Shown one piece after another: positions 1-64,000 of a stretch of DNA of 64,000 bases. Each line of letters begins with the position of its first letter. Positions within the stretch are counted from its first letter, which is position 1. The notes under the pieces are model-generated. The model had not been told where the DNA came from. It searched no databases and worked only from the letters and a program-made list of their open reading frames with translations. The stretch is taken from assembly GCA_965652295.1 (NCBI GenBank), contig CBFGTS010000014.1, positions 1 through 64,000 of the forward strand, read 5' to 3'. Source of the DNA: an uncultured Haloferula sp. GTDB taxonomy: Bacteria; Verrucomicrobiota; Verrucomicrobiia; Verrucomicrobiales; Akkermansiaceae. The translations under genes were made by a program, and so were the position numbers.

Positions 1-211
1 CCGATCCGCATTTCTCACTTGCCTGAAGACACCGCTGCTCGGTGATGGAAAAAAGGCAACTTGGAATCTGGAGGCCTGCGTCCGCGTTGATCTGCGGGGA
101 AATCGGAAGGGCCGGTGCCCATCATCCTCCCTGGCTCTGAAACCGCGACCCTCCGGATCTTCCCGTTCCCTCCGAGCTTGACCTGACTTTGCTCTCCTGA
201 TTCAACATGGA

Positions 212-3200
212 ATGGCCTCTCCTCCCCTGATCCTGGCCCGAACCGTCCCCCTTGTACTCCTCGTTACCCTCACCGGTCCGCTTCGGTCGCAGGTTTCCCC
301 CGTCCGGGTCGCTGGCGGCGACTTCGTCGAGTTGACCCGCGCCCGCTATCAAGCCAACGCCACGGCAGGGATCCCGCTCCGACCCGTCACGCCACCCCGG
401 GGTCCGATTCACGAAAAAGTCGCCGACTATGCGACGGAGGTGATTCGGACCCACGATCTGGTCGAGTCCTTGGCGAAGCTCACCCCGGCTGAACTGAACG
501 GTCAGGTGGAGATCGGGATCGCGCTCTACAGTCAGTCCTTCGCCTTGGATACCGCCAACGCCAGCTTGCTGGAGGCCTTCGCTGAAACCCGGATCGGCCT
601 GATGATCGCGGAGTCGCCGGAAGTGTTTCTCGCTCGCCATGATGAGGCGGTGGAGGAGCACTCGCTCAGCCATCAGGCTCTGCTCGATCTTCTCGCCGCC
701 CTGCGGCAGCAGTTCGGAGATCCGATCGCCCGCCACCAGGCGGTCGCCGACATCGCCCATTGGTTCTCGACGCGCCCGGCCCGCCTCCAGACTCCTCTGA
801 ACCAGGATGATCCGACCAACCGGGAGCCCATCGAGAACCGCCTTGAGCTTGCGGAAATCGGGCTGGGCAAGAATGGCATTCCCCAACCCGCCGCTTCGCC
901 GGTCAAGGTCTCCAAGGATCCGCCGGCGGATGCGGACCTCGACCCCTCGCTCGAGACGCCTTTTGCCCCGGAGCTGGTGGCCTTGGCGGAGGAACTGGAT
1001 CATTCGCCGCTGAAAATCTTCAACTATGTCCGCGAGAACATTCTCTTCGATCCCTACCGCGGCTCACGTCGCGGGGCGGTGGAAACCCTCCGCCTCCGCG
1101 CCGGGAACGACATGGATCAGGCCTCGCTCCTGATCGCCCTTCTGAGAATTTCCGAAATCCCGGCGCGCTATGCGACCGGCCTGGTGAAAATGTCGCCGGA
1201 GGCCGCCAACAACTGGCTGGGGCTGAACGACGCCGCCACCGCCGGGTCGCTCCTCGCCACCGCCGGGCTTGAGGGGACGAATGTCTATGATGGGAGCGAG
1301 ATCGCCTACATCCGGCTTCGCCGCGTCTGGGTCGAAGCCTACCTGCCCTTCTCCGACTACCGCGGGACCGGTCCAGTGGCTGGCGAACCGCTATGGGTTT
1401 CGCTCGATCCCGCCTTCAAGTCCTACGACAACACCATCGGCGTGGACCCGCTTTCCGGCTCCCCCGCCTTCGACATCGATCAGGTCGTCCTCGATTATTT
1501 CCTGAACCTGGAGGTCGAGACCTTCCAGACCATCTACGGCCAGCAGCTCGATGCCCGGCTGAAGGCGATCGACGGCTCCCTCTCTCTCGAAACCAACGCC
1601 CTTTCCCGCCAGATCAATGCCACGCCCCTGCCGGTGCTGCCGGCAGGTCTCCCGAACACCGCCCTGACCCGCGATTCGGTCTTCTCCACGGTCCCCGACA
1701 CCGAGCGCTACAAGATCCGCTTTCTGATCAGTGGGGGCGGAGCGACGCTTGACCACTCCGTTTTCCTGCCCGCCATCGCAGGAAAGCAGCTCACTCTTTC
1801 CTACATCGGAGCCACCACCGCCGACCAGAATGCCATCACCGCCAATGGCGGTCTGTTCGGGATCGCCAGCCCATGGACGATCAAAGTCCGCCCCCAGCTC
1901 CGGCTGGACGGCTGTGTGATCGCCACCGCCAGCGGCAGCGTCACGCTCGGCGTGATTCAGAGCTCGCAGTTCACCTTCACTCCTCCCGACCAGCCCGCGG
2001 CGACCATCGACAACACGATCACCGCCGGCGTCTATGAAGGTCTCGCCATCGGCACCGGCCGCAGTGTGGCCGAACTCTCCGAGCCCGATCTCGCCTGCAC
2101 GGAGGACAACACGGGGCGCTTCCTCCACCTACTAGGGACCCAGTATCTCCAGCTCAACGATGAGGCGGACCGCCGGGTCGCAAGTTGGATGCAGGGCGCG
2201 GTGTGGAAGGGCGTCACCAATGCGATCCTCGGCCAGCAGGTCCGGGTGGCCTACAGCGGCGGCACTCCGCTCACCTTCGACTACTCCGGGGTTTTCGTGG
2301 ACGCCGACCGCGCCGGAGCCTCGTTTTTCTCCGCCTACGGAGAGAATCGAAGCTACGCCTTCGGACGCGCCCGCGGCACCCAGAGCTCCCAGAACGAGAA
2401 CCTCGTTTTCGAAATCAACCTCGGCAAGGAGTCCGTCTCCACCATCAAGATCCTAAGTCTCGCCGCCGCCAACAACATCCCGATCTATCAGATCACCCCG
2501 GCCAACGCTGGCACCTATCTGCCCCTGCTGAACCAATCGACCCAAGTTTACAACAACATCGTCGCCGAGCTGAACCAAGGCAAACACGTCACCATCCCCC
2601 GTGATCCCTTCGTGTATTTCGACTGGGCGGGCACCGGGTACATCCACCTCGATCCCACCAACGGCACCGGCGGCTACATCATCGCCGGCGGGATCTCCGG
2701 CGGTGCCACCGCCGAGGATGAGGACGATGATCCCGGCTGCGACAAGGTCGACCGGATCGAGATCGATCCGCCCGCCCCGGGCAATATCTACTCCGCCTGC
2801 CAGACCACTCCGATCACGATCAAGGCGTTCCTGACGACTTTCGACAGCGAATGCAATGCCACCGGCGCGCCGATCCGCACGCAGATCGTCGACCCCCAGT
2901 CGATCGCTCCCGGCACCCACACGTTCAAGTTCGGCTCGCCCGGTGATTGCGGCTGCGGTCTTGAGTCGGTCGACATCACGATCAAGGAAAGCCCGGTCGA
3001 GTTCAAGGACAGCGACGGCCGCATTGCCCGTGGCGGCCTGCTGGAGATCGCCGCCTCCGGCTCGGAAGACATCACCTGCGAGGTCAAGGACGGCCCGCCT
3101 TCGGTCACATGGCTCGGCAGCAACGGCGCGACCCCACCGAGCGTCATGGGCAACCCCGCCACTCTCAATGTCGATATTCCCAACAACGTTTCGGCACTGC

Positions 3201-4078
3201 CCAACGCGCTGCTGCCGGTCCCGGCGATCGGCTTCATGCTGTTTCCCCCGGATCCGGCCAACATCGAGGCAACCGGTCTTGCGGAAACCTGCGGCACGCA
3301 GGCCGAGATCTGGCCTTTCCCGGCGAACGCGTTCGAACTCTCACTCGCTCTGGGGCAACCGAGCGACGAAGCCGTCAACAATCGCTCCGCGCTTGGCAAA
3401 TTCAACGAGGCCCTCGCCAATGTCGAGAAGATCGAGGACACGCTCGACGCCTTCAGTGAGCTTGCCAAAAAACTGCAGGCACCGGTTTCGCCACCCGATG
3501 TGGATTTCTCCGCGAAGATCTCGGTGAAAGACGGCATCGGCGAGGACTCCGCCTCGAACCGCATCATCTACAAGGTCGATCTCGGGGTCGAAGGTGAGGC
3601 CGGCATCATGGGTGAGATCCCGGTCGTGGGTGCCTATCTCGTCGCCGTCCCCCCCTCCTTGCTCAACGTCACCGTGTTCATTCCGGTCAAGGCCGTGGTC
3701 GGCGCACGGCTTTCGGGAGTCGCCGAATACCGCCGGGACATCGGTTTCGTGAACGCGATCTATCCCCAGGCGGAAATTTTCGCCGCGGGGACGATCGGCA
3801 TCGGAGTCCAGGCCTCGATCGCCTCTGGAGCCGTTTCGCTCACCGGTCAGGGAACCACCACCCTCAAGCTCCGCACCATCATCGTCCCGACCGTGGCCGG
3901 GAAATCGCTGAGCCTCGATGGGGACCTGCAGGCCGAGGTCGGGGGATTGAAGTTCGAATACAAGGTCGGCGCGGTCTATGGCCTCTGGGAGTCGGCAGGC
4001 AGCTGGGATGTGCTCCCACCCGTCAAGGTTCCGACCGACCCCATTCCCTACAACATTTTCAAAGTCACCCTGCCGTGA
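212..4078 (+). CDS. Large secreted transglutaminase-like domain protein with a distinct C-terminal region (polymorphic-toxin-like)
   Basis: 1288-aa ORF with N-terminal hydrophobic segment; transglutaminase core GNDMDQASLLIALLRISEIPARYATG...RVWVEAY...WVSLDP; Gly-rich WAGTGYIHLDPTNGTGGYIIAGGISGG motif followed by a beta-rich tail. Confidence 0.8.
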   Translation: MASPPLILARTVPLVLLVTLTGPLRSQVSPVRVAGGDFVELTRARYQANATAGIPLRPVTPPRGPIHEKVADYATEVIRTHDLVESLAKLTPAELNGQVEIGIALYSQSFALDTANASLLEAFAETRIGLMIAESPEVFLARHDEAVEEHSLSHQALLDLLAALRQQFGDPIARHQAVADIAHWFSTRPARLQTPLNQDDPTNREPIENRLELAEIGLGKNGIPQPAASPVKVSKDPPADADLDPSLETPFAPELVALAEELDHSPLKIFNYVRENILFDPYRGSRRGAVETLRLRAGNDMDQASLLIALLRISEIPARYATGLVKMSPEAANNWLGLNDAATAGSLLATAGLEGTNVYDGSEIAYIRLRRVWVEAYLPFSDYRGTGPVAGEPLWVSLDPAFKSYDNTIGVDPLSGSPAFDIDQVVLDYFLNLEVETFQTIYGQQLDARLKAIDGSLSLETNALSRQINATPLPVLPAGLPNTALTRDSVFSTVPDTERYKIRFLISGGGATLDHSVFLPAIAGKQLTLSYIGATTADQNAITANGGLFGIASPWTIKVRPQLRLDGCVIATASGSVTLGVIQSSQFTFTPPDQPAATIDNTITAGVYEGLAIGTGRSVAELSEPDLACTEDNTGRFLHLLGTQYLQLNDEADRRVASWMQGAVWKGVTNAILGQQVRVAYSGGTPLTFDYSGVFVDADRAGASFFSAYGENRSYAFGRARGTQSSQNENLVFEINLGKESVSTIKILSLAAANNIPIYQITPANAGTYLPLLNQSTQVYNNIVAELNQGKHVTIPRDPFVYFDWAGTGYIHLDPTNGTGGYIIAGGISGGATAEDEDDDPGCDKVDRIEIDPPAPGNIYSACQTTPITIKAFLTTFDSECNATGAPIRTQIVDPQSIAPGTHTFKFGSPGDCGCGLESVDITIKESPVEFKDSDGRIARGGLLEIAASGSEDITCEVKDGPPSVTWLGSNGATPPSVMGNPATLNVDIPNNVSALPNALLPVPAIGFMLFPPDPANIEATGLAETCGTQAEIWPFPANAFELSLALGQPSDEAVNNRSALGKFNEALANVEKIEDTLDAFSELAKKLQAPVSPPDVDFSAKISVKDGIGEDSASNRIIYKVDLGVEGEAGIMGEIPVVGAYLVAVPPSLLNVTVFIPVKAVVGARLSGVAEYRRDIGFVNAIYPQAEIFAAGTIGIGVQASIASGAVSLTGQGTTTLKLRTIIVPTVAGKSLSLDGDLQAEVGGLKFEYKVGAVYGLWESAGSWDVLPPVKVPTDPIPYNIFKVTLP

Positions 4079-5337
4079 AGTTCCTCCTGCCAGTCCTGAT
4101 CGCCGCATCGTTTCTCCGGAACCTTCCGGCGGCCGACGCCCATTGGCTCGACGCCCGTTTCGAGGGCACCGGCGGGCACATCTCGGTCAACGGTTTCCCT
4201 CTGTTCGAGACGCCCTCGCCCGAGTCCGGCTTCATCAGCGAGCTGGTGACCGGCATCCTGGTGGACGGCGAAAACACCATTTCCTGGGAGGCCACCACCC
4301 CGCCCAGCACGATCGAGCAGGACCTCCCCGCCTCCGCCACCATCGGACTTTTCGCAGCGCCGGCCGAATCCCCCCGGCCCCACAACGATCCCGGCCGTCC
4401 GCTGTTTCAGGAAACCTTCGAGCCCAGGCGGAAGATCGATCTTTTCCCCGCCGCCGAGGCTTTTCTCGAAACTCCCACCGGAACTCTTGCCACGCCCGAG
4501 GGCCCGGCGAAGTTCGAGAAAATCAGCGAACGACGCTTCGCACTGGGACTCGCCATCGGCGATCCCGGGCGCCACATCGCCTCCCATCCGAAGTTGCTCC
4601 GCTACGCCCGGCTGTCCGAGACCCTCGTTCTCGGCGAGGTGCACCTCATCGACTCCATTGGTCAGCGCCAGGTCGTGTTCCCTGATCTGAAGTTTACCCC
4701 CGGGGGTGGCAGCATTCCGCTGGCCAAGGAAAACGCCGGCCGTGGCCGGCATCACCTCGGCAGCGGCACCTTCGATCAGATCTGGTGGTTCGGCTCCGCC
4801 GCGGAAGGCGTGGAGGAAGTCGAACTCGGATTGCTCACCATCGAGTCCTTCGCCACCGCCACCAGCGGTGAGCAAAGCTTCGCTCTTGAAATCCCCCACC
4901 ACTGGGCGTGGCAGGACGGCGAGGAGCTCGGCGATTTCCCCCCCGACGATCCCCGCCGCGAGTCGTTGCTCTCGTTTCTTGAATCCCTCCACCAAACGGT
5001 CACCAAGCCCGATCCCGAGGCATGGCTGCCTTTCCTGGAGATCAAGATCCGCGACCAAGCCCTGGCCATGAGCCAGGAGCCCGAGGCCATGGCGGAGAAT
5101 TACCTCAAGTTCTTCTCCCAACTCACCTCGCTCGACGAATGGGCGCTCGAACCCTTCGCGCCCGCCCGGCTGTTCTTCGATGTGCTCGATCCCCGGGTCC
5201 TCCGGGTCCGCTACATCGATTCCGAAGGACCCTTGATCTCCGTGCCTCTGCCGAAACCCGGCGAGCCGATCCGTGATCGTTTTTCGATCCCCCTCTATCT
5301 TTCGCTGATCGACGGCAAATGGACGATCGTCCGCTGA
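4075..5337 (+). CDS. Secreted hypothetical protein (candidate immunity/partner protein)
   Basis: 420-aa ORF with signal peptide; GTGA overlap with the upstream stop indicates translational coupling. Confidence 0.7.
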   Translation: MKFLLPVLIAASFLRNLPAADAHWLDARFEGTGGHISVNGFPLFETPSPESGFISELVTGILVDGENTISWEATTPPSTIEQDLPASATIGLFAAPAESPRPHNDPGRPLFQETFEPRRKIDLFPAAEAFLETPTGTLATPEGPAKFEKISERRFALGLAIGDPGRHIASHPKLLRYARLSETLVLGEVHLIDSIGQRQVVFPDLKFTPGGGSIPLAKENAGRGRHHLGSGTFDQIWWFGSAAEGVEEVELGLLTIESFATATSGEQSFALEIPHHWAWQDGEELGDFPPDDPRRESLLSFLESLHQTVTKPDPEAWLPFLEIKIRDQALAMSQEPEAMAENYLKFFSQLTSLDEWALEPFAPARLFFDVLDPRVLRVRYIDSEGPLISVPLPKPGEPIRDRFSIPLYLSLIDGKWTIVR

Positions 5338-5351
5338 CGCCCCCTCCCGCC

Positions 5352-7913
5352 ATGACCTCACGCCTTTTTCCCCTTTCCCTCTGCCTGCTCGTTCCGACCT
5401 CTCTGGTCGGACAAGTCAGCAGCCAGATGAACAACGCGCTCGACTGGCTGGTCTCCCACCGGAACCCGGACGGCTCGTGGGGCACAGGCGAGGCGGTTGA
5501 AATCCACCGCGACACGACCGCCGCGGCCACGGCCCTCGGAAAATACAGACCATCTGTCGAGCTCGCCGACTCTCTCGATTTCCTCGGTGACGTTTCCACC
5601 CAGACCCTCGAAGGCATCATCGCCCGCGGTCGCCTCACCCTGCTGGCAGGCTCCACGTCCGATGCCATCAACTTCTCGCCCGATGCCTTCTCCTTCCTGC
5701 TCTACAACCTGCGCAGCGAGACCGACCCCAGTGGTTTCAACGCTCCCGAAGGAGGCTGGGGACTGGCGGAGGGTTACCAGTCCACCACCTATGACACGCT
5801 GCTCGCCCTCGATCTGCTCGGCGACCTGACCCATCCCGGGCTGCGGCTGAAAAGCGAGACCGCACCACCCTCGACCACCCTCACCTATCGCGTCGCGATT
5901 CCCACGGAAGGCACCGCCTCGAACTTCACCGTTTCCACCACCGGATCGGCGGTCCAGCTCCAGTTTTCCAACACCGGCCCACCCACCGCATCCGATCCCA
6001 CCTACACCATCAACCCGGGCATCACCAACAGCCTGCCCGCCGACTCCTTCACCCGCCGCGAAGCCTGGATCTCGGTCCGATCCACATCAACGACCACGGC
6101 GGCCGTCTTCACCCTGAGCCTCCGGTTCGACTCGCCGGTGCAGTCCGGTGCCGCCTTCTTCGAGGGTCTCGACTATCTGCTCGCCGCGCAGAACACCGAT
6201 GGTGGCTGGGGGTTGCAGGTCGGAGACGATAGCAGCCCCTACCTCACCGCCCGCGTTCTCACGCTTTTCGATCACCTGCGCGATCACTTCCGCGCCCCCG
6301 TGGCGGCGGCAAACGGTGCCGCCTACCTCGTGGCTCAAGCCAACCCCGACGGCGGCTTCGGCTCGGACGGCAGCGACGTCGCGACCACGGCCTTCGCCTA
6401 TCACGCCCTCTCGGCCTTTGCTTCACTTTCTCCCGCCCGCACCTCCGCCCGCAGTTATCTGCTCGCCCAGCAAGCGCCCGGCGGAAGCTGGAATGACGAC
6501 CCCTATGCCACCGCCGTCGCCGTTTCCGCGCTCGAACAGGAGTTCCGGAGCTCCGATTCGGATTCCGACGGCGTGCCCGATCTTTTTGACAACTGCCCGG
6601 CCATCGCCAACCCGACCCAGGCCGACGCCGACCTCGATGGCATCGGAGACGGCTGCGAAACAGATTCCGACGACGACGGCATCGACAATGCAACGGAAGT
6701 CACGCTCGGCACCGACCCCTTGGATCCCGAGTCCGTCATCGCAGGCGTGCTGGATGGCGATCTCGACCTCAGCCTCGACGGGCGTAGCGTCCGCGAGGCC
6801 CTCGACGCCGGCCTCGACCCGCTGGTTCCTCGGCCGGAGCTTTTTGCGGGCGTCAACTTCTTCACCTACCCGGTCGAGCCCACGGCCGGCTTTTCCGCCT
6901 TCGATCTGCTCACCCAGCTTGGCGGCTCCACTCACGTCTCGCAGGTCCAGAAATACGACACCACCTCCGGACAGTATCTCTCAGCCCGCTACACCGGTGC
7001 CAGTCCGACAGGCTCCGATTTCCCGGTCGCCGGGGGCGATGGGCTCGTGGTCACCATGCGTTCGGACCGTGAAATCGCTTTCGCGGGGGCGGTTTCCTAT
7101 CGCACTCCCGACCTTCGCCCCGGGCCGAATCTCGTCCGTTTCCCCGACCTCATCCCCGGGGAATCCATCTTCGATCTGTTTACCCGCATCACCGAAAACT
7201 CCGGCGGGGTCGTCAGTATCCAGCGGATGGATCCCGCCACCGGCCGCCTCACGACCTACAGCTCCCGCCTGGGGTCGCCGGTCATGCCACGCTTCGATGT
7301 CCGGGCGTCGGAAACCTATCTCGTCCACATGGAATGGGTCTATCCCCGCTTCGTCATCACTTATCCTGCGAATGGTCAGACCGTCACCCAGAGCCCGATC
7401 ACCGTCACCGGCGAGGTCGGCCCGGAAGTCACCTCGGTGGTGGTGGCCGGGATCGCGGCGTCCGTTTCCAACGGCCAGTTCTCCGCCCCCGGCGTGACGC
7501 TGGTCGATGGTGCCAATACCCTCGATGCCATCGCGATAGCCGGCCCCGAGGCACGCAGCACCCTGTCGGTCACCGTCCTGCTCGGCGAGGAGACCGACTA
7601 CACCCTGACCGCCGGCGGTCCTGCCGTGAACGACAGCGCAACCGTGACGGCCGATCCGGCCCTCATTTCCCAAGTGGCTTCCTACACCGTCCAGGTCTCC
7701 GGAGCTCCCCCGGGCCTCTCCCTCATCACCACCTCCGCCACTTTCCAAGGAAACAATGCCGTTGTTTTCAACTATTCCATCTCCGCCTCAGGAACGGTCA
7801 CTCCAGGCATCCATGAGATCACCCTCACCTATCAACTCCTCGATAGCGGGGACGCCGTCCTTTCGCCGGTTTCCGGAAACGTCCTTCCACTCAGCATCCT
7901 CGTGAATCCATGA
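5352..7913 (+). CDS. Secreted protein with prenyltransferase/squalene-oxidase-like repeats, thrombospondin type-3 repeats and Ig-like domains
   Basis: ATG 5352 plus signal peptide; repeats LVSHRNPDGSWG, LLAAQNTDGGWG, LVAQANPDGGFG, LLAQQAPGGSW; TSP3-like DSDSDGVPDLFDNCPAIANPTQADADLDGIGDGC; Ig-like ITYPANGQTV...VTGEV. Confidence 0.8.
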   Translation: MTSRLFPLSLCLLVPTSLVGQVSSQMNNALDWLVSHRNPDGSWGTGEAVEIHRDTTAAATALGKYRPSVELADSLDFLGDVSTQTLEGIIARGRLTLLAGSTSDAINFSPDAFSFLLYNLRSETDPSGFNAPEGGWGLAEGYQSTTYDTLLALDLLGDLTHPGLRLKSETAPPSTTLTYRVAIPTEGTASNFTVSTTGSAVQLQFSNTGPPTASDPTYTINPGITNSLPADSFTRREAWISVRSTSTTTAAVFTLSLRFDSPVQSGAAFFEGLDYLLAAQNTDGGWGLQVGDDSSPYLTARVLTLFDHLRDHFRAPVAAANGAAYLVAQANPDGGFGSDGSDVATTAFAYHALSAFASLSPARTSARSYLLAQQAPGGSWNDDPYATAVAVSALEQEFRSSDSDSDGVPDLFDNCPAIANPTQADADLDGIGDGCETDSDDDGIDNATEVTLGTDPLDPESVIAGVLDGDLDLSLDGRSVREALDAGLDPLVPRPELFAGVNFFTYPVEPTAGFSAFDLLTQLGGSTHVSQVQKYDTTSGQYLSARYTGASPTGSDFPVAGGDGLVVTMRSDREIAFAGAVSYRTPDLRPGPNLVRFPDLIPGESIFDLFTRITENSGGVVSIQRMDPATGRLTTYSSRLGSPVMPRFDVRASETYLVHMEWVYPRFVITYPANGQTVTQSPITVTGEVGPEVTSVVVAGIAASVSNGQFSAPGVTLVDGANTLDAIAIAGPEARSTLSVTVLLGEETDYTLTAGGPAVNDSATVTADPALISQVASYTVQVSGAPPGLSLITTSATFQGNNAVVFNYSISASGTVTPGIHEITLTYQLLDSGDAVLSPVSGNVLPLSILVNP

Positions 7914-8887
7914 CTGCCATGCGACTTCCCTCCATCATTGCCTTCCTGTTGTCGCCATCCGTGTGTCTTGCCCTGCCCCGCGTCAGCGACCTTGCCGTCG
8001 TCGATCTCACCGCCAAGGCCTTCCGTCTCGTCTGGAACAGCGGCACCGATTCACGGCCCGAGGTGGATGTCTATCTCAACGCCGCGGGCTCCACCCCCGC
8101 ACCCGGAATCACCAAGACGCCCTTCTCGCTTTTTCAGGAGGACAACACCGCCATCAACCTCGCCACCTCCGAAGGCGTGCAGGAAATCCAGGTCACCGGT
8201 CTCAACCCGGACACCACCTACTACGTCCGCGCCCGCTCCGTTCCGGTCCCTTCCGGATCCAGCGCGCAGTCCCCACTCATTCAAGTTCGAACAGCCGCCT
8301 CGCCTCTACTTGCCATGAGTGGCGGGGCACCCGCTCCATTCGCGAACCCGGTGCTTTCTCTCTCCCGCGCTCCCTCCACCGCCAGCTATTCCGCCATCTC
8401 CACCCTCCTGGTGGTCTCCACACCGGCCGCCCGCTCGGGGACGGTCGCCCTCGGAAACTCCTCCAAGTGGTTCGTCGATCTCAACAGCCTGATTTCCAGC
8501 GCAACCGGCACCCCCCTTCCCCTCGATTCCGGAACGCCCCTTCAGGCCACGATCTATACCGGCAATGCGGGTGCGCGGAAATTCACCCTCTACACACCGG
8601 ACTCAGACGATCTCGCGGAAGTCCGCCCGCCGGCGCTCTCTCCCGACCCTCCCCTCAACGCCCATATCCTCTCCCCGGCTTCCGGGTTGTTGCTGATGGA
8701 ATTCGCTTCAGCTCCCGGAAGCTACTACGCGGTCGATCGCTCCGCCTCTCTCGAGGCCGGCGATTGGGAACGCATCCAAGAGGCCGTCGAGGCCGACTCC
8801 GAACGATTCTTCTACAGCACCAACGCACTCACCGGTGATGCAGCCTTCTATCGAACCCAGAGCATCGACGTGCTCCCTCCTCCTTGA
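7910..8887 (+). CDS. Secreted fibronectin type III domain protein
   Basis: Signal peptide; FN3 signature VTGLNPDTTYYVRARS; ATGA overlap with the upstream gene. Confidence 0.75.
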   Translation: MTAMRLPSIIAFLLSPSVCLALPRVSDLAVVDLTAKAFRLVWNSGTDSRPEVDVYLNAAGSTPAPGITKTPFSLFQEDNTAINLATSEGVQEIQVTGLNPDTTYYVRARSVPVPSGSSAQSPLIQVRTAASPLLAMSGGAPAPFANPVLSLSRAPSTASYSAISTLLVVSTPAARSGTVALGNSSKWFVDLNSLISSATGTPLPLDSGTPLQATIYTGNAGARKFTLYTPDSDDLAEVRPPALSPDPPLNAHILSPASGLLLMEFASAPGSYYAVDRSASLEAGDWERIQEAVEADSERFFYSTNALTGDAAFYRTQSIDVLPPP

Positions 8888-9019
8888 GCGAGGCGGGACT
8901 GTCTGAACTCGGCGAGTCGAACGGGACCAGATCTTCGGCCATTGCGCTCATTGCGTGGCCCCTGTTGCCCGCAAAACACCCAGCTTGAAATCCGCTCCGT
9001 TGCTGACGAACTTCCCCGC

Positions 9020-9247
9020 ATGGACTCCCGGCTCCAAATCGACCCCACGGTTTGCCACGGCAAACCGGTCATCCGTGACACCCGAGTGCTCGTCTCGACG
9101 ATTCTTGGTGCCTTGAGCGGTGGCGATTCGGTCGAAGACGTGCTGCAAGACTTTCCTTCCATCACCGCGGACGACATCGCCGCGGCTCTGGCTTTCGCTA
9201 GCCGACTTTCCGACTATCAGGTTTCCGCCTACGACGCCGTCGCGTGA
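9020..9247 (+). CDS. DUF433 family antitoxin (VapB45-like)
   Basis: MDSRLQIDPTVCHGKPVIRDTRVLVSTILGAL...EDVLQDFPSITADDIAAALAFA is the classic DUF433 signature. Confidence 0.9.
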   Translation: MDSRLQIDPTVCHGKPVIRDTRVLVSTILGALSGGDSVEDVLQDFPSITADDIAAALAFASRLSDYQVSAYDAVA

Positions 9248-9604
9248 GGTTTCTACTCGACGAGAATTTCCCGAGTCGGCGGGCGAATGGCTCAAGCAGC
9301 ACGGCCATTCGGTTTTCGATTTCCGGGGAACCTGTGACGAAGGGATCGATGATGCATCGGTGTTCCGGAAGGCTCAGGAACTGGATGCCGTTCTACAAAC
9401 GACGGATCGTGATTTCTACCACACCGTGCCGCACCTCTTCGCAACCCATGCGGGCGTCGTGGTCGTCGCCCTCAGGCAGCCGAACCGGAAGGCAATCCTC
9501 GAGCGCCTCGAATGGCGCTTGCTCACATCGAACCCGACGCGTTCCACAGTCGCGCCTTCCAGCTCAGGGACTCGAACTGGATGGCCTACCCGCCGCTCGG
9601 CTGA
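9244..9604 (+). pseudogene. DUF5615/PIN-like toxin (VapC45-like) with two -1 frameshifts
   Basis: MRFLLDENFP in one frame, SAGEWLKQHGH...GIDDASVFRKAQELDAVLQTTDRDF...LERLEW in a second, ALAHIEPDAF...YPPLG* in a third; breaks near 9272 and 9515. Confidence 0.8.
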
Positions 9605-11718
9605 GCCTCCGCCGCCTGCATCTCCCGCATCCTCTCCCATTCATCGATCAAGCTGGAATCGACGCCCCTCACGGTCTGCTCCAGCAGCTTCTCCGCCTTG
9701 TCCAACTCGTCGGTTTTCAGACCCGGGGGCATGGTCTGGACGAGGACTTTGTAGACCTCCGAGAGGTACCGTAGCAGCACGCCTTCGCCGCGTTCGAGGC
9801 CGTAGCGTTTCACGTAGTCCTCGAAGCTCTCCCAACGCTCGACCATTTCCCGCGCCACCGACTTCGGACGCACTCCGGCTTCCTTGGCCCACGGATGTTT
9901 GAGGACGAATTCATTGTAGGTGGCGTAGATGAATTCCTTTCCCGGTTTGGGATGCTCGACTTCCATCAGCCGTTCCATCCGCTCCTCATACTCCACCCCC
10001 TCGGCCTTCAACTCGGCGAGCAACTCGCCCTTCGCTTTGTCCACCTGCTTTTTCAAGACCGCGCCGGGGTCCTCCAGAATTGCCTCGATCAGCGACAGCA
10101 CGTTCAAGGGGTAGTCGCCATCCTCCGGGTCGAGCTGAGGCAGGGTATCGAGCAACCACAGCCCGAGCGTCTGGTGCATGGAAAAATCCTCAGGAAGCTG
10201 GTCTTGCAGGACGACCTTCGCCGGGCCGCTGCGTTCTTCTTTCGGCAGGATGCGCAGGACACCGCCACCAACCAGCGCTTTGAACAGCTCGAAGCCGCGA
10301 CGCCGGAGTTCACGCTTCCCGGCGGACGTTTCGTGACAATCGCGGATGATCCGTCGCAAGGCCGCACAGCCGTCCTCGGATTCGCGACCGAGGACGTTGA
10401 GCAGCATGCCGTGGCTGATGCGGAACTGCGATTGCAGCCGTTCCGGCGGCGAATCCTGGAGCTTCTGGTAGGTGCGCTCGTCCCAGTTCACGAAGCCCTT
10501 CTCCGGCGGGCGCTTCTTCATCGCCTTGCTTTTGCCACCCTTCGCCGCCGCCTTTTCCTCGGCCTTCTTGTTCTCAATGACATAGTCCGGTGCCTGCGCG
10601 ACGACATAGCCGATGTCGTCGAACCCCCGTCGGCCGGCCCGGCCGCAGATCTGTTTGAAATCGCGCACCGCCAGGATGCCAGTACTATCTCCGCCGTATT
10701 TGAAAAGCTGGGTGAAAAGCACGGTGCGGATCGGCACGTTGACGCCGACGCCGAGGGTATCGGTGCCGCAGATGACCTTCAGCAAGCCCTCCTGGGCCAG
10801 CCGCTCGACAAGCACCCGGTATTTCGGAAGCAAGCCGGCGTGGTGGATGCCGAGGCCGTGGCGGAGCAGTTTTTTGACCTCCTTGCCGTAAGGGCTTTTG
10901 AAGTCCGCGTCCTCGAGCATTTCCGCGATGCGGCCCTTCTCCTCCTTGGTGCAGAAGTTCCGGCTCATCAGCTTCTGTGCCGTTTCCGCGCAGCTCCGCT
11001 GGGTGAAATGGACGAGATAGATCGGTGCACGGCGGTCATTGACCAGCTCTTCGACGCGCTCCTCCAGCAGCGTGAGGCTGTATTCAAACTCCAGAGGCAC
11101 CGGGCGCTCCTCGGATTTCACCAGAGCGGTGGGCGCGCCGGTCAGCCGGGTAAGCTCCTTTTCGAAAAACGCCGTGTCGCCAAGCGTGGCGGACATCAAC
11201 AGGAACCTCGCCTGCGGCAGGGTGAGCAGCGGAACCTGCCAGGCAACGCCACGCTCCTTGTCCGAGTAGTAGTGGAACTCGTCCATGATCACATCGTCCA
11301 CCGCCGCCTCCGCGCCTTCGCGCAACGCGAGGTTCGAAAGAATTTCCGCGGTGCAGCAGATCACGGGCGCGGACGGATTCACCGTGGCATCGCCGGTGAT
11401 CATGCCGACCTTTTCCGGGCCGAAGCTCTTGCAGAGCGAGAGGAACTTCTCGTTCGCCAGCGCCTTGATCGGAACGGTGTAGTAGGAGCGGCGGCCGAGA
11501 CAGATGGCGCGGAACTGCATCGCCATCGCCACCAGCGATTTCCCCGAGCCGGTGGGCGTGTTGAGGATCACGTTCTTTCCGCCAAAGACTTCGAGGATCG
11601 CCTCCTCCTGGTGCCCGTAGAGTTCGATCCCGGCCTCGATCAGGTAGTTGAAAAACGCCTCCAGCACCGCGTCGTTGTCCGACGGGTTTCCGAGCGTGGA
11701 GGGATCGAGCACAGCCAT
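9586..11718 (-). CDS. Ski2/HelY-like DEAD/DEAH-box helicase (DUF3516-type C-terminus)
   Basis: PTGSGKS (motif I), DEFH (II), MSAT (III), [10 protein letters not shown] (VI). Confidence 0.9.
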
Positions 11719-11957
11719 GGACGGCCGACCATGGGCGGGGATCTTCCGGTTGGGAAGCGGCTCCTTGGCGGATTCGCCCCATTTTCCCTCGGAGGGCCCA
11801 AGGGGCGATCAGAACTTCATCAAGATCTCCTCCGTCAGCACGACCCTTCAAGATCTCTGCGACCTCCTGCCTTTCCTCAGCGCCTCAGCGTGAAAAAAGC
11901 CGGGCTCACCACGGCAGCCCGATTGACCGGCGACGCCCCCCCCTCTAGGGAATCCGC

Positions 11958-12269
11958 ATGGAATTCCAAAACGTCACCGCCCACGCCAAGGCCAACGTCT
12001 ATTTCGACGGCAAGGTCATCTCGCACACCATCGTGACCGCTTCCGGGGAAAGGAAGACCCTCGGGGTGATCCTGCCCGGCAGCTATCATTTCGGCACCGA
12101 GGCACCGGAACTCATGGAGATCGCCGGCGGCGCGTGCAGCCATGTCATCGATGGCACCGAGGACACCATCGCCACGCAGACGGGCGGTTCCTTCAACGTC
12201 CCGGGCAAGAGCGGCTTCACCATCACGGTCGAGGGCGAGCCCTGCCACTATGTTTGCAGCTTCCTGTGA
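11958..12269 (+). CDS. ppnP: Pyrimidine/purine nucleoside phosphorylase (DUF1255/YaiE)
   Basis: ANVYFDGKVISH...KTLGVILPGSYHFGTEAPELMEI...YVCSF, 103 aa. Confidence 0.9.
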   Translation: MEFQNVTAHAKANVYFDGKVISHTIVTASGERKTLGVILPGSYHFGTEAPELMEIAGGACSHVIDGTEDTIATQTGGSFNVPGKSGFTITVEGEPCHYVCSFL

Positions 12270-12270
12270 A

Positions 12271-12428
12271 AGGAGCGCCGATTATGAAATCGGCATCGTC
12301 GTGCCCTTGGCGGCGATCTCTCCATGGGTGATCCAAGTTGCCGAAACGGCCGTGGGGGAATTCGGGGGCTCCATTCGTGAAGCCAACATCGGAGGGCGAT
12401 TCGTGCCGATTTCATAATCGGCGCTCCT
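12271..12428. repeat. Inverted pair of 25-bp REP-like palindromes (REPIN-like)
   Basis: aggagcgccgattatgaaatcggca at 12271-12295, perfect reverse complement at 12404-12428, third copy at 54843-54866. Confidence 0.85.
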
Positions 12429-12448
12429 TGCTCTTGGCTTCAGGTCAC

Positions 12449-12486
12449 AAAAAAGGCCCTCCGGCGGTTTCCCGCCGAAGGGCCTT
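12449..12486 (-). terminator. Intrinsic terminator (distal terminator of the candidate ncRNA; possibly bidirectional)
   Basis: Minus strand aaggcccttcggcgg-gaaa-ccgccggagggcc followed by U6. Confidence 0.85.
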
Positions 12487-12535
12487 GTTCCGGATCATCC
12501 GATCCACCTCTTCTCCCCGCCCTCTCGGGACAGTG

Positions 12536-13521
12536 AAAAAAAGGAGGGGAGTGGGAACTCGCCACGTTCTCTTTCCCCGGTCGACTGGCATTGGGCGCCC
12601 AAGTCCGCCCGTCGAGCTTCGTTGGCTGCCAGTTCCCCGACGTCGCGTCTGCCTGCGAGGACGAATCGCCTGCCTTTCCGGCTCCGCGACGGAGCCGGCC
12701 GGGATGTCGCCATCCTCGGCTTTTCGGGTGAGACTTCTTCGCCCGGATTTCCGGCATCTGCCGATGCCCGCTGTCCGAACCTCGGGTGGAAAGCCCCGCT
12801 GAGAACGGTGCCCTCCTCCCTTTCCCCCGGGGTCGGCATCGCGGCGCTCTCGCTCGCGACCGTTGGCCCCGGGTGACGGGTCTTGTCTCTTACCCCTCAC
12901 GTTGCCTTTCTTGTTTTCTCAGTCGGACGACCGCGTTTCCGCCGGCCTCCCGCTCTCATCGGACTTTATCGCCCGCTCCGTGGTCATCACCTTTGCGCCG
13001 GTGCCTTCCTTCGGAGGGACTCATTCCGCGATGGTTGGATCTCTTTTTTCTCCACCCGGTTGCGATTCCGGGCGATTTCCGCGGCCTTTCGCTTCGTCCT
13101 TCGGCCGCAGGATCTCCTTCCCACCACACTGGCTCACAGTAGCAACTGTCCGGTCTCTTTCGACCGACTGTGTTCGCATCCGTCCCCCGTCGTTCAACCG
13201 TTGGGGGGCTCCATGCGTGACTCGGCTTTGCGATTGGTTGGGTGGCGCGCGTCCTGGCCGGACGCACCTCCACATCGCTCACCGCCTGACTTCCTTTTCG
13301 TGTTTCACGGAAAGACACGACTCTTTCCGCCGGAAGCCGGTGACATTGGCCTCGGACTTGCCGCGATGAACCACCGCCCAGTTTCCGAGGGGCCGGGAAC
13401 GCCAGTTCGTCCCGACCATTGCTCCGGACTTTCGCCCGGATCTATCCCAAGCGCGCTCGTAACCCAAAGGCTCCTTCCCGCGCTCCATTTCTGTCAAAGA
13501 TCAATGTCCCTTGCGAGACAT
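12536..13521 (-). ncRNA. Candidate large (~1 kb) structured non-coding RNA; family not assigned (MISL is the first candidate to test)
   Basis: No credible ORF in a 1.5-kb intergenic gap; dense hairpins with GNRA loops on the minus strand; upstream promoter-like and boxA-like elements; ends in a hairpin plus U7 at 12536, with a second terminator at 12449-12486. Confidence 0.7.
13491..13521 (-). promoter_or_regulatory. boxB-like hairpin plus boxA-like antitermination element
   Basis: Minus strand atgtctc-gcaa-gggacat directly followed by TGATCTTTGACA (10/12 match to E. coli rrn boxA TGCTCTTTAACA). Confidence 0.55.
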
Positions 13522-13526
13522 CTGCG

Positions 13527-13555
13527 ACTTAAGCAAAGGCCCTTGACAGAGTCAA
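13527..13555 (-). promoter_or_regulatory. Candidate sigma70-type promoter of the ncRNA
   Basis: TTGACT (13555-13550), 17-bp spacer, TGn-TTAAGT (13532-13527); the -10 match is weak. Confidence 0.45.
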
Positions 13556-13622
13556 TGAGATTCTTGCATATCACACTGGGAATAAAAGGGTTGTGAATAT
13601 CCTGTGAGTAACTTTCGGTTGA

Positions 13623-16616
<2,994 letters not shown>

Positions 16617-16690
16617 ATGCATGCACGCGAAAACCGCCCGGCCAGGACCGGGCGGGCGGAGTTCGGCTTGGATCACGCCAGAGTGGACGG

Positions 16691-17362
16691 TCACTCCTCC
16701 TCTTCCATCTCCGGCACGATCACCGTGTCGACGGCGTGGATCACGCCGTTGCTCACGTTGAGGTCAGGCTGGGTGATGGTGGCGTCGTTGATCATCATGT
16801 GCTCGCCATCCGTAGACACGGTCAACGAGGTTTCACCGCTGGTCGTGATGGTGCCGGCGGTGAGTTCCTCGGCCAACAGCTCGCCGGCCACCACATGGCC
16901 GAGCAGAACGCGGCTCAGCTGCTCCTTGTTCTCCGGCTTCATCCACTCGTCGAGGGTGGCTTCGGGGATCTTATCAAAAGCCTCATCGGTCGGCGCGAAG
17001 ACTGTGAAGGGCCCGGGTTGGTCCAGGACCTCGCGCAAACCGGCGGCATCCACCACCTTGTTCAACGTGCTGAAATTCTCCGCGTCGCGAAGCGCTTCGG
17101 TGATCGTCTGCGAAGCATCCACGGTGTCGCGTTGGGTGGTGTGCGACGGGGTCTTGCCCGGCGGGCCGGCCTTCCGCATCTCGCGTGCGCCGGTGGCTTG
17201 GTCGGTCGATTCCTCATCGCCTGCCGTGGTATCGGTGCGTTGCACCTGGTTCTCCTGCGCGGGATCGCCCATCGGCGGTGTGTCGTTCGTTTCCTGCGCT
17301 TGAAGAACAGCTGGGACAGCCATCGTCAGGCTCAGGGTCATCAGAATATTTCGAAGTTTCAT
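16691..17362 (-). CDS. Fasciclin (FAS1) domain secreted protein
   Basis: Signal peptide; FSTL...GPFTVFAPTDEAF...SNGVIHAVDTVIVP. Confidence 0.9.
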   Translation of the reverse strand: MKLRNILMTLSLTMAVPAVLQAQETNDTPPMGDPAQENQVQRTDTTAGDEESTDQATGAREMRKAGPPGKTPSHTTQRDTVDASQTITEALRDAENFSTLNKVVDAAGLREVLDQPGPFTVFAPTDEAFDKIPEATLDEWMKPENKEQLSRVLLGHVVAGELLAEELTAGTITTSGETSLTVSTDGEHMMINDATITQPDLNVSNGVIHAVDTVIVPEMEEEE

Positions 17363-17591
17363 CGGTTCGTTTGGTTTCGGTTTCCGCAGCCGGTTCCGGG
17401 TTCGGCCAAGCTGCGCCGGAAGACGTCGCATACCTCGTTCCGATGGAAACTTGCTCTTCAGAACGGTCCGCTAATCACTCGCAGTGAGTCGGTTGAGAAT
17501 CTCAATCCACCCAGTGAATGGCACCGGACCAGCACCCGCTCCGTTGCACTCCCGCCGTTTTCGGGTGCAGGCTGCACACTCTCCCGTCCGA

Positions 17592-18497
17592 CTATTTCCA
17601 CCGCTGCGCCATGACCAGTGATCCCGCCACCAGCAGGGCTCCACAGATGAGCCCCCAGCCGGCCCGCTCGTTTTCGAGGAAAATCAGGGATTCCGTCATG
17701 CCGCAGAGCGGAATGAGAAACCGATAGCCCGCCAACAGCGGCACCGGGTGACGCGTGGAAAGGTGGTTCCAGAGCCCGAAGGCAGCCGCGGAAACGAAAG
17801 CCAGCCAGCAGGTCAGGCCGATCACCGCCGGCGTCATCAGCTCCGCCGCGCGGCTGAAGGCGGGGGCTCCCGTGACCAGAAGCATCAAGCCCCCGATGCC
17901 CAGCGAGAACCCGGTCGCCGCCCGCGCCCCGATGGAGTGCCGGAGTTTCCCGAACTGGATGATGCCCACCGCCCCCAGCCCGGTGGCCGCGATCATCAAT
18001 AGCGCACCCAGCACCGGTCGGCCGGCACCGGCACCCGGAGCGGCGGTGGCCAGCGTGATCCCGATGCCTCCCAACCCGATGGCGATCCACTGCCGCCGCG
18101 TCGGCCACGCCCCTCCGGCCATCACCGGGGCCAGCAGCATCCACCAGAAGCTCCCGGTGCCCGCCAGCAGCCCGGCCAGACTCCCGCTGGCAATCGCGAT
18201 GGCGAGATAGAAGAACAAATACTGCCCGAAGGTCTGGGTCAGCGCGAAGCCCATCAGAGCGGACTTTTTCGTCGCCTTCACCTCCGTCCACGGTCGCCGC
18301 GCCACCAGCCACAGCATCAGCCCGGCGAGGGTGAAACGCACCCCTGCGAACCACCAGTACTCGGTCAGCCCGACCTCCAGCCCCTCGCGCGCCCAGATGG
18401 CATAGACCGTTTTGATGCAGGGAAACGCGCTCCCCCAAAGCGCCGCGCAGAACAACGCCGCGGGCAGCACTCTGAACCACCGATGGTCGCCCTCCAC
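17592..18497 (-). CDS. DMT/EamA family transporter
   Basis: CAALWGSAFPCIK...FAGVRFTLAG, about 10 hydrophobic segments; start uncertain (GTG 18497 chosen). Confidence 0.85.
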   Translation of the reverse strand: MEGDHRWFRVLPAALFCAALWGSAFPCIKTVYAIWAREGLEVGLTEYWWFAGVRFTLAGLMLWLVARRPWTEVKATKKSALMGFALTQTFGQYLFFYLAIAIASGSLAGLLAGTGSFWWMLLAPVMAGGAWPTRRQWIAIGLGGIGITLATAAPGAGAGRPVLGALLMIAATGLGAVGIIQFGKLRHSIGARAATGFSLGIGGLMLLVTGAPAFSRAAELMTPAVIGLTCWLAFVSAAAFGLWNHLSTRHPVPLLAGYRFLIPLCGMTESLIFLENERAGWGLICGALLVAGSLVMAQRWK

Positions 18498-18549
18498 GGA
18501 GCGGAGGCTCGGCAATACCGTCTGTTCTGCAAGCAGGATCCGCCTCTCC

Positions 18550-20145
18550 TCACGCGGCGGGCAGCCAGCCTGCCCGCCGGAACGCTTCCGTCGCCTGCTC
18601 ACAGGTCAGCGCAGCTCGGGCCATCGCCCCCAGCGAATCATGATAACGCCGCCACGCCTGCTGGTCCTCCCCCTCGGGATGATACCTGCGATCATGACCC
18701 TCGCCCTGCCCGATCAACATGCTGTAATACCCTTCCAAACCAAATGAGTTGGTGGGCTCCAGCACAATCCCCGAGAGCAGGGTGCTCGGGCCGTTTTCCC
18801 GGTAATAGCCGACCACCGCTTCCGCCCCGCCCAATGTCGTTTCCTCCCGGCAATGTTCCCAAAAAGGGGAAGAAACCGCATGATTGTAACGATAATGAAC
18901 GGCGAGAAAATCCCGTATATCGTCCCACTGCTTGGTATTATAGCGGTTGTAGTAATCCACCAATGAACGGGTCGGGATGCAGGAACTGTCCGCCAGACAG
19001 TCGGCTAGGGTGCTCGACTGCACACAGATCGCCTGCAGGGCCGTTGCTTCCAGAGGTTCGACAAAACCACTCGCGTTACCGATGGCCACCGCATTGCCAG
19101 CCCACATCCGGTCAAGGCGGTAGGATTCGAACTTCACCCGTCTCAAATCCCCCAGACGCGGATTCCTCTTCCTGAACTCAACCTCCGCCTGGTCATCGTC
19201 CTTGAAGCGGCTCGCATAAACGTAGCCACGGTTGATCCACTCGCGATGTTCGATCTGCCAAGACCACCCGGCATCCATCGCCTCGGCCACAGTATAGGGA
19301 AGAACCGGTTCCCCCGCGCGCGGCCATCCGCCGATCAGCGCACGATCACAAAACAAGGAATCAGAATACCCGCGCCTCTCCACCCCCAGCGCCCGGTGCA
19401 GTATTTCACCGCGGAAACCCGAGGCATCGACGTACAAGTCCGCGTTCAACACCCGCCCATCCTCGAGCACGAGCGACGTCACCCCGGGCTCAATGGAGCC
19501 GGCCAAGTTCACCCCGACGGTCGGGACCTGCGAGACGATGCCATCGATTACCTCAATGCCGACCTGACGACCTGTGGCCTCAAGCCAGCCGACGAGGCTC
19601 TCATTCTCAATATGGAAGGCGTGGCTTTGGCTGAGATCCGGGCTGCCGTCGGCTTTCCGTCCAAAGACGCGATCGTTTGCCATCAAAGCCGAAGCCGGAC
19701 CTATCCACCGGCTCCCCGGGCCTGCGTAATAACCGGAGGGTTTTTTCAATTGGGGAACCGGCTTCTCGAAGTCCGACCCGAACGCGTAGTAGAAGGGTCG
19801 GTCTCCTCCCCAGAGGAACTTGACGCCCAGTTTCCACGACGGCGCGACCGCCTGATAGAAAGCCTTCATGTCGAGGCCGAGATATTGGAAGAAGTGTCGC
19901 GTGAACGCGGCGGTGGTCCCTTCCCCCACGCCGATGATTCCTATCTCCGAACTCCGGAGCAGCCGAATCCGCAAGGAAGGGTTCTTATGAGCAAGAGTTA
20001 GAGCGGCGATCCAACCCGCGCTGCCACCCCCGAGAATTAACACGTCACGGACCGCCAAAGGAGCCTGAACAGGTAAGACTCGCTTCCTATCTGATACATC
20101 CTTATTCCAATCGCCAAAATTCACAATGTGCTTGTATTCAGTCAT
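18550..20145 (-). CDS. Flavin-dependent (tryptophan) halogenase family protein
   Basis: ILGGGSAG, IGVGEGT, WKLGVKF (catalytic Lys position), GWSWQIEH, IGNASGFVEPLEAT; the true start may lie somewhat downstream. Confidence 0.9.
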   Translation of the reverse strand: MTEYKHIVNFGDWNKDVSDRKRVLPVQAPLAVRDVLILGGGSAGWIAALTLAHKNPSLRIRLLRSSEIGIIGVGEGTTAAFTRHFFQYLGLDMKAFYQAVAPSWKLGVKFLWGGDRPFYYAFGSDFEKPVPQLKKPSGYYAGPGSRWIGPASALMANDRVFGRKADGSPDLSQSHAFHIENESLVGWLEATGRQVGIEVIDGIVSQVPTVGVNLAGSIEPGVTSLVLEDGRVLNADLYVDASGFRGEILHRALGVERRGYSDSLFCDRALIGGWPRAGEPVLPYTVAEAMDAGWSWQIEHREWINRGYVYASRFKDDDQAEVEFRKRNPRLGDLRRVKFESYRLDRMWAGNAVAIGNASGFVEPLEATALQAICVQSSTLADCLADSSCIPTRSLVDYYNRYNTKQWDDIRDFLAVHYRYNHAVSSPFWEHCREETTLGGAEAVVGYYRENGPSTLLSGIVLEPTNSFGLEGYYSMLIGQGEGHDRRYHPEGEDQQAWRRYHDSLGAMARAALTCEQATEAFRRAGWLPAA

Positions 20146-20249
20146 TGACAGATCCCGCGTCAATGGATTTCCCGTTAAAGACGGTCGCTTGGTAACGACC
20201 TCGTCCGTCTTGTACGGGCTCAACCTCATCAACCCAACAACCCAATAAA

Positions 20250-21089
20250 ATGACGATACGAAACTCGCTCTGCCTGACTGCTGCCACCATGGCGGCTTTC
20301 ACCTTCGGAGTCCCGGAGGCCAAAGCAGCACTCACCAACCTGTACACGTTCAACGACGGTACGGTGACGGACTCGATCGGCGGCCAGAACGGTACCCTGC
20401 TCAATGGAGCCACGATCAGCGGAGGCATGGCCGATCTCACCTCCACCAATGGACTCAACCCCGGCAGCGGAGGAGCCTACATCTCCCTCCCGGGTGGAAT
20501 CGCCTCTGCGGCAGCAAATGTTGGCACAGCCGGGCAGTTCAGCTTCTCCGTCTGGATCAACGTCCAGGAGAACAGGGACTGGGCCGCTGCGGTATCTTTC
20601 GGAAACTCCGATGGGAACGACGGAGGGAGCGCGGACTATATCCAGGTCATTCCTCGTGCGGGGAATGGCGGCAACACCCTCCGCCTCACCTCGCACCAGA
20701 CAGGAAACGGAACAGAAGGTTTCGTGAACGGCCCGGCTGCCGCCACCGTCGCAGCGCCCATCAACATCATCGGTGTGTTCAACCAGTCCGGCGGCCTTCC
20801 AGGGACGTTGGAAATGTTCATCGACGGCGTCTCCGTCGGTGCCACCGCCATGGCACCGGTCGATATCACCAGCGCTGCCTTCGATACCAACAGCTGGCTG
20901 GGCCGCAGTGCTTGGAATGATTCGGGGTTCGACGGCATGTACGACGAGTTCGCCCTCTACGATACGGCTCTCGACGCTACCGAAGCCGCCGCTGTGTTCG
21001 CTGCCGGACCGACCCCGGTTCCCGAGCCTTCCGCTGCGGTGCTTGCCGTCGGTGCTGCCGCTCTCGGCTTCCGCCGCAGCCGGAAGTAA
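20250..21089 (+). CDS. LamG-like jellyroll protein with PEP-CTERM sorting signal
   Basis: Signal peptide; WLGRSAWNDSGFDGMYDEFALYDTAL; C-terminal VPEPSAAVLAVGAAALGFRRSRK. Confidence 0.9.
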   Translation: MTIRNSLCLTAATMAAFTFGVPEAKAALTNLYTFNDGTVTDSIGGQNGTLLNGATISGGMADLTSTNGLNPGSGGAYISLPGGIASAAANVGTAGQFSFSVWINVQENRDWAAAVSFGNSDGNDGGSADYIQVIPRAGNGGNTLRLTSHQTGNGTEGFVNGPAAATVAAPINIIGVFNQSGGLPGTLEMFIDGVSVGATAMAPVDITSAAFDTNSWLGRSAWNDSGFDGMYDEFALYDTALDATEAAAVFAAGPTPVPEPSAAVLAVGAAALGFRRSRK

Positions 21090-21114
21090 GCCACCTGATT
21101 CAAAAGGTTCCCAG

Positions 21115-21147
21115 GGCCCGTCCATCGTTTCGATGGGCGGGCCTTTT
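21115..21147 (+). terminator. Intrinsic terminator
   Basis: ggcccgtccatcg-ttt-cgatgggcgggcc-tttt. Confidence 0.75.
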
Positions 21148-21260
21148 CAGTCCCTGGATCGGGGAGATCTCCAGAATCGCCCATCCCTCCGCCGGTTTCC
21201 GCTTCCAACCTACGGCGATCCCCCCCAACCTCCGCCCGAAACGAACCAAGCACCTCAGAC

Positions 21261-22643
21261 ATGGCTTACGATCTCATCGTCATTGGAGGCGGACCCGGCG
21301 GCTACGTCGCAGCGATCCGCGCCGCCCAGCTCGGAAAAAAAGTCGCCTGCGTCGAGGCCGACCGTGCCGGCGGCACCTGCCTCAACTGGGGCTGCATCCC
21401 CACCAAGGCCCTGCTGAAAAACGCCGAGCTGTACCACACGCTCTCGCATCGCGCCAAGGAGTTCGGGTTTTCCTTCGACAACCTCCAGTATGACTGGTCG
21501 TCCGTCATCGGCCGCTCCCGCAAGGTCTCCGACCGGCTCGCCGGCGGCATCGAGTTCCTGTTCAAAAAGAACGGCGTCGAATACGTCCGCGGCCACGGTG
21601 CCATCGCCGGACCGAACACCGTCGAGGTCACCGCGCCCGATGGCTCCAAGTCGTCCGCCGAGGCCAAGCAAATCATCATCGCCACCGGTGCCAAGTCCCG
21701 CGCGCTGCCACCGCTTCCCTTCAACGGCAAGACGGTCATCGGCTCGAAGGAGGCCATGGTCCTCGAAAAGCAGCCGGAAAGCATGATCATCATCGGGGCC
21801 GGTGCCATCGGCGTCGAGTTCGCCTACATCTACAACGCCTTCGGCACCAAGGTGACCGTCGTCGAAATGCTGCCGACCATGGTGCCCGTCGAGGACACAG
21901 AGATCGGCGAAGCGCTTGAAAAATCCTTCACCAAGCAAGGCATCCGCTGCCTCGCCAACCACAAGGTCACCGCCACCGCCGACAAGGGCGACCACGTCGA
22001 GATCACCGTCGAAGGCGCCAAGGAGAACGGCGTCCTCAAGGCCGACGTCTGCCTCGTCGCCATCGGCGTCCAGCCCGTCCTCCCCGGCGGCAACCAGGCC
22101 GATCTCACCGATCGCGGGTTCATCCAAACCGGTGACCGCTACGAAACCTCGTTGCCGAACGTCTACGCCATCGGCGACGTCACCGGCCCGCCGCTGCTCG
22201 CCCACACCGCCTCCTTCGAGGCCATCCAGTGCGTCGATGGCTTGTTCGTCGAGGGCCACAAGGTCCGCAAGGTGACGAATTTCCCCGGCTGCACCTACTG
22301 CCACCCGCAGGTTGCCTCCGTCGGCAAAACCGAGCGCGCGCTCAAGGAAGAGGGCATCGAATACACCGTCGGCAAGATCCCCTTCATGGCCATCGGCAAG
22401 GCCATCGCCGCCGGCGAGCCCGATGGCTTCGCCAAACTCCTCTACGGCAAGAAACATGGCGAGCTTCTCGGCGCGCACATCATCGGCGACAACGCCACCG
22501 AGCTGATCGCCGAAATGGGCCTGGCCCTCGACCAGGAACTCACCGCCGAGGAGATCCACGCGACCATCCACGCCCACCCGACCATGAGCGAGGTGATCCA
22601 CGAGGCCACCCTCGCCGCCGAAGGCCACGCGATTCATTTCTGA
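21261..22643 (+). CDS. lpdA: Dihydrolipoyl dehydrogenase
   Basis: GGGPGGYVAAIRAAQLG, GGTCLNWGCIPTK, C-terminal HAHPTMSE. Confidence 0.95.
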   Translation: MAYDLIVIGGGPGGYVAAIRAAQLGKKVACVEADRAGGTCLNWGCIPTKALLKNAELYHTLSHRAKEFGFSFDNLQYDWSSVIGRSRKVSDRLAGGIEFLFKKNGVEYVRGHGAIAGPNTVEVTAPDGSKSSAEAKQIIIATGAKSRALPPLPFNGKTVIGSKEAMVLEKQPESMIIIGAGAIGVEFAYIYNAFGTKVTVVEMLPTMVPVEDTEIGEALEKSFTKQGIRCLANHKVTATADKGDHVEITVEGAKENGVLKADVCLVAIGVQPVLPGGNQADLTDRGFIQTGDRYETSLPNVYAIGDVTGPPLLAHTASFEAIQCVDGLFVEGHKVRKVTNFPGCTYCHPQVASVGKTERALKEEGIEYTVGKIPFMAIGKAIAAGEPDGFAKLLYGKKHGELLGAHIIGDNATELIAEMGLALDQELTAEEIHATIHAHPTMSEVIHEATLAAEGHAIHF

Positions 22644-22786
22644 CCCGCGGCACCGCCGCACAGGAGGTTTCCACTCGCCAAGCGCCCCCAGGCGGCGCTT
22701 GGCGGGTTTCGCGCATTGCTTTCCGCGATCTGCCGCGGCTCACCTTCCCCCTTGCCAGCGGGCCGCGGCCACCTAGCCTTCGCGGC

Positions 22787-24268
22787 ATGCGATTGCGGTT
22801 GTTCGCGCTTTTCACCCTCCTGCTCCTGCCAGCCTCCCTTTCCGGGCAGACGAAGATCCCCGAAACCCCGGCCGGAGCCCCTTCTGAGATTTACCGATCG
22901 GTGGTGCGCATCGAGGCCGCCGTCCAGGTGCCGGACTACTCGGCTCCGTGGAACAGCGGCCGCTTCGGCGGCGGAATCGGCACCGGCTTCCTCATCGGGA
23001 AAAACCGGATCCTCACCAATGCCCACGTCGTTTCCAACGCCCGGCGGCTCCTCGTCACGGTCCACGGAAGCCCGGAGAAATATCCGGCCAAGGTCGATTT
23101 CATCGCCCACGATTGCGACCTCGCCCTGCTCTCGGTCGAGGACTTCTCGGATTTCGAAAAGTTCCCCGTGTTCCAGATCGGCGGCGTGCCGAAGCTCGAA
23201 AGCCAGGTCCGCGTGATCGGTTACCCGATCGGCGGCGAGAGGCTCTCGGTGACCCGCGGCGTCGTCTCGCGCGTCGATTACTCCTCCTACTCCCACTCCC
23301 GGGCCGATCAGCACCTGGTGATCCAGATCGATGCCGCCATCAACCCCGGCAACTCCGGCGGTCCCGTGCTGCAGAACGGCAAGGTCATCGGCGTCGCCTT
23401 CCAAGGCCGGCGCGACGCGGACAATACCGGCTACATCATTCCCACTCCGGTGATCCGCCGCTTTCTCACCGACATTGAGGACGGCAGCTACGATCACTAC
23501 GTGGACCTCGCGATCTCCACCTTCCCGCTCTACAACCCGGCGATGCGCCAGGCGCTGAAGCTCCCTCCCGACGGCAACGGCGTGCTGGTCAGCAACGTGA
23601 TCCCGCGCGGCACCTGCGACGGATTTCTCAAACCCGGCGACCTGCTGGTGGAAATCGACGGCCACCCGATCGACAGCGCCGGCCAGATCCTGATCGATGG
23701 CGCAAAAGTCGAGTTCGCGGAAATCGTCGAGCGCAAGTTCGCTGGCGACACCGTGCAGCTCCGCTATCGCTCCGACGGCGTGTGGCATGACCAGGACGTG
23801 CCTCTGAAAACCCTGCCGCAGAACCAGATGTATGCGATCCAGTACGAAAAGCAGCCGCGTTACATCGTTTTCGCCGGACTGGTTTTCCAACCACTCGATA
23901 CCAACCTTTACGCCACCGAGAACTTCAACAACTACCACGTCCGCCGCCTCTATCAGGATTATTTGTCCGAAGGCATCTTCACCGAACGCGAGGACATCGT
24001 CGTGATGACCCGGGTGCTCAACGACACCATCAACAGCCGCCTCGACGGGTTCCAGGGCATGGCCTTGGACAAGATCAACGGTACCACCGTGACCACGCTG
24101 ACGCAGGCGAACGAGCTGCTCCATGAGGAGCCCGAAGGCGGCTTCCACGTCATCGAATTCATCGGCGGCAAACGCCCGCTGGTGCTGCCCGCGGCCGAAG
24201 TGCCCGAGGCCAACGCGCGCATCCAGCGCACCTACGAAATCGACCAACTTGTGAATCTCCAGGAATGA
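22787..24268 (+). CDS. Trypsin-like serine protease with PDZ domains (Deg/HtrA-like)
   Basis: Intact triad: TNAHVV, DCDLALL, AAINPGNSGGP. Confidence 0.9.
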   Translation: MRLRLFALFTLLLLPASLSGQTKIPETPAGAPSEIYRSVVRIEAAVQVPDYSAPWNSGRFGGGIGTGFLIGKNRILTNAHVVSNARRLLVTVHGSPEKYPAKVDFIAHDCDLALLSVEDFSDFEKFPVFQIGGVPKLESQVRVIGYPIGGERLSVTRGVVSRVDYSSYSHSRADQHLVIQIDAAINPGNSGGPVLQNGKVIGVAFQGRRDADNTGYIIPTPVIRRFLTDIEDGSYDHYVDLAISTFPLYNPAMRQALKLPPDGNGVLVSNVIPRGTCDGFLKPGDLLVEIDGHPIDSAGQILIDGAKVEFAEIVERKFAGDTVQLRYRSDGVWHDQDVPLKTLPQNQMYAIQYEKQPRYIVFAGLVFQPLDTNLYATENFNNYHVRRLYQDYLSEGIFTEREDIVVMTRVLNDTINSRLDGFQGMALDKINGTTVTTLTQANELLHEEPEGGFHVIEFIGGKRPLVLPAAEVPEANARIQRTYEIDQLVNLQE

Positions 24269-25779
24269 ACGACCGCATTCTGATCCCGCTCCTCCTCGGA
24301 GGCCTCGCGCTGACCGCCTGCGAGCGCACCGAGACTTCAAACCGCACGGAACCCGCCCCGGTGGTCATCCCCGACGTACCGGCCCCTGATCTGACGCGGT
24401 CGGTCGTGCGCGTGAACACCACCTATCAGCGGTGGAACCCGGGCCAGCCATGGGAGAAACTGGACCCACGCCAGCGTCGCTCGCTCGGCGCGGTCATCGG
24501 AGGCTCGAAGGTCCTCACCACGGCGGAAATGGTGGCGGATTCGAATTTCATCGAACTCGAAACCTCCGATGGCCTCAAGCTCACGCCGGCGACGGTCGAG
24601 GCGGTGGACTACGAGGCGAACCTCGCCCTGCTGTCCACCGACGACGAGGAGTTCACCAAGGATCTCATCCCGCTGGACTTGGCGGAGATCGCCAAGCCGG
24701 GCGATGGCCTCGACATCATCCAGATCGAGGACAATGGCATCCCACTGATCACCCACGGCACCATTCAGAGCGTCGACGTGGTCACCAACTTCCTGCCCGG
24801 CCAGTATTTCCTCAACTATGTGTTGAAGGCCTCCATGCAAACCGCGGCAAGCAGCTTCAGCCTGCCGGCGCTCCGCGAAGGCAAGCTGGCCGGATTCCTG
24901 ACCAGCTACAGCTCGTCCGATCAGGTCAGCGACATCACCGCCACCGAGATCATCCGTCATTTCCTGAAAGACGCGGCCGATGGCGCGTATGCCGGCTTTC
25001 CCTCGCTGGGCATCGCCACGGCTTCGCTCGACGACCCGAAGTTCCGCGCATGGTTGGACCTCAACCCAACGGACGGCGGGATCTACGTCTCGAACGTGGC
25101 CAGGAACGGAGCCGCAGAGGCCGCCGGCGTGAAGGTCGGCGACGTGATCACCTCGATCGACGGCCACGAGGTGGACCAGACCGGCTATTTCAAGCATCCC
25201 GTCTACGGGCGTCTTTTCTGGTCCCATCTCGTCCGCGGTGCCCACCCGGTGGGCACCACCATCCCGCTGGAGCTGGTGCGCGAGGGCGAGCCGCTGACCG
25301 TTGAAGTCACCCTCAGCCTGCGGGAGCCCGCTCTGGTGCCGATGCACACTTTCGGTGAGGAGCCCCGGTTTCTGGTCAAGGGCGGCATGGTCTTCCAGGA
25401 ACTCACCCGCCCGCTGCTCAAATCCTTCGGCAAGGACTGGCAGGAAACGGCACCGCTGAATCTTCTGGAACCCTTCGAATATCCGGAGCCCTTTGAGGAA
25501 CGGATGGATCGCGTGGTTTTCCTCGCCGGGGTGATCCCCACCCCGGCCACCATCGGCTACGAATCGTTGCGCCATCTGATCGTAGCGGAGGTGAACGGCC
25601 AACCGATCCGCGACATCCAGAGCCTCGCCGCCGCGTTTGAAGAAGTCCCGGCCGACGGGCTCCACTCGATCCGTTTCGACGAAGAGGACTTTCCGATCCA
25701 GCTCGACGAAAACGTGTCGACCGTCGTGGACGGCCAGCTTCTCCAGCGCGGACTTTCCCGCCTGTCGCGGCTCGAATGA
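24265..25779 (+). CDS. Deg/HtrA-like PDZ lipoprotein with a degenerate protease domain
   Basis: Lipobox LTAC; collinear with the upstream protease but TTAEMV, ANLALL, ASSFSLP replace the triad motifs. Confidence 0.8.
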   Translation: MNDRILIPLLLGGLALTACERTETSNRTEPAPVVIPDVPAPDLTRSVVRVNTTYQRWNPGQPWEKLDPRQRRSLGAVIGGSKVLTTAEMVADSNFIELETSDGLKLTPATVEAVDYEANLALLSTDDEEFTKDLIPLDLAEIAKPGDGLDIIQIEDNGIPLITHGTIQSVDVVTNFLPGQYFLNYVLKASMQTAASSFSLPALREGKLAGFLTSYSSSDQVSDITATEIIRHFLKDAADGAYAGFPSLGIATASLDDPKFRAWLDLNPTDGGIYVSNVARNGAAEAAGVKVGDVITSIDGHEVDQTGYFKHPVYGRLFWSHLVRGAHPVGTTIPLELVREGEPLTVEVTLSLREPALVPMHTFGEEPRFLVKGGMVFQELTRPLLKSFGKDWQETAPLNLLEPFEYPEPFEERMDRVVFLAGVIPTPATIGYESLRHLIVAEVNGQPIRDIQSLAAAFEEVPADGLHSIRFDEEDFPIQLDENVSTVVDGQLLQRGLSRLSRLE

Positions 25780-25787
25780 CCGGGCGG

Positions 25788-26243
25788 TCAGCGGCTCAAA
25801 TCCCGCTGGCGCAACAGCTTGAAACCGGCGGTATTGAGCAGCCCCATGGCGAAATCCGCGTCCTCGACGTGCATCGCCAGGAGCGTGCGGCCCTTGACGG
25901 AAGGCATCAAGGCGTAGGCGAAATCGATGTTGGTCTCACCGACCATCATGGTGTCGAGCACCTGCAACAGCCCGGGTCCGCATTCCTGAAGTGACACGAC
26001 CACCAGCGGGGAGGTCGTGAAAGGGATGCCCTTCTCGATGAAGAGCTGGGTGGTGGTGTCGGGATCGGTCACCACCAGCCGGGCGATGGTGGCATCGCGT
26101 GAATCCTGGACGCTGATGCCCACGACCTCGATCGCCTTGTTGCGCAACAGCTTCACCAGCGCGGCCAGCGCGCCGGCACGGTTTTGGAGCATGACGGAGA
26201 ACTGGGTGACCAGTTCGTCCGGCTCGAGCGTGTCAGGATCCAT
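25788..26243 (-). CDS. ACT-domain protein
   Basis: QFSVMLQNRAGALAAL...; two ACT-like repeats. Confidence 0.8.
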   Translation of the reverse strand: MDPDTLEPDELVTQFSVMLQNRAGALAALVKLLRNKAIEVVGISVQDSRDATIARLVVTDPDTTTQLFIEKGIPFTTSPLVVVSLQECGPGLLQVLDTMMVGETNIDFAYALMPSVKGRTLLAMHVEDADFAMGLLNTAGFKLLRQRDLSR

Positions 26244-26264
26244 GATGTTGGAGGAAATCTAACC

Positions 26265-27890
26265 TCAACCCCGCGGACCTACCAGACGAACAGTCGTCAT
26301 TTCCCCGGTGCCGAGGTTTTCCAGGACCAGCTGGCTGGGACGGACATCGTCCACGAGGTATTCCTCGCCCCCCGCGGTCCGGAACCTCTGACCTCTACGG
26401 GCCACGTAGTAGCGGCCGCTGGCCGCATCCTCGACCAGAGCGACCGGCTCGTGCGACAACGCGGGCAGCCCGACGATCAGATCGCGCCGCAGTCCGCTCG
26501 ACGCATCCTCGACCTCGACCACCGAAACCTCCACCGGCTCTCCGCCCTGCTCCTTGCCGCCCTGCATCCGCCGCTCGATCCGGACCACGGACAACTTCGT
26601 GCCGGGGATCTCGTCTCCGGCCGAGACCTCGTGGCGTGCTCCGCCGACGACCTGGATCGAGGCGGTCTCCGCCTCCACCGAGACGACGCGCAGCGGCAGC
26701 TCGCGCTGACGGTAGGAACGCATCACCACCGGCGCAGGGGCCGCGTCAGGTTCGACTGAATCCGCTACCGGGGCATCGCTGCCCTGGGCTGGAGGCGAAA
26801 CACCGGTGTCATTACCTGCAAGCGGCTCGCCATCCGAGCTGCCTGCGGGAGCCTCGACCACCGCACCTTCGAGTTCCGGGATGGTAACCGCTGCCCCGCT
26901 CCCTGAAAGCGGCGGGAGCCCGGCTCCGTCATCCGTCTCCGTCGCGATACCGGGCATGCCCTCCGGGCCCGGGCTTCCATGCTCCGCAAGCGCCTCTTCT
27001 ACTACAGATGCCGTGGTTCCCTCCGCGGATTCCTCCGGATCGCCCGGCTGCACATCAACCACCGCCGCCAGCTCCGCCGCCAGCTCCGCGGTATCCGCAA
27101 GTTCGAAATCCCCCTCCTCCGGTGCTCCCTCCAAACGGGCGGCCACCTCATCATGCCCCGCGGCGCGGGCCAGTTCGGCCGCCGTCCGCCCCTCAAGGTC
27201 CATCGTCAGCCGGTTCGAGCCGATCGAAAGCAGCATCTCCACCGCCTCCATCTGTCCATGCTCCGCGGCGAGCATCAGCGGCGTCCGGCCGTCCTGAAGA
27301 CGCGAGTAGACACTGGCACCATAGTTCGTGAGTTCGTCGATCACCCCGGCCTGACCGAGGATCGAGGCCGCCAGCAGGGCATCGTCGAGATCCTCCCGCA
27401 CATAAGGAGCCAGCACCGATACCAGCTCGGGCCGCCCTTCGCGCACCGCGAGCATCATCGGCTTGTATTGCTCCGCGTCCTTCGCACGCGGATCCGCTCC
27501 TTGTTGCAAAAGATACCGCACCATCTCCGGCGTGGAGCGGAGGACCGCTTCCATCAACGGCGTCCGCCCGTGCTGGTCGCGAGATTCGATCGGCACGCCA
27601 CGATCGAGCAGGAAATCGACCGATTTCATCGCCCCGCCGCCCGCCGCCGCGTGCAGCGCGCTCCTTCCCACCGGGTCCGTACCGGAAATCGACAGACCAC
27701 CATCGATCATCGACCGCATGGCCCTGAGGTCATCGCTCTCGGCCGCACGGAAAAACGCCTCCCGGGACATTTCGTAACCGGCTTGCTGGACCTGTTCGCG
27801 CTCCTCTTCCCCGGGCTCCTTCTTACAACCCGAAATGATCAAGGCCGCCGGCACGAGCCCCCAACCTGCGATCCACCACTTCCGTTTCAT
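26265..27890 (-). CDS. Ankyrin-repeat lipoprotein
   Basis: Lipobox [31 protein letters not shown] repeats; acidic linker and C-terminal beta domain. Confidence 0.85.
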
Positions 27891-28076
27891 GGCCGCTCAA
27901 ATACTACGGCCTACTTAAACATTCAACCGCCAAACCGCTTCACCGGGCATATCCAACCAGCGGCTGCGCGCCGATTCTCGCCAAAATCGCCCTACTGCGC
28001 GGATTCGGATCATTTCCTGCCATATTCTCGGATCGCGTTGCAGCAAGTAGCCTCCAGCCCTCATGTTACCGGCGCA

Positions 28077-29912
28077 ATGAGCAAACCTACCAAACACGAA
28101 GCCCTCGCCGCCTGGGTCGAGGAAATGACTCAGCTCTGCCAACCCGACGCCGTCGAATGGTGCGACGGTTCGCAGGAAGAGTGGGACCGCCTGACCCAGC
28201 TTCTCTGCGACAAAGGAACCTTCACCCGCCTCAATCCCGAGAAGCGGCCGAATTCCTTCCTTGCCCGCTCGACACCCTCGGACGTGGCACGGGTGGAAGA
28301 CCGCACCTACATCTGCACCCGCCGCAAGGGTGCCGCTGGCGGAACCAACAACTGGATGGAGCCCCGCGAGATGAAGAAGATCCTCCGCGGCAAGTTCAAC
28401 GGCTGCATGAAGGGCCGCACCATGTATGTGATCCCCTTCTGCATGGGCCCGCTCGATTCACCGCTTGCCAAGATCGGCGTCGAGATCACCGACAGCGCCT
28501 ACGTGGTCGTCAACATGCGCATCATGTGCCACATGGGCCAACACGTGCTCGACCGGCTCGAAGCGGAAGCCGCCGGTGAAATCCCGAAGAAGCGCGACGG
28601 CTATGGCAACTTCATTCCCTGCGCCCACACCGTCGGCGCGCCGCTCGAACCCGGGCAACAGGATGTCACCTGGCCGTGCAATGAAGACAAATACATCTGC
28701 CATTTCCCGGAAACCCGCGAGATCTGGTCGTATGGCTCCGGCTACGGCGGCAACGCCCTGCTCGGCAAGAAGTGCCTTGCACTGCGCATCGCCAGCAATA
28801 TCGCCCGCGAACATGACTGGATGGCCGAGCACATGCTGGTCCTCGGAATCGAAGCTCCCGGTGGTGACAAGACCTACGTCGCCGCCGCCTTCCCGAGCGC
28901 CTGCGGCAAGACCAACCTCGCCATGCTGGTGCCACCGAAGGAATACGCCGACCAGGGCTGGAAAACCTCGATCATCGGCGACGACATCGCCTGGATGTGG
29001 GGTCACGAGGACGGCAATCTCCACGCGATCAATCCGGAAACCGGCTACTTCGGCGTCGCTCCCGGAACTTCCTACGACACCAATCCCATCGCGATGGATT
29101 CGATGCTCGAGAACGCGATTTTCACCAACGTCGCCCTCACCGATGACGGCGATGTGTGGTGGGAAGGCCTCACGAAGGAAGCACCCGCCCACCTGATCGA
29201 CTGGAAAGGCAAGGACTGGACGCCGGAAAGCGGCGAAAAGGCCGCTCACCCGAACGCCCGCTTCACCGCGCCCGCCGAGCAATGCCCGACGATCGACCCG
29301 GAATGGCAGAACCCCGATGGCGTGCCGATCTCGGCGATCGTCTTCGGCGGCCGCCGGCCGAACACCATGCCGCTGGTCTACCAAGCCTTCAACTGGTCGC
29401 ACGGCGTCTATGTCGGTGCCACCATGGGCTCGGAAGTCACCGCCGCGGCGATCGGCCTCAAGGCCGGCGTGCGCCGCGACCCGATGGCCATGCTGCCCTT
29501 CTGCGGCTACAACATGGCGGAGTACTTCCACCACTGGCTGGACATGCGCGACAAGGTCAAGCACCTGCCCCGCTTCTTCCACGTCAACTGGTTCCGCCTG
29601 GATGAGGACGGCAAGTTCCTCTGGCCCGGCTTCGGGCAGAACATGCGGGTCCTCGAGTGGATCGTGAACCGCTGCAAGGGAGCCGTCGCCGGCCATGAGA
29701 CGCCGATCGGCTGGACTCCCCACTTCGAAGACTTCAACTCGGCAGGCCTCGAAGGCTTTACCGAGGAGCAATTCGACAAGTGCATGGCCTACAACCCGGA
29801 CGAGTGGACCGAGGAACTCGTCGACCAAGGCCGCCTGTTCCTGAAGCTCTACGACCTCATGCCCAAGGAGCTCGTCTTCCAACGCGAGCTGCTGGCCGCA
29901 CGCCTGAGCTGA
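28077..29912 (+). CDS. pckG: Phosphoenolpyruvate carboxykinase (GTP)
   Basis: [65 protein letters not shown]. Confidence 0.95.
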
Positions 29913-29932
29913 AAGCTATCCAGAAGTCTAAT

Positions 29933-30670
29933 TCAAGGGGTGGACCGCAAGGTCCGCCCCTTTTTCTGTTCCCGTCCCCGCTCGATCGCCCCCGCGACGA
30001 TCCACACCAGCAGCGCCCACGCCGCCCCGAGGGTCCATCCCGCAAGCACGTCCGTGGGCCAGTGGACACCGAGAAACACCCGGCTCATCCCCACGGCGAC
30101 CGTCACGCCGATGGCCACCGCCATGATGAAGGCCCGCACGCGCTTCCGGGGATACGTCCGGGAAACCAGCAACCCGAGCGTGAGATAGACCAGGGCCGAC
30201 ATCATCGAGTGCCCGCTGGGAAAGCTGGCGCTGGTGACCAGCGTGCCGTGCTCAACCAGATCCGGACGGGGTCGATCGTATCCGAGCTTGAGAACCTTCA
30301 TCACCAGTGTGCCAAGCAGCACCGAACCCACGCCCAGCCAGGCAAGCTTCCGTTTCCCGGCAAACATCGTAAGCCCCCAAGCCACCAGAGTCACCGCGGT
30401 GAGGAGGGTGGTTCCGCCCAGCGCGGTGATGTCGCGCGCGGCCTCGGCCAGACCCGGAGGGCCGATCGGATCGGCAGGGTCGTCCGCCTCGCGCATCCAC
30501 AGCAGGACCGTTTCATCCAGCCTGCGCGTTTCCGCCTCCTCCACCTCCTCGGCGATTTCGAGAAAGCCCAACACCCCCGCCAACGCCGCCAGGGCCAGCA
30601 GGTGCTTGCTCCAGTGACGGAGGATCAGGTTCCACCACCCCGCCGCCCGCGTCGCCAGGTCAGCCTCCAT
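29933..30670 (-). CDS. PAP2 family phosphatase
   Basis: K..Y.RPRP, SFPSGH, SRVFLGVHWPTDV. Confidence 0.9.
   Translation of the reverse strand: MEADLATRAAGWWNLILRHWSKHLLALAALAGVLGFLEIAEEVEEAETRRLDETVLLWMREADDPADPIGPPGLAEAARDITALGGTTLLTAVTLVAWGLTMFAGKRKLAWLGVGSVLLGTLVMKVLKLGYDRPRPDLVEHGTLVTSASFPSGHSMMSALVYLTLGLLVSRTYPRKRVRAFIMAVAIGVTVAVGMSRVFLGVHWPTDVLAGWTLGAAWALLVWIVAGAIERGREQKKGRTLRSTP
29937..29965 (+). terminator. Intrinsic terminator of pckG
   Basis: ggggtggacc-gcaa-ggtccgcccc-ttttt. Confidence 0.75.
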
Positions 30671-31538
30671 GGGAAAAGCTCGGGTAAGCCGTCATGCCGC
30701 CATCTACGGTGACTGTCGTACCGGTGATGTAGGAGGCCTCGTCGGACACCAGCACCCGCGCGATCCGCGCCACCTCGCCGGGCGTCCCCACGCGCTGCAT
30801 CGGGATCTTCGTTTTCAGGTCGGCCATCATCTCGGGGTCCTCGCGCACCTCGGCGTTGATCGGCGTCGCGATCGCCCCCGGGGCCAGGCAGATCACGCGC
30901 ACCCCCACGTTCTGGAGTTCCAGCGCGAGCGAGCGGGTCATCATGGCAATGCCCGCCTTGGCCGCACAGTAGGCGGCGTGACCCGCCCACGGGATGATTT
31001 CGTGGACCGAGGTGATGTTGAGGATCACTCCCTTGCGCGCCAGAATCATATCGGAAAGCACCGCCTGCGTGCAGAGGAAGGTGCCACGGAGGTTGGTGGC
31101 GATGACTTTGTCCCACTCCTCCAGCGCGATCGAGGCGACGGTGGCCTCATCGCCATCGATGCCGGCGTTGTTGACCAGAATGTCCACCTGTCCGAGACCA
31201 CGCCTCACCGATTCCATGCACGCGGCGACCGAATCGGCCTGCGTGACATCGAGGTGGCAGACAAGGGCTTCGCGGCCTGCCTTGCGGATGGACTCAGCGG
31301 TTTCTCCCGCACCTTCCTCATCGGAATGATAAGTCACAGCCACGTCGGCGCCGGCGTGGGCCAGCTCGATCGCGATCGCGCGGCCGATCCCGGAGTCGGA
31401 CCCTGTCACCAGCGCCACCCGCTCGTGCAGCGGGTCGCTCAGGGCTACCGCTTCAAGTGCGGGTTCGAGGGCCGCGTGCGAGCGCGTGGACGATGCCGAA
31501 GGGGGCCCGGCGGCTTCCGGGGAAAGACTCGATGCCAT
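30660..31538 (-). CDS. SDR oxidoreductase (glucose 1-dehydrogenase-like)
   Basis: TGSDSGIG, NNAG, SVHEIIPW, YCAAK, PGAIATPIN. Confidence 0.9.
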   Translation of the reverse strand: MASSLSPEAAGPPSASSTRSHAALEPALEAVALSDPLHERVALVTGSDSGIGRAIAIELAHAGADVAVTYHSDEEGAGETAESIRKAGREALVCHLDVTQADSVAACMESVRRGLGQVDILVNNAGIDGDEATVASIALEEWDKVIATNLRGTFLCTQAVLSDMILARKGVILNITSVHEIIPWAGHAAYCAAKAGIAMMTRSLALELQNVGVRVICLAPGAIATPINAEVREDPEMMADLKTKIPMQRVGTPGEVARIARVLVSDEASYITGTTVTVDGGMTAYPSFSHGG

Positions 31539-31720
31539 AGTCCCGCTTTCGCAACCGTCGTGCCGAAAGAATGCGAGGCAGCTTCCGAGGTCCCGGTCAT
31601 CACGGGTTGCATATCACCCTTTCCAGGGTGGGTGGGTCGTGCGATTTGAAACGCGGGCTCATTCCATTTCTCCCTCTATGGGGATCGAGGGCCCGGCATA
31701 CGGATCGCTGGGAAACCGCC

Positions 31721-31924
31721 ATGGACATCGCTTCATCCCCTCACCTGCCGCAGGAGGTCCGCACGACCCTGCCCGAGGAGGCGCTCAAGGTTTACGACGA
31801 GGCTTTCGCCAACGCGCTCGACGAATACGAGCACGACCCCGCCCGGGCCCACAAGACGGCATGGACCGCTACGGAGCAGGAATTCTATCTCGATGATCGT
31901 GACCAGCGCTGGAAAAAGAAATGA
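31721..31924 (+). CDS. ChaB family protein
   Basis: LPQEVRTTLPEEALKVYDEAFANA...AHKTAWTA. Confidence 0.85.
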   Translation: MDIASSPHLPQEVRTTLPEEALKVYDEAFANALDEYEHDPARAHKTAWTATEQEFYLDDRDQRWKKK

Positions 31925-31925
31925 C

Positions 31926-32579
31926 TCACCAGGTCGCGTTGTGGCCGCGTGTATCGACATGAACGAATCCCGGATAGAGCCCGATCCCGCCGCGGAAGGC
32001 TCCTTCCGCCCGCAGTCGTTCGGCCGTTTTGAAAACGCGGCCCGGAGAAGCATCGAAGATGAGATCGAGCGCGCGATTCTGAGTGTGCTGGGAGTTCCGG
32101 GCCGCTCCGGGACAACGCGCGTTGTAGGCGGGAGAGCGGTAGGCGGAGGTGATCCGCCGCAAGGGCACGCCGAGGCGGTCGCGCAATTCGTCGGCGACCA
32201 GCAGGGTCTGCCCCATGCGTTCCCACAGCTCGCGCGGAGGCAGGGTGTTGTGGACTCCCCGCCGCGCGCGATCGTGGGCACTGATGAGTTCGTGCGGCCG
32301 GATGTGGCGCAGGCCGAGGCCGCCGATGAACGAGGCGTAGTCGGCTGCGACTCCAGAGTAGCGGGGCTCGTTCGTCGTCACCCGGCGGCGGCCGGAAGAC
32401 CCATCGCTGGATATTTTCGCAGAGGCGGTTTCACCATTCGGAAGGGGCTTCTTCTTCCACTCCGCGGCGAGTTTTCCGATCTCACGCCGGTGCGCGTCAC
32501 TCCACATACCGAGGAAAGGCACCGCTGCGGCGAACGACATGGACCGGCCGAGAAACGACCGTCGGGACAAGTCTTGCAT
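31926..32579 (-). CDS. Peptidase M15A-like metallopeptidase, Tat-exported
   Basis: SRRSFL Tat motif; ITSAYRSPAYN, SQH...ALD, GGIGLYPGFVHVDTRG. Confidence 0.85.
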   Translation of the reverse strand: MQDLSRRSFLGRSMSFAAAVPFLGMWSDAHRREIGKLAAEWKKKPLPNGETASAKISSDGSSGRRRVTTNEPRYSGVAADYASFIGGLGLRHIRPHELISAHDRARRGVHNTLPPRELWERMGQTLLVADELRDRLGVPLRRITSAYRSPAYNARCPGAARNSQHTQNRALDLIFDASPGRVFKTAERLRAEGAFRGGIGLYPGFVHVDTRGHNATW

Positions 32580-32677
32580 CGGGCCGCAACAAAGCAGGTT
32601 CGGACTTCGCGTCGTCGCGTGGATTCACGTACCGGCCCGCACGATTCCGCCCCGCTGGAGAGGAGGAACCCTGCGGC

Positions 32678-34531
32678 ATGACCGACGATTCACGCTACCC
32701 CCCGATCGCGGAATACGGCGTGATCGGCGACCTCCGGACCATCGCCCTGATCGGTCCGAACGGCGCGGTCGAGTCGATGTGTTTCCCTGATTTCGACTCG
32801 CCTTCGATCTTCGCAGCGCATGTCGATCGGGAAAAAGGCGGTCGTTTCCAGATCGAGCCGGTGCTGGAGAACCGAGCGGAGAAGCAGCTCTACATTCCGG
32901 ATACCAATGTGCTGATCACCCGCTTCCTGTCGGAGGAAGGGGTGGCGGAAGTCTCCAGCTTCATGCCCTTGGGCGAACCCGAGGAAAACCTGCCGCAGGC
33001 CCTGGTCCGACGCGCCAAGAGCGTGATCGGCGAAGTGAACTTTTCGATGACCTTCGCGCCGCGTTTCAACTACGCCCGCTCCGGCCACCGGATCGAGCGG
33101 GTGGATGAAAAGACGCTGGTTTTCCTTTCCGAAGGTGGGGACGAACTGCGCCTCAAGCTGCACTGCAGTGTGCCGGTGGAAATCCGCGGCGACGATGCGG
33201 TCGCAGATTTCACTCTGAAGGAAACCGAACACGCCTCGTTCGTGATGGAGTGCCTGGGCGACGACGGCTCGAGCCGCTGCAGCGAGAAGAACTACGCCGC
33301 GGACTCCTTCAAGGAAACCTGCAACTTCTGGCGACGATGGATCGGCCGGTGCAGCTACAACGGCCGCTGGCGCGAGACCGTCCATCGCTCCGCCCTGGCG
33401 CTGAAGCTTCTGACCTCGCGGAAATACGGCTCGATCATCGCCGCGCCGTGCTTCGGTTTCCCCAACGAGATCGGCGGCGTGCGCAACTGGGACTACCGCT
33501 ACACCTGGCTGCGCGACGCCTCCTTCAGCACCTACGCATTGATGCGGCTCGGCTTCACCGCGGAGGCCGGCGCTTTCATGAACTGGCTCGAGGACCGCAT
33601 CATCGAGGATGAGGACGACGCCACCTTGAAAACCATGTATCGCATCGATGGCTCCGACATCGGCGGCGAGTTCCACCTCGACCATCTCGAAGGCTACCGG
33701 CAATCGCGCCCGGTGCGCATCGGCTCGACCAACCACGACCAGCAGCAGCTCGACATCTATGGCGAGGTCATGGACTCGATCTATCTCTACGACGCCGCCG
33801 GCTCCCCCGTTTCCCACCGCCTCTGGCGAAACATCGTGGAGATCGCCGGCCATGTCTGCCGCCACTGGGACGAGCCGGACGCCAGCATCTGGGAAGTCCG
33901 CAGCGGCGGCCGCCATTTCCTCTACTCCCGCATCATGTGCTGGGTGGCGCTCGACCGCGCCATCCGCCTCGCCCGCAAGCGCGGACTCCCCGGGCCGGTG
34001 GACGCCTGGGAAAAGCAGCGCGACGCAATCTACACGGACGTTTTCCGAGAGTTCTGGGATCCGGAACAGCAAGCCTTCGTCCAGTTCAAGGGCGGCAAAG
34101 CACTCGACGCTTCCTCGCTCATCATGCCGCTGGTTCGCATGATCAGCCCCACCGATCCGCAGTGGACCGCTCACCTTGCCGCCGTCGAGCGGACGCTGGT
34201 CCACGACTCGCTGGTAGATCGCTACAAGGTCGGCGAGGCCTTCTCCGACTGTCTCCAGGGAAACGAAGGCAGCTTCTCGATCTGTTCCTTCTGGTATGTT
34301 GAGTGCATCTCCCGCGGAGGCGACCTGCAGAAGGCGAGGTTGATGTTCGAGAAGATGCTCGGATACGCCAGCCCTCTCGGGCTTTTCTCCGAGCAGCTCG
34401 GCAAGCGCGGCGAGTGCCTCGGCAACATCCCGCAGGCGTTCTCCCACCTTGCCCTGATCAGCGCGGCGTTCGACCTCGACCGCCGGCTCAGCTTGGAGCC
34501 TTCGGCGAAAGTCAGCGGAGGAAAGGGCTGA
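32678..34531 (+). CDS. Glycoside hydrolase family 15 (trehalase/glucoamylase-like)
   Basis: YGVIGDLRTIAL, RNWDYRYTWLRDAS, QLDIYGE, IWEVR, GNIPQAFSHLALI. Confidence 0.9.
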   Translation: MTDDSRYPPIAEYGVIGDLRTIALIGPNGAVESMCFPDFDSPSIFAAHVDREKGGRFQIEPVLENRAEKQLYIPDTNVLITRFLSEEGVAEVSSFMPLGEPEENLPQALVRRAKSVIGEVNFSMTFAPRFNYARSGHRIERVDEKTLVFLSEGGDELRLKLHCSVPVEIRGDDAVADFTLKETEHASFVMECLGDDGSSRCSEKNYAADSFKETCNFWRRWIGRCSYNGRWRETVHRSALALKLLTSRKYGSIIAAPCFGFPNEIGGVRNWDYRYTWLRDASFSTYALMRLGFTAEAGAFMNWLEDRIIEDEDDATLKTMYRIDGSDIGGEFHLDHLEGYRQSRPVRIGSTNHDQQQLDIYGEVMDSIYLYDAAGSPVSHRLWRNIVEIAGHVCRHWDEPDASIWEVRSGGRHFLYSRIMCWVALDRAIRLARKRGLPGPVDAWEKQRDAIYTDVFREFWDPEQQAFVQFKGGKALDASSLIMPLVRMISPTDPQWTAHLAAVERTLVHDSLVDRYKVGEAFSDCLQGNEGSFSICSFWYVECISRGGDLQKARLMFEKMLGYASPLGLFSEQLGKRGECLGNIPQAFSHLALISAAFDLDRRLSLEPSAKVSGGKG

Positions 34532-35116
34532 TCAGCAGCCGGGTTCGAAGTAGATCGCGGTGATTTCCCCCGCCGATTCCGCGTTGAGCAGGGCTTTCGC
34601 CCGATCGCCGTGCATCGTCGCGCTCCCGTCGGGTTCGACCTCCTGCTGCTCCATTTCCGAAAGTCTCACCGCCAGCTTGTCTCCCTCCGGCCCGGTTACC
34701 GTGCGCTCGAGCTGGCGGACGCAACTCCCAGCATCATAGTAGAAGCGGCGCTCCGTGCGGGTATCAATCGTCTTCGGGTCCTCGGTCGTGCCGCCGGGGG
34801 CGAACTGCCACGAATCCGTCACCTCATAGACGAAGAACAGGTCGCCGTTTCGGAAATAGTAGTGATCCGTGCCGCCGCCGTGGTCACCCGCCGTGTAATC
34901 CACGGTCACCGAGGCCAGTCCGTCGGCATAGTGCCGCACCGTCGCCTTCCCCGTGAAGAGGTCGTCCGCCACCTCCAGCTCGTAGGTCTTCATGCTGACG
35001 GGCTGTCCTTCATCGATGGCCGCATACCATTTCCGGATCTGGGAAACTCGGTCTTCGACGTCTGCGGAAGCCAGGGAAACGGCGGCTGCCAGGGCGATCA
35101 CCACATTTGTCATCAT
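34532..35116 (-). CDS. Secreted hypothetical protein
   Basis: 194-aa ORF with signal peptide filling the gap between the GH15 and GH43 genes. Confidence 0.7.
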   Translation of the reverse strand: MMTNVVIALAAAVSLASADVEDRVSQIRKWYAAIDEGQPVSMKTYELEVADDLFTGKATVRHYADGLASVTVDYTAGDHGGGTDHYYFRNGDLFFVYEVTDSWQFAPGGTTEDPKTIDTRTERRFYYDAGSCVRQLERTVTGPEGDKLAVRLSEMEQQEVEPDGSATMHGDRAKALLNAESAGEITAIYFEPGC

Positions 35117-35218
35117 GCCGGATCATGAGCGGAAATCCGCAGCAAGGGGAAGGGGAATGAAATCCGCCCGAAAATGACGCTGAACCCCTGTAAGCCGCCA
35201 TCGGGCCGGAGAGTATCC

Positions 35219-36811
35219 ATGGCACCCAAGATGCGCCTTATCCGATTCCTCGTCCCCTTGCTCGCAGCCGTCCCGGTCTTCGCCGCTCCCACTTTCACCA
35301 ACCCCATCGCCGAAGGCGCGGACCCCTGGGTCACCCGCCACGACGGGCGGTATGTCTGGTGCCAGGCCCCGGGAAACCGCGGGGTGACGCTGTGGATTTC
35401 CGACTCGCTCACCTCGCTCGGCACCGCCCATGAAATCTGGAAAGCCCCTGAGACCGGTCCCTACTCGAAAGAAGTCTGGGCTCCGGAAGCCCACTTCATC
35501 GACCGCCACTGGTACATCTACTTTGCCGCCGACGATGGCAATAACGCCAATCACCTCGCCTACGTGCTGAAGTCGGAAGGCTCCGACCCTCTCGGGAAAT
35601 ACGAGCTGCACGGTCCTTTCGCCACCGGCGGGGGGGCGGACGGAAAATCGCCCAACATCTGGGCGATCGACATGACCGTGCTCGATCACGAGGGCAAACT
35701 CTACGCCATCTGGTCCGGCTGGGACGCGCCCGGCACCGACCGCCAATACCTGTACATCGCGCCGATGAAGTCGCCCGTGGAACTCGCCGGGCCACGCGTG
35801 CTGCTCTGCGACAACGACGACTACCTCTGGGAGCGCACCGAGGAAACCGAAAGCTCCCGCGGCCTGAACGAAGGAGCCCAGGTGCTGAAGCACCAGGACC
35901 GCACCTTCGTCGTGTATTCCTGCGGCGCGTCGTGGGACACGACCTACAAGCTCGGCATGCTCGAACTGACCGGCCCCGATCCACTCGACCCGCGGAGCTG
36001 GAAAAAGTTCCCCGAGCCGGTTTTCAAAAGCACCGGAGAAACCTACGGCGTCGGCCACGGGTCGTTCGTGAAAAGCCCGGACGACCGCCAGTGGTGGCAC
36101 GTGTATCACGCCAAGCGCTCGCCCGACCACGGCTGGCAGCGCGCGATCTTTGCCCAGCCGTTCAGCTTCACGGCCGAAGGACTTCCGGATTTCGGCACGC
36201 CGGTCGCACCGGGCTCGAAGATCGACGTGCCTTCCGGAACGCGCATCCCGGAAATCTCCCTGCCCTACCGCGCCAGCCTCACCCGCTATGCCGGACAGAA
36301 CGACTTCTCCTACTACGGCCATCAGCAGTTCTTCGGGTTCCGCGCGGACGGCGTGCACCTCGGCGTGGTCCCGGAGGCTCCGGTCAACGGCTACCGCTCC
36401 GGCGAAAAGCTGATCCTCGAGGGTAGCGATTTCACCGATATCCGGGCCGAGGTGGACATCGAATTCGTCCAAGGCGACCGCGATGCCGGCATCGTCTTCC
36501 GCGTCACCGATCCAAGCGTCGGTTTCGATGCCCAGAAGGGCTACTTTGCCGGCGTTTTGCCGGGCCAGCAGGCGGTGCTCCTCGGTAAAATGGACGGCCG
36601 CACGTGGACCGAACTCGCCCGCTCACCGGTGGAAATCGGGAACCGCAAGGCCCGCCTCGAAGTCACCGCCCGGGGCGAAGACATCACCATTGCCGTGGAC
36701 GGAAAAATCCTCATCGAAACCCGTGACGCCACCTGGACACGCGGCGCGATCGGACTACGCGTGGTGGACACCCACGCCGCTTTCCGCAACCTTTCCGTCG
36801 CGCGCCCATGA
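35219..36811 (+). CDS. GH43 glycosidase with C-terminal DUF1080-like domain
   Basis: NPIAEGADPWV, VWAPEAH, WAID, NEGAQ, GVGHGSF. Confidence 0.9.
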   Translation: MAPKMRLIRFLVPLLAAVPVFAAPTFTNPIAEGADPWVTRHDGRYVWCQAPGNRGVTLWISDSLTSLGTAHEIWKAPETGPYSKEVWAPEAHFIDRHWYIYFAADDGNNANHLAYVLKSEGSDPLGKYELHGPFATGGGADGKSPNIWAIDMTVLDHEGKLYAIWSGWDAPGTDRQYLYIAPMKSPVELAGPRVLLCDNDDYLWERTEETESSRGLNEGAQVLKHQDRTFVVYSCGASWDTTYKLGMLELTGPDPLDPRSWKKFPEPVFKSTGETYGVGHGSFVKSPDDRQWWHVYHAKRSPDHGWQRAIFAQPFSFTAEGLPDFGTPVAPGSKIDVPSGTRIPEISLPYRASLTRYAGQNDFSYYGHQQFFGFRADGVHLGVVPEAPVNGYRSGEKLILEGSDFTDIRAEVDIEFVQGDRDAGIVFRVTDPSVGFDAQKGYFAGVLPGQQAVLLGKMDGRTWTELARSPVEIGNRKARLEVTARGEDITIAVDGKILIETRDATWTRGAIGLRVVDTHAAFRNLSVARP

Positions 36812-39285
36812 CCCGTTTCCTTCCCCTGCTCGCCCTGCTCGTCTGTCCCGCCATGGCCCAGCGGTCGCCGGTCCCGAACCGCGAGCCGCTCCAGCCCGTG
36901 CCGATGAACGCCCTGCCGCTCGGCAGCGTCAAACCCGGGGGCTGGTTGCGCACCCAGATGGAACTCCAGCGCAACGGCCTCACCGGCCACGCTGAGGAGC
37001 TGCTACCGGCGGTCTCCCCGGATTCTGCTTGGCGCGGAGGCAAGGGCGAGGACTGGGAAAAGGGCCCCTACTACGTCAAGGGCCTGATCCCGCTGGCCTG
37101 GGGCCTCGACGACCCGGCGCTGAAGGGCGAGGTGCTCCATTGGATCGAGCCGATCCTCGCCAGCCAGCGTGACGATGGCTTCTACGGCCCTTCCAGTAAT
37201 GATGACTGGTGGCCGCGGATGGTCGTGAACTACCTGTTGCGGGACTATCACGAAGCCACGGGCGACGAGCGCGTGCTCTCCTTCCTCACCCGCTATTTCC
37301 AGCACATGGGCCGGGAGTTGCCGGGCCGGCCGCTGCGCGATTGGGGGAAGTCCCGCGCGGGCGATGACATCGACACGATCCTCTGGCTCTACAACCGCAC
37401 CGGGGAAAAATCGCTGCTGCCGGTGGCGAAGCTGCTGGCGGAGCAGGCTTACCCGTGGACGGAGATTTTCACCCACAACCGGTTCCTGACCTACGAGGAG
37501 TTCCAGCCCCGCCATGGCGTGAACATCCCCCAGGCCCTCAAGATGCCGGCGGTGTTCTCGCAGCTCTCGGGAAACGAAAAAGACCGCCAGGCATACGCCG
37601 CGGGCCATGAGAACCTGATGCGCGACCACGGCCTGCCGGTCGGCATCAACTCCGGCACCGAGTTCCTCGCCGGGCAAAGCACCGTTGCCGGCATCGAACT
37701 CTGCTCGGTCGTCGAGCGCATGCTCAGCGATGCCACCGTGGCGCGCATCCTCGGGGATCCCTCGATCCAGGACCATCTCGAGCTCATGGCCTACAATCTC
37801 CTGCCCGGCTCGCTCTCGCCGGACATCCACCAGCACGTTTACTATTGCGTCCCGAACAACGTCATCGCCGCCTTCGGACCGAAGGGCTACGATCAGGATC
37901 ACGCCAACGCCACCAACCCCTCGCCGATCTCCGGTTTCCCCTGCTGCTGCTACAATTTCCACATGGGCTGGCCGAAGCTCGCGCAGAACGCATGGACGGC
38001 CACCGCGGACGGAGGGCTGGCCCCGCTGATCTACGCACCCACTACGGTAAGCACCGTACTCCAGGACGGGACGAAGATCCGCATCGAGGAAAACACCAGC
38101 TACCCCTTCGGCGATGAGATCACCTTCATCTTCCACCCGGAGAAGCCCGCAAGCTTCCCATTCGCCTTGCGGAGGCCGGCATGGTGCGACGCACCCACGT
38201 TGACGCTCAATGGCGGTGAGTTGGAATTTTCAGAACGCATCGAACGCGAGTGGCAGGAGGGCGACACGCTCGTGCTGAAGCTGCCCCGGAAGGTCGAGGC
38301 CTTCCCCGGCGTCAAACACACCGTTTCCTTCCGCTACGGTCCGCTGGTGCTTTCGCTGAAGATCGACGAGCACTGGCAGTCGATCGCCAAGTCGCCGATC
38401 GAGAGCTTCGACTCCTTCCGCATCGAGCCGACCTCGCCTTGGAACTACGCGCTCGATGTGGAGGCAGACGACCCCGCCCGCTCGGTGGAAGTCGAGGTTT
38501 CCCCGCTGCGCGGAAATCCCTTCGACCCGCGGGAGACGCCGATCCATGCCAAGGTGAAGGGCAAGCGCCTGCCGCAATGGGATCTGGCCTGGCATGGCCG
38601 GCTCGCGGACGACCCGCCGACCAGCCCGGTCCACTCTGACGAACCGCTGCAAGACCTCACGCTGGTTCCCTTCGGCAGCCAAATGCTGCGCCTGACCAGC
38701 TTTCCGGTGCTCGGAGGGGAGCAAAGAACTCCGGAGACGTTCAGCGATGACTTTTCCGATGGCGACCATGAAGGCTGGCTGACCTACGGCGGAAGCTGGT
38801 TCGTGCTCGACGGCCGCCTGCAGCCCGCGACCAACGCCCATTCCGGCTCGTTCGGTTCCCACGGCGTCAAGGCGGTCGCGGTCGATACCGACTTCTCCGA
38901 CCTCGAATACGAAGGCGTGGTCTCGATCGGTGACGCCGGCGACTCCGGCCTGATTTTCCGCATCCACGATGCGGCGATCGGAGCCGACGCCTACTGCGGC
39001 TACTACGCCGGCATCCGCGCTACCGACGACCGCGTGATCCTCGGCAAGGCCGACGGCGACTGGACGGAGCTCGCCACCTATCATGGCCCCATCGATGCCG
39101 ATCACGATTACCTGCTGAAAGTCGAGGCGATCGGCCCACAGATCCGCGTATTCCTCGACGGCAAGCTCGTGATTGACGCCCGGGACGAGCAGTTCCAGTC
39201 CGGCATGATCGGCGTGCGGAACTACAGCTCCCAGCCCGACCGGTTGCTGGCCCAGTTCACGAAACTCAAGGCGGTGGCCCGGTAG
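36808..39285 (+). CDS. GH127-like beta-L-arabinofuranosidase with C-terminal DUF1080-like domain
   Basis: LPLGSVKPGGWL, WEKGPYY, HGVN, ELCSVVE, PCCCYNFHMGWPK, ENTSYPF. Confidence 0.85.
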   Translation: MTRFLPLLALLVCPAMAQRSPVPNREPLQPVPMNALPLGSVKPGGWLRTQMELQRNGLTGHAEELLPAVSPDSAWRGGKGEDWEKGPYYVKGLIPLAWGLDDPALKGEVLHWIEPILASQRDDGFYGPSSNDDWWPRMVVNYLLRDYHEATGDERVLSFLTRYFQHMGRELPGRPLRDWGKSRAGDDIDTILWLYNRTGEKSLLPVAKLLAEQAYPWTEIFTHNRFLTYEEFQPRHGVNIPQALKMPAVFSQLSGNEKDRQAYAAGHENLMRDHGLPVGINSGTEFLAGQSTVAGIELCSVVERMLSDATVARILGDPSIQDHLELMAYNLLPGSLSPDIHQHVYYCVPNNVIAAFGPKGYDQDHANATNPSPISGFPCCCYNFHMGWPKLAQNAWTATADGGLAPLIYAPTTVSTVLQDGTKIRIEENTSYPFGDEITFIFHPEKPASFPFALRRPAWCDAPTLTLNGGELEFSERIEREWQEGDTLVLKLPRKVEAFPGVKHTVSFRYGPLVLSLKIDEHWQSIAKSPIESFDSFRIEPTSPWNYALDVEADDPARSVEVEVSPLRGNPFDPRETPIHAKVKGKRLPQWDLAWHGRLADDPPTSPVHSDEPLQDLTLVPFGSQMLRLTSFPVLGGEQRTPETFSDDFSDGDHEGWLTYGGSWFVLDGRLQPATNAHSGSFGSHGVKAVAVDTDFSDLEYEGVVSIGDAGDSGLIFRIHDAAIGADAYCGYYAGIRATDDRVILGKADGDWTELATYHGPIDADHDYLLKVEAIGPQIRVFLDGKLVIDARDEQFQSGMIGVRNYSSQPDRLLAQFTKLKAVAR

Positions 39286-39331
39286 GTTCCCGTCATCGAC
39301 ACGGCGGCGTGACCAACCTAGCTTCGCCGCC

Positions 39332-39736
39332 GTGAGCACCACCGACCTGACCCTTCTCGGCCACTCCGAAAACCGGCTGCCGTCGTCGCCGGACGAGGCC
39401 AAACTCGAGACCTTTCCCAACTGCCGGCCCGGACGCCGCTTCTGGATCCACCTCGACTGCCCGGAGTTTTCATCCCTCTGCCCCGTGACCGGCCAGCCGG
39501 ACACCGCGCACATCGTCATCCGCTACGTCCCCGCCGAGCGCTGCGTGGAAACGAAGTCGCTCAAATTCTACATGGCCTCCTACCGCAACACGCCGGCCTT
39601 CAACGAGGAAATCGTCAACCGCATCCTCGATGACCTCGTGGCCGCGCTGGACCCTGCGGAGCTGCATGTTTCCGGGAAATTCGGTGCCCGCGGCGGCATC
39701 CAGCTCACCTGCGAGGCCAGCCACCCCGAGGCATGA
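39332..39736 (+). CDS. queF: NADPH-dependent 7-cyano-7-deazaguanine reductase
   Basis: PEFSSLCPVTGQPD, VETKSLKFY, RGGI. Confidence 0.95.
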   Translation: MSTTDLTLLGHSENRLPSSPDEAKLETFPNCRPGRRFWIHLDCPEFSSLCPVTGQPDTAHIVIRYVPAERCVETKSLKFYMASYRNTPAFNEEIVNRILDDLVAALDPAELHVSGKFGARGGIQLTCEASHPEA

Positions 39737-40419
39737 AAACCGTGGTCCTCCTCAGCGGCGGGATGGACTCCGTCACCGCCTTCCACCAAGCGCTCGACGA
39801 GCACGAAGTCGTGGCGGCGCTGTCCTTCGACTACGGCTCGAAGCACAACGCGCGGGAGATCCCCTTCGCCCGCCGCCACGCGGAAAAAGCCGGGGTGCGT
39901 CACGAAACCATCGACCTCGGCTTCATGGACCGGCATTTCCAGTCCGACCTGCTGACCGGCGGTGGGGAGATCCCCGACGGGCACTACGCGGAGGAAAACA
40001 TGAAGCGCACCGTGGTTCCCTTCCGCAACGGCATCATGCTGGCCGTCGCCTGCGGCTTCGCCGAAAGCACCGGAGCCGACGCGTTGGTGATCGCCGCGCA
40101 TTCGGGCGATCATGCCGTTTATCCCGACTGCCGCGAACCTTTCATGGCCGGCATGGCGCAGGCGATGCGCGAGGGCACCTACGCCCGGATCGAGTTGCTG
40201 CGTCCGTTCATCGCCATGGACAAGGCGACGATCGCCCGCCGCGGCGCGGAACTCGGCGTGGATTTCGCGGAAACCTGGTCGTGCTACAAGGGCGGCGAGA
40301 TCCACTGCGGCACCTGCGGCACCTGCGTCGAGCGCCGCGAGGCCTTCCAGCTCGCCGGCCTGCCGGACCCCACCCGCTACCTCGCCACGCCTCCGCTGCC
40401 GGACGCCCCCGAGAGCTGA
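39733..40419 (+). CDS. queC: 7-cyano-7-deazaguanine synthase
   Basis: LLSGGMDS, VPFRN, YPDCR, TWSCY...HCGTCGTC. Confidence 0.95.
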   Translation: MKTVVLLSGGMDSVTAFHQALDEHEVVAALSFDYGSKHNAREIPFARRHAEKAGVRHETIDLGFMDRHFQSDLLTGGGEIPDGHYAEENMKRTVVPFRNGIMLAVACGFAESTGADALVIAAHSGDHAVYPDCREPFMAGMAQAMREGTYARIELLRPFIAMDKATIARRGAELGVDFAETWSCYKGGEIHCGTCGTCVERREAFQLAGLPDPTRYLATPPLPDAPES

Positions 40420-40506
40420 AAAGACGAACCGGCCGCCGCGCGTCGCTCCCCGGGCACCACTCTTGCGTTGCCCGCGAGGGCGGGTAAGCTCCGCGCAATC
40501 TCTCTC

Positions 40507-41343
40507 ATGACGCGCCACGCCATTCCTTTCCTCATCCTCACACCCGCGCTGATCCTGCCGGCCGCGGCGCAGGACGCGCCAGCGGCGGAAGGGGTGAGCT
40601 TCGACTTCATGCAGCTCATCGACAGCGGCGGGCTCATGATGTACCCGCTCGCCCTGCTCTCGGTGGCCGCGATGGTGCTCATCCTGCTCTACCTGCTCAC
40701 CATCCGCCGCAACGCCGTGGTCAGCGATCGTTTCATGGACACCGCCGAAGCCCTGATCCGGAAGCGCGACTTCCAAGGACTCATCGGCTACTGCCACCGC
40801 CAGAGCCAGTGCATGGCTAGGATCACGCAAAAGAGCCTTGAGTTCTTCACCCGCAACGACGCCGCCTCCTTCTCCGAGGTCCGGCAAATCGCGGAATCGG
40901 AAGGTTCGCGACAAGCCGGCATCCTCGGCTCCCGCATCACCTACCTGGCGGACATCGGCTCGATCGCCCCGATGGTCGGCCTGCTCGGCACGGTCATCGG
41001 CATGATCCAGAGCTTCCTTTCGATCTCCCAAGGGCATTTCGAGGGTGTGAAGCAAATGGAGCTGGCGTCCGGCGTCTCGCAGGCGCTCATCACCACCGCC
41101 GCCGGGCTCAGCATCGGCATCCCGGCACTGGTCTTCTACTCGCTCTTCCGCGGCCGCGTGCAGCGCTACGTTTCCGAACTGGAAGCCGCCACCACGCACC
41201 TGATGGCCATGCTCCACTCCCAGCTCCACCTGCAGCAGCCGGACAAAAAGCAACCGGAGCCCCCGCAGCGCCGTGCCGATGAATACGCCATGCCGCTGCC
41301 CTCTCCGCTGGCTGGTGAGCGGCCCGATCTCCACGGCATCTGA
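40507..41343 (+). CDS. exbB: MotA/TolQ/ExbB proton channel protein
   Basis: APMVGLLGTVIGMIQSF, GVSQALITTAAGL. Confidence 0.85.
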   Translation: MTRHAIPFLILTPALILPAAAQDAPAAEGVSFDFMQLIDSGGLMMYPLALLSVAAMVLILLYLLTIRRNAVVSDRFMDTAEALIRKRDFQGLIGYCHRQSQCMARITQKSLEFFTRNDAASFSEVRQIAESEGSRQAGILGSRITYLADIGSIAPMVGLLGTVIGMIQSFLSISQGHFEGVKQMELASGVSQALITTAAGLSIGIPALVFYSLFRGRVQRYVSELEAATTHLMAMLHSQLHLQQPDKKQPEPPQRRADEYAMPLPSPLAGERPDLHGI

Positions 41344-41762
41344 TGAAGTTCCAGAACCGAGTTCCGCCGCCCGCCGGCATGCAGTTGGCACCGATGATCG
41401 ACATCGTGTTCCTGCTGCTCATTTTCTTCATCGTCACCTGGCAGTTCTCCCGCGAGGAAATGGATCTGAAGATCGCCGTGCCCACCTCCGAGGAAGGTGC
41501 CGATCCGCAACGCGTCCTCGGCGAGATCATTCTCAACGTCCGCACCGATGGCACCGTCTCGGTGTGGGGGCAGACGAAGACCCACGACCAATTGGCCGCC
41601 ACGCTTTCCGAGATCGCCGCCCAGCACAAGAACCAGCCGGTGCGCATCCGTGGCGACGCCGGCACCCCCTTCCAGGAAATCGTCGAGGTCATGGATGTCT
41701 GCCAGCGCGCCGGCATCTGGAACATCTCCTTCGCCACCCAGCAGGCCGGCGAGGCGGAATAG
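41343..41762 (+). CDS. exbD: ExbD/TolR protein
   Basis: LAPMIDIVFLLLIFFIVT, VRIRGD. Confidence 0.9.
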   Translation: MKFQNRVPPPAGMQLAPMIDIVFLLLIFFIVTWQFSREEMDLKIAVPTSEEGADPQRVLGEIILNVRTDGTVSVWGQTKTHDQLAATLSEIAAQHKNQPVRIRGDAGTPFQEIVEVMDVCQRAGIWNISFATQQAGEAE

Positions 41763-41923
41763 CCTCCGGCGCTTGCTGGATAAGACCAAGCCTTGGGGCA
41801 CTTGGTCCCCCATGGTTGCGGTTCAGCGTTTTCACCTGCCCCTTCGGCAACCCGGGTAAAGTTTTACAGACAAATCATCGGCTTTCCGTCATCTAACTTC
41901 TGATAGGCGATGTTTTGTATCCG

Positions 41924-42919
41924 ATGAATTCCGCACCTCTCCCCGCTACCGACGACACCACCACGTTTCTCAACGCGATCCGCGAGCGGGTTGCCACCAT
42001 CGTCGTCGGCCAGGACGTGGTGGTCGAGCGGATGCTCATCGCGCTCCTCACCAGCGGCCACCTGCTGCTCGAAGGCATGCCCGGGCTCGCAAAAACCCTG
42101 CTCGTCAACGCCATGGCCCGCGCCATGCATCTCCAGTTCCGGCGCATCCAGTTCACCATCGACCTGCTGCCATCCGATATCCTCGGCTCCGAGATCCTCG
42201 ACGAACGCACCGGCACCTTCCGCACCCATCAGGGCCCGGTTTTCACCAACCTCCTGCTGGCCGACGAAATCAACCGCGCCGCCCCCAAGGTCCAGGGCGC
42301 CCTGCTCGAAGCGATGCAGGAACGCCGGGTGACCATCGGCAACCAGGGCTATCCGCTGCCCGTGCCCTTCCTCGTCATCGCCACCCAGAACCCGATCGAA
42401 CAAAGCGGCACCTTCGAGCTGCCCGAGGCCCAGCTCGACCGCTTCATGCTCTGCCACCGGCTCGGCTATCCCACGCTTGACGACGAAGAGGAGATCCTCC
42501 GCCGCAACCTTAAACTCGGCGTCCGCAAAGAGGGCAAGGGCGCCGTCGCCAAGACCGAGTTCGACATGATCCGCGACGAAGCGATCGGCACCGAGTCCGA
42601 CCTCGTGGCCGCCATGGAGGCCGTCAACGCGGTTCACGTCAGTGACGTCTTCCTGAAGCACGTCGTCGATGTGGTCGATCGCACCCGCAACCATCCCGAA
42701 CTCGAGCTCGGCTGTTCGCCGCGCGCCGGCATTTCCCTGCTGAAAGCCTCCCGCGCCCGCGCCCTGCTGCACGGCCGGGACTACGTGGTGCCCGAGGACC
42801 TGTTCGCCCTGGCGGAGGACGTCATGCTTCACCGCATCCGCCTCACCTACGAGTCCTTGGCCGAAGGAAGAACCGCCGCGCACGTGCTCCAGCGCATCCT
42901 TGAGGAATCCATCTCCTGA
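41924..42919 (+). CDS. moxR: MoxR family AAA+ ATPase
   Basis: LLEGMPGLAKT, RIQFT.DLLPSDI, LLADEINRA, ATQNPIEQSGTFELPEAQLDRF. Confidence 0.95.
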   Translation: MNSAPLPATDDTTTFLNAIRERVATIVVGQDVVVERMLIALLTSGHLLLEGMPGLAKTLLVNAMARAMHLQFRRIQFTIDLLPSDILGSEILDERTGTFRTHQGPVFTNLLLADEINRAAPKVQGALLEAMQERRVTIGNQGYPLPVPFLVIATQNPIEQSGTFELPEAQLDRFMLCHRLGYPTLDDEEEILRRNLKLGVRKEGKGAVAKTEFDMIRDEAIGTESDLVAAMEAVNAVHVSDVFLKHVVDVVDRTRNHPELELGCSPRAGISLLKASRARALLHGRDYVVPEDLFALAEDVMLHRIRLTYESLAEGRTAAHVLQRILEESIS

Positions 42920-42928
42920 ACCCGGGAC

Positions 42929-43780
42929 ATGCACTCGCACCTCGACGTCCAGCCACTCGACAGCCGCCAGTTCCTGCTGGCGGTCAAGCGGGTCGCCGAC
43001 TCGCTGAGCTACGGCACCGACCGTAGCCCGTTCCTCGGGCAGGGCCTCGAATACGTCCAGAGCCGCCGCTACGAGCCGGGCGATCCGGTGAAATCGATCG
43101 ACTGGCGCGTGACCGCCCGTACCGGCAAGACCCACGTCAAACAACACGAAACACCGCGCCAGATGCCGGTCTGGTTGGCGGTCGACACCTCGGCGTCCAT
43201 GGCGCTCGCCTCCCGCCCGCCGGGGAAATACGGGCTCGCTCTGCAAGTCGCCGGAGGCCTCGCGCTGGCCTCCATCGACCGCATCTCCCCGGTCGGCGTG
43301 CTCGGCATCGGCGGGCGCGACCTGCGCGTCCAGCCCTCGCTTTCCCGCGATGTCCTGCTGCAATGGTTCCACGCCCTGCGCGCCTATCGTTTCGACGAGG
43401 GAACCCATCTCGCCGCGCGTTTGCTCTCGCTCGAGCCATCGCTCCGCCAGCGGGCGCTTCTGGTGGTGCTGAGCGATTTCCACGATCCGGATGCCCTCGC
43501 CGCCATGAAGGTTCTCGCCGCCCGCCACGATGTCATCGCCCTCGTCTTCCGCGACCCCGCCGAGGAAATGCTCCACGGTGCCGGCCTGTTCCGCGCCCGC
43601 GAGGTCGAGTCCGGCCGCGAACTGCTCGCGCATGGCCGTCACCTCCTCTCCACCAGCGAGCGGCTCACCGATGCCTTCAAGCGGGCGTCGATCGATCATT
43701 TCCTGATCCACACCGACCAGCCCTTCCTCGGTGCCCTGCGCCATTTCCTGCGAGCCCGCGGAGTTTTCAAACGACGCTGA
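42929..43780 (+). CDS. DUF58 family protein
   Basis: GQGLEY...RRYEPGDPVKSIDWRVTAR, VDTSASM. Confidence 0.9.
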   Translation: MHSHLDVQPLDSRQFLLAVKRVADSLSYGTDRSPFLGQGLEYVQSRRYEPGDPVKSIDWRVTARTGKTHVKQHETPRQMPVWLAVDTSASMALASRPPGKYGLALQVAGGLALASIDRISPVGVLGIGGRDLRVQPSLSRDVLLQWFHALRAYRFDEGTHLAARLLSLEPSLRQRALLVVLSDFHDPDALAAMKVLAARHDVIALVFRDPAEEMLHGAGLFRAREVESGRELLAHGRHLLSTSERLTDAFKRASIDHFLIHTDQPFLGALRHFLRARGVFKRR

Positions 43781-43783
43781 CCC

Positions 43784-44545
43784 ATGCGCTTTCTCCTCCT
43801 CTTCCTCCTGCCACTCGTCGCGTTCGCCGCAGAGGAGATTCCGTCGGCGCGCGTCGGGCAGCCGCTCCGTTTGGAAGAGATCTACATTCCCGGCGGCCAG
43901 ATCGTTCCCGCCCCGCGCCACGACCGCGAACCACCCCTGGTCGTCCGCGTCCTCGACGTGCGTCCTGCGGCCGACGGCTTCCGCTACGATTTCGAAATCC
44001 AGGGCCTCGACCCCGGCCGCTACGACCTCGCCGATTTCCTCGATCCAGAGGACGACCGCGTCCTTCCCTCCATCCCCCTCGAAATCACCACCGCTTTGCC
44101 CGAAGGCCCGCCCACGACCTACAACCTCCCCCCCACCCCATTGCCGAAGTTCGGAGGTTACCGTACTTTCCTCGTCGTCGCTGGAATCCTTTGGCTGGCA
44201 GGGCTCCTGGCATTCCTTTTCATCCGCGGGAAAAAGCCCGCCGCGGTTGACCACGAGGCCCTACCCCCGTCCCTGGCGGACCGCTTGCAGCCGCTCGTCG
44301 CCGCCGCCTCCACTGGCGATCTCGACGCCGCAGGCCGCGCCCGACTCGACCGACTGGTCATCGGCTACTGGCGTGAACGCCTGCCCGAAATCGCCGACCT
44401 TCCTCCCTCCCAGGCCCTGGTCGAACTTCGCCGACACGCCGAGGCCGCGCCTCTCCTGCTCGCTCTCGAACGCTGGATCCATTCGCCCGATCCCGCTCCT
44501 CCATCCGACCTCGACAGGTTGCTCTCTCCCTACCGGCGATCATGA
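43784..44545 (+). CDS. Membrane-anchored hypothetical protein (MoxR/VWA operon accessory)
   Basis: Signal peptide, one TM segment, operon position. Confidence 0.7.
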   Translation: MRFLLLFLLPLVAFAAEEIPSARVGQPLRLEEIYIPGGQIVPAPRHDREPPLVVRVLDVRPAADGFRYDFEIQGLDPGRYDLADFLDPEDDRVLPSIPLEITTALPEGPPTTYNLPPTPLPKFGGYRTFLVVAGILWLAGLLAFLFIRGKKPAAVDHEALPPSLADRLQPLVAAASTGDLDAAGRARLDRLVIGYWRERLPEIADLPPSQALVELRRHAEAAPLLLALERWIHSPDPAPPSDLDRLLSPYRRS

Positions 44546-45456
44546 TTTTCGCCCACCCATGGCTCCTCGGATTGCTGATCCTGCCGATCGGGCTGGCCGT
44601 CGTCACCTGGCGGCGCGGGGGCCACCGGGTGCCGCTGCCATTTGACCACGCACCACTGAAACGCCGCCGGCTCCTCACCTTCCTCCTCAACAGCGCCGAC
44701 ACCCTCCCGGCCCTGTTGCTCGCCGTCGCCATCCTCATTCTCGCCGGACCCCGCCGCTTCGAGCAGCCGCGTTCGGAACGCGAAATGACCAACATCCAGT
44801 TCTGCCTCGATGTCTCCGGCTCCATGATGGCGACCTACGGCTCCGCCACCCGCTACGACGCGGCGATGGAATCGATGAACACCTTCATCACCCACCGGCA
44901 GGGCGACGCGTTCGGGCTCACCATCTTCGGCAGCAGCGTGCTCAACTGGGTGCCGCTCACCACCGACGTCTCCGCCTTCCGATGCGCTCCGCCCTTCTTC
45001 CGTCCTGAAAACCTCCCTCCCTGGTTCGGCGGGACCATGATCGGCATGGCGCTCCGCACCGCGGAAAAGGTCCTCACTTCCCGCGACGAAGGCGACCGGC
45101 TGATCGTCCTCATCACCGATGGCGAGAGCTTCGACCTCCAGAACGGTCAGGACATGGCCCTCGCCCAGAGTTTGAAGGACAACCACATCACCGTGTTCGC
45201 CGTCCACATCGCCGAAGGCGCGCCGTCCAGCGCCGTCGGTGCGATCACCATGGTCACCGGCGGGGAAATCTTCAGCGCCGGGGATCCCGCCGCGCTCGAC
45301 GCCGTGTTCGCGCGCATCGATGAAATGAAGAAAGCCCCGCTCAAGCGCGTCACGCCGGACCCGGTCGATTTCTACACCCCCTTCGCCATCGCCGGGCTCG
45401 GACTCGGTGCCCTCCAGCTCATCACCTTCCTCGGTCTCCGCGCCACGCCATGGTAA
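44542..45456 (+). CDS. VWA domain membrane protein (BatA-like)
   Basis: FAHPWLLGLL, LDVSGSM (MIDAS), LITDGE. Confidence 0.9.
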   Translation: MIFAHPWLLGLLILPIGLAVVTWRRGGHRVPLPFDHAPLKRRRLLTFLLNSADTLPALLLAVAILILAGPRRFEQPRSEREMTNIQFCLDVSGSMMATYGSATRYDAAMESMNTFITHRQGDAFGLTIFGSSVLNWVPLTTDVSAFRCAPPFFRPENLPPWFGGTMIGMALRTAEKVLTSRDEGDRLIVLITDGESFDLQNGQDMALAQSLKDNHITVFAVHIAEGAPSSAVGAITMVTGGEIFSAGDPAALDAVFARIDEMKKAPLKRVTPDPVDFYTPFAIAGLGLGALQLITFLGLRATPW

Positions 45457-46463
45457 CGCTCGTTCCCACCCTCCTTGCTACGGCGTCCCTCGTACTGATG
45501 GCCGCCGCGGAGCTGCTGCACCTCCGCCGCCTCCGCGCGGTGGCTCCGTTGGTTTTCGGCCCGTCCGGAAAACCCACCCTGCTCGGCCGCCTCGCCGCAC
45601 CCCTCCGGGTGGCCGCGGTCACGGCTCTCGTCTGGGGGCTTGCGACCCTGCTGCTCCTGCCGCCCACCGCGCACCGCTCGACACCCGCGGAGACCGCTCC
45701 GACCGACCGTGAACACCTGCTGATCGTGCTCGACGTCTCCCCCTCCATGCGGCTTCAGGACGCCGGCCCGACGGGTAAGGAAAGCCGCACCGCCCGCGCC
45801 CGCTCGGTGCTCGACTCGGTCTTCGCCCGCGTCGCCCAGGACCGCCTGCACACCACCGTCATCGCCGTCTACAACGGCGCCAAACCCGTCGTCGAGGAAA
45901 CCCGCGACATGGAGGTCATCCACAATCTCCTCAGCGACCTGCCGATGCACTACGCCTTTCCTTCAGGAAAAACCAAGCTCCTCGACGGCCTCGCCACTGC
46001 CGCGGAGATCGCGAAAAAATGGCCCCGCGGATCCGCCACACTGGTGCTGGTGAGCGATGGCGACTCCGTCCCGCCCACCGGAATGTCGAAGATGCCGCCA
46101 TCGGTCGGCGGCGTGCTGGTGATCGGGGTGGGCGACCCTTTGAAAGGCAGCTTTATCGACGGCCGGAACTCCCGCCAGGACGCCGCCACCCTGCGCCAGA
46201 TCGCCACACGGCTCGGCGGCCAGTACCACGACGCCAACCAGAAATTCGTCCCTACCGCCACCCTCACCCGCCTCGGCACGCTCGACACCACCGATCCCGA
46301 CCACCAGCTGGGACGTCGCGAGTGGGCCCTGCTCGCCACATCCATCGGAGCGCTGGTGTTGGCGCTGCTTCCCATCTCCCTGCTCCTCTTCGGCTCCCGC
46401 TTCCACCCCGGCCCGGCCAAGCACCGGTGGCGCCTGCCGCCCGTCTCCCCAGTTAGAACCTGA
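45450..46463 (+). CDS. VWA domain membrane protein (BatB-like)
   Basis: LDVSPSM, LVSDGD, flanking TM segments. Confidence 0.85.
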   Translation: MVTLVPTLLATASLVLMAAAELLHLRRLRAVAPLVFGPSGKPTLLGRLAAPLRVAAVTALVWGLATLLLLPPTAHRSTPAETAPTDREHLLIVLDVSPSMRLQDAGPTGKESRTARARSVLDSVFARVAQDRLHTTVIAVYNGAKPVVEETRDMEVIHNLLSDLPMHYAFPSGKTKLLDGLATAAEIAKKWPRGSATLVLVSDGDSVPPTGMSKMPPSVGGVLVIGVGDPLKGSFIDGRNSRQDAATLRQIATRLGGQYHDANQKFVPTATLTRLGTLDTTDPDHQLGRREWALLATSIGALVLALLPISLLLFGSRFHPGPAKHRWRLPPVSPVRT

Positions 46464-46517
46464 CCCTTCACTTCGGATTTTCCACCGCCTGCCAATTCTG
46501 CCAACCTGCCCGTCATC

Positions 46518-47213
46518 ATGAGAATTCTATTCATCGCCCTATGGTGTCTCCTGCCCCTCGGTCTCGTCGCCTTCCACTACGGTCCCGGCCAGGAAAAGAT
46601 GGCACTCGACCTCTCCGGTGCCGCCCTCGACCGCGCCCGTGTCCACCTCGACGCCAGCGCATGGGATGCGGCCATCCCCGAACTTGAGACCGCCCTCGCC
46701 ACCTTACCGAAGGATCATGACTCCGAGGCCAAACGCATCACACTCGAACTTCTCAAGGCCCGCATGATGACCGGCGGGCTTCCCGAAGCCCGGGCAGAAC
46801 TCGAGTCCTTGCTTTCCCAGATCGATGCCGATGCCGATCCCCAACTGCACTCGGACGCACTGGAAGCCCTGGCCACCGCGCGTTTCCACATGACCTATCT
46901 CATGAAGCTCGAAGGCCTGCCCGAGACCGAATGGGGTCCGGAAATCGACGCCGCACGCCAGGAGCAGAAACTCCTGCTGCAACGCGCCGCTTCCTCGACC
47001 GAAGCCGCGCGGCATGCCGACGGACTTGAGGCGGCCATCAAGCTCGCCCGCATGGACCCCGCCGATCTCTATGGAAAGGCGATCCCGAAGCAGTGCCAGG
47101 GCTGTTGCTCGGGCAAATGCAACAAGCCCGGCAAGAAGCCGGCGATGAAGGGAAAGCCCAAGGATGCCCGCGACGCTTCATCGGGGCCGCCGATCGATGG
47201 CGAAGGCTCCTGA
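46518..47213 (+). CDS. Helical (TPR-like) hypothetical protein with Cys-rich C-terminus
   Basis: N-terminal TM, helical repeats, CQGCCSGKC. Confidence 0.7.
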   Translation: MRILFIALWCLLPLGLVAFHYGPGQEKMALDLSGAALDRARVHLDASAWDAAIPELETALATLPKDHDSEAKRITLELLKARMMTGGLPEARAELESLLSQIDADADPQLHSDALEALATARFHMTYLMKLEGLPETEWGPEIDAARQEQKLLLQRAASSTEAARHADGLEAAIKLARMDPADLYGKAIPKQCQGCCSGKCNKPGKKPAMKGKPKDARDASSGPPIDGEGS

Positions 47214-47240
47214 TTTCCACTCCAACCACTTCTCTCCCAC

Positions 47241-50200
47241 ATGCGCATTCCGATCCTCACCTTGGCGGCGTTTCCGCTTCTCTTCGGCACCCTTCCGGCC
47301 GCCGAACAGATCGACATCAACCAGCTCCGGCAGCTTCTCCAAGGCGACGAGAAAAAGGAGAAAACCCCGGAAGAGATGCGGTCTGAAATGCTGACGCAGC
47401 TTCAGTTCCACCGCTCTGCCACCGGCATCCTGGAAGCACGCCTTCAAGAAGCCCGTGAGAAGTCGGCGGACGCCGAACCGCATGAACTGCAGGGCGAGGA
47501 GAAGATCAAGGCCGAGGTCGCCCAGCTGGCCCGCCACGTGACGCTTTCGCACTGGGACGAGGTGCGCGAATACCTCGCCAACCTGCCGCCGGACGTAGCC
47601 ACCCAGGCCTATCAGGCCATCCTTTCAAAACTCGCCCAGCCGGTTCCCGTCAGCCCCTCCGAGGAACTCAAGACAGGGGGTGCCAAGCCCTACACCCAGA
47701 AGCCCTTCCTCCCGCCGGCCGATTTCCTCGGCCTGCTGGCTGCCGCGCCGAAGGAGCCGGACCAGAAGACCCTCGCTCTGCTGGCCAAGATCCTCCCGAA
47801 ATCGCCGCGACCGCCGGCGTCGTTTTTCCAGGCGATCGAGTCCGGCGTCCCGCACCTGGGAGGAGCAGACCCATCCGACCGCCAGCGCGCCGCCGAGCTT
47901 TATCTCGAAGCCGGACTCACCGAAGAGGCCGGACCGTTTCTGCCCGCAGTCGCGGAAGCCCGGGAGGAGTCCAACCATCACGCCCTGAACCTGATCGCCC
48001 GCCACCACGCCGAGATGTGGCGGAAGGACCGGGAGAAGGCCGACGAAGCTGCCCTGAAGACGGCCTGGGAGATCTCGACTTCCTTCCTTTCCGATGAAAA
48101 AGCCCCGCCGCCCGAACGTGCCGAGGCCCTGTTCCGTGCGCTGTCGTTGATCCCCGAGCTGGAAGGAAAAGCCGGAGAGGACTGGCTGGCCGTCACGTTC
48201 GGCGGCGACTCGAACGAGGGGCTCGAGATCCTCGCCACGCTGGGAACGCTGACCGATCAATCGCGTGAAAATCCCGATGCCGATGAGCGGCTCAACCTGC
48301 TCAAGCTCCAGCACGATTCGGTGGCCACCCTCCTCTCGGCTCCCGGAGTCGAGCCGGAGACATGGGCTCCGATCCTCACCCTTTTCGCACGTCAGTGGGT
48401 TCATGAGGCCGACATCACCCGCCAGAAGGACGAGAGCGAAAGCCGCCGCAGGGTGCCTCAGTACGACGACTATGGTAACGTCTTTTTCGTCCGCCCGACG
48501 GCCCACTACAGCGGCAATGGAACGCGCCCCATCGCGACCGCTTCGATGATTGAGGTCGCCCCGGATGAGGCTTGGCTATCCCACGTCGAGCCGACCGTAC
48601 GGGTCGAAGCGCTGCAACGCGCCGCCCGGCTTTTCCTCAAAGTGAAGGAGGAAGGAAACGCCCTGCCCCTCGTCGCCGAACTCGCCACCACCCATCGCGA
48701 CATGGCCGTCGATCTCGTGCGTGAAACAATCCGCGTCTGGGCCGACAACCACAACCCGAACGACGAGCAGAACTACCGCTCCCAGTATTTCTACTACTAC
48801 GGCTTCAACAACCGCGCGGAATCGATCCCGCTCACCCGCTCGAAGCAGGAGCGGAATCTGGTGGAACTCGCCGCCTTGGTCGAAAACATCCGCGCCTTGG
48901 AGATCGACGAGGATTTCAGCGAGGAACTCGCCGACGCCTTCATTTCCTCCCACAGCCAAGCGGAGGTCTGGCGCGTCGAGGCGATCGAAAGCGTCTTCGG
49001 CAAGAGCGACCAGCTCGGTGCTCCGGTCACCGCCGCCTTGGTCGAGCGCATGCGCCTCAACCTTTGCAAGCTCTGGCCGAACCCGAAACTCCAGCAGGCC
49101 TACAAGACCCAGCGCAAGGACAAGGAACTCCAGGAGCAGATCTTCCACGGCTACGCCGCCGCCATCGAGCTGGTGGAAAAGGCGCTCGCCAGGAAGCCGG
49201 AAGACCCCTGGCGGCTCCAGCTCCAGCTCGCCGCGCTCCAATACGAGGAGAGCAACTACCGCTCCTCCATCCAGCCGAAGAACGACCACGTGCAGATCGT
49301 CCGCGCGTCGCTCGACCAACTCGCCGCCGCCGCTGACGCCTACATCGCCACCCTGCCCCGGCCGCAGAAAGAGGAAAGCACCTCGGTGTTCGAAACCTGG
49401 TTTTTCGCCGCGCTCGGCTCGACCTCCCTCGAATCCCTGAAGGCCCACCATCCGAACCAACCGGGCGAGATCCCCAGGATCAAGGCGGCGCTGGCGAAGG
49501 TGCCGGAGGAATCGCGCGCGCGCCACCTCAAGGCCTTCGCCACCATCCTCAACAACCGTCTGGCCAACGTCTCGCCGGACCTCAAGCTACGCTACCTCGA
49601 CGCCGCCGCGCCGATCGCCGGTGAGGAAGAAACCTTCCGCGACGCCGCCGATGTGCTGGCTTACTACCGCGATCTGGTCACCGAGATCGAACTTTCCGCC
49701 ACGCTCGACGGACCCGACACCGTCGCTGCCGACTCGCCCTTCGGTCTCAAGATCAACCTCCGGCACACCCGCGAAATCGAGCGCGAGGCCGGCGGCTTCC
49801 AGCGCTACCTCCAGAACCAGACCGGTGCGCAGTATGCCTACAACTACGGTCGCCCGCCGGAGGACTACCGCGACAAATTCGAGAAAGCCGCGGTCGCGGC
49901 GCTGTCCGAGACTTTCGAGGTGATTTCCGTGACCTTCCACTCCGACAAGGTCGAGTCGCGCACCGACCCCGAGTTCGGCTGGCGCATGACGCCCTACGCC
50001 TACCTGTTGCTCCAACCGAAGGGCCCGCAGATCGACCGCATTCCCCCCTTGTCGATCGACCTCGATTTCCAGGACACCTCCGGCTACGTCGTCCTGCCCG
50101 TCACCTCGGCGGAAATCCCCATCGATGCCTCCGGCAAAGCAGCCCTGCGGCCGGTCCGCAACCTGCGCCTGACCGAGAACCTCGACACCCGCAGCGAGCA

Positions 50201-50849
50201 GGAAAAAGGCAGCGTCTTCCTCGAAATCCGAGCCACCGGGGAAGGCCTCGTGCCGGATCTCGACCAGCTCGTTTCCCTGCCCGTGAAGGGATTCGAAACC
50301 GGGGCCATCGAGGACCGCAAGCTTCAGGTGAACGAACTCGACGCCAACAGCGACGACCTCGCACCGCTGACCGAGCACGAGTGGCGGATCGAGTTGAAAC
50401 CGACCGGCGGCATCATGCCCGCGAGCTTCCGTTTTCCCGAGCCCAAGGTCGAACTCGCCGCCGAGGACGGCCTGACCCGCCAGCTCTATGACGACGTCGA
50501 CCTCCAACCGGTCGGTGCCGAGGTGCCTCTCGGCGCCCCCGTCCGCCGCATCTGGCCGGCCGTGGTGGCTCTCGCCCTGCTGGTCGCACTCGCGGCCATC
50601 TACTATTTCCGCCGTAAAAAACCGGTCGTCGAGGCGGCACCGGTGCTGCCTCTGCCATCGCAGCTCACGCCGGTCACCCTTCTCGGCTGGCTCGAACGGC
50701 TCAAAACGCAGCCCGGCCTCCCGCCCGAGTTGCGACGCTCGCTGGAAAAGGAAATCCGCGAACTGGAGTCCCGCTATTTCGGCCCCGAGGTCGGGATGCA
50801 GGACCCGGAGCCCCTCGAGGCCATCGCCCGCCGCTGGCAGGCAGCCTGA
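47241..50849 (+). CDS. Large exported helical protein with C-terminal membrane anchor (MoxR/VWA operon)
   Basis: 1202-aa ORF, signal peptide, C-terminal TM followed by RRKK. Confidence 0.75.
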   Translation: MRIPILTLAAFPLLFGTLPAAEQIDINQLRQLLQGDEKKEKTPEEMRSEMLTQLQFHRSATGILEARLQEAREKSADAEPHELQGEEKIKAEVAQLARHVTLSHWDEVREYLANLPPDVATQAYQAILSKLAQPVPVSPSEELKTGGAKPYTQKPFLPPADFLGLLAAAPKEPDQKTLALLAKILPKSPRPPASFFQAIESGVPHLGGADPSDRQRAAELYLEAGLTEEAGPFLPAVAEAREESNHHALNLIARHHAEMWRKDREKADEAALKTAWEISTSFLSDEKAPPPERAEALFRALSLIPELEGKAGEDWLAVTFGGDSNEGLEILATLGTLTDQSRENPDADERLNLLKLQHDSVATLLSAPGVEPETWAPILTLFARQWVHEADITRQKDESESRRRVPQYDDYGNVFFVRPTAHYSGNGTRPIATASMIEVAPDEAWLSHVEPTVRVEALQRAARLFLKVKEEGNALPLVAELATTHRDMAVDLVRETIRVWADNHNPNDEQNYRSQYFYYYGFNNRAESIPLTRSKQERNLVELAALVENIRALEIDEDFSEELADAFISSHSQAEVWRVEAIESVFGKSDQLGAPVTAALVERMRLNLCKLWPNPKLQQAYKTQRKDKELQEQIFHGYAAAIELVEKALARKPEDPWRLQLQLAALQYEESNYRSSIQPKNDHVQIVRASLDQLAAAADAYIATLPRPQKEESTSVFETWFFAALGSTSLESLKAHHPNQPGEIPRIKAALAKVPEESRARHLKAFATILNNRLANVSPDLKLRYLDAAAPIAGEEETFRDAADVLAYYRDLVTEIELSATLDGPDTVAADSPFGLKINLRHTREIEREAGGFQRYLQNQTGAQYAYNYGRPPEDYRDKFEKAAVAALSETFEVISVTFHSDKVESRTDPEFGWRMTPYAYLLLQPKGPQIDRIPPLSIDLDFQDTSGYVVLPVTSAEIPIDASGKAALRPVRNLRLTENLDTRSEQEKGSVFLEIRATGEGLVPDLDQLVSLPVKGFETGAIEDRKLQVNELDANSDDLAPLTEHEWRIELKPTGGIMPASFRFPEPKVELAAEDGLTRQLYDDVDLQPVGAEVPLGAPVRRIWPAVVALALLVALAAIYYFRRKKPVVEAAPVLPLPSQLTPVTLLGWLERLKTQPGLPPELRRSLEKEIRELESRYFGPEVGMQDPEPLEAIARRWQAA

Positions 50850-50979
50850 AGTCTCCTCCCACGACTCCGGCTGGCTGCCGGCCACGGTTTTACGCACGAT
50901 TTGAAGGACTGGAGCCGCTTCCCGGGTTGAGGCCGTCCCCGGCTTGCCAACCCGGTACCCCTGGCCTCATCTTCCCGCC

Positions 50980-53364
50980 ATGCGCCGCCTTCTCGCCCTC
51001 GCCCTGCTCGTCCCCCTCCCCGGGGCCGCCCAGGATGCTCCGCGCGCCATCCCCGTGGATCCCACCCTTGAGCAGGATCCCGCGCAGGACTGGTTCCAGC
51101 ACGGGCGGAATGTCTACGAGTCCGCCAAACGGGCCAGCGGCCAGACCCAGTTCGAGCTCTACGGTCGCTCGGCGGAGATCTTCACCGAGTATCTGAACCA
51201 TCACCCCAACCACGAGAACGCCGAGGCGGCTTGGTGGTATCTCGGTCAGTCCTTCTACAACACCGGCCGGGTCGACGACGCCAAACGCTCCTTTCACACG
51301 CTGCTCAACCGCTTCGGCAAAGGGCGCTACGCCGCGGCCGCCGCCTACACGCTCGCCGCCGACCATTTCAACAACCGGCAGTATGCGCTCGCGGCCACGC
51401 TTTTCGAAAAACTCGCCTCGATCGCCGCCAAGCCCGCCGACCGCCTGCGCGGCCACTACTACGCCGGGAAGAGCTATGAGCTGCTCGGCCAGGCACGTCC
51501 CGCCGCCCGCCACTTCAAGGCGGTCATCGACGATCAGGATCCGAACAACGTCTACAAAACCAAGGCCGCGCTCGACTACGGCCGGATCCTCGCCGCAGAG
51601 GGCAAGAACGAGGAGGCGCTGGCGCTTTTCGACGAAGTCGTCCGCTCAAAGGTCGAGGATGCCGAAACCCGGGGCGAAGCCGCTCTGGTCGCCGGCGCGA
51701 CCGCCGCGAAGCTCGGCGAGTTCGATCGCTCGGAAGACTACTTCCAGCTCATTCTCCGCACCCCGGGCATGGAGGAGCAGCGCCCCTTCGCCCAGACCGC
51801 GATGATGGCCTCCCACTTCGAGCAGAAGAACTACAAGGCGGTCGTCGACATCTTCCGCAGCAGCGCGATCAGCGCCGAGGGCGAAAACGAAGCCCGCCGC
51901 CTGATGCTCGCCGCCCGCGCCTACATGATGCTCGACCGCAATGCGGACGCGGTGCCTCTCTTCCGCCAGGTCGAGCGCATGGAACCGCCGGCCTCGCAAC
52001 GCGCCTTCGATGCCGCCTACTACCGGCTGCTTTGCTTCTACCGCATCGAGGGCCGCCACGTGCTCGAACAGGTCGATGCCTTTCTCCAGCTCTACAGCCA
52101 GACCTTCACCAAGGACCCGAAAATCCACACCGCCCGGCTGATGAAAGCGGAAACGCTTTTCGCGGAAGGCAAGGTCGAGGACGCGGCCGGCGTCTACCGC
52201 GAGATCGACGGCAGCATGCTTTCGGAGAAAAACCGCCGCGGTCTCGATTTCCAGCGCGGCCGCTGTCTTTTCGAGGCCGGGGACTTCGCCGGTGCGATCG
52301 AATCCCTGGGAAGCTTCATCGCCGATCACCCCGATGATTCCCGCCTTCCGCTGGCTCGCGCCACCCGCGGCCGGGCCCTTACCCGGACCGGTTCCGACGA
52401 ACGGGCCCTGAAGGACTTCCTCGCCGTGATCTCCAGCGCGGAGGACCGCAGCCTGCTCACCATTTCCTACCTCGAAGCGGCGGAGATCCACAAACGCCAG
52501 AGCAACTTGAAGGAGATGGTCGCTCTCTTCCAGCGCTTCCTTGAGGCCAAGGTCACCACCGATCCGGAATCGATCGCCAAAGCCTGCTACTGGACCGGCT
52601 GGGGCATGGTGAAAAACGGCAATGGCAGCGAGGCCATCGACTATCTCAACCGCGCCCGCGACCTCGCGCCGAAGCGCTACACCAAGCACGCCGGCCTGCT
52701 CCTCTGCCTCGTTCACCTTTCGGAAAAGAACCACCATGCCCTCATCCCCGAAGTCGGCAAGGCGATCGAGGATGGCTACGCGATCGATCTCCCCGAGCCG
52801 CTCATCCGCTGGGCCGCCGACCAGGCCTTCAACAGCGGCGATTTCCTCAATGCGGCGCGCTTTTACGATCTCATCGCCGATGGCGAGAACCCCGAACTCG
52901 CGCCGAAGGAAGTCTGGCGTTTCCTCGGCAAGGCACGCCTTCGTTCCGGAGATCCCGCCGGTGCCCTGATCGCGGTGAACCACGCTCTCGACGCCGAGGA
53001 AGACCCCGCGTGGAAGGCCGACGGCCTGGCGGACATCGCCGCCGCCCACCTGAAACTCGGCGAGCTCGACAAGGCGACGAAAGCCGTCGAGGAAGGCCTC
53101 GCCCTGCGTCCGGAAGGCCGCACCGGCGCCTGGCTCAACCTCGTGCGGGGCGACATCTACCTGGCGGAAAAGCAACCGCAGGAAGCCGTGCGGGCCTATA
53201 TCCTCCCGGTGCAGTTGATGGACGACGACGATCAGGTCGTCAAACCCCTCGCCTACCACAAGCTCATCCAAGCACTCAAGGCTGCCGGCAACACCGCGGA
53301 CGCCGCGAAATACGAGCAGGAACTCAAACGGAAGTATCCGAACTGGACTCCGCCAGCCGAATAG
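50980..53364 (+). CDS. Tetratricopeptide repeat protein, exported
   Basis: Signal peptide and many TPR-like repeats (AWWYLGQSFY, YYAGKSY). Confidence 0.85.
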   Translation: MRRLLALALLVPLPGAAQDAPRAIPVDPTLEQDPAQDWFQHGRNVYESAKRASGQTQFELYGRSAEIFTEYLNHHPNHENAEAAWWYLGQSFYNTGRVDDAKRSFHTLLNRFGKGRYAAAAAYTLAADHFNNRQYALAATLFEKLASIAAKPADRLRGHYYAGKSYELLGQARPAARHFKAVIDDQDPNNVYKTKAALDYGRILAAEGKNEEALALFDEVVRSKVEDAETRGEAALVAGATAAKLGEFDRSEDYFQLILRTPGMEEQRPFAQTAMMASHFEQKNYKAVVDIFRSSAISAEGENEARRLMLAARAYMMLDRNADAVPLFRQVERMEPPASQRAFDAAYYRLLCFYRIEGRHVLEQVDAFLQLYSQTFTKDPKIHTARLMKAETLFAEGKVEDAAGVYREIDGSMLSEKNRRGLDFQRGRCLFEAGDFAGAIESLGSFIADHPDDSRLPLARATRGRALTRTGSDERALKDFLAVISSAEDRSLLTISYLEAAEIHKRQSNLKEMVALFQRFLEAKVTTDPESIAKACYWTGWGMVKNGNGSEAIDYLNRARDLAPKRYTKHAGLLLCLVHLSEKNHHALIPEVGKAIEDGYAIDLPEPLIRWAADQAFNSGDFLNAARFYDLIADGENPELAPKEVWRFLGKARLRSGDPAGALIAVNHALDAEEDPAWKADGLADIAAAHLKLGELDKATKAVEEGLALRPEGRTGAWLNLVRGDIYLAEKQPQEAVRAYILPVQLMDDDDQVVKPLAYHKLIQALKAAGNTADAAKYEQELKRKYPNWTPPAE

Positions 53365-53417
53365 GCGGAGCGCCGCACCGATGATGATCCCGGCCTCGGT
53401 GAGGCCGGCGGGTGGCC

Positions 53418-54518
53418 TCAGTCCAGGCAATCCACCAGCGCCGCCAGCACCAGGTCGACATTCGCCTGGGTCGCGGCGTGCCCCATGAGGCCGATCCGCC
53501 ACGCCTTGCCCGCAAAGGGACCGAGCCCGGCACCGATCTCGATGTTGTAGGTATCCAGCAGCCTCGCCCGCACCGCGGCATCGTCCGCCCCTTCAGGAAC
53601 GCGCACGCAGTTCAAGGTATGCAGCGAGTTTTCCGGGATGTACGAGAGGCCCAGTTCCTCCAGCCCGGCGCGCAGCCGGCGGTGAAGCAGGGCGTGGCGG
53701 TCCCAGCGTGCCTCCAGGCCCTCCTCCAGCACGATCGAGAGCGCCTCGTGGAGCGCGTACACCATGTTCACCGGAGCGGTGTGATGATAGGCCCGCTTTC
53801 CCTTGCCGGAGTAGTAGTCCCTCAGCAGCGAGACATCGAAATACCAGCTCTGCGGCTTCGATTTCCGGGCGTCGATCACATCGATCGCCGCCGGCGAGAA
53901 CGACACCGGCGACAAGCCCGGCGGGCACGAAAGACATTTCTGCGTGCCGGAAAAAACCGCGTCGATGTTCCACTCGTCCACCTTCACCGGATGTCCCGCC
54001 AGCGAACTCACGGCATCGACCACCAGCATGATGCCCTCTTCATGGACGATCTTGGAAATGCCCTCCAGCGGCTGGTGCGCGCCGGTCGAAGTCTCCGCGT
54101 GGACGATCGCCAGCGCCTTCGCCTTCGGCCGCCGCTGCACCTCCTCGGCGATCATCTCGTCGCTGAAGATCTCCCCCCACTCGACCTCGAGCTTGTGAAC
54201 CACCACGCCCGCGCGCTCCATCACGTCCGCCATCCGCTCCCCGAACAGGCCGTTGACGCAGACGATCGCTTCGTCACCGGGTTCCATGAGATTGGTCACC
54301 ACGCACTCCATCCCCGCCATGCCGGTCCCTGACACGGGAAAGGTCAGCTTGTTTTCCGTCATGAATACCTCGCGCAACTTCGCGCAGGTCTCGTCCATGA
54401 TCTCGATGTACCGCGGATCGAGGTGGCCCAGGGTCGGTGCACCCAGAGCACGAAGGACACGCTGCGACACGGTGCTCGGGCCGGGGCCCATCAGGATGCG
54501 TTCGGGAAAGGCGGTCAT
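53418..54518 (-). CDS. Alanine-glyoxylate/serine-pyruvate aminotransferase (class V PLP)
   Basis: LMGPGPS, VHAETSTG, VDAVSS, SGTQKCLSCPPGL, YHHTAP, WRIGLMG. Confidence 0.95.
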   Translation of the reverse strand: MTAFPERILMGPGPSTVSQRVLRALGAPTLGHLDPRYIEIMDETCAKLREVFMTENKLTFPVSGTGMAGMECVVTNLMEPGDEAIVCVNGLFGERMADVMERAGVVVHKLEVEWGEIFSDEMIAEEVQRRPKAKALAIVHAETSTGAHQPLEGISKIVHEEGIMLVVDAVSSLAGHPVKVDEWNIDAVFSGTQKCLSCPPGLSPVSFSPAAIDVIDARKSKPQSWYFDVSLLRDYYSGKGKRAYHHTAPVNMVYALHEALSIVLEEGLEARWDRHALLHRRLRAGLEELGLSYIPENSLHTLNCVRVPEGADDAAVRARLLDTYNIEIGAGLGPFAGKAWRIGLMGHAATQANVDLVLAALVDCLD

Positions 54519-54842
54519 GAAAGTTGCGGTTAGGAGGCTTGCGCGTCGAACTCATCGCAAAAGACGCACGCCGTCAATTCCGCGAAAATTGGCTCTCCGT
54601 CAGATTTGCTGGTGGCTACCGGGCAGATTCCAACCTCCACCCGCGGGCTCAGCGATCGACAAACGGAGCGGCGAAACGCGTTCGCCGGTAGGGCCGAGCG
54701 GCCCGCTCGGCCGACTCGTTTCGGACTCCCGGTCGCGCCCACCCTCCCGACCAGGGGAGGCAGCGTGTTGGGGTGCTAGATCGTGGATGATCGATCGCAG
54801 ATGGCAGATCAAGGATCGCGGACCGAAGGCTAACGGAGCCAC

Positions 54843-54866
54843 GGAGCGCCGATTATGAAATCGGCA
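54843..54866. repeat. REP-like palindrome of the same family as 12271-12428
   Basis: ggagcgccgattatgaaatcggca, identical over 24 bp. Confidence 0.8.
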
Positions 54867-55141
54867 CCGCCTCACCCCACAGGATCTCTGCCTCAAGGAT
54901 AAACAGCTCCTCACCTCTCCCACCCCCCTGGGGTCACCCCCTCATCCGTTCTCGCCACAAGGCTTCGATGGCTCACAGGTGCAGAAGCATTCTTCTGGAT
55001 ACCGAGGCACTGAAAAAGACCGAGACCACCGGGTCCGGAAACCTCTCATCCTCCCTTTCTCCGTGCAGCTCCGTTTCTCGGTGATGGAAAAAGGCAACTT
55101 GGACCTCGGACGCCTGCATGAGGCCTCGGCCCTCGAAGATT

Positions 55142-55438
55142 CTACATGAACCCCTCGATCCGCGGCCACACCTCATCCGCATCCCGGCACGCTCGCTCCC
55201 CGCCTTGATCCCCTGCGACGATAGTTAGTGCCCGACTCCGCGGCACCCTCGACTCACCACCGGCGGAAGACTTCCAATATCTCCCCCAGCTTCCGCCCCC
55301 CGAAGCACACCTCCACGTCAGCCGAAAATTCTCGAACCACTCCAGCACCAGCAAAAAACCGGATCTATCTTGATCCGACAATCCACGAAACTCCGCAAGA
55401 TCCTTTCTCCAGCACCAACGCGACTTCGAAGCGCGCAT
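55142..55438 (-). pseudogene. intI: Remnant of an integron integrase (N-terminus only; catalytic core absent)
   Basis: MRASKSRWCWRKDLAEFRGLSDQDRSGFLLVLEWFENFRL resembles, from recall, the N-terminal extension of verrucomicrobial IntI; divergent from attI and cassettes; no tyrosine-recombinase motifs follow. Confidence 0.5.
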
Positions 55439-55744
55439 GACTCGCGATCAAACACTTCCGATGATCCGGGTCAACCTTGAAGGTGTTCTTTAGAACGTCT
55501 TCATACCCGCCGAGGCACCCGACCGCCTCCGGGAAACTCCGCACGCCCGCAATCCGGCCCGCCGTACCGGAACCTGCCACGGTGTAGCGCAGCGGAGACG
55601 GGCTCCCGCGCAGTGATATCACCGCCGGCTGGCCACCCGGAAAGGCCCTCCCCGAACGGGCTGGATATCCGCACCCTCCGCGCAGAAAACCCTTGTTACT
55701 CAAAGGTTTTCCGCCAAATTCCCCTGAAAGGCTCTGGCGGATAT

Positions 55745-55780
55745 CACCTCCGGAGACACTACGAATAAAAACTGTTCGCG
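55745..55780 (+). other. Putative integron attI site
   Basis: ctacgaataaaaact-gttcgcg; core gttcgcg (55774-55780) is the exact reverse complement of cgcgaac opening attC1. Confidence 0.65.
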
Positions 55781-55795
55781 GAAGAAATTAAGACC

Positions 55796-56371
55796 ATGCC
55801 AGGAATCCCATTCCCAGCCTTCTGCACTAACCCAGCTTGCGGAACATTTTTCTTTGCTGACCGGGTAGTCGGCGTTCCAGACGGTTCGCAGGCAAGAATC
55901 AATGTGACTAATTTTGGCGTTGGTCCCTGCCCGAAGTGTGGCGATTTTGGGGCGGTTCCAGACGGAGTATATTCGCTCGTCGATGCGACCATCCGCGATC
56001 CGCACGAAGCGGAGCGGGTCCGTCGTTTCCTCGCGGTGATGGAGCGCCATATTCGATTCCCAACATCGCTACCGGAATTGATGAATGATCTTTCCGCTGA
56101 GGGGATCAAGCCGAGCGTTTGGCGACCTAAGAATGTAACCGAAGCAGTGGCTTTGATAGGTGCGGTCTTCATGCTACTTAGTTTTGCTTACGGCATTTAC
56201 AAGGATCACCGGGCCGATCCTCCTCCTCAGCGAGCGAGCGGCGAGATGAAGGAGGTGATTGAGATGATTCTCGACAGGACCATCCCGCCCATAACCCAAC
56301 AAGCCCCATCACCCACATCATCGCCGACACCACAAGATCCTCCGACACAGCCAGCCCAGCCAAAAGAATGA
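55796..56371 (+). CDS. Integron cassette 1: hypothetical protein with CxxxxC/CxxC zinc-ribbon-like N-terminus and one TM segment
   Basis: 191-aa ORF bounded by attI and attC1; CTNPAC...CPKC. Confidence 0.7.
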   Translation: MPGIPFPAFCTNPACGTFFFADRVVGVPDGSQARINVTNFGVGPCPKCGDFGAVPDGVYSLVDATIRDPHEAERVRRFLAVMERHIRFPTSLPELMNDLSAEGIKPSVWRPKNVTEAVALIGAVFMLLSFAYGIYKDHRADPPPQRASGEMKEVIEMILDRTIPPITQQAPSPTSSPTPQDPPTQPAQPKE

Positions 56372-56372
56372 A

Positions 56373-56498
56373 CGCGAACAAGACGTGGGTGAGCAACGGC
56401 GCTGGCCGCTTCTTCTCGGAGTCGTTGGGACGTTTCACGCTTCCCTCCCTTCGTCGGCGTGCGGCTCCCGCGCCGTGCCACCACATTTAACGTTCGAC
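56373..56498 (+). other. attC site 1
   Basis: cgcgaac...gtgggtgagcaacggcgc / gcgccgtgccaccac...gttcgac; 126-bp imperfect palindrome right after the stop codon. Confidence 0.8.
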
Positions 56499-56507
56499 CA
56501 AAACTAC

Positions 56508-56981
56508 ATGACTAAACGGAAAGAAATTTTACCCACCTGGATCAGGTTCTCCGCTTGGATATTTCTAATATTCGCGATCACCCCATTGGTCTTTCTGCTA
56601 GGGCTCACTGGAAAGATGAACGTGAGCATGACAGTTTTCGGCCTCGAGTATTCAGGATACACATCTCTTCACCCCGTTGCGATTTGGATTACGATTATTC
56701 TTTCGATGGCAGCGACCGTATCTTACGGCATTTTATGGGGTAAGGATTGGGCGGTCGATTCGGCCATCGTCTATACCATCCTAGCTCTCGCGACAAATTG
56801 CTTTGCGGTGGTATTTCGACTCACGGGAAACGAGATATATATCCCACTTGAGCCGCTGTTTCTGATTCCATTTTTAGTGTCGCTGATCCGTCGCCGAGAC
56901 AGATGGAAGCGCTATCCAGAAATCGAAGCGAAAAAGTCAGATGGCGAACAAGATAAGATGAGAAGGCAGGGAGGGCCATGA
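56508..56981 (+). CDS. Integron cassette 2: membrane hypothetical protein
   Basis: ATG 10 bp after attC1; four hydrophobic segments; lower GC; attC left end ggcgaac at 56943-56949. Confidence 0.75.
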   Translation: MTKRKEILPTWIRFSAWIFLIFAITPLVFLLGLTGKMNVSMTVFGLEYSGYTSLHPVAIWITIILSMAATVSYGILWGKDWAVDSAIVYTILALATNCFAVVFRLTGNEIYIPLEPLFLIPFLVSLIRRRDRWKRYPEIEAKKSDGEQDKMRRQGGP

Positions 56982-57011
56982 GTGGCCCCATGGTGTATTC
57001 TACCCGTTGCC

Positions 57012-57905
57012 ATGAGAACGAACTCATCTACGACAACCATAGGAATCGACCTCGGCGACAGGAAGCACTCGCTTTGCGTGCTCGCGGGTGATGGAAAATC
57101 CTGACGGAGACCACCATCGCCAACACGCGGGAAGCAATGTCTCGCTTCTCGAAGGAATGCCCTGGCGCTTTGGTCGTGATGGAAATGGGAATGCAAAGTC
57201 CTTGGATCAGCCGCTTTTTCACGGATCTTGGTCATCGTGTGCTGGTAGCCAATCCCCGCAAGGTCCGCGCGATCTACCAAAACGATCGGAAGTGCGATCG
57301 CAAGGATGCGGCGATGCTCGCCAAGCTGGCCCGGGCCGACGAAACCCTGCTGGCTCCGATCGAGCACGGTACCGAGCAAGCACAGCTCGACCTCCTTCAG
57401 GTCAAGCTACGGGACAATCTGGTGCGCCAGCGGGTCGATGTGATTTGATCTCGCCGCCCCACGGCTCGCCCCCTGCGGGGCACGTCGCTTCGCTCCTGTC
57501 CATCCCGCTCCGCGGTATTCCGCGGTGCGCTTCACCCTCAAGAGCCTGGGTATCCGCCTGGGCTCGCCGAATACGAACGGCTTCGCCCGCCACGCACGGC
57601 GCGAGCTTACGGAAGGAAACGCCGGGATTCTCGGCGTTGATTGAGCCGTCGCTGATGGTCATTGAGGCCATGACGGCTCAGATCAAGAAGCTCGACGGCG
57701 CGATCGCCGAACTCGCCGCAGAGTCTTACCCCGAGACGGGTTTCTTACCCAGATCGCTGGCATCGGCCCGATTACCTCGCTGACATTCATCCTGACCATC
57801 GGTGACCCGGAGCGCTTTCGACGACCGCGAGACATTGGAGCTTATCTCGGACTGGTGCCCAAGTGCCCAAGCGCGACCAGTCCGGCGACACCGACAAGCA
57901 GATGA
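57012..57905 (+). mobile_element. IS110-family transposase pseudogene inserted at attC2
   Basis: TIGIDLGDRKHSLCVL, VVMEMG..SPWISR, ANPRKVRAI...KCDRKDA, GAYLGLVP.RDQSG; multiple frameshifts; 3' truncated. Confidence 0.85.
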
Positions 57906-58155
57906 GCGAGCAGTCGCCCTTGGTGACCGAGCGCAGTAGAGCCAGGAGGAAGCCGGCGGCGCTGAATTTGTGGGAATACCTGAGGATGAGGCCTGATTTT
58001 CTTGCGATGGCGTCGAGATCTGAGAGGCTCAGGGAGAAGTTGGCACCGAACATGCCGATTTTGCCGGAGCCCCCTGCAGGGCAAGCTTTTTCTCAACCAT
58101 TCCACCATTCACAATGCTGACTATCAGTGACTTGCGTCGCTAGGTTTACGCAAAT
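57906..58155 (-). mobile_element. Fragment of an IS4-like element (transposase N-terminus)
   Basis: LDAIARKSGLILRYSHKFSAAGFLLALLRSV resembles IS4-family N-termini; abuts the truncated IS110 and a truncated attC. Confidence 0.5.
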
Positions 58156-58257
58156 GACCCCTGACCCGCTTCGAGTTGGAGTACTCATGGCGCTCCCTCC
58201 TTTCCACCACTGCGATCACCGCACCCGATCAGGGGTGGCTGCGCTCTGACATTAGTG
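58156..58257 (+). other. Left-truncated, degenerate attC site
   Basis: cccctgacccgcttcgagttgga...tcagggg...ctgacattagtg; shares ctgacccgct.cgagt.gga with the attC at 58948-59073. Confidence 0.55.
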
Positions 58258-58264
58258 CAAGCAA

Positions 58265-58978
58265 ATGGACGCGATTACTTCAGTTTCTCAACTACTCGGA
58301 TTTGCCTCTGGCAGCTACTTCGCAGAGTCACGCGGACGCTGGGTATTTCGTGGCCATTCAGACCGTCACTATACCCTGGTCCCCTCAGTAGGGAGAGGCT
58401 CCCACTGTTCACGAACACGAGTGGAACACGAGCGCAGCCTATTCGATATTTTCTGTAGAGAAGCACGCGGATACATCGGTGGATTTCCCGAGAATCCTTG
58501 GGAACAGCTTTCAGTCGCCCAGCACCATGGGCTGCCGACACGGCTGCTTGATTGGACACACAATCCTTTGGCTGCGCTCTACTTTGCGATTGAGTCCAAC
58601 TCGGATAGGGATGGCGAGTTCTTCGCGCTCCATGCGCCCCGGAATGCCTCGCTGACCAAGAGTGAGAGGGACCCATTCGAGATTCGTCAATCTGTGAAGT
58701 ATTATCCGAATCTTGTCTCTCCTCGAATCAAGGCTCAGGAAGGCCTATTCGTGGTTTGCTCACAGCCCGAATCTCCATTGGACGGAGTCCTTCGTTCCGA
58801 CTGGAGGCTTGAGCGCTACATTGTTCCGGCCGAAGCGAAAGAGCGCCTTCGGTATGATCTGTTTCGGGTCGGTATTCACGCTTCATCGCTGTTCCCCGAT
58901 GTTGATGGTTTAGCTTCGCGTCTGAAGTGGCAGCATACAGTAACAAGCCCTAGCAAGTCGCAGCACCCAACCGCCTGA
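58265..58978 (+). CDS. Integron cassette: FRG domain protein
   Basis: WVFRGHS, AQHHGLPTRLLDWTHNPLAALYFA, PRIKAQEGLF, SLFPDVDGLA. Confidence 0.9.
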   Translation: MDAITSVSQLLGFASGSYFAESRGRWVFRGHSDRHYTLVPSVGRGSHCSRTRVEHERSLFDIFCREARGYIGGFPENPWEQLSVAQHHGLPTRLLDWTHNPLAALYFAIESNSDRDGEFFALHAPRNASLTKSERDPFEIRQSVKYYPNLVSPRIKAQEGLFVVCSQPESPLDGVLRSDWRLERYIVPAEAKERLRYDLFRVGIHASSLFPDVDGLASRLKWQHTVTSPSKSQHPTA

Positions 58979-59073
58979 CCCGCTCCGAGTCGGATTTTCA
59001 CCGTGATTTCAAACCTCACCCCACAGTCAACGCGCGGCTGCCGTCAGGCGGTTGGTGTGCTATGACGTTAGCG
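58948..59073 (+). other. attC site of the FRG cassette
   Basis: ccctagc...gcacccaaccgcctgac / gtcaggcggttggtgtgc...gttagcg; 126 bp. Confidence 0.8.
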
Positions 59074-59153
59074 GAAGAATTTATGCACTCAGCGCCGCCA
59101 TCGCCGAACGATCCGGAGGACACAGAAGATGCCTTTCTATCCATGACCGGCAT

Positions 59154-59379
59154 GCCCCGCTCCCAGGAGTGATGCGGAGTGGCGAAGTAGAACGGCACGT
59201 CGGTGATCTCCTCGACGGTCAGGTAGTCGTGGAACTCGCTGCCGTTGTCCGCGGTGATCGTCTTGTAGCTGCCGAGATGGCGAGCCATCAGCTTCAGGAT
59301 GGAGCGGGTGGTCTCCGCCATCGTCACCGCGCGGATCTTGCCCATCTCCAAATAACCGCTCCGGCGTTCCACGAGGGTC
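59154..59379 (-). mobile_element. Internal fragment of an IS30-family transposase
   Basis: TLVERRSGY...KTITADNGSEF...FYFATPHHSWERG. Confidence 0.85.
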
Positions 59380-59829
59380 GGGAAGACGTCGTTTATCGTT
59401 GTCGCCCAGAAACCCTGCGAGAATATCCACCACTTCCAGAGTGTGAAAATAGCCCAACACAGTAAAGACCTTTTGTCGCTCTGTTAAGTAATGGTTATAG
59501 GCAGGTCCGTTTTCAAGTCCTTCTTCTTTGAGCCTTGAAACATAATCCCGGAAGAAGCCCGGGAATTCAGGTCGTTCGGCAAGGGCTGTCTCAAGCGCGG
59601 GGACTACTTGGGTCTCCATGGCTTTGGAAAACGTCGGGAGTCGGTATTTCCTGTAAAGCATGGCAAGTTCAGGCATGGCTTCCTCGGCCGGCATTTGGCG
59701 GAGTTCATGAATACGCTCCAAAACCGAGGTCTCCCATGCTTGCAACTCTGCCGGGTTGTCAGGAAGACGGGCTGATATTTTTGTCGAAATCGTGACGATT
59801 CCGACCAGCAAAACTATGAAACATTTCAT
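59380..59829 (-). pseudogene. Truncated paralog of the 59860-60669 protein
   Basis: Collinear (LKEEGLENGPAYNHYLTER, AGFLGDNDKRRLP) up to the junction with the IS30 fragment at 59379/59380. Confidence 0.8.
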
Positions 59830-59859
59830 GGATTACAGCGGCACCTCCGCCACCGCCCC

Positions 59860-60669
59860 TCATGAAGCCAGCCGGGCCTTCCATCTCCAGAAAGCGAATC
59901 CCAGCACTAGCGCCAGCAACGCTCCCACCACTGGAATCCACGGAGTTTCCTCCGGCGCATTCCCTTGATCGACAACGGGTTGTTCGGGCCGCTCGTCCAC
60001 CGACCGACGTGGTTCCCTCGGTGTCGCCAACACTTCTCCTCGGAAATCGTAGCGCTTCTTCGAGCCTTTGAAAGAATACGCCTGCTTGCCTTCGCGCACT
60101 CGATCCCGCCATTCGAGCCAGAGATCCATGCGCATCGAGCTCGGCACTGGAGGATTTTCCAACATGCCCGCCAGCGCGCTGGCAGAAGCTTGACCCAATG
60201 TTCCCTCAAACTCAGGCAGACGCCGTTCGTCGTTGTCATCCAGAAAGCCTGCGAACATCTCAACCACTTCGGGAGTATGGATTTGGGAGAGTGCCGAGAA
60301 GGCCATCCTCCTTTCGGTGAGGTAGTGGTTGTAGGCTGGCCCGCTCTCAAGGCCTTGCTCCTTTAAGTCGAGAATATAAGATTCAACGTGACTGGGGAAA
60401 TCCGGGTGCTCCTTCAAGGCTTCCTCCGCCGCTGTTTTTACAATAGGTTGGCTTTTCTCGCGATTTGTTGGGAGATTCATCTGAAAGACGTAACGCATCA
60501 ACTTGTGAAGCGTCTCCTTAGTTGGAGACCTTCGTTGACGCTCGATCGATTCCAAGATGCCCTTCTCCCAATTCGCGTATTCTTCCGGGTCAGACGGCAG
60601 GTGTCCGAATGCGTGGGAAGCAAGGAAGATGATCCAACATACCATCCATTGCACATGACTTGTTTTCAT
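59860..60669 (-). CDS. Exported protein with C-terminal membrane anchor (candidate immunity protein)
   Basis: Signal peptide; C-terminal PWIPVVGALLALVLGFAFWRWK; ATGA overlap with the upstream gene. Confidence 0.75.
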   Translation of the reverse strand: MKTSHVQWMVCWIIFLASHAFGHLPSDPEEYANWEKGILESIERQRRSPTKETLHKLMRYVFQMNLPTNREKSQPIVKTAAEEALKEHPDFPSHVESYILDLKEQGLESGPAYNHYLTERRMAFSALSQIHTPEVVEMFAGFLDDNDERRLPEFEGTLGQASASALAGMLENPPVPSSMRMDLWLEWRDRVREGKQAYSFKGSKKRYDFRGEVLATPREPRRSVDERPEQPVVDQGNAPEETPWIPVVGALLALVLGFAFWRWKARLAS

Positions 60670-63611
60670 TCCACTGGCGGCTTCAGATTTACTTCCAACC
60701 ATGCATCAATCTTATCCCATTCCCCCTTCACCAACAGCCGCTTTCTCAATAGACCGGTGTGAAACGGATTCGAATACATCAATCGATCGGGGTGATGGGT
60801 ACCTGCCAAGGGTGCAGGTCCTTCGCCATTATTCGGGTGTCCTCCCCCCATCATGACGTGCCCGATTTCGTGCGCCAACGTGTTGAGAATACCGCTTTTG
60901 CTCCTCCCCGTATTGCCGGGGAGCCAGACGGTTTGCGAAGCCGGATGAGCAAGACCCACATACCCTCCGAAACCATGGAACTCGCTGTTGAAATCCCGCC
61001 AGACGGTGATTTGTTCCGCGCCACCCACGAAATAAACGTTGATGTCCGCAGTGGCGTCCACTCCCGCAGAGGTAAGGATCTTGCTTTGTTCGGCTCCAAT
61101 GTCGCTACCATTCGAATCCAATGAACTATTCCCTGAGGCAGGTCCTGATCCGGGCTCTTGTAGAAAATCCTCTCCCGTTCCGTAGTCCCAATACACCGGG
61201 GTCGGCTGGACATCACCGGAGGTTTCGACGTCCCAATAGGCGTTGACCTGTTTGCCGTAGATGTCGTCGAGGAATTCCTCGATTTCGGCTTTGGTGAAGG
61301 CGTGTTCAGGATTCACCCGGCCGTCCACGCCGTTGTTCTGCGCGACGTGCCAGAAGTGGAGTTTCACCTCACGCCGCTTCATGACCTTCACTCCGATCGG
61401 ATGGGAAACGCTGTCGGCATCTTCGAAACCGAGATCCACATCCACCTCGGACGAGGACGTCGCAGCCGAGGACCAACTTACGGGAGTAGTCCCGAGATCA
61501 AGGGTAGCAGGAGTAATGGCGACGTTCCCGGCGCTCAAGGTCAGGGCCCGGTCGGGCGTCACGGGAGCGTGGACGACCGAGGCATTCGCCTCCGAACCTC
61601 CTCCGGGAACCATCACCCAGATTTTGCCCCCTTGTCGTTCGTCCTCCTTCAATGCGGTCGCCGAGACAGGATCGACTCCGGTGGCAAATTCGTCGTCCTC
61701 CACCCGAACGGGAACGGCGCTGAGCAATCGGGTGAAATCCGCCGGAGCCTCGTGGGAGGAGAGACCCGCGACAAGGGAACCCGAACCGGCCATTCCCAAA
61801 AGGCGGGCCTGCTTCCATTCCCCGTCCAATCCGGGAGCGATCTCGGGGAGGTAATACAGCCGCCCATTCCGCCAGACCAATCCCTCGCGCATGACGCCGG
61901 TTCCGTCCTTGGACAGATCGATGAGATCTTTCATTTTCGAGATCGGAGACCAATCCGACGAAGACTTCCTGGCTCTCGGAGTCACCTTTTCACCGAGGAG
62001 CACCAAGCCTCCATTACCGTTTTCTCCACCCACTTCAACCATCTTCCGAAATTCATTCTTACCCAGCGAGATCGCCGCGCCTCCCGCTCCGGTAAGGAAG
62101 CCTTCCTCGTTCTGCCAGTCGTACCCCCAGAGAGCCCCGGACTCGTGGGCAAACACCGCATACGGCGGGGCCGGGGTATAGACAGGTTCGGACCCTTCCG
62201 GTTCAAGATCCCAAACCACCCGCTGGTCCTGCTGCCAGCTCACTCCGGAACCCGAGCCACTGGAGACCCCCTTGTAGTTTTGAACCACGATTTTCCCGTC
62301 GTTCGAAAGGGTCGAACCAAACCTCAAAAAACCGTGTGCCATGTCATACGGTGCACGGGCCGCATCGTTGCCTGATCTCATTTCGGAGGCACCGTCGCCG
62401 GGTTTCTTCCACCAAACGAGGCGTCTGCTCTCCCGGCTTTCATTGAGATCATCGTCGAAGGTCTGACTCCCCACGACCCAGCCCTGATCATTCATGGCGT
62501 AGAGCAGGGCATCTTCGCCATAGTCCACGATCTCGCCGCGATCCCAAACCTTGCGGCTGAACATCACCCTGCCCACATCGTCCACCCCCGCCGGGCCCTC
62601 CGGCCATAAGCCTGGTGTGGTGAGAGAGGAGATCGGCAACTCAAACACCGCATACACCGAGTGGGGAGTCTTTTTCCAATTGATGAGCGAGTCGTTTGCA
62701 ACCGCGTCTTCACTATCCGGCACCGAGTCTCCATCCGAGTCGAGCTGCTGTCCATCCGGTACACCATCGCCGTCGTTGTCACTTTGAAAGGGAGAGGCCA
62801 AACCCGAGTCCGGGTGCTCGGGATCCAACATCACGGCAAATTCGGCCCAATCGGGACTGCCATCGGAATCGGAGTCGAGACTCCAATCCGCCGAAATCCG
62901 CACGAACCCCCTGCCATCCGGCGAGGCGGGAGCCGGGGGAGGTGCCGCACGAGCAACGGCCACGGAATTGGCGACGGCCGCGTTCATTTCGGGCAGGCGG
63001 GCCCGGAACTCATTCACCATCGCGGCATCCTCTTCGGCAAGCGGAGACTCTTCCTGCGGAGGGATCTGCGGCGTGGGAAGATGGAGGACGAAAAAGTAGT
63101 AGTCGCCGTAGGGGTGGGCGAACCATGGCATCTCCGACCAGTCCTGATGCAGGGATTCAGGAATCCGGAACACCACCGATCCACCTGAATCGAGCGAACG
63201 CCAGGAAAGGATGGTGCCCGTTTCCGGAGAGGCCGCCGGGGCGACCATCAGGCTGACGTGGTGCAAGGGCATCTCCACCGCTTCACCCCCGGGCGCTTCC
63301 GGGTCCGGTGCCGGGGCCGGCTCCCTTTCCACCAATGGCACGACGTGTTCGTGCCCCAGGCCGTAGACTTCGTCGATCTCCTCCCAATCCTGCAGATCCC
63401 GGCTGAACTCGACCCGATAACCCACACCAGCCGTCGATCGAAATACCCAGGAAGTCTGCACCGATCCATCAAGCGCGGGCACATCCTCCATCCAACGGGG
63501 CGGCAGCGGGTCATCTTCGTGGGGCGCTACCGAAGAGAAGGCCAGCGACACCATGCTTGTAGCCAAGAACACCTTGGAAAAGGTCATCCAGCACTCAGTC
63601 ATGAGTGCCAT
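60666..63611 (-). CDS. Large secreted protein with TSP3-like repeats and C-terminal zincin metallopeptidase
   Basis: DSDSDGSPD, DNDGDGVPD, DSDGDSVPD; AHEIGHVMMGGGH...RLMY. Confidence 0.8.
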   Translation of the reverse strand: MALMTECWMTFSKVFLATSMVSLAFSSVAPHEDDPLPPRWMEDVPALDGSVQTSWVFRSTAGVGYRVEFSRDLQDWEEIDEVYGLGHEHVVPLVEREPAPAPDPEAPGGEAVEMPLHHVSLMVAPAASPETGTILSWRSLDSGGSVVFRIPESLHQDWSEMPWFAHPYGDYYFFVLHLPTPQIPPQEESPLAEEDAAMVNEFRARLPEMNAAVANSVAVARAAPPPAPASPDGRGFVRISADWSLDSDSDGSPDWAEFAVMLDPEHPDSGLASPFQSDNDGDGVPDGQQLDSDGDSVPDSEDAVANDSLINWKKTPHSVYAVFELPISSLTTPGLWPEGPAGVDDVGRVMFSRKVWDRGEIVDYGEDALLYAMNDQGWVVGSQTFDDDLNESRESRRLVWWKKPGDGASEMRSGNDAARAPYDMAHGFLRFGSTLSNDGKIVVQNYKGVSSGSGSGVSWQQDQRVVWDLEPEGSEPVYTPAPPYAVFAHESGALWGYDWQNEEGFLTGAGGAAISLGKNEFRKMVEVGGENGNGGLVLLGEKVTPRARKSSSDWSPISKMKDLIDLSKDGTGVMREGLVWRNGRLYYLPEIAPGLDGEWKQARLLGMAGSGSLVAGLSSHEAPADFTRLLSAVPVRVEDDEFATGVDPVSATALKEDERQGGKIWVMVPGGGSEANASVVHAPVTPDRALTLSAGNVAITPATLDLGTTPVSWSSAATSSSEVDVDLGFEDADSVSHPIGVKVMKRREVKLHFWHVAQNNGVDGRVNPEHAFTKAEIEEFLDDIYGKQVNAYWDVETSGDVQPTPVYWDYGTGEDFLQEPGSGPASGNSSLDSNGSDIGAEQSKILTSAGVDATADINVYFVGGAEQITVWRDFNSEFHGFGGYVGLAHPASQTVWLPGNTGRSKSGILNTLAHEIGHVMMGGGHPNNGEGPAPLAGTHHPDRLMYSNPFHTGLLRKRLLVKGEWDKIDAWLEVNLKPPVE

Positions 63612-63773
63612 TCAGTGCTCCGCCACACATAAGGCAAGTCAAAATGACTACGCTATGCGCTGCGAGGGTTTCAAGCTACTGAAATACCAGCCCGGAAAGG
63701 CCGTCCACTCACATCTCCCGGTTCACGTCCGAAAGATCCGGACAATCTATTTATCCATCAGGTAAAAGCAATT

Positions 63774-63965
63774 TTGCGAGAAGAACGGCTCAAACGGGGC
63801 ATCAGTTTCAGAAAATTGGAGAGCCTTTGTGGAATCTCGCACGGGTATCTTGCGCTTGCCGGGCGTTCCGATGTGCAGCCAACGCTTCTTGTGATCCGGC
63901 AATGGACCAATGGCCTTGGCATCAGTTTGGAAGACGTCATCCAACGGGCACACCAAAATTCTTGA
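63774..63965 (+). CDS. XRE-family helix-turn-helix regulator
   Basis: LREERLKRGISFRKLESLCGISHGYL...QPTL...GLGISL; start uncertain, possibly degenerate. Confidence 0.65.
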   Translation: MREERLKRGISFRKLESLCGISHGYLALAGRSDVQPTLLVIRQWTNGLGISLEDVIQRAHQNS

Positions 63966-64000
63966 GATAATCAGTTTCCGCTCCGAGGGCAGTGCCTGAG

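Follow-up and report, generated by a model that had tools for sequence, protein, structure and literature searches.

A divergent, enlarged MISL RNA gene with an rRNA-style leader and DnaA-box-like sites at its promoter in an uncultured Haloferula sp.

MISL RNA, catalogued in Rfam as RF03079, is encoded in Verrucomicrobiota by a single-copy, stand-alone gene. It is reportedly one of the motifs of the 2017 survey of Weinberg et al. The main text of this survey (PMC5737381) does not contain the word MISL, its supplement lying outside our search, and SHAPE mapping of MISL windows is found in the Ribonanza papers. The bacterial RNAs OLE, GOLLD, ROOL and HEARO resemble MISL in their large size, elaborate covarying fold and abundant GNRA loops, but are unrelated to it in sequence. 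Two other systems are relevant here. In rrn-type leaders, a promoter, a tetraloop hairpin and a G(A/Y)TCTTTGANA word precede a long structured untranslated RNA. In DnaA-regulated promoters such as those of dnaA and nrdAB (PMC8203912), two or three TTATNCACA-type 9-mers, frequently separated by 11 bp, precede the -35 element or directly adjoin it. Here, we analyzed a window of 64,000 nucleotides (the whole stretch of DNA under study) from an uncultured Haloferula sp. Our analysis indicates, with a probability of about 0.9, that this window carries a divergent and enlarged MISL gene producing a stand-alone structural RNA, with an rRNA-style leader and DnaA-box-like sites at its promoter.

The gene lies in the gap between ppnP (11958-12269, + strand; Pfam Ppnp, 4e-30) and ligA (13776-16616, + strand). 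The first-pass annotation had proposed that this gap encodes no credible protein but a large RNA read from a purine-rich minus strand. Mechanical ORFs of 72-237 aa are found on both strands, as expected at 62% G+C. However, the four ORFs tested gave no Pfam family, the longest sense ORF of the 35 homologues keeps neither place nor length (58-233 aa, at shifting positions), and it is base pairing that is conserved rather than codons. It is therefore extremely unlikely that the region encodes a protein or a short conserved peptide. The RNA strand contains 60.3% purines and its fold z-score is -4.14, versus -2.62 for the plus strand. The orientation is borne out by the covariance-model match described below, which is found on the minus strand alone.

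A default Rfam scan of the window gave no match, because the score of the RNA for RF03079, 255.6 bits, is just under the Rfam gathering cut-off (274.6 bits), which is an annotation rule and not a biological property. Below this cut-off, model positions 1-751 of 751 align to 12554-13447 on the minus strand (E 2.5e-76), and a search of the whole genome returned the same match, in one copy. The 19 missing bits result from insertions and divergence, not from missing elements. Indeed, the invariant MISL blocks GGAUA, AGGC..UCACC and GUUGCUACUG, as well as GAGRG..AAGAG...AGACCCGU, GCGUCGGGRA and GGGAAAGAG..GUGGCGA, are all present and aligned with those of the other members, and the RNA also shares the helices of the family. 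The core carries seven genus-specific insertions (13374-13359, 13267-13246, 13205-13198, 13098-13088, 13020-12989, 12675-12666 and 12615-12607, minus strand). Other members of the genus reach 280.4 bits (G002, the one that passes the cut-off), 267.6 (G003), 251.1 (G018) and 239.0 (G021), so that four of the five scored members fall below the Rfam threshold. MISL matches in another family (f91) score 204-214 bits, and a graded series of homologues connects the RNA of the window to members scoring 450-624 bits.

The first-pass annotation had hesitated between a relative of MISL and a new class of large non-coding RNA. The latter could find support in the empty default scan, in a core that exceeds the model by about 140 nt and in the additional 5' and 3' parts outside it. 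However, an E value of 2.5e-76 over the full model length, the presence of every invariant block and the series of homologues leave next to no room for a class unrelated to MISL, which is refuted by the full-length match together with the covariation found in 35 sequences. The other half of the proposal stands, supported by the same match and by the genus homologue at 280.4 bits. Hence, we regard it as nearly certain that the ppnP-ligA gap encodes, on the minus strand and in one copy per genome, a MISL homologue that is divergent and enlarged. The first-pass annotation had itself stated that a strong Rfam hit would confirm the RNA and take away its novelty. By this standard, the Rfam comparison that it called for establishes the RNA but leaves little of its novelty: MISL is already catalogued, and what is new here is a divergent member of a known family. 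Searches of the window at E up to 10 gave no Rfam match for OLE, GOLLD, ROOL or HEARO. A divergent RNase P RNA, tmRNA or 6S RNA was also considered and rejected, the genome having RNase P RNA at C14:108880-109279 (194.9 bits), tmRNA at C2:50774-51133 (166.2 bits) and a 6S-like match on C11 (36.6 bits, under the cut-off).

The covariation structure used here is an RNAalifold consensus computed on our own alignment of 35 sequences, and not the Rfam SS_cons. It comprises 206 pairs in 38 helices, and 149 of these pairs show changes on both sides in the 35 homologues, which provides the compensatory changes that the first-pass annotation had called for. Paired cells amount to 86.1%, whereas shuffled alignments give 71.4% and controls with slid partners 38-45%, and none of 500 shuffles reached the observed values. 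Of nine stems listed from the letters alone, seven (13423-13440, 12826-12873, 12698-12720, 13298-13320, 13151-13166, 12753-12768 and 12678-12698) coincide with covarying helices in alignments of 17 and 35 sequences. The stem at 13504-13521 lies outside these structures, and the one at 12725-12745 has to be abandoned, its arms belonging to two other covarying helices. The same is true of the suggested 5'/3' closing helix (13475-13486 with 12548-12557), each arm of which sits in a local hairpin.

By contrast with this closing helix, the long-range pairing suggested between CUGAGAA (12916-12922, minus strand) and UUCUCAG (12799-12805, minus strand) turned out to be a family-wide pseudoknot. Its 5' arm lies in a junction strand and its 3' arm in a hairpin loop, which the nested consensus of the RF03079 match leaves unpaired. 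Among the 35 sequences, 21 distinct 5' elements are found. Their complementarity with their own loop is 5.04, a value reached by none of 2000 permutations, versus 3.29 with swapped loops. The RNA ends its core with a conserved terminal hairpin, GGGG...GAAC-GUGGCGA-GUUC...CCCC (12546-12578, minus strand), inside which the RF03079 model stops. Its GUGGCGA loop shows no change across the 17 aligned sequences and is nearly constant in the 35-sequence alignment, and its stem covaries (AU 24, CG 8; GC 29, AU 5; helices 37 and 38). The MISL RNA of the window also contains long invariant single-stranded blocks. As a side observation, a candidate closing helix between 13451-13444 and 12641-12635 (helix 2) contains only one covarying pair (UA 9, UG 9, CG 7, 9 unpaired).

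The promoter-like sequence noticed at first pass is retained in the genus. The predicted sigma-70-type promoter (13527-13555, minus strand) consists of a -35 element TTGACT (13555-13550), a 17-nt spacer and a -10 element TTAAGT (13532-13527), and a TTGAC-17 nt-yTAnnT arrangement is found in the four genus homologues having enough upstream sequence. With this -10 element, a scan for the strict sigma-70 consensus found no promoter. Transcription is predicted to start at about 13523-13519, close to the positions where contigs from RNA libraries end (13518 and 13510). At the other extremity, two bracketing terminators had been proposed. The first, a U7 run at 12542-12536, is a helix strand that RNA contigs cross, and the end of a unit of about 985 nt near 12536 is accordingly replaced by an end at a predicted intrinsic terminator at 12447-12486 (minus strand; 15-bp stem with 11 G-C pairs, GAAA loop, then UUUUUU), detected by a terminator scan and present as a hairpin at the equivalent place in homologues. 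Between the core and this terminator lies a genus-specific 3' domain of about 60 nt (12487-12544, minus strand), in which the U-run 12544-12535 pairs with the purine run 12516-12507 and is followed by a small hairpin (12505-12490). All nine genus homologues adopt the same fold despite sequence changes, and the domain is absent from other families. These data show a primary unit that begins at about 13522 and ends at this terminator (12486-12447), i.e. about 1.04-1.08 kb, versus about 750 nt in typical members.

Near-identical contigs from metatranscriptomes of four studies, derived from soil and rhizosphere libraries, together cover 12486-13518. The longest stretches are provided by contig X2 (1062 nt, covering 12486-13510), which bears at both ends non-genomic letters that we take to be Illumina adapters, and by X12 (12499-13518). 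X13 covers 12634-13430 and X10 covers 12585-12771 and 12790-13502. Such contigs cannot give the strand, the true ends or the abundance of a transcript, and DNA may be present in RNA libraries. Since the adapters of X2 and X12 point to opposite orientations and the types of library are unspecified, the RNA strand was not inferred from them. For ppnP, ligA and the terminator stem, the cover is limited to short pieces at 90-95% likeness, which is not evidence of silence.

The 5' end of the unit resembles the leader of rRNA operons. It begins with a genus-specific hairpin of 7 bp with a GCAA loop (13504-13521, minus strand), the stem mentioned above as lying outside the covariation structures. Reading of the genus homologues by eye indicates that it nevertheless stays paired through changes on both sides, with GCAA, GCAC, UUCG and other loops. 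This hairpin occupies the position of a boxB before a boxA-like motif, GAUCUUUGACAGAA (13489-13502, minus strand), just as rrn leaders of related genomes place a tetraloop hairpin directly before boxA. Of 35 loci, 34 carry the motif, 38-64 nt ahead of the first position of the Rfam model. Its core positions do not vary in any of the 17 sequences aligned, and it occurs once in its own genome. The boxA-like word matches the boxA of the rrn leader and spacer in the six related genomes checked, a comparison that rests on relatives, including one of the same genus (G003), the genome of the window having no assembled 16S gene. Lineage-specific variants are shared by rrn and MISL in G003 (GATCTTTCACAG in rrn, GATCTTTGACAG in MISL) and in G377 (GCTCATTGAAA in rrn, GTTCATTGAAA in MISL). 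The boxA consensus GYTCTTTAANA, as given in a passage of PMC5725501, is gamma-proteobacterial.

Furthermore, a hairpin named P0 (13449-13486, minus strand) separates the boxA-like motif from the start of the Rfam model. In all 34 of 34 homologues, this segment folds with 6 base pairs or more, though its sequences are unrelated between families, and the printed folds read as one stem-loop spanning nearly the whole segment. As far as sequence conservation can tell, this shows that the boxA-like word and P0 form a family-wide 5' extension absent from RF03079, whose model stops short of the real MISL 5' end.

The conserved 5' motif probably works as a boxA. We consider it doubtful, though conceivable, that the word is instead an operator in the DNA, bound by a dimeric repressor immediately past the start site, or that it acts in the RNA through a different partner. 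Several families show it as a 7-1-7 palindrome or near-palindrome, GTTCTTTGAAAGAAC, but it is not palindromic in the genus of the window or in family f12, and the same word stands in rrn leaders that are not palindromic. RNAalifold can also pair its GUUC with its GAAC (helix 1), but compensatory changes are absent from this helix, which 7-8 of 35 sequences cannot form. On 17 sequences, the program proposed a long-range helix between UUUGAC (13498-13493) and the invariant GUCGGG, which was rejected because 9 of 34 sequences put an A opposite the invariant G without compensation. The word itself is not uniform, one of its core positions being U, C or A. The rRNA-like transcription unit perceived at first pass is better founded than the letters alone could show, since in the leader a hairpin precedes a word that is also the rrn boxA in related genomes. 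However, the product of MISL is not an rRNA and no RNase III processing stem was seen at the locus, so that, judged from these motifs, the likeness to rrn-type leaders would be one of working and not of membership.

Upstream of the promoter, three DnaA-box-like 9-mers lie at 13577-13611 on the minus strand (TTACTCACA at 13611-13603, ATATTCACA at 13600-13592 and TTATTCCCA at 13585-13577), each matching TTATNCACA at 8 of 9 positions. In the 4.37-Mb genome, where 479 matches form the background, this cluster is one of only two with at least three boxes per 150 bp. Direct box pairs spaced by 10-15 bp are found at only three places: at MISL, at C2:51496, and 160 bp upstream of a gene for the small subunit of ribonucleotide reductase (RNR). 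Passages of PMC8203912 present RNR genes as known DnaA targets. Among 35 MISL loci, 33 have boxes at matching positions ahead of the gene, as do 61 of 64 independent loci, and the latter set contains 161 boxes in 180-nt upstream windows versus 21 in 780-nt RNA bodies, i.e. an enrichment of about 33-fold. By its sequence, the cluster at the MISL promoter is above chance, as would be expected of a promoter belonging to the DnaA-regulated group. A full-text literature search on MISL found no report of DnaA boxes at this gene.

These sites may well be bound by DnaA, a reading that we favor. With less conviction, one could propose that the TTATTCACA-like sites are bound by another factor, or that they are an UP-like promoter feature without any regulator. 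The dnaA gene of this genome has no box cluster and, therefore, the DnaA-box word of the lineage, which has no mapped origin, lacks calibration on an origin. The boxes are also A+T-rich sequence upstream of a strong promoter. However, their word corresponds, with at most one mismatch, to the DnaA-box consensus TTATCCACA given in a passage of PMC8203912, they are direct repeats 11 bp apart in the same arrangement as upstream of the RNR gene, and they are strongly enriched relative to the RNA body. Unlike the described DnaA-regulated promoters, the one considered here would drive a large non-coding RNA, and its DnaA sites are putative.

Near-full-length MISL homologues were found in nine of the 35 genomes of the genus (69-100% identity) and in none of the 17 genomes searched in a sister genus. 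This patchy distribution argues against an essential housekeeping role. All matches among the genomes grouped with that of the window belong to Verrucomicrobiota, and 71 of the 80 loci listed by a pattern scan have Verrucomicrobiota-type titles. No gene neighborhood conserved across families was found at 33 loci including the window. The neighbors at the 32 other annotated loci mostly differ (BipA, HrpB, Rho, cysK-like proteins, efflux pumps, glycosyltransferases and others). Among the neighbors that recur, a DEAD/DUF3516 helicase lies within about 2 kb in five of the eight annotated genus loci, by descent, and BipA is downstream in three of the five annotated f12 loci. The flanking ORFs scanned gave no phage family and one transposase match (IS200-like, beside the G085 locus).

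These neighborhoods also bear on a possible role as a cis-acting or antisense regulator of ppnP or ligA. The ppnP gene is convergent to MISL both here and in G120, which belongs to another class, while ligA is divergent and shares with MISL the box-bearing intergenic region, the boxes being 165-200 bp from the ligA start. However, such a role is very unlikely, since MISL has its own promoter and terminator and ppnP adjoins it in only two of 33 loci, those of the window and of G120 (it is about 3 kb off in G003), the neighbors varying in most others. Because neighboring genes differ among families, MISL would be trans-acting: a stable, stand-alone structural RNA that would either form the core of an RNP or work as a machine made of RNA only, rather than a cis-regulator of ppnP or ligA.

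MISL would be made in the fashion of rRNA, from a sigma-70-type promoter followed by a hairpin and then by the boxA-like motif. On the nascent RNA, this motif would load NusB/NusE and other Nus factors, which would shield the long untranslated transcript from Rho and aid its folding. By analogy with the dnaA and nrd promoters, the DnaA-box-like sites would couple MISL synthesis to the status of DnaA. Taken together, this suggests, tentatively, that MISL could be a stable RNA of Verrucomicrobiota, 0.75-1.1 kb long, whose synthesis is coupled to growth or replication, protected and chaperoned by boxA and Nus factors, with a promoter set directly by DnaA.

This analysis removes a false new RNA class from the window and gives the gene its name, MISL. 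It also reveals that the Rfam cut-off misses a lineage of this family at the level of a genus. Moreover, the boxA-like word, P0, the pseudoknot and the DnaA-box-like sites are experimental handles on an RNA that had no prior functional lead, and the contigs from soil and rhizosphere libraries show where its expression can be sought in nature. If the proposed scheme is true, the Rfam model would lack the functional 5' end of the MISL family, and a DnaA regulon would for the first time include a large structured non-coding RNA, so that the function of MISL would point to the cell cycle or to chromosome biology.

The flagged stretch (12536-13555) lies in the gap between ppnP (11958-12269, plus strand; Pfam Ppnp, E 4e-30) and, on its other flank, ligA (13776-16616, plus strand). 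The RNA gene, on the minus strand, converges on ppnP and diverges from ligA. Scanned with Rfam at default settings, the whole window gave no matches. When E-values were reported, 12554-13447 (minus strand) aligned with the full MISL model (RF03079, positions 1-751) at 255.6 bits and E 2.5e-76, 19 bits short of the curated cut-off of 274.6 bits; no other large-RNA family matched at E up to 10. The first-pass annotation had proposed either a MISL relative or a new class, and this full-length match settles the choice for the former. Despite its score under the annotation cut-off, homology makes the RNA a MISL member; within this known family it is new, divergent and enlarged. The 4.37-Mb genome has no second MISL copy. 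Its RNase P RNA, tmRNA and a 6S-like RNA are encoded by separate genes elsewhere, hence the MISL-matching RNA is not one of these housekeeping RNAs in disguise.

The gap had been said to hold no credible protein. Indeed, four mechanically delimited ORFs in it contain no Pfam family, and neither the place nor the length of the longest ORFs is conserved among 35 homologues. The RNA strand, described as purine-rich and packed with stems, is 60.3% purine and has a fold z-score of -4.14, versus -2.62 for the other strand. In the RNAalifold consensus structure of a MAFFT alignment of the 35 sequences, 86.1% of cells are paired; the figure is 71.4% for shuffles and 38-45% for slid partners. Of the 206 pairs, 149 show changes on both sides. 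None of 500 shuffles reached any of the observed measures, a count that overstates significance because the sequences are related, a weakness from which the slid-partner control is free.

The architecture read from the sequence was largely right: eight stems and the long-range pair stand, and one stem, the closing helix and the first terminator are not supported. Seven of the stems coincide with covarying helices. The eighth, the GCAA hairpin 13504-13521, lies outside the computed consensus structures, and reading of the genus sequences gives changes on both sides with pairing kept. The long-range pair, CUGAGAA (12922-12916) with UUCUCAG (12805-12799), forms a pseudoknot that links a junction strand to a hairpin loop. 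Its 5' word takes 21 different forms among the 35 sequences (CUGCAA/UUGCAG, CUGUAAA/UUUACAG, CCGAGUG/CACUCGG and AUGCAAG/CUUGUAU, for instance), and these words fit their own loop better than the loops of other sequences (5.04 versus 3.29; 0/2000 permutations reach this value). As for the unsupported elements, the arms of stem 12725-12745 are part of two other covarying helices, and each arm of the closing helix (13475-13486 with 12548-12557) is taken up by a local hairpin: the former is the 5' side of P0, the hairpin between a boxA-like word and the start of the Rfam model, and the latter lies inside a conserved terminal hairpin (12578-12546). The U-run of the supposed first terminator (12542-12536) is paired with a purine run (12516-12507) in 9/9 genus homologues. 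Separately, a candidate long-range closing helix would join the first Rfam-model bases (13444-13451, minus strand) to an invariant GUCGGGG block (12635-12641); only one of its pairs covaries in the 35-sequence alignment.

Two extra elements, the boxA-like word and a folded segment, precede Rfam position 1 in every family. The word, G(A/U)UC(U/C/A)UUGA.A, is found 38-64 nt upstream of this position in 34/35 loci. The fold of the segment that follows, P0, has 6 or more pairs in 34/34 loci, with sequences unrelated between families, and each printed fold reads as a single predicted stem-loop spanning the segment. Additions in this genus are a tetraloop hairpin at the 5' terminus (13521-13504), seven core insertions and a 3' domain some 60 nt long. 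A putative promoter, TTGACT-17 nt-TTAAGT (13555-13527, minus strand), recurs in the four genus homologues printed with enough upstream sequence, and from it a transcript start near 13522 is predicted. Between this promoter and the ligA start lies a terminator-like hairpin with a T-run (13715-13738, minus strand).

Near-identical sequence occurs in sequencing runs including soil and rhizosphere metatranscriptomes, and contigs from four studies were aligned to the window. The contig of run X2 (1062 nt) covers 12486-13510 at a mean word depth of 35 and is flanked at both ends by letters that we take to be sequencing adapters. That of X12, a run of 135 million letters, covers 12499-13518 at depth 209, with adapter-like letters at the 13518 end. 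X13 covers 12634-13430 (depth 27) and X10 gives two pieces, 12585-12771 and 12790-13502 (depths 7.4 and 6.3). Both long contigs (X2 and X12) cross the U-run 12542-12536; contigs cannot prove ends, strand or level.

The MISL 5' word matches the rRNA-operon boxA of related genomes. All six genomes checked have G(C/T/A)TC(T/A)TT(G/C)A.A both in the 16S-23S spacer and in the leader of 16S, where it lies 119-220 nt ahead of the gene; in the five leaders with upstream flank printed, it directly follows what reads as a tetraloop hairpin. Lineage-specific spellings are common to both kinds of locus: G003, a genome of this genus, has GATCTTTCACAG in its rRNA leader and GATCTTTGACAG in MISL, and the relative G377 has CATTGAAA in both. 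The gamma-proteobacterial boxA consensus is GYTCTTTAANA, and its authors note that their target search left non-coding RNAs aside (PMC5725501). The main rival explanation is that the conserved word is a DNA operator, since it is a 7-1-7 palindrome in some families. On the match to the rRNA boxA, we favor antitermination: Nus factors would load on the nascent MISL leader, would keep Rho off this long untranslated RNA and may help its folding, as in rRNA synthesis. The MISL 5' end would work like that of an rRNA transcription unit, whereas its product is not rRNA.

The stretch 13611-13577 contains three DnaA-box-like words, each an 8/9 match to TTATNCACA; two of the three are 11 bp apart. Genome-wide, matches of this kind number only 479 and clusters of at least three boxes per 150 bp just two, the MISL upstream region being one of them. 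Only MISL, C2:51496 and C28:6036-6055 have direct pairs with a spacing of 10-15 bp; at the last, the two words are 11 bp apart, some 160 bp before a ribonucleotide reductase (RNR) small-subunit gene (Pfam E 5e-68). RNR genes are classical DnaA targets (PMC8203912). At least one box is found within 300 nt upstream of MISL in 33/35 loci; of the other two, the upstream sequence of one is limited to 82 nt and the other is a weak hit. An independent set was drawn from 80 listed pattern loci by removing 5 without MISL and 11 lacking upstream sequence or motif. Among these 64 listed loci, 61 have at least one and 55 at least two boxes in the 180 nt upstream, and the 180-nt upstream windows total 161 boxes versus 21 in the 780-nt RNA bodies. 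Since neighbouring genes differ among loci, the boxes belong to MISL. They are probably bound by DnaA. No box cluster was found at dnaA (C12:93824-94309) of this genome. The other cluster (C2:51320-51640), with 4-5 boxes within about 330 bp, lies about 190-490 bp upstream of the 5' end of the tmRNA gene and could represent an origin or a further promoter under DnaA control.

All distribution figures are from samples, with stricter filters for large sets. Within this genus, blastn found near-full-length homologues in 9/35 genomes (69-100% identity) and a 23-nt match only in a tenth, and the model search found MISL in 5/25, one above the cut-off. MISL was detected in 0/16 genomes of other genera of the order, 0/17 of the sister genus, 21/151 of the class, 3/151 of another class of the phylum and 9/151 of an even draw from the phylum. 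Species representatives, scanned with an exact pattern, gave at least 119 loci; 71 of the 80 listed have Verrucomicrobiota-type titles. Twenty of these 80 were submitted to an Rfam scan. All 11 labelled Verrucomicrobiota contain MISL (323-590 bits), as do 4 of the 9 labelled otherwise (433-611 bits, full or near-full). These four, L102, L083, L115 and L113, are titled as Dongiaceae, Bifidobacteriaceae and Saccharimonadales MAGs and an 858-nt scaffold of a Stutzerimonas isolate, and probably result from mis-binning or contamination. The remaining five, in which the scan found no MISL, are chance pattern matches.

The neighbourhood has features of its own. The 946-aa ligA product carries, between two stretches of NAD-ligase adenylation domain, an unusual inserted Kinase-PolyVal domain (PF18762, residues 232-390, E 3.7e-13). 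The space from the ppnP stop to the MISL terminator contains a perfect 26-nt inverted pair, AAGGAGCGCCGATTATGAAATCGGCA (12270-12295 and 12404-12429, 108 nt apart). It also occurs at 54841 and is one member of a dispersed REP/MITE-like family, of which the genome has 44 copies at up to 4 mismatches; in one metatranscriptome contig, 34 other letters replace the 106 nt between its arms. Here and in four other genomes of the genus, a DEAD/DUF3516 helicase gene (here at 9586-11718, minus strand) is found no more than about 2 kb from MISL, probably through synteny by descent.

No printed study of MISL function was found. The original description, reportedly in the supplement of a published paper, may already include the pseudoknot or a longer 5' end. 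In the literature searched, "MISL RNA" appears only in Ribonanza, with chemical mapping of MISL windows. Since its neighbours give no functional clue, we read MISL as a trans-acting structural RNA, for which the boxA-like word, the P0 hairpin, the pseudoknot and the DnaA boxes are family-level leads worth experiment.
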